Positions 1-64,000 of a DNA stretch of 64,000 bases are shown piece by piece. Every line of letters starts with the position of its first letter. Positions within the stretch are counted from its first letter, which is position 1. The notes beneath the pieces are model-generated. The model was not told the origin of the DNA and ran no database searches. It saw only the letters and a program-made list of their open reading frames with translations. Position numbers and translations under genes: made by a program. Source of the stretch: Chrysomallon squamiferum (Eukaryota > Animalia > Mollusca); contig CM022671.1 in the NCBI GenBank assembly GCA_012295275.1, positions 7,688,001 through 7,752,000 on the forward strand. Reading direction: 5' to 3'.

Positions 1-20
1 ATGGTTTACATGAACAGGAG
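1..20 (+). CDS. NCOR: NCoR exon (partial, 3' end): (D)GLHEQE
   Basis: Resembles NCoR DGLSEQE preceding the DAD; donor GTGAGA at 21; phase 0 matches the next exon. Confidence 0.8.
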
Positions 21-551
21 GTGAGAGAGAGTTTCTGTTACAGATATTCATTACATACATAAACAGCTGTAAAGTGGAAGGACAAAGCCAACATTTCAGA
101 ATTGAACACCATTGCTGTCCTGTTGTGTTATTACCCCAGTTTAACTAATACTCCTTTTAATACAGTTTTATTTAATTTTTACTTCATCACAGATTCGTGT
201 GTGTGTGTGTGTGTGTGTGGGTGTGTTTTTCTGTGTCTGTGTCTGTGTCTGTGTCTGTGGAAAGAGAGAGAGAGAAAATAATTTTAATATAATATCTGGT
301 GATGAATATAACATTTAACTCAAACCAAAATCCTTATATGCAGAATAAATTTTCTAATACATTATTAAATTTTAACTAGGCAACCAGTGTAAACAGATAT
401 TCTGAATACTTTATTCTCTTTACTTGTTATATCATAATTTAAAAAATAAGAATTATAATAAATTTCATTTTATTTTTCTTCAAATCATAATAAAAGACAG
501 TGTGATCAGAACAGTAAGATTATGTATAGTTTGGACATATTTGTTTCACAG

Positions 552-785
552 GAGGAGGACAAGAAGATGCGTAGCTATGCCGTAATACCGCCGATGATGT
601 TGGATGCTCGACAGAGGAAGATGCGTTTCCTCAACAACAATGGCTTGATCGAGGATCCCATGGAGCAGTACAAACTAGTGCAGCAGATTAACAAGTGGAC
701 AGATCAGGAGAAACAGATATTCAAAGAAAAACATCTACAGCATCCCAAAAATTTTGTCCTTATTGCTCAGTACTTGCCCAAAAAG
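552..785 (+). CDS. NCOR: NCoR exon: DAD / SANT1 N-part
   Basis: tttcacag acceptor, EEDKKMRSYAVIPPMM...WTDQEKQIF...PKNFVLIAQYLPKK, donor GTACGA. Confidence 0.95.
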
Positions 786-1188
786 GTACGAATCTCATCA
801 CCAGTGCAAGAAATTCAAAGAAATTAAAGATTATTTTGTAGTTTATTTTAAATATTATGTTTTCTTTGGTTTGGTTGTTGTTGGGTTTTTACCCAATTGT
901 CAGGCAGTTTTTGTTATATGGGTGTTGTTTGATTAAAATTGTTATTGTAAATACTCTTATTTTATGATTATTATTATTTTATTATCTGTTTTTGTATATA
1001 TTTTTTATTAAAGTTTATTTTCTTAGTGTTTATGTGTGTGTTTATTATTTTATTATATATTTATTTATTTACCATCAAGTTTCTAGTTATTATAAAACTT
1101 TAAGTATTGTTTATCATGTTATTTATTTATCATTATCTTGTTATCTATTATACTAACATCATGTATTTATTTGTGTTTTTTCTATCAG

Positions 1189-1299
1189 TCTGTACCCGAC
1201 TGTGTTCAGTTTTACTACCTCAACAAGAAGAATGAAAACTACAAACAGCTGCTGAGAAAACAGAGTATGAAGAGAAAGAGAACAATGCAGAAAACACAG
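1189..1299 (+). CDS. NCOR: NCoR exon: SANT1 C-part
   Basis: SVPDCVQFYYLNKKNENYKQLLRK; acceptor tctatcag, donor GTGTGA; 37 codons, phase 0-0. Confidence 0.95.
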
Positions 1300-1577
1300 G
1301 TGTGATTAAAACTCTATTGATAATATCCAGTTTACCTTCAAATAGTTTATCTCTCCATTGTAATTATAATTTTTTTTATTAATACAGTTGTTGTTTTAAA
1401 AATATAGGTGTATAGTTATTAAATAATAATAATAATATTAATAAAAAAACATGTTAATACAAATTTTAAATATTTAAAATAAGAAAGAAAACATTTTAAA
1501 ATTTTTTTTTTTTTTAAAGTAAATGTGCAGTTCATGAAGATTAGTATTTTACAAAACTAATGTAGTATTTCCTTCAG

Positions 1578-1672
1578 GCTCAGACTCAATCCCAGCCACA
1601 GCCACCCACTCCTTTGAAGGAGGAGCCAGGAGTCGAACCTGATCCAGAAAAGGAGGATGTCAGCAGTTCAGT
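1578..1672 (+). CDS. NCOR: NCoR exon: Q/P/E-rich linker
   Basis: ccttcag acceptor, open frame AQTQSQPQPPTPLKEEPG..., donor GTATGT, phase 0-2. Confidence 0.85.
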
Positions 1673-2232
1673 GTATGTACTTTCTTTGTGTGTATTTTTC
1701 TGTTTTTGTCACAAAAATATTTATTGTTCAGTGTCTTAAAAAAAAAAAAAAAAAAATAGAAGAATGAGGTTTCTTAAATATGTAGTTACACTGTAATGAA
1801 AATAAATGTTAGAAATTAGTATTTCAGCCTAATTTTCTCCCAAGCTGTTAAATTATCCTTTGTAATGTGTAACCCTCCATTTACCAAAATTCGTCATCTA
1901 TACAAAGTTTTTGTTCAGTTTATTTGTCCAGCAATATAAAAGTGTTCAAATAAATTAAATAACTGTTACAAGTGAGTTGGTTATTATTTACAGTACAAGG
2001 CTTTGGGGAATTGAGATAGGTGACTAATTAAGATACAGATATATACACTTGTATTAATGTAAACAGCAGTAAAAAGTGTAACTTGTGCAGCTTTATTAAA
2101 ATTAAATTTGTTTTGCCCAGTCTGTCACACGTAGTAATAATAGACATAGAAACTAGTTTGTAGAAGGAGAGAGAAAAAAAAAGTCTTGTTTCAAAATTAC
2201 AAGTGTGTATGTTTTTGATTTCTCTGTTTCAG

Positions 2233-2339
2233 TGTTAAAGAAGAGGAAGAAAAAGAAGTTCCTGCAGCAGGAGAGGAAGTTTCATCTGATGAAGAGATGC
2301 CACCAACTACTACAACAGCAGTTCCAGCATCTGAAGATG
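2233..2339 (+). CDS. NCOR: NCoR exon: acidic linker
   Basis: gtttcag acceptor, VKEEEEKEVPAAGEEVSSDEE..., donor GTGAGT, phase 2-1. Confidence 0.85.
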
Positions 2340-3071
2340 GTGAGTATCTGTTGCCTTGATTTAAAAAAATGGTATCATTAACATGAGAGTTAAAACAGAG
2401 TGTGGGCCTGCTAGCCTTGTATTATTATAATATCTAAAATGTTGTTTTTTGGGTTTTTTTCTTCCCTATCATGCTTGTACTACCAATATGTTTTGAACTT
2501 AATTTCCCAGGTCTCTTAAAATAACTGTTCATTTGACTTGTATCAAAATACATTATTCGCTAAAAATCTCTTGTCACTGTTCTTTATAACATAATCTAAG
2601 TTACCTTTTTTTAATCTTATTTTGTTAGATAGGGAGATAATATGTGTCCCCAGTAACAATAATCTGTGTTTATACTGAATCGTAAATCTTGTTATTATGT
2701 TACATGTGTTCAGTTATGAATTTTTATTGTCTGCTGTATTGAATGTTATGGGTGTATACAGTTTTCACATTGTAGAGATGATGTATTTGTTGTCTGGTGT
2801 GCAGTCATTAATATGTACTAGTCTTTCAATACTCATATGTAATTGAAAACTTTTCTCTTTTTTCTGCCTAATAAAATTTATAAATTATTTATTATTAGAA
2901 TTAATATACTTGTAGTTTATAAATAAAATTATAATAATCGTTTTGTTTTTATTGCACACTTAAAGTTGTTCAGCTGAAACAGTGGATTTATATATATTAT
3001 TGTTATTATTATAATCATCATTTTCTAACTGTCATCAAATTATTATTATATATATATTTTTTTTTTTTTAG

Positions 3072-3243
3072 GAGGTGTACATCAGTGTGCTGTATGTAAA
3101 ACACAACTAGAGAACTATGGAATGAGTCGACCTTTGACCCAGACTAACTGTGAACTGTATGGATTGACAGAGGGCGACCTCCGACCTGACATGAGAGTGT
3201 GCTCTAGCTGTCGATGTCGCTCAGTGCGAAGGCGATACACTTC
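3072..3243 (+). CDS. NCOR: NCoR exon: Cys-rich module 1 (CAVC...CSSC)
   Basis: Poly-T tag acceptor, open frame, donor GTAAGT, phase 1-2 consistent with neighbours. Confidence 0.9.
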
Positions 3244-3466
3244 GTAAGTTCACATTCATTTCATCACTGCCCGTTTGTTTGTTTTTTTCCATTCCTAAAA
3301 ATTACATCAGCACTTTCCACAGTTGGCAGTGTTTTTTTGCCTCTCCAGAGGATTGTGGAAATTTCCTAAAGGGATAAAAGAGACAGTTGTTTTAGAATTT
3401 CTCTGACAGTCAGTTGTTACGTTTTTAAATAACTTGTATTCAGTGTTCAATGTTTTCAATTACCAG

Positions 3467-3582
3467 ATGCCCTGTGCCGTCCTGCAAGACGCCAAAAAGA
3501 AAAGTTAAGAGACTGAGACCTTTCCCAGCAAAATGGGCAGAACTGACGGAGCAGGTGAAAGAGCCAATCATGAAAGAATTAC
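3467..3582 (+). CDS. NCOR: NCoR exon: Cys-rich module 2 N-part (CPVPSC...PFP..W)
   Basis: taccag acceptor, donor GTAAGT, phase 2-1; overlaps ORF 3450..3683. Confidence 0.9.
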
Positions 3583-4029
3583 GTAAGTTTTTATGTAACG
3601 TGTATATATATTTGTTTATTTATCAGTCTTTCCCTCTCTCCACACGCACGCACACATGCATATGCACGGTGTGTCTTCTCTAACTCTGTTAGTGAAAGAT
3701 ACAAATTCATTATTTTATTTGAAAATGTGTGGGCTTGGTATAATAATAATAATAACTGGACTTTTTAGACAGTAAACAAATACCCAAGATTTTGTAGAAT
3801 AACAAAAACAGATAACTGTCACCTTTTCTTTTTTAAACTAGTTTTCTCAAATTAATTATTATTTGTTTTTATTTTACATGTAGATACACACAAACAAACT
3901 TTAATTATCCGATTTCGTATTTGTGCGGAAGTAAAGCAGACATTTAAGCCCACAAAAAGTGGATTAACAACTTTTATTATTAAGTAATTATTTTGTGTTT
4001 ATATTTTATTTTATTTTTATTCCAATCAG

Positions 4030-4149
4030 AACTGACTGATGAAATCAACCGGTGTTGTTCTGCTTGTTTTAACCGAATTGCCAGGAAGCTTGGCAATCAC
4101 CCACAGACTAATGAACCATTAGTGGCACTAGTTCCTGAAAATACTGACG
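4030..4149 (+). CDS. NCOR: NCoR exon: Cys-rich module 2 C-part (CCSACF)
   Basis: aatcag acceptor, donor GTATGT, phase 1-1. Confidence 0.9.
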
Positions 4150-4336
4150 GTATGTTACATTACATAATCATTCTTCTTTATTAATTGAATGACCGTTTTT
4201 TGTAATTTAAGCATTTAAAAACACAAAATGAGAAACCCATAATACTTTAATTTAATAATCACAAAAATAGTCCTAATTAGCAAGGTTTTTTGACAATTTG
4301 AGCACAATTTGATTGTGTGTTGAGGTAGGTGTAAAA

Positions 4337-4369
<33 letters not shown>

Positions 4370-4695
4370 TCTGTAATTAGTGAATTAGAGTTAGGAGCGT
4401 GGAAGGAACTTTCTGTCATTTAAACAATGATATTAAACTTTATCATAAAAGATTTTTTTTTTTTGAATCAGCAATAAAAATATAATTATTGTTTTCATAA
4501 TTTGAATGTTAGTGATCATTATTTTTTATTTTTTTATTATTAGTATTATTTTTTTTTTTTAATTTGTAGGATTATCCAGATCATATGTTAATCTTCCCGA
4601 TAGTTAAGAATATTTCTGTTCAGCTTTTTAAATTTAATTATGAACATTATCAGCGCAGAAATGTTACATTACGAGATTTAATATATCAATTTCAG

Positions 4696-4749
4696 AAGTC
4701 GTAGAAACCTCTAGGTGGACAGAAGAAGAAATGGATATAGCAAAACAAG
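4696..4749 (+). CDS. NCOR: NCoR exon: SANT2 start
   Basis: VVETSRWTEEEMDIAKQG; tttcag acceptor, donor GTAATG. Confidence 0.93.
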
Positions 4750-5020
4750 GTAATGATTTTACTCAACCACAACAAAATAATAATAATAATAATAATAGAA
4801 AAAAAACAAAACAAAAAAGCCTCAGTCTTTGATATAGTGAAATTTAGCATGTGCTTTTTAACCTGTGAGAAACTGCATGTAAAAGATTTCTTATTGCTAA
4901 ACAGTAAGAGCTACCCATAAAATGGTTACATCAGCTTTTCATACTGTTCTTATTCTATATTCACATCTGACAAATAATAAATGGTTAATAAAGCACCCTT
5001 TTCACAGAGTAAAAGGCATG

Positions 5021-5185
5021 TACCAGTGAAACTTCTCAAAACCTAGTGAAAATTTGGTTTGGAGGATTATTTAGTTTACAGCAGTTTTAGGTTTCAGTGA
5101 CTGATAATTAAAAAAGCATGGAAATTGTTCAGTTTTGTGTGAATTCCAGTTTACTGTAGGTCAGATTTTGATATGTGTTAATGTA
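5021..5185. mobile_element. Highly decayed MITE-like remnant (CAGTGAAAC...TCAAAACC type end)
   Basis: Left end cagtgaaacttctcaaaacc, with internal and terminal degenerate complements (ggtttggagga, ttttaggtttcagtg, gattttgatatgtg). Confidence 0.3.
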
Positions 5186-5500
5186 TTGTATTCAAAGTAT
5201 TCACTGGAGTATATACTCAACAGTGAAAGATTTATCTGAATAAAAGAACAGATTTATGTAGAAAACTGTTTAAAAGAATATAAATATTTATGATTTATGA
5301 TGAGAAAGAAAAACGATAAATCATACTCCTACTTATTAACAGGAAATGTTAAAATAATGCAAGGAAACATAGAAGTGTAATATGCCCTTTTTAAATTATT
5401 TATGATTAATTGCAACTGTCTCTGCTGTTTCCAGTGTTTAAAATTTTTTTAAATAATAATAAAAATTAATACATGTGTTAAATTGTTGCTGTATGTTTAG

Positions 5501-5640
5501 GTCTGCGTGATCATGGACGTGACTGGGCTGCAATTGCTGGAGTTGTAGGGACTAAGACAGAAGCGCAGTGTAAAAACTTCTACTTCAACTACAAGAAAAA
5601 GTTTAACCTGGAAGCCATTCTGGAGGAGCACAAATCAAAG
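5501..5640 (+). CDS. NCOR: NCoR exon: SANT2
   Basis: [36 protein letters not shown]; donor GTCGGT. Confidence 0.96.
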
Positions 5641-6323
5641 GTCGGTCTTGTTTCACTCTTTAGTTATGTATGCTCAGTCTTGTGATTATTGATGCTTATG
5701 TTAATAAAAATGTTAAATATTTAAATTGAACTGGCAATGGTAACAGTAAGAATGTTAAAACACTGCTTCTTTTCAATGGTATTAATATTTAAAAATAAAA
5801 AAAAGAAGAAAAACAAAATAATAATGTTGTACTGAACATGATTTCTTTTGTCACTGTTTTATGTTGTTTCAGTTTGTTTGACACACTTACAATTCCAAAA
5901 TTTATAAAATTTATCTTGACTTTTGAACCAGAAATAATTTTTATTAAACAGATTAAATGTTATTTAAAACATTCATAAAAATAGGTCTGTTTTAAAAAAA
6001 AATTCAATTTATAACAATTAGTCCATTTATTTAACATCTTGAGGAGTTTGTTCTTGTTGGGGTTTTTCGGTGGGGGGCTTATCCTTTTTTTTTTTTCATA
6101 GAATAAATGTTTTCTTCATTTTTAAAATTCAAATAAAATAATAAAGATTATTCAGTTAGCAGTCAGTCATTATTTAATTTTAAAAGTGATGAACAAAATC
6201 TCAAATTTATTTTTAAACTAATGAAAATTAGAGAAGATACTTAAAATATAAAACAGAAAAAGACACAGAGAGAGAAGTGAAACAAGAAACATGTTAAATA
6301 TTATTTTGTTATTTGACTTACAG

Positions 6324-6480
6324 TCTGATAGAAGAACAGTTTCAGTTTCTGAAAGTATGGCATCTACCGTGACAGCTCCATCTGAGGAAGATGGATCATC
6401 AAGTGATGAGGACCACCCTGAGGACGATGATTCTGACACAGCCAGTGCTCCTAGCCCAACACCTTTACAGATTGAAGAAG
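6324..6480 (+). CDS. NCOR: NCoR exon: acidic/Ser-rich (DSDTASAPSP)
   Basis: ttacag acceptor, donor GTTTGT, phase 0-1; similar to NCoR SDTESAPSP. Confidence 0.9.
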
Positions 6481-6745
6481 GTTTGTTGTTTCATTAAAAA
6501 CTGAGGGAAAAAAAGAAAATAGAAAAAGAAAAAGAAAGGACAGGAAAAGAAGAACAAACATAAAGGATAAAATAATTTTTTTTTAAATAATATTTCTATG
6601 CTAACAAAAAGAACTTACGATTAATTTTTGGTTGAGCTATTTATTCAAAAAAAATAATAATTTATTTTATTTATTTAATTTTAATAACAATTCATTTTAT
6701 AATTAAAAAAAAAATTAACTTCAAAAGTTTCTGTTTCAATTTTAG

Positions 6746-7432
6746 GTAATGATGCTGAAACTAAACAAGAATCTGTGCCAGCTCCCGAGGACACGGAAAT
6801 GGAACCCCCTGGTCCTACAACAGGACTGCCTCCTGGCAGTCTAGCTAAGAACAAACCTCTGAGTGCATCTAATGGCAGTCTGCGAAGTATTCCAGACAAT
6901 GACAGCAGTGCAACAATGAGTGCAGACGAGGGCCCCATGCCAGCTCCAAGCACCACAGCAATGCCACAGCAACAGAATGATGATAATTTAACTCCAGCAG
7001 CTGCTACTGGACCGGCTACCACTCCTCAGCAAAGTGAAATGTATGAGCAAAAAAGTCCTCGTCCCACTTCAACTCCCGGCACCCCAGGAAGCTTGCCCCC
7101 GAGTGGATCCCCATACAGTCGACTTAGTCCGAGTCTCAGTGGGGGTAAGGGTCCCAGCCCTGGGGCTGTGTCAGGAATACGGCCTCCTAGTCGTGAAATC
7201 AGAGAATTGCTTCCCACTGGTAGTATGAAATCTATGTCTCCATTTAACCAGTCTCCTCGACCACCTAGCAGTAATTCTGATGGAGGTCAAGGAATCATTG
7301 CATCCCAGTTGTATGGTCAAGCAGATAAGAAGCAGCTTCAGCAGCAGCAGCAGCAGCAGATAGGAAAACATCCCTGTGTTAGAGATCTGATCCATTCAGC
7401 AATTGAGAAAAATCTTGAACACAATGGAAGCA
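6746..7432 (+). CDS. NCOR: NCoR exon: DSSATMSADE motif, poly-Q, CoRNR-like VRDLIHSAIEKNL
   Basis: DNDSSATMSADE resembles NCoR DNDSSATCSADE; ttttag acceptor, donor GTGAGT, phase 1-1. Confidence 0.93.
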
Positions 7433-7698
7433 GTGAGTTTTGAATATAATTTAAGGAAGTAAAATAAAAATTTCAACGTTATCTTCTGTGACCATATAAA
7501 ACATTAAATCTGTAGCAAGGTAAACCTGTAACAGTGAAGTTTAAAGTTTCAGTAAAAGCAATGTCAATCTATTTTTCACATTACTTTTTGACATATTAAA
7601 CAAAAATTAAAACAGTATTTATTATATAAAACAGTTTATGCTGTTTTTCTAATATATGAAAAAGAAATCAAAGCAGTTTGATACTTTTTTATTTTTAG

Positions 7699-10509
7699 GA
7701 CCACCATCTGCTGAGAACATGTCTGTCCAGCAATCACCTGCAGGATCTGCAGCAAACCAGGCCATTCCTCAGGATCTGAGGAAAGAGAAGAGAGAGGTTC
7801 TTCCCCAGCCCATGGTGGGTAGCCAGAGAAGCTTGCCACCTTATGGAATGGTAACAGATCCCAGAGAAGACCTGTCTCGCCGCCCTTTGGAGTTTGTTGA
7901 TAAAGGTGCCCATGGTTACAAAGGAGATCCCCATGACTTCACTCCACACTCGAATCTGTACAGACCTGACAGAGTTCAAACAGGTCCCCCTCTTGTCCCT
8001 CCCCCAGCTCATGCACACCACACATCATCAGTACACCAGCCAGAGGGAGTTCTGCCTCTGAAAACAGGCACCCCTGATAGTCAGGACAAATCAATGCTAT
8101 ATCCACCAGATCACTCACGTTCTTTATCACCTGCAGTTCGTGGAGGCCAGCATGGCTCCAATTCTCCATACTCTGCTGGAGTCCATATGTCATCTGTAGA
8201 GCAAGTGTCCAGAACTCCATTTCCACCCCCACCACCACTAATTAATGATTCAAAGACTCCACCCAAGCTAGCAAGATCATCTCCCACTGCCCACCGACTT
8301 CCCACTGGATCAATTACACATGGGACTCCAGTCAGTCATCATGGAGGAGTTTCTCCACTGGGGAATCCAGTAAGCAGTTCTTCAGGTCAGAGAAGACTGG
8401 AGGCTGTTTCCCGGCAGTCAACACCACCATCAGCTGCCCAGAGAATGGAAGGTTCCATTACTAAAGGAACTCCTATGAACCGGGAAGGAGGCATGGGTCG
8501 AGCTAATCCTGTGCTCCAAGGAATGATGGTGGATCCTGCTGCAATGGGAAGAGGTCCTCAGATGATGTACGAACAAGGATTTAGACCTGGTGTGCCTCCT
8601 TCAAATTATGAAAGAGGAGTGGAGATTCCAAAGAATCCACAAAGTGGTTACTACTCCAATGTTCAGTTTCCATACCAGGAGCAGCCTATTCCATACAGTT
8701 CAAGAGCTACCATCACAAATGACTTTTTCACAGCAAAACAGATGCCTAGGAAATCGCCTGTGGCTCAAGAGAAGGAAGGACGTTTATCTCCAAGAGGAAG
8801 GGAGGGAACCCCAAGAGGAGGTTATCCAGGAGCTATGGATCCAAGAATGAGCCATCCACAGATGGTGCAGGCTTACAATACTCCACAAGGAATAGTTTAT
8901 ATGCCTCCTCCTTCAGCAGCAGACAGAGGGAAAAGCTCGCCTATGCCAAGAGGAACTCCATCTCCCAGAGATGAAAAAGGAGGAATTTGGCAAATGGGCC
9001 ACCCTCCTCATCAACCTACCAGCACACCAAGCAGCATACCAGTTGACCATCATCCACCTCCCAGGCCCAGCATTGTCATGGGAACTGGAAAACCTAGTCA
9101 AATGGCAGAACCAATGATGTCAGTTAAAGTTGATCCACAGATGCCAGACAGCACGAGCATTCAGCAGCATCAGGCCATTTCCCCGCGGCAGTCAGATCAC
9201 AGCAGCCTGATGGTGCACCAGGATCCCAATCGCCAGCGCTTGTCTCCCAGCCAGGGCATGAGGCGATCCTACAGACCTGATCAGAGTGAGGCCAGCAGTG
9301 AAAGAGAACGTATGCAGCAGATGCAGGGAGGTTGGGGTCAGCCTATTCCTGGTCACCATAAGGACCAGTCCCAGGCTGGAAGGCAGTATGAAATGCACCC
9401 TGGAGCCATGGCTGAGCACAATCGTCGCAGTGAGAGAGAACGCATGTCTATGGCAAAGAATTTACCATATCCGTCAAAGGATGGACGATTAGTACGTGAC
9501 ATGTATGGAGCCCCTCACCCAAATGAGAGAAATATAAGAGGTTCAGAGATGCCCACTTCATCAGAAATCTCTTCACGTCTTATTACCGATCCAGCATATG
9601 TAAGACAGAAGATAGGAGAAAATCCTAATTCATCTGTAATCATGTCTGGTGCTTTCCAGAAAGACCCTTCTAGTGCTCCTGCAGGTAATCAGCCCAGGGC
9701 AAGTTTAACAGCAGCCACTCTGATTGATGCCATCATTACCCATGAGATTAATCAGACTAATCCTGATGACAAAAAAGGTGAGAAAAGATCAGGTTCCAAC
9801 TCCCAGTCACCATTAAGCAGAGAGTTTCAGAAAGGACTGTCAGAGGCTCCTCCAAATGAAGGACGATCCACAACACCGATCAGTTCATCGGTAGGAAAGT
9901 TCAACAAGGTTCGCAAATACTACAGTGAGGGCAACGTTCCCAGACATGAGGTGGATATGGAAAGAAGCCCAATAATGCCCTGCTCTATGCCCAGCGTCAC
10001 TTCACAGGATCACACCCAGATGTCTGTGGTTCACAGCAGCATGCATCCTCAGATGATGCATCCAGGTCAAGGAATGATGCCAGTACACGCACAGTTTCCC
10101 AATCAGATGCCACCCCACAGTCAGAGTTACTCAGCTAGCTCAAGTCTCCCTCAGTCTGTAGTCCATGGTCAGTGCAGTCCACAAGGAATGGGTGACCCCA
10201 GCAGTCACAGCCACATGTATCCTAACAATCAGGATCAGATGTATCCTGGCAGTATTTCACAGGGTCAAGCTCGAAGTGCTAACAACCAAATGCAGAACAG
10301 ACCAGACAGTCAAGATTCAGGACAGCCAGGTATGCAGGTACCCACAAGTGCCCCCAGCAAAGAGGGTGGGATTACACTGGGTGAACACATTGATGCAATC
10401 ATCATAAATGATTATCACAGCAAAAAGAAGTCGACTGCAATGGGATCAGAATCGTTTCAGAGAGGAACTCTAATGAGTCAGATCAATGAGAGTTCTGGAC
10501 CTCCAACAC
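7699..10509 (+). CDS. NCOR: NCoR giant exon (2,811 nt): GSI motifs, ITS-like motif, two CoRNR boxes
   Basis: Lies within ORF 7656..10538. GSITHGTP 8307-8330, GSITKGTP 8451-8474, RATITNDFFTAKQM 8703-8744, LTAATLIDAIITHEI 9705-9749, ITLGEHIDAIIINDY 10371-10415; donor GTGAGT. Confidence 0.95.
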
Positions 10510-11234
10510 GTGAGTGTTTAATTAGTTTCTTTTATTAAAGTAGTTTGTCCTGGATGCCAGTATTTTGATGATTTCATAATTCCATCTGTGTTACTTGGTT
10601 TTTATTTTTTATTTTTTATTATTATTATTTTTTTTTATATTATTTTTTATTATTATTTTTTTTTTTTTTCATGACATTTTGAACATCTTTCTTTTATTAA
10701 AGTAGTTAGACCTGGATTTAGGTATGCCAGTATTCTACAAATTTCCTAATATAACTCTGTGTTACATTCCTTATTAAATATTTTGAACATTTTATTTATT
10801 TTATTTGTTTTTGTTAATGTAGTTAGTCCTGTACTTAAGTGTTCCAGTATTTTGCAGATTCCTATTTTCATTGTTACTTTGTTTTTATAGATATTCTGAA
10901 TATACTCTTTACTTCTTTTTGTCTTATAATATCGCTTTGATATTTTATTGTTTAATTCTTTTGAACATAAACACAAATTTGTATATATATATATATATAT
11001 ACACACACATACACATACAGAGATATACATTTCATCAAAATACATTTATGATTTAAAAACAAGGTTTATCATTACATGCACATTACTTATTTAAAATGCT
11101 ATGACAAAAATATCAAGATTATAAAAAAATTAAAAAAAAATTAAAAAAATGTAAATAAGACTTTCAAAATACACAGATCTTTTCTGTTTTAATTTCTAAA
11201 TATTTAATTAATTTATTTATTTATGGATGGTTAG

Positions 11235-11407
11235 AACCCTCCACAACAGTTACAGAAAGTCAGTCCATACTGTCCAGGCTGACTCCTCCAATAAGTCAGA
11301 CCTCTCCAAAGGATGTTGTTGGATCATCATCTGACAGCCAGAGGCCACGAAGTCATTCAGCTAATGTGTATGACATGTACCAGTGGAAGAAACGTGCTCA
11401 GCATCAG
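11235..11407 (+). CDS. NCOR: NCoR exon (PSTTVTESQSILSRL...WKKRAQHQ)
   Basis: Open frame, phase 1-0 bridging its neighbours, donor GTGAGC. Not in the ORF track because it is under 60 aa. Confidence 0.85.
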
Positions 11408-11988
11408 GTGAGCTGATAGGTTCTTAAACATCTTAGAAGTTTTCGTTTATCTAATTTTGATAGTACAGCTACTCCCCTATTTGCATATGATGTCTTCTCT
11501 GGCCTTAGCACTGTTGCAGAAAAGAAAGAGAAAAAAAAAAAAAGATAAATAAAAATCATGGTTCACTCACTGATGGGAGAAATAAGCAAATGTTAGGTAA
11601 TATTATTTTATAAACAAATACCAGTCAATTGTCCATTTTGTGTCATGTTCGGTCAGTCAGAATGAAACTAAGTTGTAAATTGGGGACTGAATATCAATAT
11701 TATATAGGTATCAACAAGTCATTTTTATAATAGATAACTGCCAACAGTTTATAAAAACTAGCTATCAACAATTCATTTTTCTTTATTTCATTTTTTGTTA
11801 CTTGTTTTTTTTTTTTCTTTTTTTTCTTTTCTTTTTTTTTTTTTTTTTTTTTTGTTTGTTACATAATGTGTTAAAATTTCATTAATAAAAATCACTATTG
11901 CAAATTATCATTGTTATTATAATTATTATTATTATTATTATTATTTAAATTTGACCCTTCTCTCTCTCTCTCTCTCTCTCTACTTCAG

Positions 11989-12169
11989 CATGAGATGATG
12001 GATCAGCAGTTGTCTGGGTCTGGTGTTCAGGAAGGCATGCATCCTCACTCGAGAGCGGACACAGGTCGGTCAGACAGTGTGCATGTTTCTGACACTCATA
12101 GCCAGTGTTATTCTGACGATCAGGCTGCACCTCACCTTGGTGATGTTATTGAGCCCATTTCACCTCCAG
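11989..12169 (+). CDS. NCOR: NCoR exon containing EPISPP motif
   Basis: (CT)n tract plus cttcag acceptor. EPISPP also occurs in vertebrate NCoR1. Phase-1 donor GTAGAC matches the last exon; an alternative phase-1 donor GTCGGT lies at 12065. Confidence 0.82.
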
Positions 12170-12409
12170 GTAGACAATCTGCCACATATCTGCAGGTGTT
12201 CTAATCTTTCTTCCCTATTCTAGTTGGTTGCTTGCAGCTTCTTATTTTATTTTATTTGTTGTGGGGTTGTTGGTATTTTTTTTTTTTTTTTTTTTATTAT
12301 TATTATTATTTTTTTTTTTTTTTTTTTGGTGTGTGCGTGTGTGGTTTTATCTTGTAGCATATGCAGCTTGCTTTACACATTTTTTAAGTCTGTAGTATTA
12401 TTGTTGTTC

Positions 12410-12444
<35 letters not shown>

Positions 12445-12606
12445 TAATCTCTTTTTAATTATGATTAATAATTATTATATATATATTTTTTGTTTTAATT
12501 ATATATATATTTTTTATTTTTAATTATTGTATATATATTTTTTTTAATTTTTTTTTTTTGTGGATGTGTCTTTGTTGTTTTTTTTAATTATTATTAAGAT
12601 GACTTT

Positions 12607-12645
<39 letters not shown>

Positions 12646-12944
12646 TTTAGTACCTGCTCTTGCATGGGTAATTTATTCATTCCTCTTGCTGCCATATATA
12701 ATATTTTAAACCTGCTTATGCAGTTCCTGGCTGATTTATTTGTATTTGTCCACCTGTTTCAGTTTGTTTATTTTTTATTTTTTATTTATTTTTTATTTTT
12801 TATTATTGCCCTCAGCTTTATGTTTAGTTATATGAGTGCTTTTGCACTAAAACTCATTGTGCAGTTTGAGAACATTCACTGTTTAAAAACATTTACATTG
12901 TACAACTCTTGCTACATGGCCAGACTCTTCATTATATTTGACAG

Positions 12945-13215
12945 TTTGCAGCATGGCTGTAGTGAAATGTTGTATACACATAAGTCAGATACACATTTAG
13001 TTTTATTTTGAACATCTGTATTAAAAGACTTTTAGATAGAAAATGGACTGAACAAGAATATGAATAATTTGTTTTATGGCTGTACATGAATAAATCAGAT
13101 ACATACATATTTTAGTTTGAACATCTGTGTCTGATTTATATAAACTTTAAAAGAGAAAATGAATTGAATGTGTCTTGCAGCAGTTTTGCACTATGGCTGC
13201 ACTGGAATAGTGTGC
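12945..13215. repeat. Diverged ~120-bp tandem duplication
   Basis: atggctgta...tcagataca...tttgaacatctgt...agaaaatg.a.tgaa occurs twice, plus a partial third copy. Confidence 0.6.
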
Positions 13216-14096
13216 ATTAATACATAAAAGCATTCAGTTAATTTTCTCTGTACAGCAGATTCTGATTTTTTTTTTAAAATGGTGAATTCTTTTTTTTTTT
13301 TCTTTTTTTTTCCAATTAGTCAGCAAAGGATTGTTGTCACCTAACTGCCACAGTAACATTTTCATAAAACAAAATAATTACATTTCATATCAGTACAGTG
13401 GCATATGATAATAAACTTTTGGATCTAAGAACTCCTATTAAAACTGTTGTATGAAAAAACAACAAAAAACATCAACATTTATGACAATCCAACATTTTTA
13501 ACCACAAAAGGTTAACAACATTATTCTATTTATTTTTTAATTACTAACAGTTGACTGTTATAATCATTCTTAAACTGCTATTTTTTTACACTTCACATTT
13601 TTATTTTATATTTCTGTTCTATTTAATAACAACAGAACTAGTTCTCACCAATTCTTTTAATACTAATTTTCATTTGCACTGCTAATAGCTCCACTAGTCT
13701 CTTCCATTCTATCTCTTTCTCTTATTGTGCTGTCTCGTGTTTGTTGGGTCTTTACCTACAAATACACTAACACATTTAAACTTTTGATTCTTTTTTAATT
13801 TTTTACTCAGATACAAAAATGTGTGTGTGTGTGTGTGTGTGTGTGTGCTTGTGCGTGCTTGTGCGTGTGTTTGTGAAATATGTTAAATAATGTTAAACTA
13901 AGAATATATTCTCTGTTGGGTGTTATAACAGTGGTAAAATTATAAATAAATTAATATTTATCTACATCAGTATAAATATGATATCCTTAAATGACACTAA
14001 TAATTACTACAGTTTTACAGCTTTTCAAAGTGCTTTTGTGTGCATGTGTGTTTGTTTATTTAAGTCAAATTATTCATTTTTCTGCTTTGTCTTAAA

Positions 14097-14319
14097 TTAA
14101 CCCTATGAACTGTGAGCTACTGGTTTGTCATAAGCTACAGAGTTGACATCTCATATCCTACATTAAGAAGATGAATCAAACAGGCATAATGATTGTGCTG
14201 TGATTACTGCCTTCATATACATAATTAATCTTAACCTTGATTCCAGACTAACCAGTCCTGTAGAATGTAAGAAAATAAGGAACTCTAAGTTTACTCGTAC
14301 TATGGGCTCAAAGGGTTAA
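14097..14319. mobile_element. Decayed non-autonomous piggyBac-like MITE with TTAA target duplication
   Basis: TTAA|CCCTATGAAC at 14097 and GCTCAAAGGG|TTAA ending at 14319; termini are 8/10 inverted-complementary; no ORF. Confidence 0.6.
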
Positions 14320-15184
14320 TAAGTAAAAGCAGTTGGCAGCGTTAGGTTGGCAAATGGCATGTCACGTTTACCTGGAGAAAACATACCAGTCACTTTTTAA
14401 AAAGTACATGCTTCTCTTTATCATCTTTTTATTTATTATGGAATGTATATTATGGAGAAAATGTTCAGGTAAAAGACATCAAAATTTGTTCACAAGCATG
14501 TACATGAATGTATGCATGCATCCATGTGCACAACATACACACACACATACACACATACAAGAATACAAGTTTGCAAGCACAAATCTGATGTAATTATATA
14601 AATTCATGTCACTTCTCTATATATCAGGCACAATGTTGTATTTTTGGAAATTATTTACACTTTGTAAACAGTAATGAACACTTACTTTCACTGGATGAAT
14701 TAAAAGTTTGCATTTCATCAGTGATGTAATGAGATCTCTTTTTAATTTTGTAATAATCTCAGAAATGAGAGATAAAATTAAGAGAAGCATGTTCTGTTTT
14801 TGTTCATCTGTTTATTTGCATGATTGTGCTATATGTGCATGTATAAATATGCTTAAACATTATTTTTTGGTTACAAGTGAATATGAAAGAAAGGTTCAAA
14901 AAGGAAAGAAAAACATTCGAAATAATGATTTATAATTAAAAAGCTGCAAAAATAGATTTAGTCTTTAGGAACACCTGCTTTATTCAGGAGTATCATATCT
15001 AAAGTGTTTCTATGATGAAACAAACAAAAATACTGAATACAACCATTATACTGCAGTTTGATTGTTTTGTTTACAGACAGACACCATACTTTGCTAATAA
15101 TAAAGCAAGGCAATAATATATTAAGGATATGCATTGAAACTGTCATTTTCCTTTCTTTCTTGGCATCATGTTTTGATAGAAATG

Positions 15185-15215
<31 letters not shown>

Positions 15216-15905
15216 ACCTGCAGAATTGATGCATCTTTCAGATTTTAAATTTGTCTGTATGTAATGATTTTGTCAAAGAAAGGAAAATGGAAGCATCCCT
15301 GCATTCTTCAATGGGCTCATTGTATTATTGTCATGCTATATATTAATGCCAAAGGTTGGTGTCTAGAAACAAACAAAACAGTTTTTTAGCAGTATATGTA
15401 ATGTGTTTAGATTGTTTGTTTTTAATCATCATAGAAACATATTAATGAAATTTGTTATTAGTGTTTATGTTCCATTATGGAATTAGATTTCAACTCGGTC
15501 AGATAAATTGTAAAATCATTAGGATATTCTAATTTTCCTTACCCATTTATTTCTTTAATGATCTGATAAATTCTCTGTCTATCCATACAGTCAAGTCTTC
15601 CCTTATCATATTTCAAAAAAGTTTCAAAGTTTACAGATAGTTATCCATAATTTAAAGAACTGTTACTCTGAATTTCAAAAAGACAGTCAATCTATAATCA
15701 TTTTTTATTATTAAAAAAAAAAAAAAAAAGGGTAGGATGAGTGACTGAGCATAACAAAACAAAACTTAATAGACACCAGTGTTCAAAAGTTTAAAAATTT
15801 TATATAACATCAAAACATTTTGGTACTACTTCTCTCAACCTTCTCAGTTGTTAAGAGATTATTTTCTTTGTTCTGAAATAATTTTGATTGTTTGTATCTT
15901 TGTAG

Positions 15906-17311
15906 GGCAAGCTGACAGCACTGGTCTAGTTCTACCCTCAGCCGAAGGATCCAGTCTTAAGACATCATTACAGCACACAAATTTACATGAATATATGAAA
16001 AGTAAAATAGAGACTGCCTTGAGAGATGAAATGCCTAGCAGTCAGTCTGAAATGCAGAAAAAAGGTCAGCCAGAAACTCAGCTCCTTGGCATGAGACTAC
16101 AGAGTCCAGTGGATTCTTCTCAAATGTCACATGCCAACCAGCCACTGGCGAAACATCAGGTGGGACATGATGAGGTGCAGCTTCAGACTCAAAGAGAGTC
16201 ACAAGAAAATGAGCCTCAGTCATCATCAGTCAGACATCATTTATTGGAAGGACAAAACATGGATGATCACAGCGATGTTAAACAAGCAGAAGCAGACTCT
16301 AAACCATCTCAGGGAGAAGGTGATGTGATGAAGGAAATGACAGATGATCATTCTCAGAAAGGAAGTCAGCAAGGCTCAAAAAGCAAAACATCAGCAGCTG
16401 AATCATCAGACCAGTCTCTTGCCTCCACACAACAGGCAGCCAGCAAAAAACGTGCCAACAGTCGACAGGCAACTAAGTTAGCAGCTTCCAGAGACCATGG
16501 ACGAGAAATGCACAAGTCGTCGGGTAAAAAGTGTCTGAAGTCAGAGTATGATTTCCCAGACAGTCCTGATGAAGAGTGTCTTGGGAAGACTCCAAGCAGC
16601 TACATGGCTCTCTCTGGAACTGTTCGCAGTCCTCGACGTGGTCATGTTGATAGCTCAGACAGTAAAACAACATCTGTGGCAGCATCAGAATCAGCAAACA
16701 AGGCAGCAGACACTCCAACAGTGGACTCTGGTTCACTGGACTCTGACAGTGTGAGCTCACAGTCTAAAGATCACAATAAAACTGAATCACTTGATATTGC
16801 AGAACGTCCTCAGTCAATGGAACATGGAAAGACCAGGTTTGGTACTCGAACTAGTAATGAAGATGTGGATGATTCTGTGGACAGTACACGTTCGGATCCT
16901 GCAGCAGCTGAATCAGGTGACAAGATTGACAGTTCCACTGATGTTTCTGTCAGTGTTCCATCAGGCGAATCTGCCAGAATGTCAAAACCATCTTCACCAA
17001 GAATTCACAGCAGCAGTCCACGTTTGGGAGCAGATATGTATGAGGCAGCAGACGTTAGTTCCCAGAGTCAAGCCGACAGTGTGAGTTCCGGGGCATACGT
17101 ACAACAGTCTCGCAGCCCTCGATCTTCTGACTACAGCCGGCCACATTCTAGCTTGGACGTTCCCAAGAGTTCTGCTTATTCTTACCCTGCTTCCCAGCCT
17201 GTTGTGTCTAGCATGTTACAGGAATCGGTTCATTCTGTCATATCTCGAGATAAAGAATCTGCTCCTTGTTTATCGTCACAGTATGAAATGCTCTCAGATG
17301 ATGAGGATTAA
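15906..17311 (+). CDS. NCOR: NCoR terminal coding exon with LSD motif
   Basis: tttgtag acceptor; degenerate CoRNR-like LHEYMKSKIETALR; ends APCLSSQYEMLSDDED-TAA (SPEN/SHARP-binding LSD motif). Confidence 0.94.
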
Positions 17312-19846
17312 TATAAATACAACATTACAGAAGACCTCAGAAATGGTGACTACTCACTGTGGCAGCATGAAGTGATTTTCATTAATCATTTATCTGCTGA
17401 TCATGGAGATTCTGTTTTAGAATTATTGCTGAAGTGTAGATAACATCTTTTACCTGCTTGTAGGATATATAAATATGTAAAAATTAAAATAAATTAAATT
17501 AAATAAATAGAAAATTATTTGTTGAAGAAAAACAAGAAAATCCTTGATAGTGAAGGAGCAACATTTATTTTAAACTGTACTGCATTTAAAATAATGCAGT
17601 TTCACGAAATTAGATAGAACATTTCATTTCATACTCACTTCATTATCAGATTTAACATGTACATTTAAAACATTAAGAGAAATGTTTGAGAAAAGTTTTA
17701 AATGTTAAAGGACACACTTTCTTTGTTTCTGATATAGTTATATATCACTTGAAACAACATTTTTCTTGTTTTTGTTTTCTTTCATTTTTTATTTATTTAT
17801 TTAAGAGTTTTTATGGTATCATGTTATATTTTGATGTATGTACACACATTTAATTATCTTTGCATGTGACAAAAAATTTAATTGCTTTATATGTACATAA
17901 TATTTTTTGCTTTGATTTTTAATACTTTTTTTTTTTTTTTTTTTTTTTTAATGATTTTTCTTTTTAAGGTTTTTACCAAATACATTGAAACTGAACTTGT
18001 AAATAAATTTTTATTTTGAACCATTTTCAAAACTATTCTTCCCTTCCAATATTTTAAAAACAGTAATTATTATTTTCAGTAATTTGATTTCAATTCCATT
18101 TTCTTCAGAAAAAAATAAATAAGAGAGAGCGAGAGAGAGAGATTTCGGTTTTGTCACATGTAAATATTAGTTAATTTTGGTTAAATGAAAAAATTGTATT
18201 CCTTATTGTAACTTTGTCTCATTATTTGAAACATTACGTTAAAACAAATAATAAAAACATGAAATATTTAAAAATTGGCTTTTGTTTTCTGTTTCAGTTA
18301 TTCAGATTAAACACATAATAATAATTAATTAATTGGGTAACTAACTAATAGATTAATATCTATTAGTTTCATCACTGGATCATTTGCAAGCTCATTTTTA
18401 GCAAAATATCAAAATTGGAATTTATTTATCACTCCCATTACTGTTGCCAAACGGTCAATAATCAATAGTGACTTAAGACTTGGTTTTATGTGACAGGCCA
18501 GTTTGTAAAAATGAAATGTCACTTACTTCTTAATTATCATATCTTATTTCAAAGGCAATATATTCCTCACTCTTTTTAAAGTATTTTTTTGTAGCTTCGT
18601 TGTTTTGCATGTCAGCACAGAAATTACACTGGAATTTTAATCTTCTGACTGGAGTTTAGGTAGAAATTTCATTTGCATTACTCACACAGTAAAGTTGTCG
18701 TCTCCTGGTAATTGCTATAAGGAAATCTGTTCTAGCTGCCCAAATATAAATGTGTATAAAACTGGAATGGCTATTTTTGTTTTATGTTGCTGTCTGCCTG
18801 CAGTTTATTTTGAATCTTTCTACTTACAGCAAATAAATATATATTGCATCCTTTAAAGTATCCAGCTGAATGCATTATTTTTCAGTAGTTTACACATTAT
18901 CTGTGACATTTCAAGGTTTCAACTAACAAAACCCATTGAACTACATAAGTGTATGTGTATTTGTACAGTAACAAATTCATCTTTCACAACAAATAGGTTA
19001 TGTATTGTTCTGTATTTGCATAGCCGGGCAGTTTATATTGTATATAAATGTTACCACTAATAAAGTGAATGATTATACAAGAATAAAAATATTAAAATTT
19101 ACATATACAGTTCATGTTGTAAACAAAAATGGACTTACGTTTCTTCTTTAAGACATCTTTCAGGTTGAGTACCTGTTTATTACTGGCACATGTGAATGTA
19201 TATGTAACATTAATATTTATTTTTAGTAAATAATGAAATCTGAACTAAGTGCAATGAAAAATCACACAAGTACAAAGAATCAATTCAGATGAGTCTGTCA
19301 CACCTTCACACACAATGCTGATTATCAAAGGGACATAACTCTTAAAATACGGCTCTTAAACATAACAAGTGTTGGAATCTACACAACCACTGTAACACAT
19401 TAAAACAATAAACCATTCGAAAAAAATTATTTTTTTATTCAGATATGAAATTAATAATCTCTTCAAATAAAATATAAACAGCAATACTCTGACCTAACAT
19501 TAATTTTAATCATGATACTGACCTTACTAACAAGCAATTACAAATGTTATTAATTTATTTATTTATAAAAAAAGATATACATATTAAAAATAACACATTG
19601 TGGTGTACTGCATTTTTTAATGTTAATTAATAGATTCAATATCAAAGTTTACAATTGAGGTTTGTTCAGTTCTCAACTGGCAGTAGAATTGGAAAAACAT
19701 TCAAAATTAGTACAGAACAGTCATTTGCAACCTCAAACACAATTTGTTTATTATACTGGAAGACACCTACAGTGACCTATAGAAGCTGTATTTCAGCTGT
19801 TCGTAAAAAACACTGCTTAATATAACTAGCATACACAAAACAGTCT

Positions 19847-20210
19847 CAAGTAGATAACCGATTACTGTTAGTGACCGATTTAAGTAGATAACTGACATGC
19901 ACTTAAGTTTTAAGTAGATAACATCTTCAGCAGTTTTAACATTTTAGATAGGTAACTGGGATGTAAAATAAATTGCTTTTAGTCAAAAACATACTAGTTT
20001 TAAGTAGATAACTGACATTCAAGTAACACTTTCAAATGAATTACCCACATTAATGTAATATTGTTTTTAAGTAGACAGCTGACATTCAGGTAACAATATT
20101 TAAACATAAATGATATTCATATAACACTGTTTCAGATAGATAACTAATCTATCATTGTTTTAAGTAGATAGTGAATATCTGTCAGTTTTTAAAAAAAATA
20201 ACCGATGTTC
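19847..20210. repeat. Degenerate minisatellite (core ttttaagtagataactgacat)
   Basis: aagtagata / gataact core recurs at about 19849, 19882, 19912, 20002, 20069, 20135 and 20162. Confidence 0.75.
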
Positions 20211-20401
20211 ATGAAGTTCCTAATTTTGACTATTTAAGTACCATTCGTGTAACACTATTTTTTTAAATGTTCACATTATTTTATACAGATTTCCGACACA
20301 TCCATGTGCTAAACTGTATTTTTTAATTTATAAATTACAGTCTAACATCAGTGTTTTACACACGCAAATGATGTCTGTGTGACAAATACACATAACAAAT
20401 G

Positions 20402-20642
20402 TTATCTACGAGCTTCTGGTCGACGTATAGCTGTCTGTGCACGACCACGATTTTTAGCTTCAGGTCTTAGTCCATGACGTTCAGGCTGCAATGATGCTTG
20501 TACAATGTCATCTGAATACACAGAGTGCGAGTGAACAGCATTGGTTGCAACAGCCTTTTTCTTGTACGACCCAGTCATCGATTTAAGCATTTGTAACAGA
20601 GCTGATGGAGCGACATTTAACTTGAGAAGGTCTAGCAAAATT
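20402..20642 (-). CDS. MZT2: MZT2 (mitotic spindle organizing protein 2 / MOZART2) terminal coding exon
   Basis: (K)ILLDLLKLNVAPSALLQMLKSM matches MZT2 core ILVDLLKLNVAPLAVFQMLKSM; minus-strand tttttcag acceptor; TAA at 20404-20402. Confidence 0.93.
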
Positions 20643-20947
20643 CTGAAAAATTAAAAATGCTTGTAAAATTCAATATTATGTATATGTTTTTGTGCTCTGT
20701 ATGTTTTAATATCATAAATAATTTTGAAAATTTGGGACAATATTTTTTATTTATTATTACTGACTATCATTTCTGCTTTCTATATAATATTTAATTCCAT
20801 GCTCAGTATGATCTGTCCTTTGTATATTTAATTATTCTACAAAATAAAAATGTAAAGTTAACTTTTTATATATTGTTTGATAATTTGAATTTGTTTTTGT
20901 GGGGTTTTTTTATAGAATTTTTAAGTATACATGAACCACAAACATAC

Positions 20948-21075
20948 TTAAAAACATCAGGATCTAAAACAACTCCAGCAAGTTGTGACAATTCATACAG
21001 TTCCGTTTCTTCTGGTGTCAAAACATTTTTACTGAGCAGAGTAAATCTCAGCACTTCTGACTTCATAGTAGACAT
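20948..21075 (-). CDS. MZT2: MZT2 first coding exon
   Basis: MSTMKSE...KNVLTPEETELYELSQLAGVVLDPDVF matches MZT2 VLSTEEMELYELAQAAG..IDPDVFK. Donor GTATGT, phase 2. An acceptor 10 nt upstream of the ATG implies an unlocated non-coding 5' exon. Confidence 0.92.
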
Positions 21076-21085
21076 CGTGTCAGCA

Positions 21086-23020
21086 CTGAAAAATACCGTC
21101 TTATGATTCTGAAACCACAAAATTAAAAATTAACAAGTTACATATAAATTTTAAATTATGTTTTTCAGAATAGACATAAATATGGAATACAGTCATTTTC
21201 TATCCTATTTTTAATTTTTATAATTTGGACAGCCTGTTTTTCATTAAATTTTTCTTTTCCACTCATATGTTCAATTTGATTTTGCTTATTACCATCCTGT
21301 GATGACTGCCAATACTGACTTTGTTAATGGTTGTTATATTTGTGACCATGTATGTTTGGTTTGTTTGTCACAATATAGTCAATTTCATTTTCCAAACCCT
21401 GCTTCCTTTTAAAATATGGAACTGGAGTTGCAGTGTGTTGTCATGATGCTGACAATTCAATCAATCTTCATTCCTTGTATTTAGCCCCTATTTCCCTAGC
21501 CATTATTAGAATAATCCAAGAATTAGACAAATTGTAACAACAGAACCAATATAACCACTATAATCTGTGTGTGTGTTTAAATTAGTTGTTTGAAAAAAAT
21601 AATAATAATAATTAAAAACAATTTAGTATTTTAAAATAAAAATAAATAAATAAATATATATATATATATATATATACATTTTCTACTTCCAAATTAGTCT
21701 GCATAATCTTCTATATTTTAAAAGAGACAGACAGTCAGAGAGACAGAAAAATCAATGCTCTTTTCGGTGATAATTAAAAGTCACATTATCATATTATGAT
21801 TAACACCGTAAATGGCGTAATACATAAGTATGATAAGACTTAAGTTTAAATTTTACGTAATTACCATTTTAAATCATTATAATTTAAAGTTTTTTAATTT
21901 TATATTTTGTGAGTTTTTATTCTTACCGAAAAGTTGATTGTTGTTATTCTTTTTTTCTTTTTTTTTTTTTTTTTTTTTTTTCACATTACAGCAACCGTGT
22001 ATTAATAAACAAAACAGTTAATAAAATTTTATTTTATTTCAGGAAGTAATGCTCTATTTTAATGACAAAATTTCTATTTTATTACGCTTCTTCATTATAG
22101 TAATAAACTAAAACAAAAAAGGAATATGGGTCAGTCTATTTTATAAATACCATTACGTTAAAGCTATAAACTAAACAACAAGCTGTAATATATTTTACAA
22201 ACATAAATCGAATGTTCCAAATACGTTTAATTTTTTTTTTAAATAGCAAAATTGTTTGATATCACATCAGTTGTAGAGATACTTTCGACGAAACTATGAA
22301 AATTACTTATCTGTATCAAGCATATATATATATATATATTTATCTTCGAATGCGCCCATCTGAGGGGACAGAAATGAGAGAAAGGACCACAGAGATGTAT
22401 TATTCAGTTAATTGGTGTTTGTAAGCGTTGTAATACTGACACATATTTAGTTGTCAGTCATCCATTTTCTTATATAAAGAAAAACTAGTTGCCGCCATTA
22501 AAAATAAATTTATATTCGCATTTTAATAATTTTATTTATTTTATTTATTCACGTAAACGCTTAATTATATAACTTGTTTCGTTGTTATTGCATTTACACA
22601 GGTTATTATAATTTATTCGAAATTTCCAGAAAACTTATTTTACGAACTGATTTTTTAAAATTACAATAAAAATTTTCTTTGATAAATTTCAAGTGTTATA
22701 TTTTTAGAAGTTAATTTGTGTTAATGTTCTTTTTGTTATGTCTCATTATGGTATGACTCTGCATGCTTGCGTTAGCTAATACAGAACGGTATTTAAGTCA
22801 AGCATTCTTTTTCCTATTAAGACTTTATTTTGATAAGAAACATTTCTGCTTATATTTTTAATGAAAACACTAATAAAATAAAATAACGGAAGGATCTTGA
22901 AGACATTGTGTAACATTTAGAAAGTAGTATATATTATACGTCGTCCATTTTCGTTAAAATGATACATTTGTTTTGATGTTCTAATGAAGAGAAAAGAAAA
23001 ATAACCTATCATCCAGCGGG
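21086..23020. promoter_or_regulatory. Candidate bidirectional promoter region between divergent MZT2 and OSBP
   Basis: ATGs face away from each other ~1.95 kb apart; locally more CpG; YY1-like GCCGCCATT at 22491-22499 and AAATGGCG at 21810-21817. Confidence 0.55.
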
Positions 23021-23145
23021 ATGTCTGACATTGTAAAGCACCACCAATCTCAGTATAGAGGCTGGATATATAAATGGACAAATTATTTGAAAGGATACCA
23101 AAAACGTTGGTTTGTCCTGCAGAATGGTTTGCTGTCTTATTACAG
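23021..23145 (+). CDS. OSBP: OSBP exon 1: PH domain N-part
   Basis: [41 protein letters not shown](R); donor GTAATG, phase 2. Confidence 0.93.
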
Positions 23146-26100
23146 GTAATGCTCGTGCCATTTCAAGGTTCTTGTTTGTTTCCGGTATCACGGCATAATG
23201 GACATTATTAATATTAATACCAACATGTACACAAACTCTTAATAATGAAGGAAACTACTTATATTCTTTTTTTTTTTTTTACTTCTTTTTTTTTTTTTTT
23301 GACGTTGAATATAGTAGGATAATTTTATGACAAGACACTATTAGCCAGCTTGTTTTGTAATGTTTAGTTTGCATATGGGGGGAAAAAAACTTCTAGTCCG
23401 AGTCTAGAATCTAAATCAAGAAGAACCCAAATTTTGGGACCGTAATAAATACTACTATTAATAAATTAATAATATATATATTTCTTCTTATTTTTATATT
23501 TATATATTCATTCTTTGGTGAATTATGCTTGGAAGCCTCCTGTTAAAGATCTGTCTTAGTGTCTAGGCTTTAACTTCAAGGAAACTGTTGTCATAATATG
23601 ACAAAGTTTAAAACAGCGACAGGTCAAGGAAATATAGAATGGGCTTTGTAATGTTATTAAACAGAAGACTTCATGAACCAATCTGTAACAAAAATATTTA
23701 TTTAGACATACACATGCACATATGTATACACATACACACACACACATATACTTACATATATACATATAGTTATTTATACATACATACATATAATAGTATA
23801 CAAAACACATATACATATATACATACATATATAGCATATTTTTTATGCACTTTATATAAAATTCAGTCAATTATTAAAATTTGAAAAATATCAAAACACA
23901 AATAATATTTTAATAATATTTTATTTAAGTTATTGTTAATAAAATGTGAGTAAAAAAATTAAAATAAAATGATATGGATGAGGTTTTTATATTTAGTATC
24001 AAGGTACTAATTAAACTGAAAAGATTTCCTTTTCATAAATTTAAAGATTAAACTTAGTCCTTTTTTCTTCTTTTCAGGAATTTTTTTATTTTTGACATTT
24101 TTCTTTTGTTTATTGCTTAATAAATAATTTTTAAATAATTATAACAACAACATTCACTTGTGTAATCATTTACCTTTATTTCATTGGTTCACTAGCCATG
24201 CCAAAATAACTCTTTTGTTGCGCAATTTCAGTTTTGTTTCCATTTGAATCTGTTTAGCTATGAATAAAATATTGGGTATAATATTTGCATACAAACATAC
24301 ATATTACTTGCCACAGATATTTTATATGTACAGAATAAATTCATATTAATATTAATAAAACATTTCAGATTCTGATATATATTTCAAAATGAAGGAAAAA
24401 AAAAAAAAAAATGACAGTAAGAAAAATGTGTCTTCATTTGTGTTGGCACATATTGTGTAACAAAAATGGTGTTTATTTTTTTTATATTTATAAAGTTCAA
24501 AATTGTACTGAAATATTTTAAGAAGAGTTTTATTTATTCTACTGCTAATTTAAGATAAATAAAGTATGTGAAGTTGTGTGATATCTTTTGTCAAAGACTG
24601 GTGTCTCCCATACATGGGTTATCAGTTGTTGTTTGCTACTGGGTCTTTATCTAAATCAGCATAATTATTATAAATAAATTACAATATTATTTGTTCTTGT
24701 TAATGCTAAAATTAAAATGGAATTAAACATAATTTTTCTTTATTATTTTAAGTTATTTTATTTTAAGTTATTTTATTTTGTTATAATTTTAATTTTAACC
24801 AATTTAATATCATGTGGTGCAATGTAATTATTCAAAAAAGAAGAAAAAAAAATAAATTGTTGATTCCTTTTTGCTTCAGCATTATTATTATTATTGCTGT
24901 AAGATACTTAACAGATACAATAATGTAAAATAAATATACCATAATTTATTATAGACCATGTAATTGTACATAACAGTATTTTTTTAACACATTTATATGC
25001 CAAGCACAGTACCAAAATCAAAACCCTTTACTTTTTTCTTTTTTTGTTAATCCATCTTTCTCATTAATGTTTTTTCTTTTTCTTTTTTGTTGTCTCATAA
25101 TATTAATTGTCCTGATAAAACCAATATACACTAATACGTTTGATTCTAATTATATGTTGTAACAGAAAATCTATTAACCCAGTGTAACAGATGGTGTTGT
25201 GTTGATTATCTCGGTCTTGGTATCAGTTCAAATTTCACATTTTTTTCTGGGGTAGTCAAAGTACCATTGAAAATATTCTCGCTGTAGCCCATTCATGTTC
25301 AGATTTTCTTTTTAATTTATAAAAATCCATCCCTAACTATCCTAATAAGTAATACCAAAATGGATAGTAATAGACGTACATGTGTGTGTGTGTTTGTGTA
25401 AGTAAAATAATTTTGTCAGAATATGTATAATAGTCATGAGAGTCGATGAGACTGATATAATAATGTTTTACAGAAATCATTCAGGCATTCTCATGTAGAC
25501 TTATTTTGAATCATCTGTATCGTGTGGAAAGACAATGGCTGCAGAAACTATTACATTTGATTAAATCAATAAATTACTCATACATTTGTTCAGTTTAAAG
25601 CCATGACATGTATTTAATATCACTGAATACATGCATGGTAGTTTTTTTTTAGTTCTATTAACTTTTCTTATAAAACACAAAGCTTATCTTAGAACTAAGA
25701 TAGATAATGTTGAGTCGTGGTAGCTGTGCTTGACAACAGCATTAATTAACTTTACTATGATCATGTTTTCAAGCCATCCTGTCTTTGTCTACTCATTTGT
25801 AAATATTGTTTGTTAAAGATTGTATCCAGTGAATTTTCAGCATTAACGCAAGTTTTTGGTATAAATTTTAAATCATGCCTGAGTTAATTTAATAAATTAT
25901 AGTTTATTTATTAACCGAGAAAAAACAATAAAGGGGACAAAAAAAACAACAAAAAAAGAGGTTTCTACATCATTAATATTAATAACTGACTACTCACAGT
26001 GTAACATCTGTTGTAAACACATTACTGAATATCATATTTAAGATACCAGCAACGTTGTCTGAACAGTTAAAAGATTATATTCAAACAATGGACAAAAGAG

Positions 26101-26227
26101 GTAAGTATTTAGTAAATATTGACATTCCATTTAGATTATAATTTTTTATATATATATATATATATATATACATTATTTAATTAACCGTGACAATTTATTC
26201 TAATGAAGACTATGCTTGGTGTTGTAG

Positions 26228-26433
26228 AAACCAGGCTGAAATGGCACACACCTGTCGTGGAACGATAAACCTGGCCAATGCTTTCATCAGCACCGAGGAC
26301 TCGTGTACGTTTATTATTTCAAATGGAGGAGCTCAGGTGTTTTACCTGAAAGCAACATCAGAGATTGAACGACAGAAGTGGGTGACAGCTCTGGAGCTGG
26401 CCAAGGCAGAGGCTATCAGGATGTTGGAAGCAG
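26228..26433 (+). CDS. OSBP: OSBP exon 2: PH domain C-part
   Basis: NQAEMAHTCRGTINLANA...ERQKWVTALELAKAEAI; phase 2-1. Confidence 0.96.
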
Positions 26434-28991
26434 GTTTGTGTGACATTAACCAAGATTGCATCCGTGTAATTATAGCATAGTTGTTAATATCCTGCATCCA
26501 GCTTTGGTTATACGTTTTTGCGTTTATAATCGTTGCATTGTCTGAAACACACATTATTTGTGTTTTATATCCATTTTCTTGTCTGAATCGTATATGTTTT
26601 ATTTGTAATCTGTACAATTCTTGTAGAGATCATAAATAGATACGTTTATTTCAAAATAATTATAATACACTAATAAATTATAGTAGATATGTTTTGTGCT
26701 TATGTCCATTGTATTATAAGGTTTGTTTATACCTGTACTTTATTAAATAGATCATAATAGTTAAATTTTGTCGAAATTTGAAAATAATGAGAACGAATCA
26801 TTTGTAAAAATGCAGAACTGTTCAGTTATTATATAGATCATAATAGATAAAATTAAAAAAATGTATTTATTTCAAAGTAATGATAAGAAATATCTGAATC
26901 CATCTTAAATTACAGCAGATAGGTTTATATCAACAGTTACAAATATCAGAATGACCGATTATGTTTATTATTTATACCTAGACAATTATAAAGTATGTAT
27001 CTATACATTTAAACATAAAGACGTAGATTCAAATGATACTTGATAGTTACCTTTTAGGACTTTGATACTTTACTTTTTTTCGTGGGTTTAACTTTAATAA
27101 TCATTATCCACTGTAACCAGCTTTCAGGCTGAAAAGTTTGTCTAATGTGCTGCTGTTACGTAATTCTTTGAACCATGCCATCATTTGCTGTATGTAAACT
27201 TAGCAGAAATGTAAATCATTTGTAACAGCTGTTTGTATTCTTATTTATGTGGCCTTGTTGGACTGGGAATGAAACGAAATCAATATTAAAAACACTGATT
27301 AAGTAACAAAGGCTTATTCAGCAACTATATGTATAATATATATATAATAACACATACATACACACACATACATATACATTTCACATCACATGATGAATAT
27401 TTTATAATAGTCATTTCCTATTTCCTCAAAATAATCTAATCTTTACAAATGATGTATTAATAACCATTTCTGTACATTAACAATTTTACCAAACCAACAG
27501 AGATTATGTAATAATTCAAAACCATTTCTCCGACTTGCTGAAAAAAATTGGCCATTCTTCTAAATCACCAAATTTAAAGTAAAATAAATTATTAAATGGC
27601 GTGTATATGTTTGAATGAAACTAGATTGATAAGTGCTGTTCTTATAAAGATAAATTTGAAAGTAATTTTGTCCAAACTGAAAAAAAAACCACTGAATCAT
27701 CACTTGTGTCAGAATTGAGTCAAATTCAGTTAAAATTTTTTGTTATATTCAGCCTTCGTTGTTTTGTTTGTTTATTTTATTTTTTTTGATTTTTTGATTT
27801 TTTTTTTTTTTTTTTTGTCTTTCTCTCTTTTTTAATTTATAACAACAATGCTAATGTTAACCACTGTAATAAATTATTCATTTGGCTGTCATGTCATGGA
27901 GAAATTTATTTTCTGGCTTGCTTCCAGAATGTTCAAGTCTGTATTTTATGGACACATTGATTTGCCAGTGTTCAAGATATACCATTCAAATTTTGCCATG
28001 GCGCCAGTGGTAAGTATCATGGTTGCCCTCCATACTTGCCTTGGTGCCTTAAAATGTGTCCAAGGCAACAAAACCCTGTGACGTCAGGAGTGCAGGCAAA
28101 CGTCATGAGTTGCAGCTGTATTGGATAATTTATGTGATCTGTCATTGAACAGTGTTGCTGTTTTGTTAATTTGAAATCTGTTACCTTTATTTGTAAACTA
28201 GAAAAGCCATGGTGGGATAGAAAATAACCCATAAAGAGAAGACAGTTAAGTGTGAAGAGCCGTCTGGTTTTTTTTAGGTTCAAGTGATTCAAATAAACAT
28301 AGGTTTGATTAGTTATTAACTATGTGACCTGCAGCAAGGTCAGTGACTTCCATTAAAACTTGACAGAAATTAAGTTGCCTTTGTGCTTCCACATCGAAGG
28401 AGATGTTTGCCCTAACAATTCTAATAAAACATTCAAACCAAAAAAAAAAAAAGGAGAAAAAATAAAATAAAATTCATGTCCTGGTTCTTTATTTTAATAA
28501 CAGCTTTATTTTGACATACTTGTCTTTAAGAGTGTTCTGTGGACTGGTCAGTGCTGTGTTACAGATTTATTTGGTTACAGGATCAACCCTCCTTGATTTT
28601 TTCCATTGTGTTCCATGCCAGCCTGTTCGCACAGACATGCCATGCATATTAATTTTCAAATTTACATGACAGTGCACATAAATGATCCTTTGCCATTTAT
28701 GTTAAAATGCTCTAGGTATATATTTTTTTTAAATTAAAATTTTTTTTTTATGATATGTGTTGAAAATATACACAGTGTTTGGCATCTGTTTGATATGGAA
28801 TATTAATTTCTGCTATGGTTATTACTGGTTGAGTTAAATGCTTCAGTGGCTGGTTTAATCAAAAATCTTTAAAATATTATATTAAATAAAAATTAAAAAA
28901 CTCATGATTTGGTCAGGTTTCCACTATGAAAGCAATCACAGGCTCTTAATGAACCCAAATCTGACGCTAAAATTGACTGTCTGATATTTAT

Positions 28992-29870
<879 letters not shown>

Positions 29871-30609
29871 TGCCTGCTGCTCTACCATCTCCTCCAGTTT
29901 CATGCGCTGATCATGTTCAAACTGCAGAACTTTCTGCCACCTTTTCCCATGAGTCTGTGTAAAGTCCTTGTACTCAGCACATGCCTGGAATCACAGAAAT
30001 CATTCATTTAATTTAATGTTTTAAATGTATGGTTGTGTGACATATAGATAATGATAGATAAAATGTGTATTGACATTACAGACCAGACTTGTTTTTGATT
30101 AGCATCATGTGTATGATATGAAAGCTTATTTTAATTATTAATTTTAATCTTACAGTTAATAATAAATAAAATATTTTTCACACAATTAACTTCTACTTTT
30201 TTGATCAGCAGAAAAGTACTGATGTATACACACCTACCCATAGACACCAAAACATAAAACAATATAAACAAGTTCTGAGTTCAAACACACACACACACAC
30301 CACACATATTTATTGTGTATAACGTCCATATTAAAAGTTATGTGTTTAATCATAAGCCATTGATGTTTCTTTATAATGTTTTAATCTAGACATTTATGAC
30401 TATTTACTGTTGAAAGCAGGGAACATATAATCATGTTTTAAGTCTTTTTGTGTGTTCCCAGTCCAAACAGAGCCCAGACACTGCTTTGTTGACAGCTACA
30501 CTATTGGTTTTGAATTTGTTTTGTTAAATATTTAATCTTTTAATAACTGCTAAGATTGTAAGAATCTGTTTAAGTAGTTACTGGAACCATAACCTGTTTG
30601 TAAAAATGT

Positions 30610-31200
30610 CCGGCAACAAGTAACAACAACAAAAACGTTACTCAGTCATTTTTGTCAGAATGACCTAGTGCAAGTACCATTTACAGCATGCAGTCACATT
30701 TGTAGGAATTCTACTTGCTTATATGAATCTAAATGCTTGCAATGCATATATCTACTACAACAACAGAAATGTCACAATGATGTCCTACGGCAAACAGCTT
30801 CTACAACAACAATACATAATCATCTTTATAAGTATCTAGCTACAAGTAACTACTATAACAACAGCTTGAAATAATGTTTCAGGTGCCTACATGCAAATAA
30901 TACAGTTCCCGTATTGTGTAAGCATGTCTGTAGGTATCTGAGTGCAAGTAACTACTACTACTTAACAGCATGTAATCACATTGGTAAGTGTTGGCAACAA
31001 CTACTGCAACAACAGCACATAATTACATTTGTAGATTTATTATAGTACAAGTAACTACTACATTTATAAATGCAAGTAACCTCAACTACTGCAACCAGAG
31101 CTAGTAATTGTATTAGCAGACATGTCCCAGTACAGTTAACAGGTACAGCAACAGCATATTTAACATTGTCTATTCTGGTGACTGCAGTAACACTAGATCA
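30610..31200. repeat. Degenerate minisatellite (~50-bp unit, core caagtaactacta...caacagc)
   Basis: The core tgcaagtaactactacaacaacagcatgtaatcacatttgtag recurs in diverged form throughout. Confidence 0.7.
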
Positions 31201-32966
31201 CGTAACTGTATTTATATCTTTTAAAAACAAAAGTCTGCTGTAAATCAGCATGCACATTTTTCACAGGGACACTGACAGTGAGAAGTTCCACTCATTGATT
31301 ATGGATGAAGCAGCACACTGCACACTGCTCCATATTTTGAGATTATTCCTGCTTGTTTGTCAGTGTCGTGTCAAATAGTGCGAGTGGGCAGGTTACTCTG
31401 ATAACACATTTGACATGTATACTGTGTATGAGGCAGACTGTTCAGCAAGTTTGTTTGTAGTAAGTTGATGGCTAAGAGAGTTTTTTTTCTTTACACAACT
31501 GTGTGTGGGTGTTATGTGCATGTCTGTGGGCCAGATGTAACTCAGAATTTTTGTATAAATATATACTTTAAGCATGCACTGTGCTTGTGTATATGTGTTT
31601 GTGCAGTGTGGGTGTTTCTGTGTATGTGTGTGGCTTTTTATTTTGTTTATATTTTATAATGGTGTTTAGGGTTTTGTTATTTTATTTTATGACTGTGTTC
31701 ATGTGGTAATTAGTCATTTTCATCGCACTACTGATTTTGCATACAAAAAAAACAAAAAAAATGGTGGATTAATTCCATTAAATGTGAAGTACGTTGTTGA
31801 AGAGTTACCTTGGAACAGTAACTAGATGCTGAAGTCAGCTAATGCATCATACCAGGTGCTGGGCATGGGTAGATGAATCAGTTATTCACTGCTGATTACA
31901 GTATCTGACATTTTTGTTGTGTCTGTGTTACAGTTTTATAGTCATAATTTTCTAATTTTAACCCTGTTAACATTGCAGGCTGATTATTCAGCTAACAAGA
32001 TGTTAAAAAAATGATTGCATTAGATACAAAAGTCTAATATATGTAAATTTATGATATTCACTAATTACTTCAGTGGAGAATGTCGGTCAAAAACATGGAT
32101 TGTTATAAATGACCAACAAAGTTCATGAAAAGTGGTATGTGTATGAAACAAACTATGGGATGCTTCTAGGATAAAATTAAATCTTTAATTTAATAATTAA
32201 AATTAATGTGATATTAAAATGCCATTGATTTAATGGACTGATGATAGTACTTAATCTCTAATAGTCAAATTGAGTGTATATGGTGCATGACACTAATCCT
32301 GTGATTTTAAAAAATATATATTTTCATACAAATGATTGGAGTCAATATACATTTTATTAATTCTTAAGATAACACTGAAACTAAAATGAAAAAAATATTA
32401 AAATTGTGCGATTTTTTTTTTTTTTTTATTAGTAAATAATTTTTAACAAGATGTTGTTTTTTCATGGGGTATATATTCCCTGAATGTTAGAGCCAAGTCC
32501 AGCTGTTCAAATGTTATCAGATAGCATACACAGCAAAAATAATCAAGGTATAGATTTTTATCACTTAAGTTAATGGGACACCTGGTACAGTCCCATGTAA
32601 TATCAGTTGTTTTTGCTGTTAGGAAATAACACCTCTCACTTCTGATCATGAAACCAGTGCATGCACATACACGCACACACATACACACAAACACATCATA
32701 TAAAATTAATGCTGTCATAATATTAATGCAAAAAACCCCAAAGAACAAGATTCTAATATATTTATAAAATTCTGTTGAAATGCAATTCAGTGTAAGCAAA
32801 ACAGATGAACTGTCAGTAATTACAGCAAACTATGTGTCCCACACAAATAAAACAAAGATTAGAATTGGTGTACATTACAAAACACTACAAACTGGAGCTA
32901 ACATCCAGTGAACCATTATAGCCTTTTTACATTAAATAATTAATATCGTGAAGTTAGTATATTTTT

Positions 32967-33005
<39 letters not shown>

Positions 33006-33340
33006 CTTTCTTCTTTTTCTTTCTATTGTTATTTATAAAAAAAAAATTAAAAATTATAAATATCTTCATTTAGTTACCAAAAATAAACTTTTAAATAATA
33101 TATTATTTGGTGTTTATCTAACCAAATAAACTAATTGTCCAGCAAGCTACCAGTCACGCATGTCGGTTACAGGCTTTTTGACCAACATGTCAATAACCTA
33201 CACAATCCACTGCACATGAATACATTTTTATTCTTATGCTAATTCCGAAGTTGACCATTACATTGTTTTTATTGTTCAGGTTTTCTGGGGTTTTTTTCTG
33301 GTATCAAAGTATTCATGGGATCTGGCAGTATAAGTTGTTT

Positions 33341-33375
<35 letters not shown>

Positions 33376-35151
33376 CGTAGGCAGTAATAGTATAGTTGTA
33401 CAGTTTGTATCAGTGATTAGCTAGCTTTAAGTAACTATGCCCATTATGTTGATTAAATTATAACAAAAATAAGCTTTCAGTTAATTTCACTAAAAACAAC
33501 AAGGACTTAACCTGTTAAGTGATATATACACAAACATAGTTGTGTTAGTTAATTTAGCTGATGTCAGTGGCCAATATCAGATTGTAATAACTCTAAAAAA
33601 TATGCTCTTCTTTATCTTTTTCATTTTGTCTTTAAAAAAAAAAATTAAAAAAAATTTAAAAAAATTGATTTTAATAACACTTAGTTACCAAAAATAAAAT
33701 TAAAAATAATTTTTTTAAAAGAAGTAATACAGGACTAATTTTTACTTGTATGTATGAATAGCATACCTTTGCTGTTATGTATGTAAAGGACCATACCAAA
33801 TGTAACCAGATTTGTTAGCTTTATTATAACTTATAGGAGAAATTAACTTCTTCCCATAGGTTGAAAATTACTAGTATTATAGGGGCCATGAAATGACTCA
33901 AGTAGGATAACGTCCAGTTTTATTACAGAAAACTATATAAATCATTCTTAATAATGGGGGTTATTTTCATTCTAAATAAAATTTGTTTGTGTGTTACAGC
34001 TTTAATGTAAATGTTTTTTATAATAATTTTTATGGATATATTGTGCGTGCATGCAGTGTGGATAGATGTAAGTGTAAGTGTGTGTGAATAAGAAAGAGAG
34101 AGAGATGAAATTAAACAAAAAAATAGTTTCTGTATAATAAATCATACTCTAGCTTTATAAAATGGTGTATAACTAGAACTCAGAATGAAAAGCTGACGGG
34201 CTGGATGAGGTAATTGTCTGTCATTAGATTATTACACTCTTTATTAAGTAATCCACCTTCAAGTCAGCTCTTAAGCAAGTATAACAGACTTTGAAGTATG
34301 CACAAATCAGATTATGCTGAAGTATAGCCAGGCTTTTTCCCATTAAATCTTCGGAAACCATCTTGAATGGTTCATTAAGTGTTTAAACACAGTAGGAAAA
34401 AACCCCAGCAAAAACTAAATGTTAGCAGGAAAAGGTATATTGAATTTGATCAATAATTATTACTTGAAAATCAAATTTTTGTTATCTTTAAAGTTTAATA
34501 GCCAGTGAAAAAGCACAAGGTGTCACTTTATGTATGTGTGTATGTATGTATGATTGAAAACATTGTATCAAGAATTGTCACATTTCTGGGGTATTAAGTT
34601 AATATCCATGTGGCTTGGACCAAAATCTTCATTTTGATAACACTTCCATATCTATAGTTGCAGAAATATATCCATTTGATAATCATGGAAAATTTTTAGC
34701 AGACTTTTCTAATTTTGATTTTGGAACATAAGGATTATAAATTCAAGATTATTTATTTTATATTTCCTGTTTTGGTTTTTAATTTTTTTTTTATTTACTT
34801 ATTTTTATTATTAAATTTTTGTTTTCTTTTATTATTTTTTAATTTTTTTTTTATTGTATTTATTCCCTTAGCTGTGACTGTAGATACGGTATTCATGTCT
34901 CATTTTCTCATAAAATATTAAAACTGAAAATTAATAACTTCATGATTTATTAGTATCATTGTGAAATATCTCTGATTTGAACTGGAGAGACAGATACCAA
35001 CAGTTTGAACTGCTGGTAATTTTGATGTTTGATTCAGTCACTGATACTGATTTATGACAAGAATAGATTCCATTCATCTTTTTAAAGATTTCTTTTAAAC
35101 TCAGTTTCACCCTTTCGTGCAATCTTCCAAAAGGAATTATTATCCAATTTC

Positions 35152-35364
35152 AAATTGATTTCCCTGGGATAAAATCTATTTTGTTGTAGTGAAATATTAG
35201 TTATATTTTAAACTCAATATTATTTAAAACAAAGCATCAGAGTCGAACAGTTGTTGGATGTTACTAAATTGATTTTCCTTAGATAAAAACCACTGTTGGT
35301 TTTGTTTCAGTGAAATATTAGTTATACTTTAAACTCAGTATTCTCTAAAACAAAGTATCAGACA
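35152..35364. repeat. Two-copy ~115-bp diverged tandem duplication
   Basis: aaattgattt.cct..gataaaa...agtgaaatattagttata.tttaaactca.tatt.t.taaaacaaag.atcaga occurs twice. Confidence 0.8.
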
Positions 35365-35612
35365 TAAAAAGTTGTGTTACTAAGCTACAGTATGTTCTGT
35401 CCTTAGATGTGCATTTATTCTCAGCCATTTATTTTCTCTATAATGAATTTGCTGGTGTAACAGAAACGATAATTAACTTATCCTAACTTGATCTACTGTA
35501 CCGATGTCAGACTACTCTTTTACTGTTAATTAATTTTCACAAATCTGCAGTCAGATGGGATATGCAAAACTAATGTCACATTAACTCTGTTACTTATATA
35601 TATATATATTAC

Positions 35613-35615
<3 letters not shown>

Positions 35616-35652
<37 letters not shown>

Positions 35653-35659
35653 TTTATTA

Positions 35660-35699
<40 letters not shown>

Positions 35700-35706
35700 T
35701 TTATTA

Positions 35707-35751
<45 letters not shown>
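35616..35751. repeat. (ATT)n microsatellite with duplicated TTTT interruptions
   Basis: Directly visible. Confidence 0.95.
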
Positions 35752-35752
<1 letters not shown>

Positions 35753-36455
35753 AAATCTTAGCAACAATGATATATTTTTATCTAAATTAAAAAATATCAT
35801 ATGTCAGGGCTTTGACAGTTCATGAAATAAATAGGAAAACATACATATAAACCTTAAAAGTGGTGTCCAAATTCATGAAAAATAATTATAACATTTCTAG
35901 AGAAGCCTGTAAATTACCTTTACCAAATCAGATTTTCTTGTATACATTCTCCATTACAAAACACATCTTCTTTTCCTGAAAAGACAAGAAAACAACATAA
36001 AATTTATTAATCTAAATAAACAAACTAGATATGAAATAGGTTTGTACCTACAATCCAGGTTTTGCTCTGATCTGTAGCTGTTCCCAGTATGTTTTGATGT
36101 ATTAGCTGTGTGCCAAATGTTGGTAAATTTACAAAGACCAGAAATATCAGTGGGTGAAGTAATCAATGCCTGTATTCTGGGTCGGTTCAGCCCATGATTA
36201 CTGTTTGATTTGCTTGTGTACTTTGAACTCAAAGCAGAAATCAGTTGCTTTTGGAAGAGGAAAAAAATTCTTTCTTTTTTTTTTAGTTGAGCAGACATTT
36301 GTATTCTGTCCAGTTCAAGCATCTATTTGTATTAAGTGTGGCCTTTTAACTATTTATTTATTTATTTATATTCTTCTTCTTGTACTGCTACTTCTTATTA
36401 TTACTATTATTATTGTTGTTGTTGTTGTTGATGTATTTAACTTTAATAAATACAA

Positions 36456-36545
36456 TACAGTGCCATCTCTATTAAGCAACCACCTGTTTTTAAAGGCCAC
36501 TTTTTATTATTTAATTCAGTGGCTTCTTAACACAGGTTGAACATA
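36456..36545. mobile_element. Short decayed Tc1/mariner-pogo-type MITE
   Basis: TA-CAGT...CTCTATTAAGCAACCAC left end versus GTGGCTTCTTAACACAGGTTGAACA-TA right end form imperfect inverted repeats. A related fragment (acctgttttaagcagagccacctgttaataaggaccactttt) is at 51551-51592. Confidence 0.5.
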
Positions 36546-36762
36546 TCAGCTCAGTTACAGTTTCTGAAAAGACAGTAATATTTATCAGTATAAAACAAAT
36601 ATATATATATACATAACAACATAAGTAATATTTTATTTTTAAACTTTTAGGTACTCAACACCTCTTTGGTTTATGTTCTAACAGTGAATAGTATGATTAA
36701 TACTTCTTTGCGATACGTTACTCCCTTGGAATCAATGAAATGGTCATAATCTCTACACACAA

Positions 36763-37110
36763 TTATTACAGAGTGTCACCAAGAGAATAATCCATATGTC
36801 ACCGTTTATAAATGGCTTGACTATACAGACACTCATCTCAGACAGGAGAATTTATTACAGAATGTCACCAAGAGAATAATCCATATGTCACTGTTTATAA
36901 ATGGCTTGACTATACAGACACTCATCTCAGACAGGAGGATTTGTTTCTGTCAATGAAGTGATCATAGGCCTTGTACAAAATTATTATTACCAAATGCCAT
37001 AAAAAAAAATGCATTATGTTATAATGCTAGACTATTATCCATCTATGACGTTTTATAAATGGCTTGACTAGACGAACATTTCCCTGAGACAGGGAGATTC
37101 ACTGTTTTTC
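36763..37110. repeat. 89-bp tandem direct repeat (two near-identical copies plus a diverged third)
   Basis: ttattacaga..gtcaccaagagaataatccatatgtcac.gtttataaatggcttgactatacagacactcatctcagacaggag starts at 36763 and 36852; diverged copy at ~37034-37100. Confidence 0.9.
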
Positions 37111-37332
37111 ATTAAAAGTGATTTCTATGTCATCCAAAAAATTATTAAATTAAAATGCTAGAGGTTTATCCGTATGTCAGTTATATGGTTTGATTAGGTG
37201 CAGGACGATGGAATCCTTGGTTCAGATAATGTTTTTTTTTATTACAAATTTATACAGAAATTTATCAATTTTTTCTTTGAGTTATAGATCTTATTTTATT
37301 GATGAACAGTATATTTGTAGTTTGTTTTTATT

Positions 37333-37363
<31 letters not shown>

Positions 37364-37648
37364 TTATATTTATTTATTATTTACTTTTTCTTTTCTTTTC
37401 TTTCTTTTTTATTGTTTTCATTAAAAATATAAGCAGAAATATTTCTATTCTGAATAAATTATGTAGAAGTCATTTCTTTTCAATACAATTTTAATTTGTC
37501 ATTTTATTACTGCACTTTAAGTACATTAATTATATCAGATTTCCAAAATTTTCTTTCCTGAAGAATTTTATTAATTATCTTTCATTTGAAATTGTAAAAT
37601 GGAAAAAAGTAGTTATTGAATTTGTTCTAACAATCAATGAACCATTTA

Positions 37649-37689
<41 letters not shown>

Positions 37690-38201
37690 AACGTAAAAGA
37701 GCAGTAATAAAAAAAAAAATTGTACCCATAAAATAAAATGTTCAGATAATAAATTTGTTACAGCTGCATAAATGTTAATTTTTTTGTATTAGTTTGGGGC
37801 ACCTCAGTTACATGCTTTCCAGTTATTTTTAAAATAAATTTCGATTTAAAAAACAACAATTTGTTATACATCAAGTCTGTGCATGTTTGTGTGTGGGTGT
37901 AGTTTTAGTGGGTGTATGTTTCTATGTTTTGTATTTGTGAGAATTTATATTTGTATTTATGGATGGGTTAATGTATGTAGTTTGCATATAATATATTTAT
38001 GTATATAAGTGCATAATTTGTGTGTGTGTACGGCTGTTAGTACATATTGTTATATGTATTGTACTAACATATACATCTCTGTATATATAACACGTATCTG
38101 TATTAAACTAACTACATACAAGACGTATTGTGTTACACTAACCTGTGCATGACTGTCATGAGCCTGGCTCATGTCTCTAGTATATTCACTGATTTTTCCA
38201 G

Positions 38202-38446
38202 AGAGCGACGATGATGAATCTCACCAGCCAGACAAGTTTGAGTTACAGAACACGCTGAGGACTCTGAGTGCCAAACTAGAGGACCTCAACACCTGCAACG
38301 ATCTCATCGCCAAGCACGGCCATTCCTTGCAGAAGACACTGACGGAACTAGAACAGCTGAACGACCCAACAGACATCACCAACAAGTTAAAGGCAGTCAA
38401 TGAAAGAGCAACGATATTCCGAATCACTACCAATGCTATGATAAAT
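38202..38446 (+). CDS. OSBP: OSBP exon 3: coiled coil
   Basis: LSAKLEDLNTCNDLIAKHG...VNERATIFRITTNAMIN; phase 1-0. Confidence 0.96.
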
Positions 38447-38955
38447 GTAAATTTGTTTTTTTAATTCTATTAGTACTATTAGTCTGCAAGGTTTGTACTG
38501 CATTTATTTCTTCCTTCACAGTGATTTCCAACTGCAAAGCTATGTTATAACTTAAGCAAAAATGTTGATTATCTAACCATCATTCTGTAATGCTAGAGTT
38601 AAGCAACTGAACCAGCACTGGTGACAAAGTCTTTAGTACAGTGAATGAATAACATGATTTAAATAGCAGAAGAACTAACACTCAGCTTCCCTAACCTCTT
38701 TCAAACCCAGTTTTTGTTCAAAATAAAATGTCAGTAGGCCTCCCAACAGCAGAGAACATTAGTTAATGAAGTTACAAGGTAAGCTGGCTTGGCTGACCTC
38801 AGGTATCTTGTGATTGGTTATGAACAGTATTCAGGCTAATCATAAGGATAATTCATCAAAAACTTGTACTTGGTGATTTGGCTTGATACCCTTTAAAAAA
38901 GACCCACAAAGGTAATACTGTATGACAGTGTAATTTACTTTTGATGGTGGGTGAC

Positions 38956-39002
<47 letters not shown>

Positions 39003-40174
39003 TTTGTTATTGTTATTGTTAAATTGTTATTGACCCTGAATCTGTAGTTGTGTTGTTGTTTATTGTATAGATTTTACAGCAAATGTCTAAGCTATAATAC
39101 TAATATATTTCCTTTCTGTTTGGTTAGATATTTGTCACTACATTTGACCTTACTTTAGAGATGTGACATAATAGATCATTTCACAGAATAAGTTCTCAGT
39201 AAAGACAAAAATTGTAATAATAACTGTAATTATTACAAGATGAGTAAGATATCACAGACTGTCACTCTGCTCTGATCAGTTGAGTCTATATTGCGCTGAT
39301 AAGATTTAGAATCATAGACTCTAGATTGTATTGACAGGATTCTAGAATCTGCATTCTGCTGACAAGATTCTAGAAACTGAACTCTTGATTGTGCTGACAC
39401 ATGTCACTGCACTAACATAAACATTATTATTTTTGTCTAACCAAACCACTCAGTCTCAGTGATTAAGTAAAACGTCTGTCAACATATGCTGAATATCTTT
39501 CGTTTCATATGTTTTATTTACCAACTTCATGAGAAACATGATGCATCTTCCTAAAAATAGATTTGTTTTATACATGGGTTTCTTTCTATATAGAAGACAG
39601 TAAATACCATGGTTTCTGATAAACAAGACATGTGGTAAACATTTTAATAATGCAAGCAGAGCAAAGAAGAAGACTTCAGATCAGATCTATAGCCACAGAA
39701 CCATAGTTTCTTGAATATTAATAACAAGAGAGCCAGCTGTCATTTAATAAATTATTTTCTTCAGACTTTTTGTTGTTACATATTTAAAAAAATAAAATAA
39801 AAAAAAATCTTTATTAAAAAATAAAAGCTAATTATTAATATATTTTTTTAATTACACTTAACTCACATCCAGTTTCCCCAGAACTTGTTTATACTGTTTT
39901 ATGTTTTGTTGTCTAAGGGTAGGTGCGTATAAAACAATACTTTTCTGTTGATTAAAAAAAGTAGAAGTTAATTGTGTGAAAAATGTTTTATCTATTATTA
40001 ACTGTAAGACTAAATGTAATAATTAAAATAAGCTTTCATATCATACACACGATGCTAATCAAAAACAAGTCTGGTCTGTAATGTCAAGACACATTTTATG
40101 TATCATTATCTGTATAACATTTAAAACATTTTAAGTGCATCATTAAATTGAATGAATAATTTCTCTGATTCCAG

Positions 40175-40355
40175 GCATGTGCTGAGTACAAGGACTTTAC
40201 ACAGACTCATGGGAAAAGGTGGCAGAAAGTTCTGCAGTTTGAACACGATCAGCGCATGAAACTGGAGGAGATGGTAGAGCAGCTGGCAAAGGAGCAGGCA
40301 TCTTTGGAAAACAAGGCCCGCAAGTCTCTACACAACACTAAACCAGACAAATCAG
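40175..40355 (+). CDS. OSBP: OSBP exon 4
   Basis: ACAEYKDFTQTHGKRWQKVLQFEHDQRMKLEEMVEQLAKEQ; phase 0-1. Confidence 0.95.
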
Positions 40356-41048
40356 GTACAGCTCCTTCACATCCTTATACAGTACCTTGTCATACTTACA
40401 TTTAATAATGATTCTTTGTTTATTAGTAATTGCCTTTTCAACATTAATAAAAGTTGGTGATGGTGGTAGCAATAATAATAAGAGTTACAGTAATAATGGG
40501 AGCTGGAGTTGGTAATAGTAATACTTGTAATGGTGGTGGTGGTAATGGTAATAGTACTGATGCTTGTGATAGTAGTAATAGTAGTGGTAGTATTAGTACT
40601 AGTAGTAGTAGTAATTGTTGTTGTAATAGAAGCTGCAGCAGCAGAAGAAACAGAAGTAGAGATGATATTAATGACCCGTTCAGTACAATTGTCTCCTAAG
40701 ACATTTAAATGATCATCTGAAAGCAACAATAAAAATATTTTACAGAATTCATAAACCATACTTTTCCTCAGACATACATTACTATCAGAATCTCAGATGT
40801 ATAACATAAAAGAAATAATAGATTCTTGTATAGTATTTTCTATATTAGCTTCTACATTTTATGTTGGGGTAAAGTTAACTATTCATTTACGATAATTAGT
40901 TTGATTTACAATCTGCTTTCATTTAAGTCTTTAAAAAAACGTATACTTTTAAACATTATCTTTAAATTTTTAGCTTTCCATTATAACTTTTAAAGCACGG
41001 ATGGACACAAGAAACAGCAGCAATTTATTTTGTCACGGTCACTTTCAG

Positions 41049-41142
41049 GTTCAGACGAGGAAGATTTTTTCGATGCCTTAGATCATCACGTCCAGGAAGA
41101 ATTTGAAGTCGTGTTACCACACGATCCTCCTCCTAGACACAG
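41049..41142 (+). CDS. OSBP: OSBP exon 5: FFAT motif
   Basis: SDEEDFFDALD (FFAT EFFDAxE-like); phase 1-2. Confidence 0.93.
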
Positions 41143-41260
41143 GTGACCTACAGTTTTTTAATTTATTTTAATTTTTTAATCTTTTTATTTTTATTTTTTA
41201 TTCTTAATTATTATCTTAGTATCTCCTTGTCTGTCTGTATACTTTCTTTTGATTAGAATA

Positions 41261-41309
<49 letters not shown>

Positions 41310-41339
41310 CTGTGTGTATACACACACAGACATATTTTT

Positions 41340-41382
<43 letters not shown>

Positions 41383-42139
41383 TGGGTGGATGGATAGATA
41401 GATAACAGCATGAATTTTATCAGTATAATTATTTATAATCTATTACTAGAACAATGTATAGTGTTCATAGTTCATAATAATATCAGGGCTCATGCTGTCT
41501 GTAACTAGGTTTAAGAAAAAGTCTTATTATTAAATGTTTAATGCTGTGCTGTTAATGATCTTTTTGAACAATGAAGAGGTGACTGTGTCAGCATGAGATT
41601 CATGAATATATAGTTACAAACGGAAGTCAGTACGTATTTCAGTTTTTCAACTATGACTGCTGATGTGTGTCAGGTATTTGAAATATGCTTACATGTTAAA
41701 GTGACAAGCATATCTCTGTCTTGAGCACATAATCCAGGAGATCTGCTGGATTGAAGCTGCACCAGCTGGGATCATGTTTAATTCAAAAGCAGAAACATGT
41801 GACCCACTAATATTAAATCTCCGATATTTCTAAAGCAACGTAGTAATGTTAGAGAATCTTTTAGAATTAATCTGTTTGTGATGTTATCTTAATGTTTACG
41901 TACAGCACTGGAATTTAATCACACTATCTAGCATGTCTTCTTAAATCAGTGTTTAACCATAACATCCTCATTTCTTAATGCTTTTATAATATTTGTTGCG
42001 GTTTTTATGAAAATATCGATAAACAAAAATTACGTGTCAGGTGATAACTGTATCTTTTCTGTATTGGGATTTTTTTTTATATTATATATATATATATATA
42101 TATTTCTTTGTCCATAATTTATTTTAAAATCCTTTTCAG

Positions 42140-42272
42140 ACGGACAGACAGTGATTTCAGTATTGACAGTGCCAATTACAATGAAGATGACATGTCAAGT
42201 GAGTCGGAGATGGAAGAAGCTGACAAAGCCAGAGTCTATACATCTTCAAAAACAGGATCTCCGCAAAAATTA
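42140..42272 (+). CDS. OSBP: OSBP exon 6: Ser/acidic linker
   Basis: RTDSDFSIDSANYNEDDMSSESEMEE; ttttcag acceptor, donor GTATGT; phase 2-0. Confidence 0.85.
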
Positions 42273-42858
42273 GTATGTTACTATATCTATTCAGTTTATG
42301 GAAAGTGGAATTGTGAAATTCTACAATTTATTAAGAGTGTTACCTAACTTGGAAGTTGTATAAATAATGTTAAAACTATATATTTTTTATATTTAATTTT
42401 TTTATTTCTTTATTTCTTTATTGTTATTATTATGTATTTTATTTATTTATTTATTTATTATTATTAGGTAGTTTTGGGGGTTTTTTCGGGTTTTTTAAAT
42501 TATCAAAATAGTAAAACTACATATGCAAAATAATACTTTGAATTTGGATATAAATACAAGGGGCTTTGTTTATTCTTTATTTTTTAATTTTTGCTTTTGT
42601 TTTCAATTTAAATATTAAGCCATCGTAAAGTACAGATAATTATTTTAACTCAAGACAGATCAGAAATATTATGTTTTATTTTTTTAATTTTAATTTTTAA
42701 CAAGATATTATGATATATAAATATGATACTGACAGTTTGCACATTCAGTTAATTGAAAGCATTCCTAGCTCATTTTTTTCAATCCAGTCACTGCCCATCA
42801 TAAATTTGATTATTTTAAAGTTTTCCAATGATCTAAATCGTAACTTAAATCTGTTTAG

Positions 42859-43089
42859 AAGAATGAAAAATCCGGCCATAAGAGGACCTGTAGTTACGAA
42901 AAATCTAAGAATCGCACAGCTTCGCCCGACACAACTACTGCAGAGTCTCTGCATTCTGAGGGGTCGAACCTGACCACACCCAAAAGAGTTCGTAGAAAAA
43001 GAATTCCCGACAGACCTAACTTTAGTTTAAACTTATGGAGCATAATGAAAACCTGTATTGGAAAAGAATTATCAAAGATTCCAATGCCT
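42859..43089 (+). CDS. OSBP: OSBP exon 7: ORD start
   Basis: ...RRKRIPDRPNFSLNLWSIMKTCIGKELSKIPMP; donor GTAAGT; NAGNAG acceptor, so start may be 42862. Confidence 0.93.
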
Positions 43090-43522
43090 GTAAGTAAATA
43101 CTGGCCTGAACTTTTTTCTCTTCTGTATTTCTGTGTTTTTAATTATCTTGCAGTTTTATTAGAAAATTTACTGCTTCAACTTTATTCATTTGTTTTTATT
43201 AAATTTCTTAAAATATTTTTTGACAACTGATATTAATGGAGGAATTGTTTTGTGTGTGTGTGTGTGTATTTTAGAGTGTGTAAGCTGTTATGTATACTAT
43301 CTATTATTATTTTTTTTTATTTTTTTTTTTTTTTTTTTAAACTGATTGTTGGATTAAGTGCTACACAGACCAACAGTGGTTTTTTTCTTTTTTTTTCTAG
43401 TAGTGCGTATTATAAGTCTACACGTGTCTGATGAGTGAGTGAAAGACACATCCAATACGTTTCCTCATAAAGCCAACACAACTTTCATTCATTCATCATT
43501 TCCTTTCGCTTCCTCACTTCAG

Positions 43523-43768
43523 GTAAATTTTAACGAGCCTTTATCGATGTTACAACGGTTGACAGAAGAGCTGGAGTACTCGCACCTCCTGGACACCGCT
43601 GGTCAGTGCCAGGACTCGGCCGAACAGCTGACCTGGGTGGCCGCGTTCACCATCTCCGCCTATGCACCCACAACCAGTCGGACGGGGAAACCGTTCAACC
43701 CGCTGCTCGGAGAAACATTCGAGTTTGACCGCAGGGATGACTTAGGGTGGAGGACGTTAGCTGAGCAA
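43523..43768 (+). CDS. OSBP: OSBP exon 8: ORD
   Basis: VNFNEPLSMLQRLTEELEY...KPFNPLLGETFE...LAEQ. Confidence 0.97.
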
Positions 43769-43788
43769 GTGAGTGTGAAGTGAAGTAG

Positions 43789-43945
43789 AAATTTGTTTAC
43801 CTGTGAGGCTTTAAACTGTAAAGCAGTTGATAAATTTACTTGTAAAGCAATGCAGCAGTTTGCATGTAAAACAGTACAGAAATTTACCCGTAAAATTGGA
43901 CAGAGATTTACATGTTAAAACAGTATAGACATTTACCTGTAAAAC
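43789..43945. repeat. Degenerate ~25-bp tandem repeat (aatttacctgtaaaacagt..ag)
   Basis: tttac(c/a/t)tgtaaa core repeated several times just after OSBP exon 8. Confidence 0.65.
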
Positions 43946-44679
43946 ATAACACATAAAATACATAACAATGCCTACCAGAGAAGAGTGGTACTATTTAACA
44001 ATGCTTTGTTGTCATACATTTAAAAATATTAAACTGTAAAAGAAAAAATAGGTGTTTGTTACTGTTCAGATTCCATTGAAAAAAAGTCTTGTTGTATATG
44101 TAAAGAAATAAAAAACTCAATATATTTTTTATATATTACTTTAAAATTAAATTTGTTTTAAGTATTTTATTTATAGTATTTGAATTTTTATTATATAATT
44201 TTTAAAGTTATTTATCAAAGAAATTACAATAAGTAGTATGTTTACCTATCAGTGGTAAATAGAATACAAAATATAAAAATTATTTGCTTTTGATAGTTAA
44301 GAAGTTTTGAAACACTGAAATAGCAACAGTGGAATTCCTATCACATATTATTTTCATAGGACATAATGAGAAACCAAAACACCTTTGACAGCTAATAAAG
44401 TGTAATACTAAAATATGTTAATTTCTGAGTTCTCCCATCACTGGATACCATAAATGTATATTTAATACATAATAATTTGATAGTTGCATAATATTAATTT
44501 AATATGGGTTTCCACGTTGTTAAATAAACAATGTATGCCTTCATTTCTTAGCTTTTCCTATCACCATCTATCAAAAGCTTACGATTAATGCATAATTATT
44601 TTATGTAAATATGAATATAATGTATTATGTGTTTGTGTTGTTAAATTAACATTATAGTTTAATTTTTTAATATTTTCAG

Positions 44680-44797
44680 GTTTCTCATCATCCTCCGACT
44701 TTGGCTACACATTCGGAGGGCAGAGAATGGACACTGTCACAAGAATTCACAATGACAAGCAAATTTAGGGGAAAATATCTTCAAATTATACCGCTTG
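44680..44797 (+). CDS. OSBP: OSBP exon 9: ORD signature
   Basis: VSHHPP...SKFRGKYLQIIPLG completes EQVSHHPP. Confidence 0.97.
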
Positions 44798-45161
44798 GTA
44801 ATTACTTTTATATCTAAGAAAATCTGATTTTGAATTAATTTTAACTTACTTTTATAATTATTTTTTTTAAATTTGAAAAGCTATATTTAAGAAATTACAT
44901 TGAAAATTTTTATTCTTGAATTTAAATTTTTTGTTTTTTTTTTTATTTGAATCCTTTAAAACTTTATTTTCATATATTTCATTTAATTTAATTTATATTG
45001 AAATAAATATTTTAATTCATTAAAAATTTTGTACTGATTTTGTTTTTATCTATTTATTTTATATTGCTCTGACTTTTTCTTTTTAGCTATTTATTTATTG
45101 AATTTATATTTTAATTTTCATTATTTTATTTTACATTTTATAAAAAAATTTCTTCTTTCAG

Positions 45162-45361
45162 GTATAGCACACCTAGTTTTTCACAAGAGTGGCAACCATT
45201 ACACATGGAGGAAGGTTACCACCACAGTACACAATATAATAGTTGGTCGACTGTGGGTGGACAGCCATGGAGAGATGGACATTGTCAATCACAGGAATGG
45301 AGATAAGTGTCACTTGAAATATGCAGCATACAGCTACTTCTCACGGGAAATTCCACGTAAA
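45162..45361 (+). CDS. OSBP: OSBP exon 10: ORD
   Basis: HYTWRKVTTTVHNIIVGRLWVD...YSYFSREIPRK. Confidence 0.97.
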
Positions 45362-45971
45362 GTATGTATTGATTCTACAAACTATTAAAATATCTATAAA
45401 GTTCTGTGTAAAGTATTAAAATATCTATAGTTCTGTGGTAAGTGTGTATTTGTGGTATTGTTTTTATAGTCTGTAAGCCAGACATCTAATTGGTGTTTAG
45501 TACCAAATTGGTGAACAGATCTAATTGTGGATTTTTTGTTAGTGTGAAGTCTTAAATGTCTGAAATTAGTTGATAGAAATTTCAGATTGGTAGTTTTATT
45601 CTCCTTCTGGTGGACCAATCATGACAAAGCTACCAATCTGAAATGTTCATCAAATGATTTATGACACTTCAGACATCAGAATAGTAGAATCCATGTTGAA
45701 TTTTTGTATATGTATGACTTTATTACCTATTACATAAAAACACCAGCACATATATAGTGACACATGCATATATATATATCTTCTTACACATAACCATTAC
45801 ACAATATTATAATCAGACATAAAATATAAAGATAATTATTCAGTCATACCTTGCATATTTATATTTTTCATGTGTCAAAACCGAATTTTGCATTCATTAA
45901 TGATTAATGCAATGTCTTTTTTATTTTTATAAATTTCTTTAATTTCTTCATCTTTTTTTTTTCTTACCCAG

Positions 45972-46141
45972 GTGACAGGTGTGGTCACAGATGCACAGGG
46001 CACACCCAAGTGGGTGCTCACAGGTACCTGGGATGCCCAGATGGAGTGTGCGCAGGTGCTCCATGTGGAAGAGTCCAATAAAGGAAAACCTGTGTTTGAG
46101 ACTGGACCTCACAAACTGTTATGGAAATGCAACAAGCCTTT
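45972..46141 (+). CDS. OSBP: OSBP exon 11: ORD
   Basis: VTGVVTDAQGTPKWVLTGTWDAQME...KLLWKCNKP; donor GTGAGT, phase 2. Confidence 0.95.
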
Positions 46142-46697
46142 GTGAGTGGTTTGTTCTGTTTTACACAAATTTCTTTTAACTGTTAATATTAAAATGTGTT
46201 ACAGTGTTAAATATTTGTTTATATTTCACTCCTTAACACATTAAATATATATCTTAAAATATTTAGTGCATAAAATATTTTAATATCTTATTTCAATATG
46301 TGCATTATTATTATGCAGCAGGTAATATTAATGTAAAATGGAAAGATTTTCTTTTTATTATCAGTTTTTACCAATAACTGATAATTCAGAGAAAATCTTC
46401 TATTCTACACAGTTACACAACTAATCACAGAAAGAAGTGTTTTTAGTATTGCAGATCAAAATCATCTACAATAAAAAATGTTTCACTTTATTTTTCAGAC
46501 CAGATTATGAGAAACATTTATACAACAAAATCAGTCAGTAATAATATTATTTTTCAGAAAAAAAAATCTTACATTTTTCAAAGTTAACAAACTAAACATA
46601 AAAAGAAGAGTTTTTAATATTACATGTAGAAATCAGTCTACAATATTTTTATTATTACTTTTATTTTTATTTTTATTTTTTTACTTTATTTTTCTAG

Positions 46698-46918
46698 ACC
46701 GGATTATGAGAAAATCTACCATTTTACACAACTGAGCTGTGAGTTGAATGAACCCGAGGAAGGCGTGGCACCCACTGACTCCCGCAATCGCCCAGACCAG
46801 CGGTACATGGAGAATGGCCTGTGGGACGAGGCAAACCGCACCAAGGTTCTGCTGGAGGAGAAACAAAGAGCTGCTCGCAGGAAACGAGAACAGGAAATAG
46901 AGAAGGCAAAAGCAGAAG
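46698..46918 (+). CDS. OSBP: OSBP exon 12: ORD
   Basis: PDYEKIYHFT...LNEPEEGVAPTDSRNRPDQRYMENGLWDEAN...LEEKQR; donor GTAAGT. Confidence 0.96.
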
Positions 46919-47586
46919 GTAAGTTACAAGACAAAGTAATTTATTTTAATTTTTTTAAAATAATAAAAAGTCAAGAAATGATCTTCATTGCACAATTTTT
47001 TAGATTCAGTTTAAAACTTTTTTTAAATTTTTTTTTTAGATTCAGTTTAAAACATTTTTAATATTTCCATTATAATAAAAGTATAAGATTTAAACAATAT
47101 TTTTAATTTCCTTCTTTTAATCCCATCATTACGAATTCACTTTCAACAGTCTTTTATGATTACTTTAAATACAGTAAAATAAACATATTTTAAAGATGAT
47201 AAATATTTAATGTTACGTATAAAGATATATTTTATATTTATCTCATTTTTATTTTTCATTTTAATACTACAACAACAGATATCTTTAGGAATCTCATTTT
47301 CAATACATATGTACTAATTAATTACATCTCATTTCAGTATTACAACAGCAGATATTTTTAGTAATCTCATTTTCGTAATACATTTTAATATTAAAACTAC
47401 ACTTAATTTTATTAATCTTGCTTTCAGTATAAATAATTTTTATTATTATTTCTTTTTTTTTCTTTCATCAAATAAACAGTTAATTTTATTAATCTGATTT
47501 TCAATCAAAATAATTTTTATTATTATTATTATTTACTTCTTTTTTTTTTTTCTCTCTATAAATATAATAATTAATTGTTTTTCCAG

Positions 47587-47732
47587 GGCGCGATCCACCA
47601 GTCTACCAGCCTGCGTGGTTTAAGAAGGAGCGCGACCCTGTGACAGGCAACTTGATATATCACACAACAGGAGAGTACTGGGACTGCAAGGCCAGACAGG
47701 ACTGGACACGCTGTCCAGACATCTTTCTCTGA
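47587..47732 (+). CDS. OSBP: OSBP exon 13 (terminal coding)
   Basis: YQPAWFKKERDPVTG...GEYWDCKARQDWTRCPDIFL-TGA. Confidence 0.96.
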
Positions 47733-50300
47733 ATCATTATTACCTGGCTCTGAGCTGTGTACACATTACTTCTACTGAATGGTTATATCACATAACTGAT
47801 TTCACTCTTAAAATGAGATGTATAAGACTCACACACAGGTGCGCACATTTACACACACACACATACACATCAACATGCATGTACACTCACACATGTATAT
47901 ACATACATATACAAACACATATACAAACACACATATATAAATCATTAACGCATGGATACACACAATCACATATGCAGATTTAAAAAATGTAATGTTAATA
48001 GATATTATGATTTAATCAAAATCGAGCCAAAAATAAAATATTGTAAAATCATTTCATTATGGATAATGTACTCTCTGATTGCCCATGTTGTATTCAGATA
48101 TTTAAATGGGTTGTTTTTTAATTTATGGAAGAAAAAAAATAAAATAAAAGGTGATTTTGGATTTGGAAAGCAAATTTTGAATAAAATATGTATTTTTAAA
48201 AAAAAATTAAAAGTGGTGTTTTTGACTGAATATTTCATTCGTATTTCTTATAATACAAAGAAAAAGCATTAATTATGTTAAAATTTAGTCATGTTACAAT
48301 AAAATAAAAATCATGATTTATCACTTTGTGAAGACAGTGTGTTGATTATTATCTAATCTGCTTGCATTATGCTGTGATCAATTTCATATAAGGATGAATG
48401 CATTTAATAAATTAATGTTCCTGGTGCATGCTTTGACTAAATGAAGTTTGTGTTTGATGTGTGTCGACATCCAGTTTCTGTGTTAATTAATCAGGCCAGT
48501 GTTGTATTAATTCTTCACAGTTTGAAATACATCATTATATTTACATGTAAAAACGTCACCTTTGAATCAGATGGTATGATATAAATAGTACTGTTGGGAG
48601 TCTGTGGTCTGTGCTGATTTTTTTTTTTTTTAAATTATGGAGATGAATTGGTATTGTTTTGCTGGTAGAAAAAAAATATCAAAAAATAATTATGTTTTTT
48701 TTTTTTTAATTACGTTTGTTGTTCAGATTTTGCTGTATAATTTATTTTTCATTTTTGTTTTCATAGGTTTGTTTCTATCAACATTCTGAGGAAATGTAGA
48801 CATTAACATTTTTTTATATACAGTCACATATTCTGATAATAAATAGAAATAAATTTTACTTCATCTTAATCAGAAAATAAATGAATTTAAAAGATACCTT
48901 TATCTGAACACAATATCAAATCATAGATTATTCATATTTTTCACCAAATCTTAAACAAATAATATAAACCATAATCACTGGTGTTGCAGTGCTATTTTCA
49001 CAATCTTTAATTTATTAGAATTTACATATTTTATATATCCAATAAACAAGAAATTTGCAGAATTATTTTCATCAATTTATTAAAAATGTTATATTTCACA
49101 TGACAGGTAACCAAGAAACATACAGAATTATTTTAACAATTTTTAATTTATTGAAAATTACGAATTGAAATCCTTTCTTGCCTGCATAAAGCACAAACTA
49201 TTCATTGTAAACAGTACCTCAATTGTAATACAGTTTGAGTATCATGCTTGATAAATCTCACTTAAGACTTCTATACTTATTTAATTACAAAAACAGTGCA
49301 AGATGTTATCTTGTAACAACTTTGTCTTTGAATGCTGGATAATATGAATCATTAAAGCTTTTAGTTGTTATTTTAATTAAGAATAATGTGTTGTAACATC
49401 AGTTACTACAAAACTCATAAAGGACTTTAATATATTTTTACTTTTCTGTATAAAAACTTACAAAAAAAGGTTTTTTTAATATGTAATAATAATTACAAGC
49501 AATGTTCAGCTTAATTACCATTGTACTTAATTAGCTCTTGTATTCAGAACAATATGCTTTCTATTGTATTCAAAACAAGAATTACATGCAACATGCTTCT
49601 TTTGTTTTTAAATTTTTACAACAGCATTAAAGTATAGCTGTGGTGATATGAAGAAGTTGTCTAAATACATTTTCATGCTTCCAATTATATATATATATAT
49701 ATATATATACATACATATATATATATATATTTTTTTTTTTTTATTTTTTTTTTTCTCTCATTTATTCTGTCCAGTCTTAGTTGATAATGAAGTGTAACAA
49801 CAAAAGAACAAAGTCTAAAAATAACTGGGAGCCACAATATTTCTGTAGTCATGACATCAATGTGTACAATGTGGATCAATTTGCTCTGGTGTCAGAGAGA
49901 ATACATACAGCTATCTATCCACCATGTTTACAATGATGTCATCATCAATCCAGGCATTAACAGGTAAAATGGTGGCATCCAGATGTTTTGTAACAATATT
50001 ATATTATTATTCTCATATTTTGTTACAAGCAATGATAGGTCACCCAGAACCATGCAATAATATCTTGGAACTGTAAAGATTTTTGATGAGATTGTTTACC
50101 TTTTTATACATAAAGATGAACGTTACTGGTCTATCATATTTAATATAGATGTTATTGTAATTTATTTTAAGAGTTTAAATGAATGAAATATATGCAGCTT
50201 GGACAAAAATTAGAATGTTACAACTGCTATTACTGTTATTATAGAAAAAAAAATGTAATTTTTTTTTTTTATGCACTACATGAAGTTAATGTTATTGTTG

Positions 50301-50334
<34 letters not shown>

Positions 50335-50723
50335 CATCATCATCATCATCATTGTCATCACTGTCAATTAAAAATGAAGTAAATTCAGTTAGGAAAGATA
50401 TGAACTTGATCATGGTTAAAATTATACCAACACCAAGAGAAAATATATTTTAATACATGTATTCCTGTCTTGTTGACAGCAATTACAAATGTCAGTATAC
50501 TCAAATTATAACTGGCCTAGTCTGTTTAGAGCGTGTGAACTTTTGATATACACATACTGTTTATAAATGTCTCAGTTGCTTGATTCAGATTATGTTGTTA
50601 AATTTGTGTGTTTAATTGCTGCCATTTTCTTTTACTGTCATTTATTTCTGTCTTTTCTTTGTTGTTTTGTTTTGTTGTTTTTTGTTTGTTTGTTTTTTTC
50701 ATTCTTTTATTTTTTATTATTAT

Positions 50724-50755
<32 letters not shown>

Positions 50756-51964
50756 CTATACAGTGCTGGGAATATAATTATTACATTATTACTATATTAT
50801 ATTATATTATATTATATTATGTTTTATAATGATGTGCATGGTATTGCTCTACCATTATTTATTCTTTCAGGAATGTTCTGGCTTTTGTCTTTGCAGTTGG
50901 TCATTCCATATAATGCTGTCCATATCTAATGTTGTCCATAAAACCTGATCTTTGTTAAAACTGGATGTGTATTTTATTGATTATTATAGATTGTTTATTT
51001 GTTGAAATTTCAGTAATTTCTTTTCCTTTTTGTTTTTTAATTTTGGTTTCCTTTTGTATATGATGTTGTTATTGTTGTTGGTGTTGTTGTTGTTGCAGCA
51101 AATATCCTGGTGATGTGTGCTCCACAACAGCTCAAAGGAAAAAAAAAAAAGTAAAGAAAATAGATTTAAATGTTTCTAAATACATTGTACATAGATATTT
51201 TTTTTTTTTTTTTTTTGTGCAGGGAATGTGGTATTTCTTGATTTGTACATAGTAAAATATTAAAAAAAACAAAAACATATTTGTACATGTACTTCAGTTG
51301 TTGAAGTTCAATATTCCATGGCTTGTTGTGATGTATTCACCTTGGAAATCTTTAATAGCAGTGTGTGTGTGTGTTTTTTTTAATATCTGATACATCTGCT
51401 GGATGTTACTCTTTGGTTATTTTCATTTCTAAACGTCGATAAAACAGCCTTTCACTATATACTTGTACACTGTAACAGTTCACCAATCACCTGTTTAAAG
51501 CAGCTGGTTGTTAATGTAATCCACCCTATTCATCAACGTAGTATCAGCTGACCTGTTTTAAGCAGAGCCACCTGTTAATAAGGACCACTTTTTGCCTACT
51601 TAGCTTTGGGATTGAACATTTATGAAAGATGCCTTTTTTTTTTCTCTTTTTTTTTCTGCATTTTTATATTTTATTTCCTTTCTGTGAAAACGTCTGCCAA
51701 TTTTGAGTCATGATTTTGAGTCTTGAGTTTATATGGCATCACACTTCTTTTCTCACAGTTACAAGAAATTCATTCCATACTTAAAACAAAAATATGCTTT
51801 AGGAAATAGATCAAGTTTTCATTGCAGACTCAATAATTGATCATTTGTTTTATATATATATATATATTTTTTGTTTTTGTTTTTTGTTCTTTTTTAAATG
51901 ACTATGAACAAATAAGAAATTTATTCAAAGGATTCTTATTGAGATGTTCAAAATCTCAATTTTT

Positions 51965-52018
<54 letters not shown>

Positions 52019-55000
52019 ATCTGTTAATATTTTGTCATGTTAAGATAACCTCTGTTACCTTTCCAAATGATTTAATATTTTTAAACACCAATATTAATTT
52101 CAACACATCCTGAAAATTCAAGCTAAACATATTTCAAAAACTAAATTGATTAATTTAACGATTAAGAATACACAGAATAAGATGAATCTAAAGAACATAA
52201 ATAAACAAAATGTTTTCTTAGGAATGTTTGAACATTATTAGAATGTGTGATTTGACAATCCATCTTAAGAAATCCCTATACTATCAATTTATTTTTACTT
52301 CATTTATTTATTTATTTTTACTTTATTATTTTTCAAAGGTTGAGCATCAATTACAAAATTACAAAGAAGTATATTGGGTCTGTTTTCTATCTGTTATAAG
52401 TTTTACTGAATGTTTTCCTTACAGATAAACCCAGTAGAAAGAAAAAGTGTTTTTAAGGTTTTGGATATCTGATGTGTATTAGGTGAATGATAATAAACAG
52501 AATGTAGTTAAGGCTCAAAAATATGGCCCATGTTCAGGTGACACTGCTGTGATAAAATAGTAATTATCTTACATATATGCATGCAGTTTATAAAAAAAAT
52601 ATTAAAAAGAAGTGCACTTGATAGTTCCATGACACATAATGTGGGACAGATATTTTCCAAGTTTAATTTGTGTTTTTTATGTCTTAAATAGTTTCCCCTA
52701 CCTTTATCTTCAGTCGAATCTATCTGTATTATACTCAAATGGTAGGATATGTATGTTACTAAATTAAAAGTAAGATAATTGTGACATGTGTTCTGTAAAT
52801 TTCAACATTTGTAAACATTTCAACAGATGATGTAACTCTTCTCTGTATGAAAATTTAAATGTTGAGAAATTGTATTTAAAGAATGAGGACCTGCTTGTCC
52901 AAAAAGTGCTTCAAGTCATTTAATAAACTGAAATAACGACATAGTTTTTTGTTTTTTTTCCAAAATGGCTTTAGATTAATTATTTTAAATATTTTATTTT
53001 TATTCTATTTTTTTTGTTTTTTATTTAATTATTTAAATGTACATGATTAACAGATTTAACCAAGAACTTCTAAAGGCACAATAAGTACATCAATGAGAGT
53101 AAAATAAAATCTTTAATAGTTGCAGAAAATCGAGACATATTTTCTTGGCCTTTGTCACTGTAAATTTATCGTTTAGTGCGAAAATATGTTATTTTTATGT
53201 CATTTTCGTTGGCAGCTTATTTTTCATAAAAATGTGATTTAAGCACAAAGTAAGCAGGTCTTCAAATTAAAATATATTTAAAATGAATCAGCATTAAGTG
53301 TAAATAATAGAAAATACTTTACAAAAATACAATAAAAAAAAAAAATGGTGTGGGAATGATATTGAGTACTGGAATAATTCAAATGCTGTGCATCTTTAAA
53401 AAACAATTTTATTTATTTTATTTTTGTTTGTTTAGCCTTCACCGATTGATTGTATGTGCCATTACCTGGATAACTGGATAACTGTGTGCTTTATTCATAG
53501 TTCTGTGAATCATGAAAGATGACTATGTACATTGATTTTTTTTTTTTTATATATATATATATATATATAAAATGTTTTTGTCCAAATTATCACTTTTCTG
53601 TGGTTGACAAATAAACAAGTTTTAATCATTGCAGTGAAATTCATGGGTTCTTAGATCAGTGTTTTTCATTTTATTTATTATTATTACTTCTGTTGGGATT
53701 TTTGTATACAAAAATTGATTTTGATTATGAGAGTAATTTGTAAGAATATCCCACCTAGATCTGATAGAAAACTGATTTACTGTTACTTGCACCACTGTAG
53801 ATCAACATAAAGTTTAACATAAACGCTTCAGATGTGTACGATCATTGTTGCTGAAATTTTTTTGTCCTCCTCAATTTGCTAACTGGGTATAATGTGAATG
53901 CTTTTAGGGCACTTCAAATAAATAAAAATGATTTAAGTTGACTTCTGTTTTGTTTTACTTTATTTTTAGATGGTTTCAAACCAGTGACTTTTATTTTAAT
54001 ATTTAAAATATTTTGTTATTTTGTCAAATCTGCTTACACTACAATGAACTGTTAGTCAATACTTCAGTATGAGTATTTTTAAACTAGCAGAAAAAAAGTA
54101 ACTGTTTGTTTATCATGTCGACAAAAACATAATTTCAAGACATAAAATGATAAATCATTGTGATAGCTTCATTTATTAGGGAATTCTGTAAAACTTCAAA
54201 TTATTTAAAATGTCACAGCATCCATCCTTTCATTGGCATTGGAGGATAAAAAACCAGTTCATAAAGTTAATAGGTCATAAGGTCACCATTTGCACCAGTG
54301 ATGGCTTAGCACCATTGACTCAGAGAGTCTATTTGTTTCATATATGTTATAGAATTAAAACAGCAAATCAGACATAAGGGTTTCTAAATTACTTGTTCTT
54401 GGTATACATCTTTTGTTTAGATAAATCCATACATCTCATAAAATCTAGTTGGAGTTTTAAGCCACCTTTTATATATTCGGGCATTTGAAGAAGCAGATAC
54501 ACAACAAAACAAAATTTAATTTAATTTTTTTTTTTTCATTATTAACACCAAATCTTGTGATTGTTGTAATTAGTCCAGTCACAGCCAATTTGTAAACTAT
54601 AAGGATGATACCTATATATATCCAGACAAATATTTTAAGAATCTCTGGTTCAAAAGTATTACCCACACAGGAGCAGATGTTAGCATGTCATGTGAGATGT
54701 TAAGGTATCAACATATCAACTAGGATATCCAATTCAAACATGGTCATCATTTTTAGAAGATGAAGGTTACTTCTGCAAGATAATTTATTTTTTTCAACAT
54801 ACAGAGATTGATTTATGAGAAGCAACATTGGTTTTTCATATCTAATCAGTCATGCTATCATCAGTAAAGTATAGTGTGTTGTGGATGGAAGACAACTCTT
54901 TATTATTGAACTATCTGCACTCATTGCTTCACAACACTAAACAGCTCTACTGGCGTGTTGTTGAACAAGATGGTGTCACCAACTGCCAGAAAGAAGATGG

Positions 55001-55814
55001 TCAAGTTTCTGTTTTGGATAATGGGGTTTTTCAGTTCCTTTACAGGGAACTATTATTAGAATAATATACATGTAAATAAAATTCACTTATAAATTAAGTG
55101 ATAATAATAATAACAATAACAACAACAATGACATTAATATAATTAATACAGCTATAATTTATAATTACAACAATTTTTATTATTGCTGCTATTTGGTCTT
55201 CTTATTATTATTACTACTGCTACTACTATTTTATTCTTTTTCATAGACGGATTGATAGATAGAGATAGATATGTGTATATATTTAGAACCATATTTTTTT
55301 ATATTATTAATACGATCATCGTTAATCATTTTATATGAAATAATTACAGTGTCTATGGGATTCAGTTTAAATTCAGTATTTTAATCAGTTAATTTTAATT
55401 CTTTTTTCAAGATTAGTATAAATTCGTATAGCTGGAAACTGTCCAGAACAACCATCGTTACTAATGACCGATTAAATAAATTAACACCGATTATGTTAAA
55501 AAAAAAAAAAAAAAAAAAGTTGAAACAGATGTGATCTATTTCTTTACAAATTATGATAAACTGAATATCATGCATTATAGTTTCAGTAACAAAACAAAAT
55601 TCACTCACTTGAAATAATAATAAATACATTACACAGCACACAGCAGGCGCCCAAACAGTTTTGAACTACTCTTTTGTTCATGTTGTTTTACTTCGTTATT
55701 AATTTAAATCGGACATTAAAAGCCAATACAATATAACTCATACCTTGCAAGTATGCAGAATACATTTAGGCCATTTCTTGCTATCGCCAAAAGTGCTCTT
55801 TAAAGATATAAATG

Positions 55815-56079
55815 TCATGACCGTAACTAGGCTCTTTTTTGAAATGAGGCAAAGACACTTAATCGCCGGGACAAAAAAAAAAAGTGGGCGAGGGGTCTTG
55901 GGGCCGAATTCATTCAGTGGATATTGTTTCTATCGGAACAGATATTTATATTTTATATTTTTAAAATAAAACGTTTGCATAAGACTATAAATAAATAAAA
56001 ATATATATTTTTTTAAAAACATTTCGATTTCGGCATGAGGCATTTGTCTCATTTGCCTCAATTTTTGGTACGGCCATGA
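55815..56079. mobile_element. MITE-like element with imperfect terminal and subterminal inverted repeats
   Basis: TCATGACCGTAACTAG versus the reverse complement of TTTGGTACGGCCATGA (12/16); subterminal TGAGGCAAAGACA versus TGTCTCATTTGCCTCA; no clean TSD. Confidence 0.55.
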
Positions 56080-57462
56080 ATCTATGTACATGAGTTATTG
56101 TTCTTTGTACTAATTTACAAGCTAGACATCGAAACAAATGAACCCGATATATAGTAGCATGCGTGTCGGACTTTCGGGTATTTTTCCCAAAACTTTACAC
56201 ATATAACTATATATTGAGCAATGGTTTACTTAATTAGTGCTGCCTTATTTTAATAATTAATTAACTTAGACGACAGTTAATTTGTTAATTGTCCCCTTCT
56301 TCTTGCATTGTCCATACTCATACGCTCTTTTGTCCGAATTTTCGAGGACTATTTCCCCTCTGCCGCCTCGGTTGTACGCCCATCTGTAGCAATTGTTAAT
56401 TTTTGCATCTGTCATGCCTATATAACAGTTTCAGTGACATAATTCTTCATAAACACATAAGGTCTCTGCCTGTATATTATATCACTGTTTTAAGAAGAAG
56501 AAAAATATATATATACACACTACGTATATAAACAAATACACTTGCACAGACACATTTATACATGTATATATATATATATATACAAACACTCGCACATAAA
56601 TGAGCGTCAAATTTTTTTTTTTTAATTTTTTTTATTCTTTTATTTTTATTATTATTATTTTTTTAATTTAATTTTTTATTATTATTTTTTTTTTAACAAT
56701 AAACTGATGGGTTTTATTTTATTTATTTATTTCTTCTTTTTTTTCTTTCTAAGAAGATGAAAAACCTCACCTTCAGACTCAATGATTATTGATATAACAA
56801 ATCGCACTTCCTGATCTACGTTACACATGGATTTAAAAGGAGTGACAGGTCAACCACTGAAAACTGCTCGGGGCATTTAACCAGTTGTGTAATGTTACAT
56901 AACTCTCGACTTGACAACTCGCTAGGTTACACAACTGTTGTAATTAATGTTTTATCTGACGTATGTGCATTATCATAGAGAATTAACTTAGAGGTGCTGA
57001 CACACACTAGCATTTGTTGTAACAATTCCGTGTAAGAAATAATAATCAGCTATCGTGCATGCACCGATTTTATCGATTTAACGAAAACATAAGTAATCAT
57101 CATATACTTAACATTTTATGCAGCCACGTGATAAATGAATCAGTCAAAACTGGATTTTGTTTGTTCATTTTTATTTTATTTTATTTTATTTTATTTTATT
57201 TATTTTATTTTTTTTTAATTTTTTTTGTTGGGGGTGTCAGTGTTAGAACCAGAGATAAAAATACGTTCCTTTGTTTTATATTGTCCTGATAAACTTTTTA
57301 ACCTCTTTAGTATATTTGTGGTTATCAAAATCAGTTAGGTTAGTGTTGTGGATGTTAAATGAAAATAAACACAATCATTTTCATGCATCGATGGTTCGGT
57401 GCTAACAAATATTTATAATAATTAGACTCAATTTCTATGGGTGGGGGAGAAAAAAAAAAAAA

Positions 57463-57504
<42 letters not shown>

Positions 57505-58082
57505 AGAATATTAATTAATCATTACAATAAAGCTGGACTAATTGAGTCTGATATTCAGTATCTTATGTCGAAATGTATGCGGCCAAGACAGATCAGGACA
57601 AAACCCACCTTAAAAATGACATTTCAACATTTCATCCAGGATATTGTTACATTTATGTTATATATGAATAAAATGAAGAAAACTTATTTGAGGGGATGGG
57701 TGTTGTTGTTTGTTTGCTTGGCTTTTATTTATTTATTTATTTATTTTTGTTGTTGTTGTTGTTAATAATAATAAAGTTGGTGTCATTATTATTATTATAA
57801 TTTTCTAAATATAAAACAAAATAATAAATAAAAATTATTTTTGTGTCAGGTATAAGCTTCATTTCAAAATAGTAAATAAATAAATTAATTAAAACAAATA
57901 TCTGCCCCCAAAAATAAAAAATCAACAAAAGGAAAGCTAACATTTGAAAATGAGACTGGCGCCGTGGAACTAGGTTAAAAGAAACAAAGGATGAAGCAAC
58001 ATGTTTTCTTTAGCTGTATATTAAGCCTACTCTATGCATAAAGACACTGAAAGTAAGGTGACATTTTTCACTCTAACTAGAG

Positions 58083-58187
58083 TGACGTCATTCACTGTGA
58101 AGCGGAAATGAAGCATCCCCACCACTATAAAATGCAATGTTACGGCGTAATTTTATTTAATTAGAGCTAAGGAAACTTCAAAACAGG
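58083..58187 (+). promoter_or_regulatory. Probable CNBP core promoter and short non-coding exon 1
   Basis: Palindromic CRE TGACGTCA 58083-58090, ETS-like GCGGAAAT 58102-58109 and TATAAAA 58126-58132. Donor AGG|GTAATT at 58188 pairs with acceptor tttcag at 59343, 14 nt before the CNBP ATG. Confidence 0.6.
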
Positions 58188-58382
58188 GTAATTAAAAATT
58201 AACTGTAATTCATGTTATTTATCTTAAAGAATTTTATTATATATCTAATCGATCTAACAAGCATATATTCTATGACAAACTGTTTTATTAGTTTAAATAA
58301 AAAAAAATTATTACTTTTTATTATTATTTTTATTATTATTATTTTTTATCTGCACATAATCTAAATAGCACCTAATCTTTAA

Positions 58383-58444
<62 letters not shown>

Positions 58445-59357
58445 AAAATAATGTAATACAATATATCGTATCTTTATTATATATCCTGATTTAATGCGAT
58501 AAAATGTGGTGTGAGACCAAAGCGATTTAGTGCCGTGCGCAAATTTTAAAGCGTGGGGGGAGAATGAGAGTCGTGTGCAAAACTATAACGAGGCGCGAAA
58601 AGAAGTGAGAGGGTAGTATTAGAGAAGTCGGAGGGTGAGGTTTACGTGAATTTTTACAAAAGACATATATTTTTATTATTACATTATACATTTCTGAAAG
58701 TTTTTGTATAGCTATTTTGTATTATTTCAATTTGTCTTTTATATTATTGGCCGATTACGATATAACCTGTACAACATCGTTGAACATGGAATCCAGGAAT
58801 GCACATGGCCGCCCCACATGGTCGTTATTCTTGTGAAACATATTTTTTTCGATATGCCCATAAAATCATGAATCTGGATTGAATTACAAATGTACAAATA
58901 CGCTAAATACCAATGTTCACAAACGATGTATATAATGCATTGTGTAGAAATATTTATTTAAATTGATAAATGTGTAAAAAGACGGAAGATAATAACTTCA
59001 ATAAGCTGTAAAGTGTATTATAACTAATAAGTTAAATGAAGATGTTTGAAGTAAAACAATGTATATGTATAATATTTCCACACAGCAGATAAGATTTTAA
59101 AATGGTAAAATTACTCGTGTAACTAAGGTAGTGAAATACATTTAAATTAACTGGTATACAATTCTATATACAAATCAACATTAAAAATACAAATTACAAA
59201 TAAGTACTGAATAGGATAGAAACCGAAAGTGAATTTTACTTCCACCCCCATTTCTTTTTACCTAAATAGATAGGTTTGAACAATAAATTAACCTGAAAAT
59301 ATTTCTTGTCTATTTTATTAGTAAATGTGTAATATTGTTTCAGAGGTGTAGTTCAGT

Positions 59358-59469
59358 ATGTCATCAGGAGATTCATGTTACAAATGTGGGAAAGCTGGGC
59401 ATTTTGCACGTGAATGTCGTGCAGGTGGAGGTTTCCGTGGCCGGGGAAGAGGCCGAGGAGGCAGCAGTG
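59358..59469 (+). CDS. CNBP: CNBP coding exon 1: knuckle 1 + RGG
   Basis: CYKCGKAGHFAREC RAGGGFRGRGRGRGGSS; donor GTAATG, phase 1. Confidence 0.93.
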
Positions 59470-61339
59470 GTAATGTTTTTATTCTTGTTGTTTTTCACTT
59501 CTCCTTTTTAATTTTTTTCACACACCCTCCCCTTTTAAGCAGTAATATGTAAATTTTGCCATGTCCACAACTAAGTATTGCTTTACATATTTTGAAATTA
59601 CTTGTGTATGTTGACGTTGATATGAGGCAGTTGGTGGACAGGAGAGGAGAAGGAATGTGGTGCAGCAGAGGAGTTGCCTCCATTACCGTGTAACTCACGT
59701 GGCCACTTATTCCTCCTTTACAGGACTCCCGATTCAGGAGAGTGAATTCTTCAGCAGACTGATTGCATCTTTTCGTGTTTGAAAGAATCTCTGCCATTGT
59801 TTGTTGCTATTTTAACAGCTGACACGACAGCCTTTTCTGCCTCGAGAATGCATTGAACAGGGGTGGGTAAGTTTATGCTTGCAACCACATACATGCTGAA
59901 ACTTCCATTAAAACAATGCTGTTGGGATCAGAAGCAGGAAGGTGTGAGGCGTTAATGTTGAAACAATACACTATCTCATTTAAATGAGTGTAAAGTTTCA
60001 GCACTGAGATTGCAAATACCAGAAAATACTGTGTATAATTGGTTAAAATGAATGCTTGCTTCTTAGCTCATTATTCCCTTGCAAAATGTTTATTTTTTCT
60101 TTTTCCTCTCCCCTAATTTGCTGACTATTATGTATTGTGGAACTGTGTAGCTTTAGAACTGGGTAATGTTGTCAACATTAAACAATTTTGAGAAAACGGT
60201 GAACTGATGAATCAAGCATTTCATTTTAACTTGGAATAATTTAGCCCTTTTTTTTTTCAGGACATAATGGTTGCACATATCATCCAATGTTATAGTTAAA
60301 ATCTCTAATCAGTGTATTTCTGAATGATCTTTTTCATTTGTTAAATTCAAAGTCTTCTATTTGAATGCAGTTTGTTACTAGATCAAAAAATGTTAAAGTT
60401 CTAAATATTTTTTAGTGGAATAAAGTAATGGGCATTTTGTTGGAAAGTTATCAATTGGGAGTACTTTTTACAAGTGGTCATAAAATTAGTTACAGCTCTG
60501 TCCATCAAAAAGAAAATTTAATATTTGAATATTTTGGTGTTTGTAGAATTTTATAAAATTATTTTTTTAGTTTTGCCTACTCAGTGAATTTTGTCAAACT
60601 TTAAATGAGTCTTAACAGTTGATAACATTTTAGTACTGATGTGGAACACCGCATTCTTTTAATTAGTGTTACAAATAATGTCTTATTAGTGTAACTGTCA
60701 AACTGACTGAAATCATTTACACACGTTTCTGGAAAACAGGTCAGCTGTTGGAACTAATAAATTATATGCGTACTATAAGACAGTTATTTTTTGATGAAGT
60801 ATAAATCTACATCAATCACTAGTTTTGAATATACATAGCAACAAAAATCTTTGGCCAGTGACTATTCTGGTAGCTAAACTAAAAACTAATCTTTTGACAA
60901 CCAGTCATTAAAAAATGGGTGCCAAGAGGACACAATTGGAAAACACATCTAGATCATTTCTTGATTTTTTTTAAGTTCAATTTATTTTTTCTCCACTTTT
61001 CTGCCTGACATGAGATTAAAACTAAGTTATTTTATCTTATTTAGTTACCTCCAACATAAGTTCAAGAGATAAAGTACAAAAATCAATTCAGATAACAAAT
61101 TTTATTTTGATAAAAAAATTATCTACATCAGCTAAACATTTTAGCTGAAAATCAGTCTGATCCATTAAAACATCTAATTATTAATCAAGTACAAACTAGC
61201 AACTTTTTTCTTCCACAATTATTTTGTAACAAATACGGCTAAAGTGGGGGGGTTAAAAAGAATTAAGTAAAATAAATAAATAAATACAGGGTTAGTATAG
61301 TACTTTTGCTAAAGCCTGCACTGGGCTTTTTCTTTACAG

Positions 61340-61465
61340 AACGGTGCTTCAGGTGTAACCGCTTCGGTCACATTGCACGTGATTGCAAGAGTGGCCCTGA
61401 GCGCTGCTATAAATGTAATGAACTTGGTCACATTGCTAAGGACTGTGAAAAGTCTATTGACTCAG
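61340..61465 (+). CDS. CNBP: CNBP coding exon 2: knuckles 2-3
   Basis: CFRCNRFGHIARDC, CYKCNELGHIAKDC; tttacag acceptor, donor GTAATC. Confidence 0.95.
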
Positions 61466-62145
61466 GTAATCGCAGAAGAAAAAATGTAAAAGGGATTTTT
61501 ATTTTTATAAGTAGGATTTTTTTTTTTTTTTTTAATGTTTTTTTTCTAATTTTTTTTTTTAAATTTGTTAGAATTAGTTATTTTATTTTGAAGATCTTAG
61601 AATTAAAAATGAAATAAACATTTTTATTAGAGTAATTTTTTTATATATTTAAAAAAAAAATGTAATATCTTATTGTGTTTTATATAATTTCTTATAAACA
61701 AAGAATCACATAATCAAATAATTTTATGCAAGGTGCTTGAATAAAAGCACTTGTTAAACCATCCATATATATATATATACAAGGGTAAAATGAGAATATG
61801 TTCATTTAAGATGTGTGGTGTGATTTTGTTTGTTTTAAAGGAATCAGACTGATAAAAAGGTTTTTTGTTCTGACCTTTTGTTTCCAGTGTTGAAAATTTA
61901 GACTTTTTTTTTTTCCTATGATAACTTTTATTAAGTCTTATAATTTGTCCCCCACACCCACCAAAAAAGGAAAAAGTTGCATGTTTTATACATGGAATTT
62001 TTTATTATTTCTTCCAAAACACAGCATAGAATGTTTTAAATTAGTTACAATTTGATATTACTGTTTTGTTGCTATTTGGAACTGAGGCGTCATGACAAAA
62101 AAATAATACTGAAATTTGCTTTACACTGTTTTTCTTGTCTTGCAG

Positions 62146-62359
62146 GCGCTTGCTATAATTGTGGTCAGTCTGGCCATATATCTCGTGACTGTACTTCAGA
62201 GAGGTCAACAAACTGTTACAGATGTGGCGAACAAGGCCATCTGGCAAGAGACTGCCCAGACCCACCTAATGGCAGCAACGCCAAAAAATGTTACAACTGT
62301 GATGAATTTGGACACATCTCACGCGACTGTCCTGGAGGTTCAGACAAAACATGCTACAC
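62146..62359 (+). CDS. CNBP: CNBP coding exon 3: knuckles 4-6 and start of 7
   Basis: CYNCGQSGHISRDC, CYRCGEQGHLARDC, CYNCDEFGHISRDC; donor GTAAGT, phase 2. Confidence 0.95.
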
Positions 62360-62613
62360 GTAAGTAAAATGTCAACTCATTATTTAACATTTTCTCACAT
62401 CAAAAATCTGGAAACGATTCTAATTTGCTGCACTAATCGTTTATATTTGTATTGGATATATAATCAATAGGGTTGAGAAGCTCTACTAATTAAATTAAAT
62501 TGTTGGCCATGATTTCTTTCGCCGTTTATTCTCTTCATATTATGAAAGCTACTACTTGAAATCTGAAGAAAAGTTTAAAAAAAAATAATAATAATAATAC
62601 TTTTTATATATAG

Positions 62614-62746
62614 ATGTGGAAATACTGGACATTTTTCAAGAAATTGTCCAGACAAAGCTGGTGGAGGAGACATGAAGGACATCCAATGCTATGGCTGCAA
62701 GAAATATGGACATTTTGCTCGAGACTGTCCTGAAGAAGAGGACTAG
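62614..62746 (+). CDS. CNBP: CNBP terminal coding exon: knuckles 7-8
   Basis: (CYT)CGNTGHFSRNC, CYGCKKYGHFARDC PEEED-TAG. Confidence 0.93.
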
Positions 62747-63941
62747 GCAGTCTGTTTTGCGCTGACCGCTTAAATTGGAGTTCATACACACATATATAGC
62801 TGGGGATATTTTTTTTTTTTTTTTTTTATGTAAATGACTGAAATAGACTGTCTTGCAGTTTGTCTTTGGGAAGGGGGTGGGGTTGCAAAGTTTTTAAAAA
62901 AAATAATTCTTTTTTTTTCTTTCTTTCTCTCCCCATTTTAAATTTGGAAGTTGTTAACTGTTGCAAAATTAATCATTTTAGTATGAATTTCTCTTTGAAA
63001 ATGCATCATGAGACTTCATTTTAATTGTAGTTTAACATGCATTCATGTGTTGCTTAATTTTAGTTTTAATTTCATCTGTGTAGAAAGTATGAAATTGCTC
63101 ATGTAATAATAGTACGCGTTTTAAATGTCTTTGTTTGTAATTTCAAAAGTTACCAGAAAGTTGCATGATTAAATATGACATTGAATTGTTCCTTAATATT
63201 AGATGGATTTTTTCTTTTAATATACACAAACAGCATGATTATTAATTTCATGTAGTTTCAACCTAATGTCTTTTTTTTCTCAACACTTATGATAATGAAG
63301 TATTTGATTAGTATGTGCACAACACAGCACCCTATCTACAACAAGAAAATTCTCAGGAAGTAACGTAATAAGGAAGAAATGTTTTAATTAACTCGGATCA
63401 TCTCTCCCAATTATTTGGGCAGCTAAGTTGATTTGTTTTATTAAAGTGTACAATTCATTTTGATAAAACGATTGATTGAGAATATATTTAAAATCAAACT
63501 GATGCTGTTATTCTTCATGTAAAGCTAGTTGGAATTACCACTGTTGAATATTGAATTGGTTTCAGAGTTAAAAAGGAATTAGTTGATGCAGTTTTATAGT
63601 GGTTTGGTGTTTTTTGCTATTACAAAATCAAGTTGAATTTACCTGTAGCTTAGTTGTTTTCTTGAATATGGTAATCTTTGTATATAAATATATTTTTTAC
63701 TGTAATCCTTGTGTGACATTCTTTACTATCGGTTATTGCCATCAATGTTAACCTCAATTTCTTAGATTTTTGGGAGAAGCAATTGGGCAGTTATTTTATA
63801 AGTGACTTTATAAAATGTAAAAAAGACAAACTTCGAATAACCTTGATGGTAATTTCCAACTCCTTCATCTCTGGTGGACGTTGGTGAGGCAAGCATCATT
63901 CCACACTCATCGCACTGTATATTTGGTTGTAAGGCAGCATT

Positions 63942-64000
63942 TCACAGGAATGAAGCATAGTGTGTGGATCTCGCATACACAGAATTTGGCTTTGTATATA
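63942..64000 (-). CDS. Possible 3' end of a convergent gene entering from the right edge (...YTKPNSVYARSTHYASFL-TGA)
   Basis: GC-richer than flanks and open on the minus strand to the window edge. All three minus frames are briefly open, so the frame is uncertain and the product is not recognised. Confidence 0.25.
   Translation of the reverse strand, partial: YTKPNSVYARSTHYASFL

Follow-up and report, generated by a model that had tools for sequence, protein, structure and literature searches.

The window analysed here, a 64,000-nucleotide stretch of contig CM022671.1 from the mollusc Chrysomallon squamiferum, opens with the 3' part of an NCoR orthologue, which occupies its first 17 kb on the + strand (Table 1). 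The nearest named relative is protein P0013 of the gastropod Gigantopelta aegis, with 13 tblastn blocks running from 549 to 17308. Nine exons between 552 and 5640, joined by AG/GT ends, give 383 codons with 0 stops and encode SANT1, an acidic linker, a Cys region and SANT2, in that order. Against P0013, the linker exons gave no tblastn match at E 1e-3. A C-terminal SHARP-binding motif is known for the NCoR family (PMC4554918).

Table 1. Features of the window, with positions counted from its first letter
Feature	Positions	Strand	Evidence and remarks
Deacetylase-activation domain / SANT1, two exons	552-785, 1189-1299	+	Pfam Myb on 552-785; 92% and 89% identity to Gigantopelta NCoR P0013; spliced in RNA contigs
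Acidic low-complexity linker, two exons	1578-1672, 2233-2339	+	Open frame; RNA-contig joints
Module 1 exon	3072-3243	+	C-x2-C-x34-C-x2-C; predicted treble-clef zinc finger with a short basic helix at its end
Module 2 exon, first half	3467-3582	+	C-x4-C, basic loop and strand, near-invariant Pro, helical insert; RNA joints
Module 2 exon, second half	4030-4149	+	C-x2-C, basic terminal helix, then a short linker to SANT2; RNA joints
SANT2, two exons	4696-4749, 5501-5640	+	Pfam Myb on 5503-5640; 100% and 96% identity to P0013; RNA joints
NCoR remainder: long disordered C-terminal part, LSD-type acidic tail	6288..17308	+	Six tblastn blocks to P0013, 62-78% identity; exon edges approximate
Oxysterol-binding-protein-like gene exons	26181-47058	+	PH domain and Oxysterol_BP matches
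CA/CT-type simple repeat, about 1 kb	28930-30008		Spurious long ORFs in each of three frames
Exons with several CCHC zinc knuckles	61276-62360	+	Presumably CNBP-like

An NCoR orthologue with three cysteine exons

The gene is a member of the NCoR/SMRT family, with the deacetylase-activation domain (DAD)/SANT1 followed by SANT2 and a Pfam Myb match on both. Its homologue P0002 matches the SMRT DAD (4A69) at E 5e-33 and SMRT SANT2 (2LTP) at E 3e-22. The GPS2-interacting region, which here would lie upstream of the window start, is found in the homologues P0002 and P0074. The family is the one that includes vertebrate NCoR1 and NCoR2 (SMRT), Drosophila SMRTER and Caenorhabditis elegans GEI-8, having in common the GPS2-binding region, two SANT domains and the LSD-type tail.

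The first-pass annotation had described two Cys4 modules in three in-phase exons between the SANT domains, and the spacing proved to be exactly as claimed, within one open frame. The three exons have AG/GT ends and continue the frame of the SANT1 and SANT2 exons, and 127 of their 135 residues are identical to P0013 by tblastn. The Cys codons of module 1 start at 3086, 3095, 3200 and 3209 (spacing 2-34-2) and those of module 2 at 3468, 3483, 4056 and 4065 (spacing 4-41-2), with eleven residues separating the modules; three additional Cys codons stand at 3149, 3215 and 4053. Together the exons form a cassette of 408 nt, flanked on either side by a phase-1 intron, so that its loss in frame is possible.

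The exons are spliced into the NCoR transcript: in each of the four RNA runs (4/4, one study), one and the same contig extends from SANT1 across the three exons to SANT2. GT..AG ends were listed for the joints 3243/3467, 3582/4030 and 4149/4696; the joint 2339/3072 is hidden by a repeat mask (3039-3075) and is consistent with the contig spacing there (3 letters, 2340 to 3076). No exon-skipping joint was among those listed for the RNA contigs, which tend to lose rare forms. A second study supplied a DNA-like contig set, in which eight of nine exonic differences were synonymous against an expected 23% (P about 6e-5, transitions not being modelled), and the modules are therefore not a chance reading frame. 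An annotation artefact or a set of pseudo-exons was rejected on the RNA contigs, the conservation in homologues and the synonymous differences.

Conservation and distribution of the double module

The cysteine pattern on which the first-pass annotation had staked its proposal is kept in orthologues. Among the 114 proteins that span the whole profile (out of 205 examined), all eight Cys are present in 113, the exception being without the first Cys pair of module 2, and the four Cys of module 1 are present in 114/114. Against P0013, SANT1 has a median identity of 0.65, module 1 of 0.51, module 2 of 0.60 and SANT2 of 0.51, in a set chosen in part by presence of the module; the double module is conserved to the same degree as the SANT domains. 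The three extra Cys positions alternate with Ala, Phe, Val, Gly or Ile among homologues and are probably core residues, not zinc ligands. After the Cys, the best-kept residues are basic, with 17 columns holding at least 70% K/R and a mean net charge of +12. In the window itself, the module 1 segment has 9 K/R against 5 D/E and the module 2 segment 14 against 6. The strongly basic surface noticed at first reading is thus a conserved property, one that fits nucleic-acid binding.

In 83 proteins, a median of 12 residues lies between the end of module 2 and SANT2, and a median of 121 between SANT1 and the start of module 1. Judged from sequence, modules 1 and 2 act as one domain and travel together. 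Of 68 short database proteins, 34 end at the position of the window's module 2 intron, an indirect sign that this intron is common to homologues. An origin by tandem duplication of one module was not supported, the profile-profile score being 12.0 against 10.2 +/- 2.3 for column shuffles (maximum 17.5 of 100), despite which short motifs of the two modules align by eye. Gaps were seen in three proteins: P0060 (the spider Caerostris extrusa) is missing most of module 2, P0112 is missing the first Cys pair of module 2, and P0068 has SANT1 with neither the module nor SANT2. Such gaps may be mis-predictions, splice forms or real losses.

The module region, used as a query, brought up 48 long proteins, which come from molluscs, nemerteans, a polychaete, chelicerates, a myriapod, crustaceans, hemipterans, hemichordates and echinoderms. 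When a profile was run against 1.84 billion representatives, 260 matched at E <=0.001, of which the best 150 were taken; names were looked up for 30 proteins, 29 of them from those 150. Further named carriers among the profile matches listed are amphioxus, Anopheles, a sandfly, a moth, mites and ostracods, together with the nematodes Pristionchus, Toxocara, Steinernema and Ditylenchus. A search with SANT1 only, which used a snail query and is biased to near relatives, found 43 NCoRs, and the module was present in 34/34 named invertebrates (one partial), 0/3 frog NCoR1 proteins and 5/6 others. The SANT1-SANT2 linkers of the three frog proteins are acidic and Ala/Pro-rich with 0-1 Cys and have no module in 3/3, and the claimed absence from vertebrate NCoR thus holds for these proteins. 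A short basic motif of the frog linker tops the terminal-helix matrix in 3/3 frogs as a candidate remnant, but 79-82 of 100 shuffles reach this score, and a vertebrate remnant is thus unsupported.

A tree was built from 54 module sequences, namely those of 48 proteins, picked largely because they had names, and 6 additional copies. In it, amphioxus grouped with ambulacrarians (98/96), the four nematodes with each other (100/98) and the dipterans likewise (100/99). With carriers among protostomes, ambulacrarians and amphioxus, the double module most plausibly was already there in the bilaterian ancestor and disappeared on the way to vertebrates, the named sequences sampled including no non-bilaterian, tunicate or fish. 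The first-pass annotation had spoken of modules inserted between the SANT domains; with this distribution, loss is the simpler history. An insertion specific to the mollusc lineage was rejected, as homologues occur in many other phyla.

Two proteins that group with the mosquito and sandfly sequences, P0097 and P0099, keep the module and have no SANT2 directly behind it, the opposite of the vertebrate condition. Drosophila SMRTER has been reported to be without SANT2 (PMC3590189), which is the same architecture. It is likely from these sequences that the fly-type lineage kept the double module and lost SANT2; the sample covers mosquito, sandfly, fly-type and four nematode sequences, with Drosophila SMRTER and C. 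elegans GEI-8 themselves outside it.

Double modules also occur outside NCoR. Four proteins (P0135, P0146, P0174 and P0240) have three copies each and a fifth, P0192, has one; all five have a shorter module 1 and no SANT domain, and a conserved C-terminal stretch is common to them. A Pfam scan of P0135, P0146, P0174 and P0192 gave no family above the cut-off. Four of the five were placed in the tree, where they fall outside the NCoR clade (99/99). Separately, the 519-residue mussel protein P0160, which clusters with Mytilus californianus LOC127729181, has a lone module 2 at its C-terminal end, behind a domain without a Pfam match. This module 2 groups weakly with mollusc NCoR modules, and a capture of NCoR exons by another gene is possible.

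Predicted fold and proposed function

Sequence profiles placed the modules in no known family. Pfam on the window's exons gave no meaningful family (best CxC4, E 0.37), and on the module of P0002 and on 49 module-2 sequences it gave none; a sequence search of the PDB with the modules returned nothing under E 0.08. Two apparent matches were rejected: NinF, found in 12 of 37 double modules, rests on a CxxC fragment, and PF27579, listed for many homologues, is not the double module, being present in frog NCoR1 and absent from P0002. Structure prediction gave a confident fold, in which the double module would wrap around two zinc ions. The three grounds for refutation that the first-pass annotation had set (Cys not conserved in orthologues, no confident fold, exons missing from transcripts) all turned out favourably for it.

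We read the double module as an ancient, vertically inherited, zinc-folded basic grip on chromatin DNA with little sequence preference, and give this reading an even chance of being right. Two tandem Cys4 modules would fold around two zinc ions, and the basic strand and helices after each last Cys pair would contact the DNA backbone, by analogy with treble-clef DNA binders. After recruitment by a transcription factor, the double module would keep two neighbours on nucleosomes: SANT1, which activates HDAC3, and SANT2, which reads histone tails and binds unacetylated H4 (PMC3590189). The in-frame three-exon cassette could have been lost cleanly in vertebrates.

A treble-clef or ZAD-like finger had been suggested for module 1, and the predicted model agrees with this as regards the core fold, without making module 1 a ZAD member. 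The model has a knuckle Cys pair and a Cys pair at the helix start, as in treble clefs, and has the elements of the ZAD core, namely four invariant Cys in two C-x2-C pairs, a strand pair and a short helix. The four best structural matches of module 1 are ZAD domains, the next include ZZ, RING and Rab-effector fingers, and ZAD, FYVE, ZZ and ribosomal structures align to residues 1-54, which are module 1. Compared with the ZAD/zf-AD domains of Grauzone (1PZW), Serendipity-d (7POH), CG2712 (6FP5) and M1BP (7PO9), module 1 is without the long amphipathic dimer helix, has 12-24% identity and a strongly basic surface, lies internally in NCoR with no C2H2 array, and gave no zf-AD or C2H2 match in Pfam.

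These matches also bear on the strongest alternative, in which the modules are a zinc-stabilised protein-interaction surface that either self-associates as ZAD domains do or docks an acidic partner, such as a subunit of the complex, a transcription factor or the nucleosome acidic patch. Dimerisation is the only evident function of ZAD (PMC7913770), the ZZ, RING and Rab-effector fingers bind proteins, and NCoR proteins are scaffolds (PMC4554918). Self-association fits less well with the last helix of module 1, which in the model has only 9 residues (44-52) and leads straight into module 2, whereas ZAD dimerises through a long C-terminal helix of 26 residues (66-91 in CG2712; PMC7913770). The best-kept non-Cys residues, K and R with a net charge of +12, also argue against self-association. 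A homodimer prediction (two copies with zinc) scored 0.00, which counts neither for nor against it. On balance, we regard a protein-interaction surface as a possible but unlikely main role.

For module 2 the point of reference is the THAP domain, whose ligands follow the spacing C-x2-4-C-x35-50-C-x2-X, with a conserved Pro, a Trp about 10 residues past it and a Phe after the last ligand. The description of module 2 as a C4 variant of THAP stands as to spacing (C-x4-C-x41-C-x2-C) and one Pro, found in 49/49 and 112/114 sequences. In other respects it does not stand: the fourth ligand is Cys in 114/114 and His in 0/114; the F of the THAP FP is replaced by L in 83/114; a Phe follows the last Cys in 72/114; and the Trp lies 3 residues past the Pro (92/114, with L instead in 18), any Trp in columns 83-95 occurring in 6/114. 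The Trp of THAP1 is Trp36 (PMC2879526). It lies about 10 residues past the Pro. THAP is a single N-terminal C2CH module of 80-90 residues (PMC13631171), while module 2 is internal, about 60 residues long, always paired with module 1 and ends in a basic helix. No match to Pfam PF05485 (THAP) was obtained among 37 double-module and 49 module-2 sequences. Module 2 is thus, by its sequence features, not a THAP member, although it may descend from a THAP-like finger, and differs in Cys for His, displaced Trp and shorter length from THAP1, P-element transposase (3KDE) and C. elegans CTBP-1.

The same observations bear on sequence-specific DNA binding, in which module 2 would be a His-to-Cys descendant of THAP whose two-stranded sheet reads bases and gives NCoR targets of its own. 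THAP does bind DNA through a two-stranded sheet, with the two strands of THAP1 parted by loop-helix-loop (PMC2879526), and module 2 has a predicted strand-helices-strand-helix order like that of THAP1. Basic residues at both strands (columns 72, 74 and 103) and the three unit copies in non-NCoR proteins, as is common for DNA-binding repeats, also agree with it. Apart from the missing His, altered FP, shifted Trp and negative Pfam result, own targets sit poorly with the recruitment of SMRTER by Su(H) and EcR (PMC3507286), and we consider this explanation quite improbable. Binding of RNA, or of a small acidic molecule (a phosphoinositide or an inositol phosphate), as a way to modulate HDAC3 activity would suit the FYVE and ribosomal treble clefs among the structural matches, the weaker-than-DNA binding of phospholipids by the SAP30 finger (PMC2673417) and the use of inositol tetrakisphosphate by SMRT SANT1-HDAC3 (PMC4244562), but the basic residues span about 110 residues and both modules, not one short motif, and a median of 121 residues separates SANT1 from the module, which makes it very unlikely.

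Novelty, meaning and comparison with known corepressors

NCoR and SMRT are much studied, and their architecture has been drawn from the vertebrate proteins as two SANT domains and disorder. Most of the sampled invertebrates have a third folded unit, as predicted, between the SANT domains. A full-text literature search, with figures, supplements and subscription papers outside it, found no paper on a zinc domain in invertebrate NCoR, and PMC3590189, PMC4554918 and bioRxiv 2020.03.09.983916 never use the word zinc in their main texts. Figure 1 of PMC3590189 aligns N-terminal regions of tick, fly, amphioxus and nematode, where the cysteines may be visible, as they may be in the supplements of PMC4554918 and bioRxiv 2020.03.09.983916. 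In Pfam (a local library and the precomputed annotation of P0002), no family lies over the double module; this negative covers Pfam, with InterPro, CDD, TED, AlphaFold DB and the 1999 SMRTER paper outside it. The double module is apparently an undescribed but real and widespread domain, of known fold class, in a well-known family.

The 115-residue element is a precise target for deletion in insect and nematode models. If the proposed binding to DNA or nucleosomes is true, NCoR recruitment by transcription factors only would be a vertebrate peculiarity, and the disappearance of the module would serve to mark regulatory evolution in vertebrates. A bolder conjecture, which we hold to be improbable, makes the ancestral bilaterian NCoR in part a transcription factor, whose double-C4 domain found DNA sites of its own and is still so used by most invertebrates. 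Fly-type SMRTER would have kept this domain without SANT2, its loss at the origin of vertebrates would have left NCoR1/2 wholly dependent on recruiters, and the domain would be a new DNA-binding family, with three copies in unrelated proteins.

For the basic grip on chromatin that we prefer, a functional analogue is the finger of SAP30/SAP30L in the Sin3 complex, which is likewise a zinc module within an HDAC corepressor and likewise has a basic surface that is conserved (PMC2673417). It differs in that there is one CCCH finger, carried by a small subunit of its own, and it gave no sequence or structure match among the matches listed for the NCoR modules. In RERE, an ELM2-SANT is followed by a GATA-type C4 finger. 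MTA1-3 and RERE resemble invertebrate NCoR in having an HDAC-activating SANT and then a four-Cys GATA-type finger in one chain (for MTA1, PMC4244562). The GATA fingers of these proteins are about 30 residues long, whereas the NCoR modules are paired and have 34 and 41 residues between their Cys pairs.
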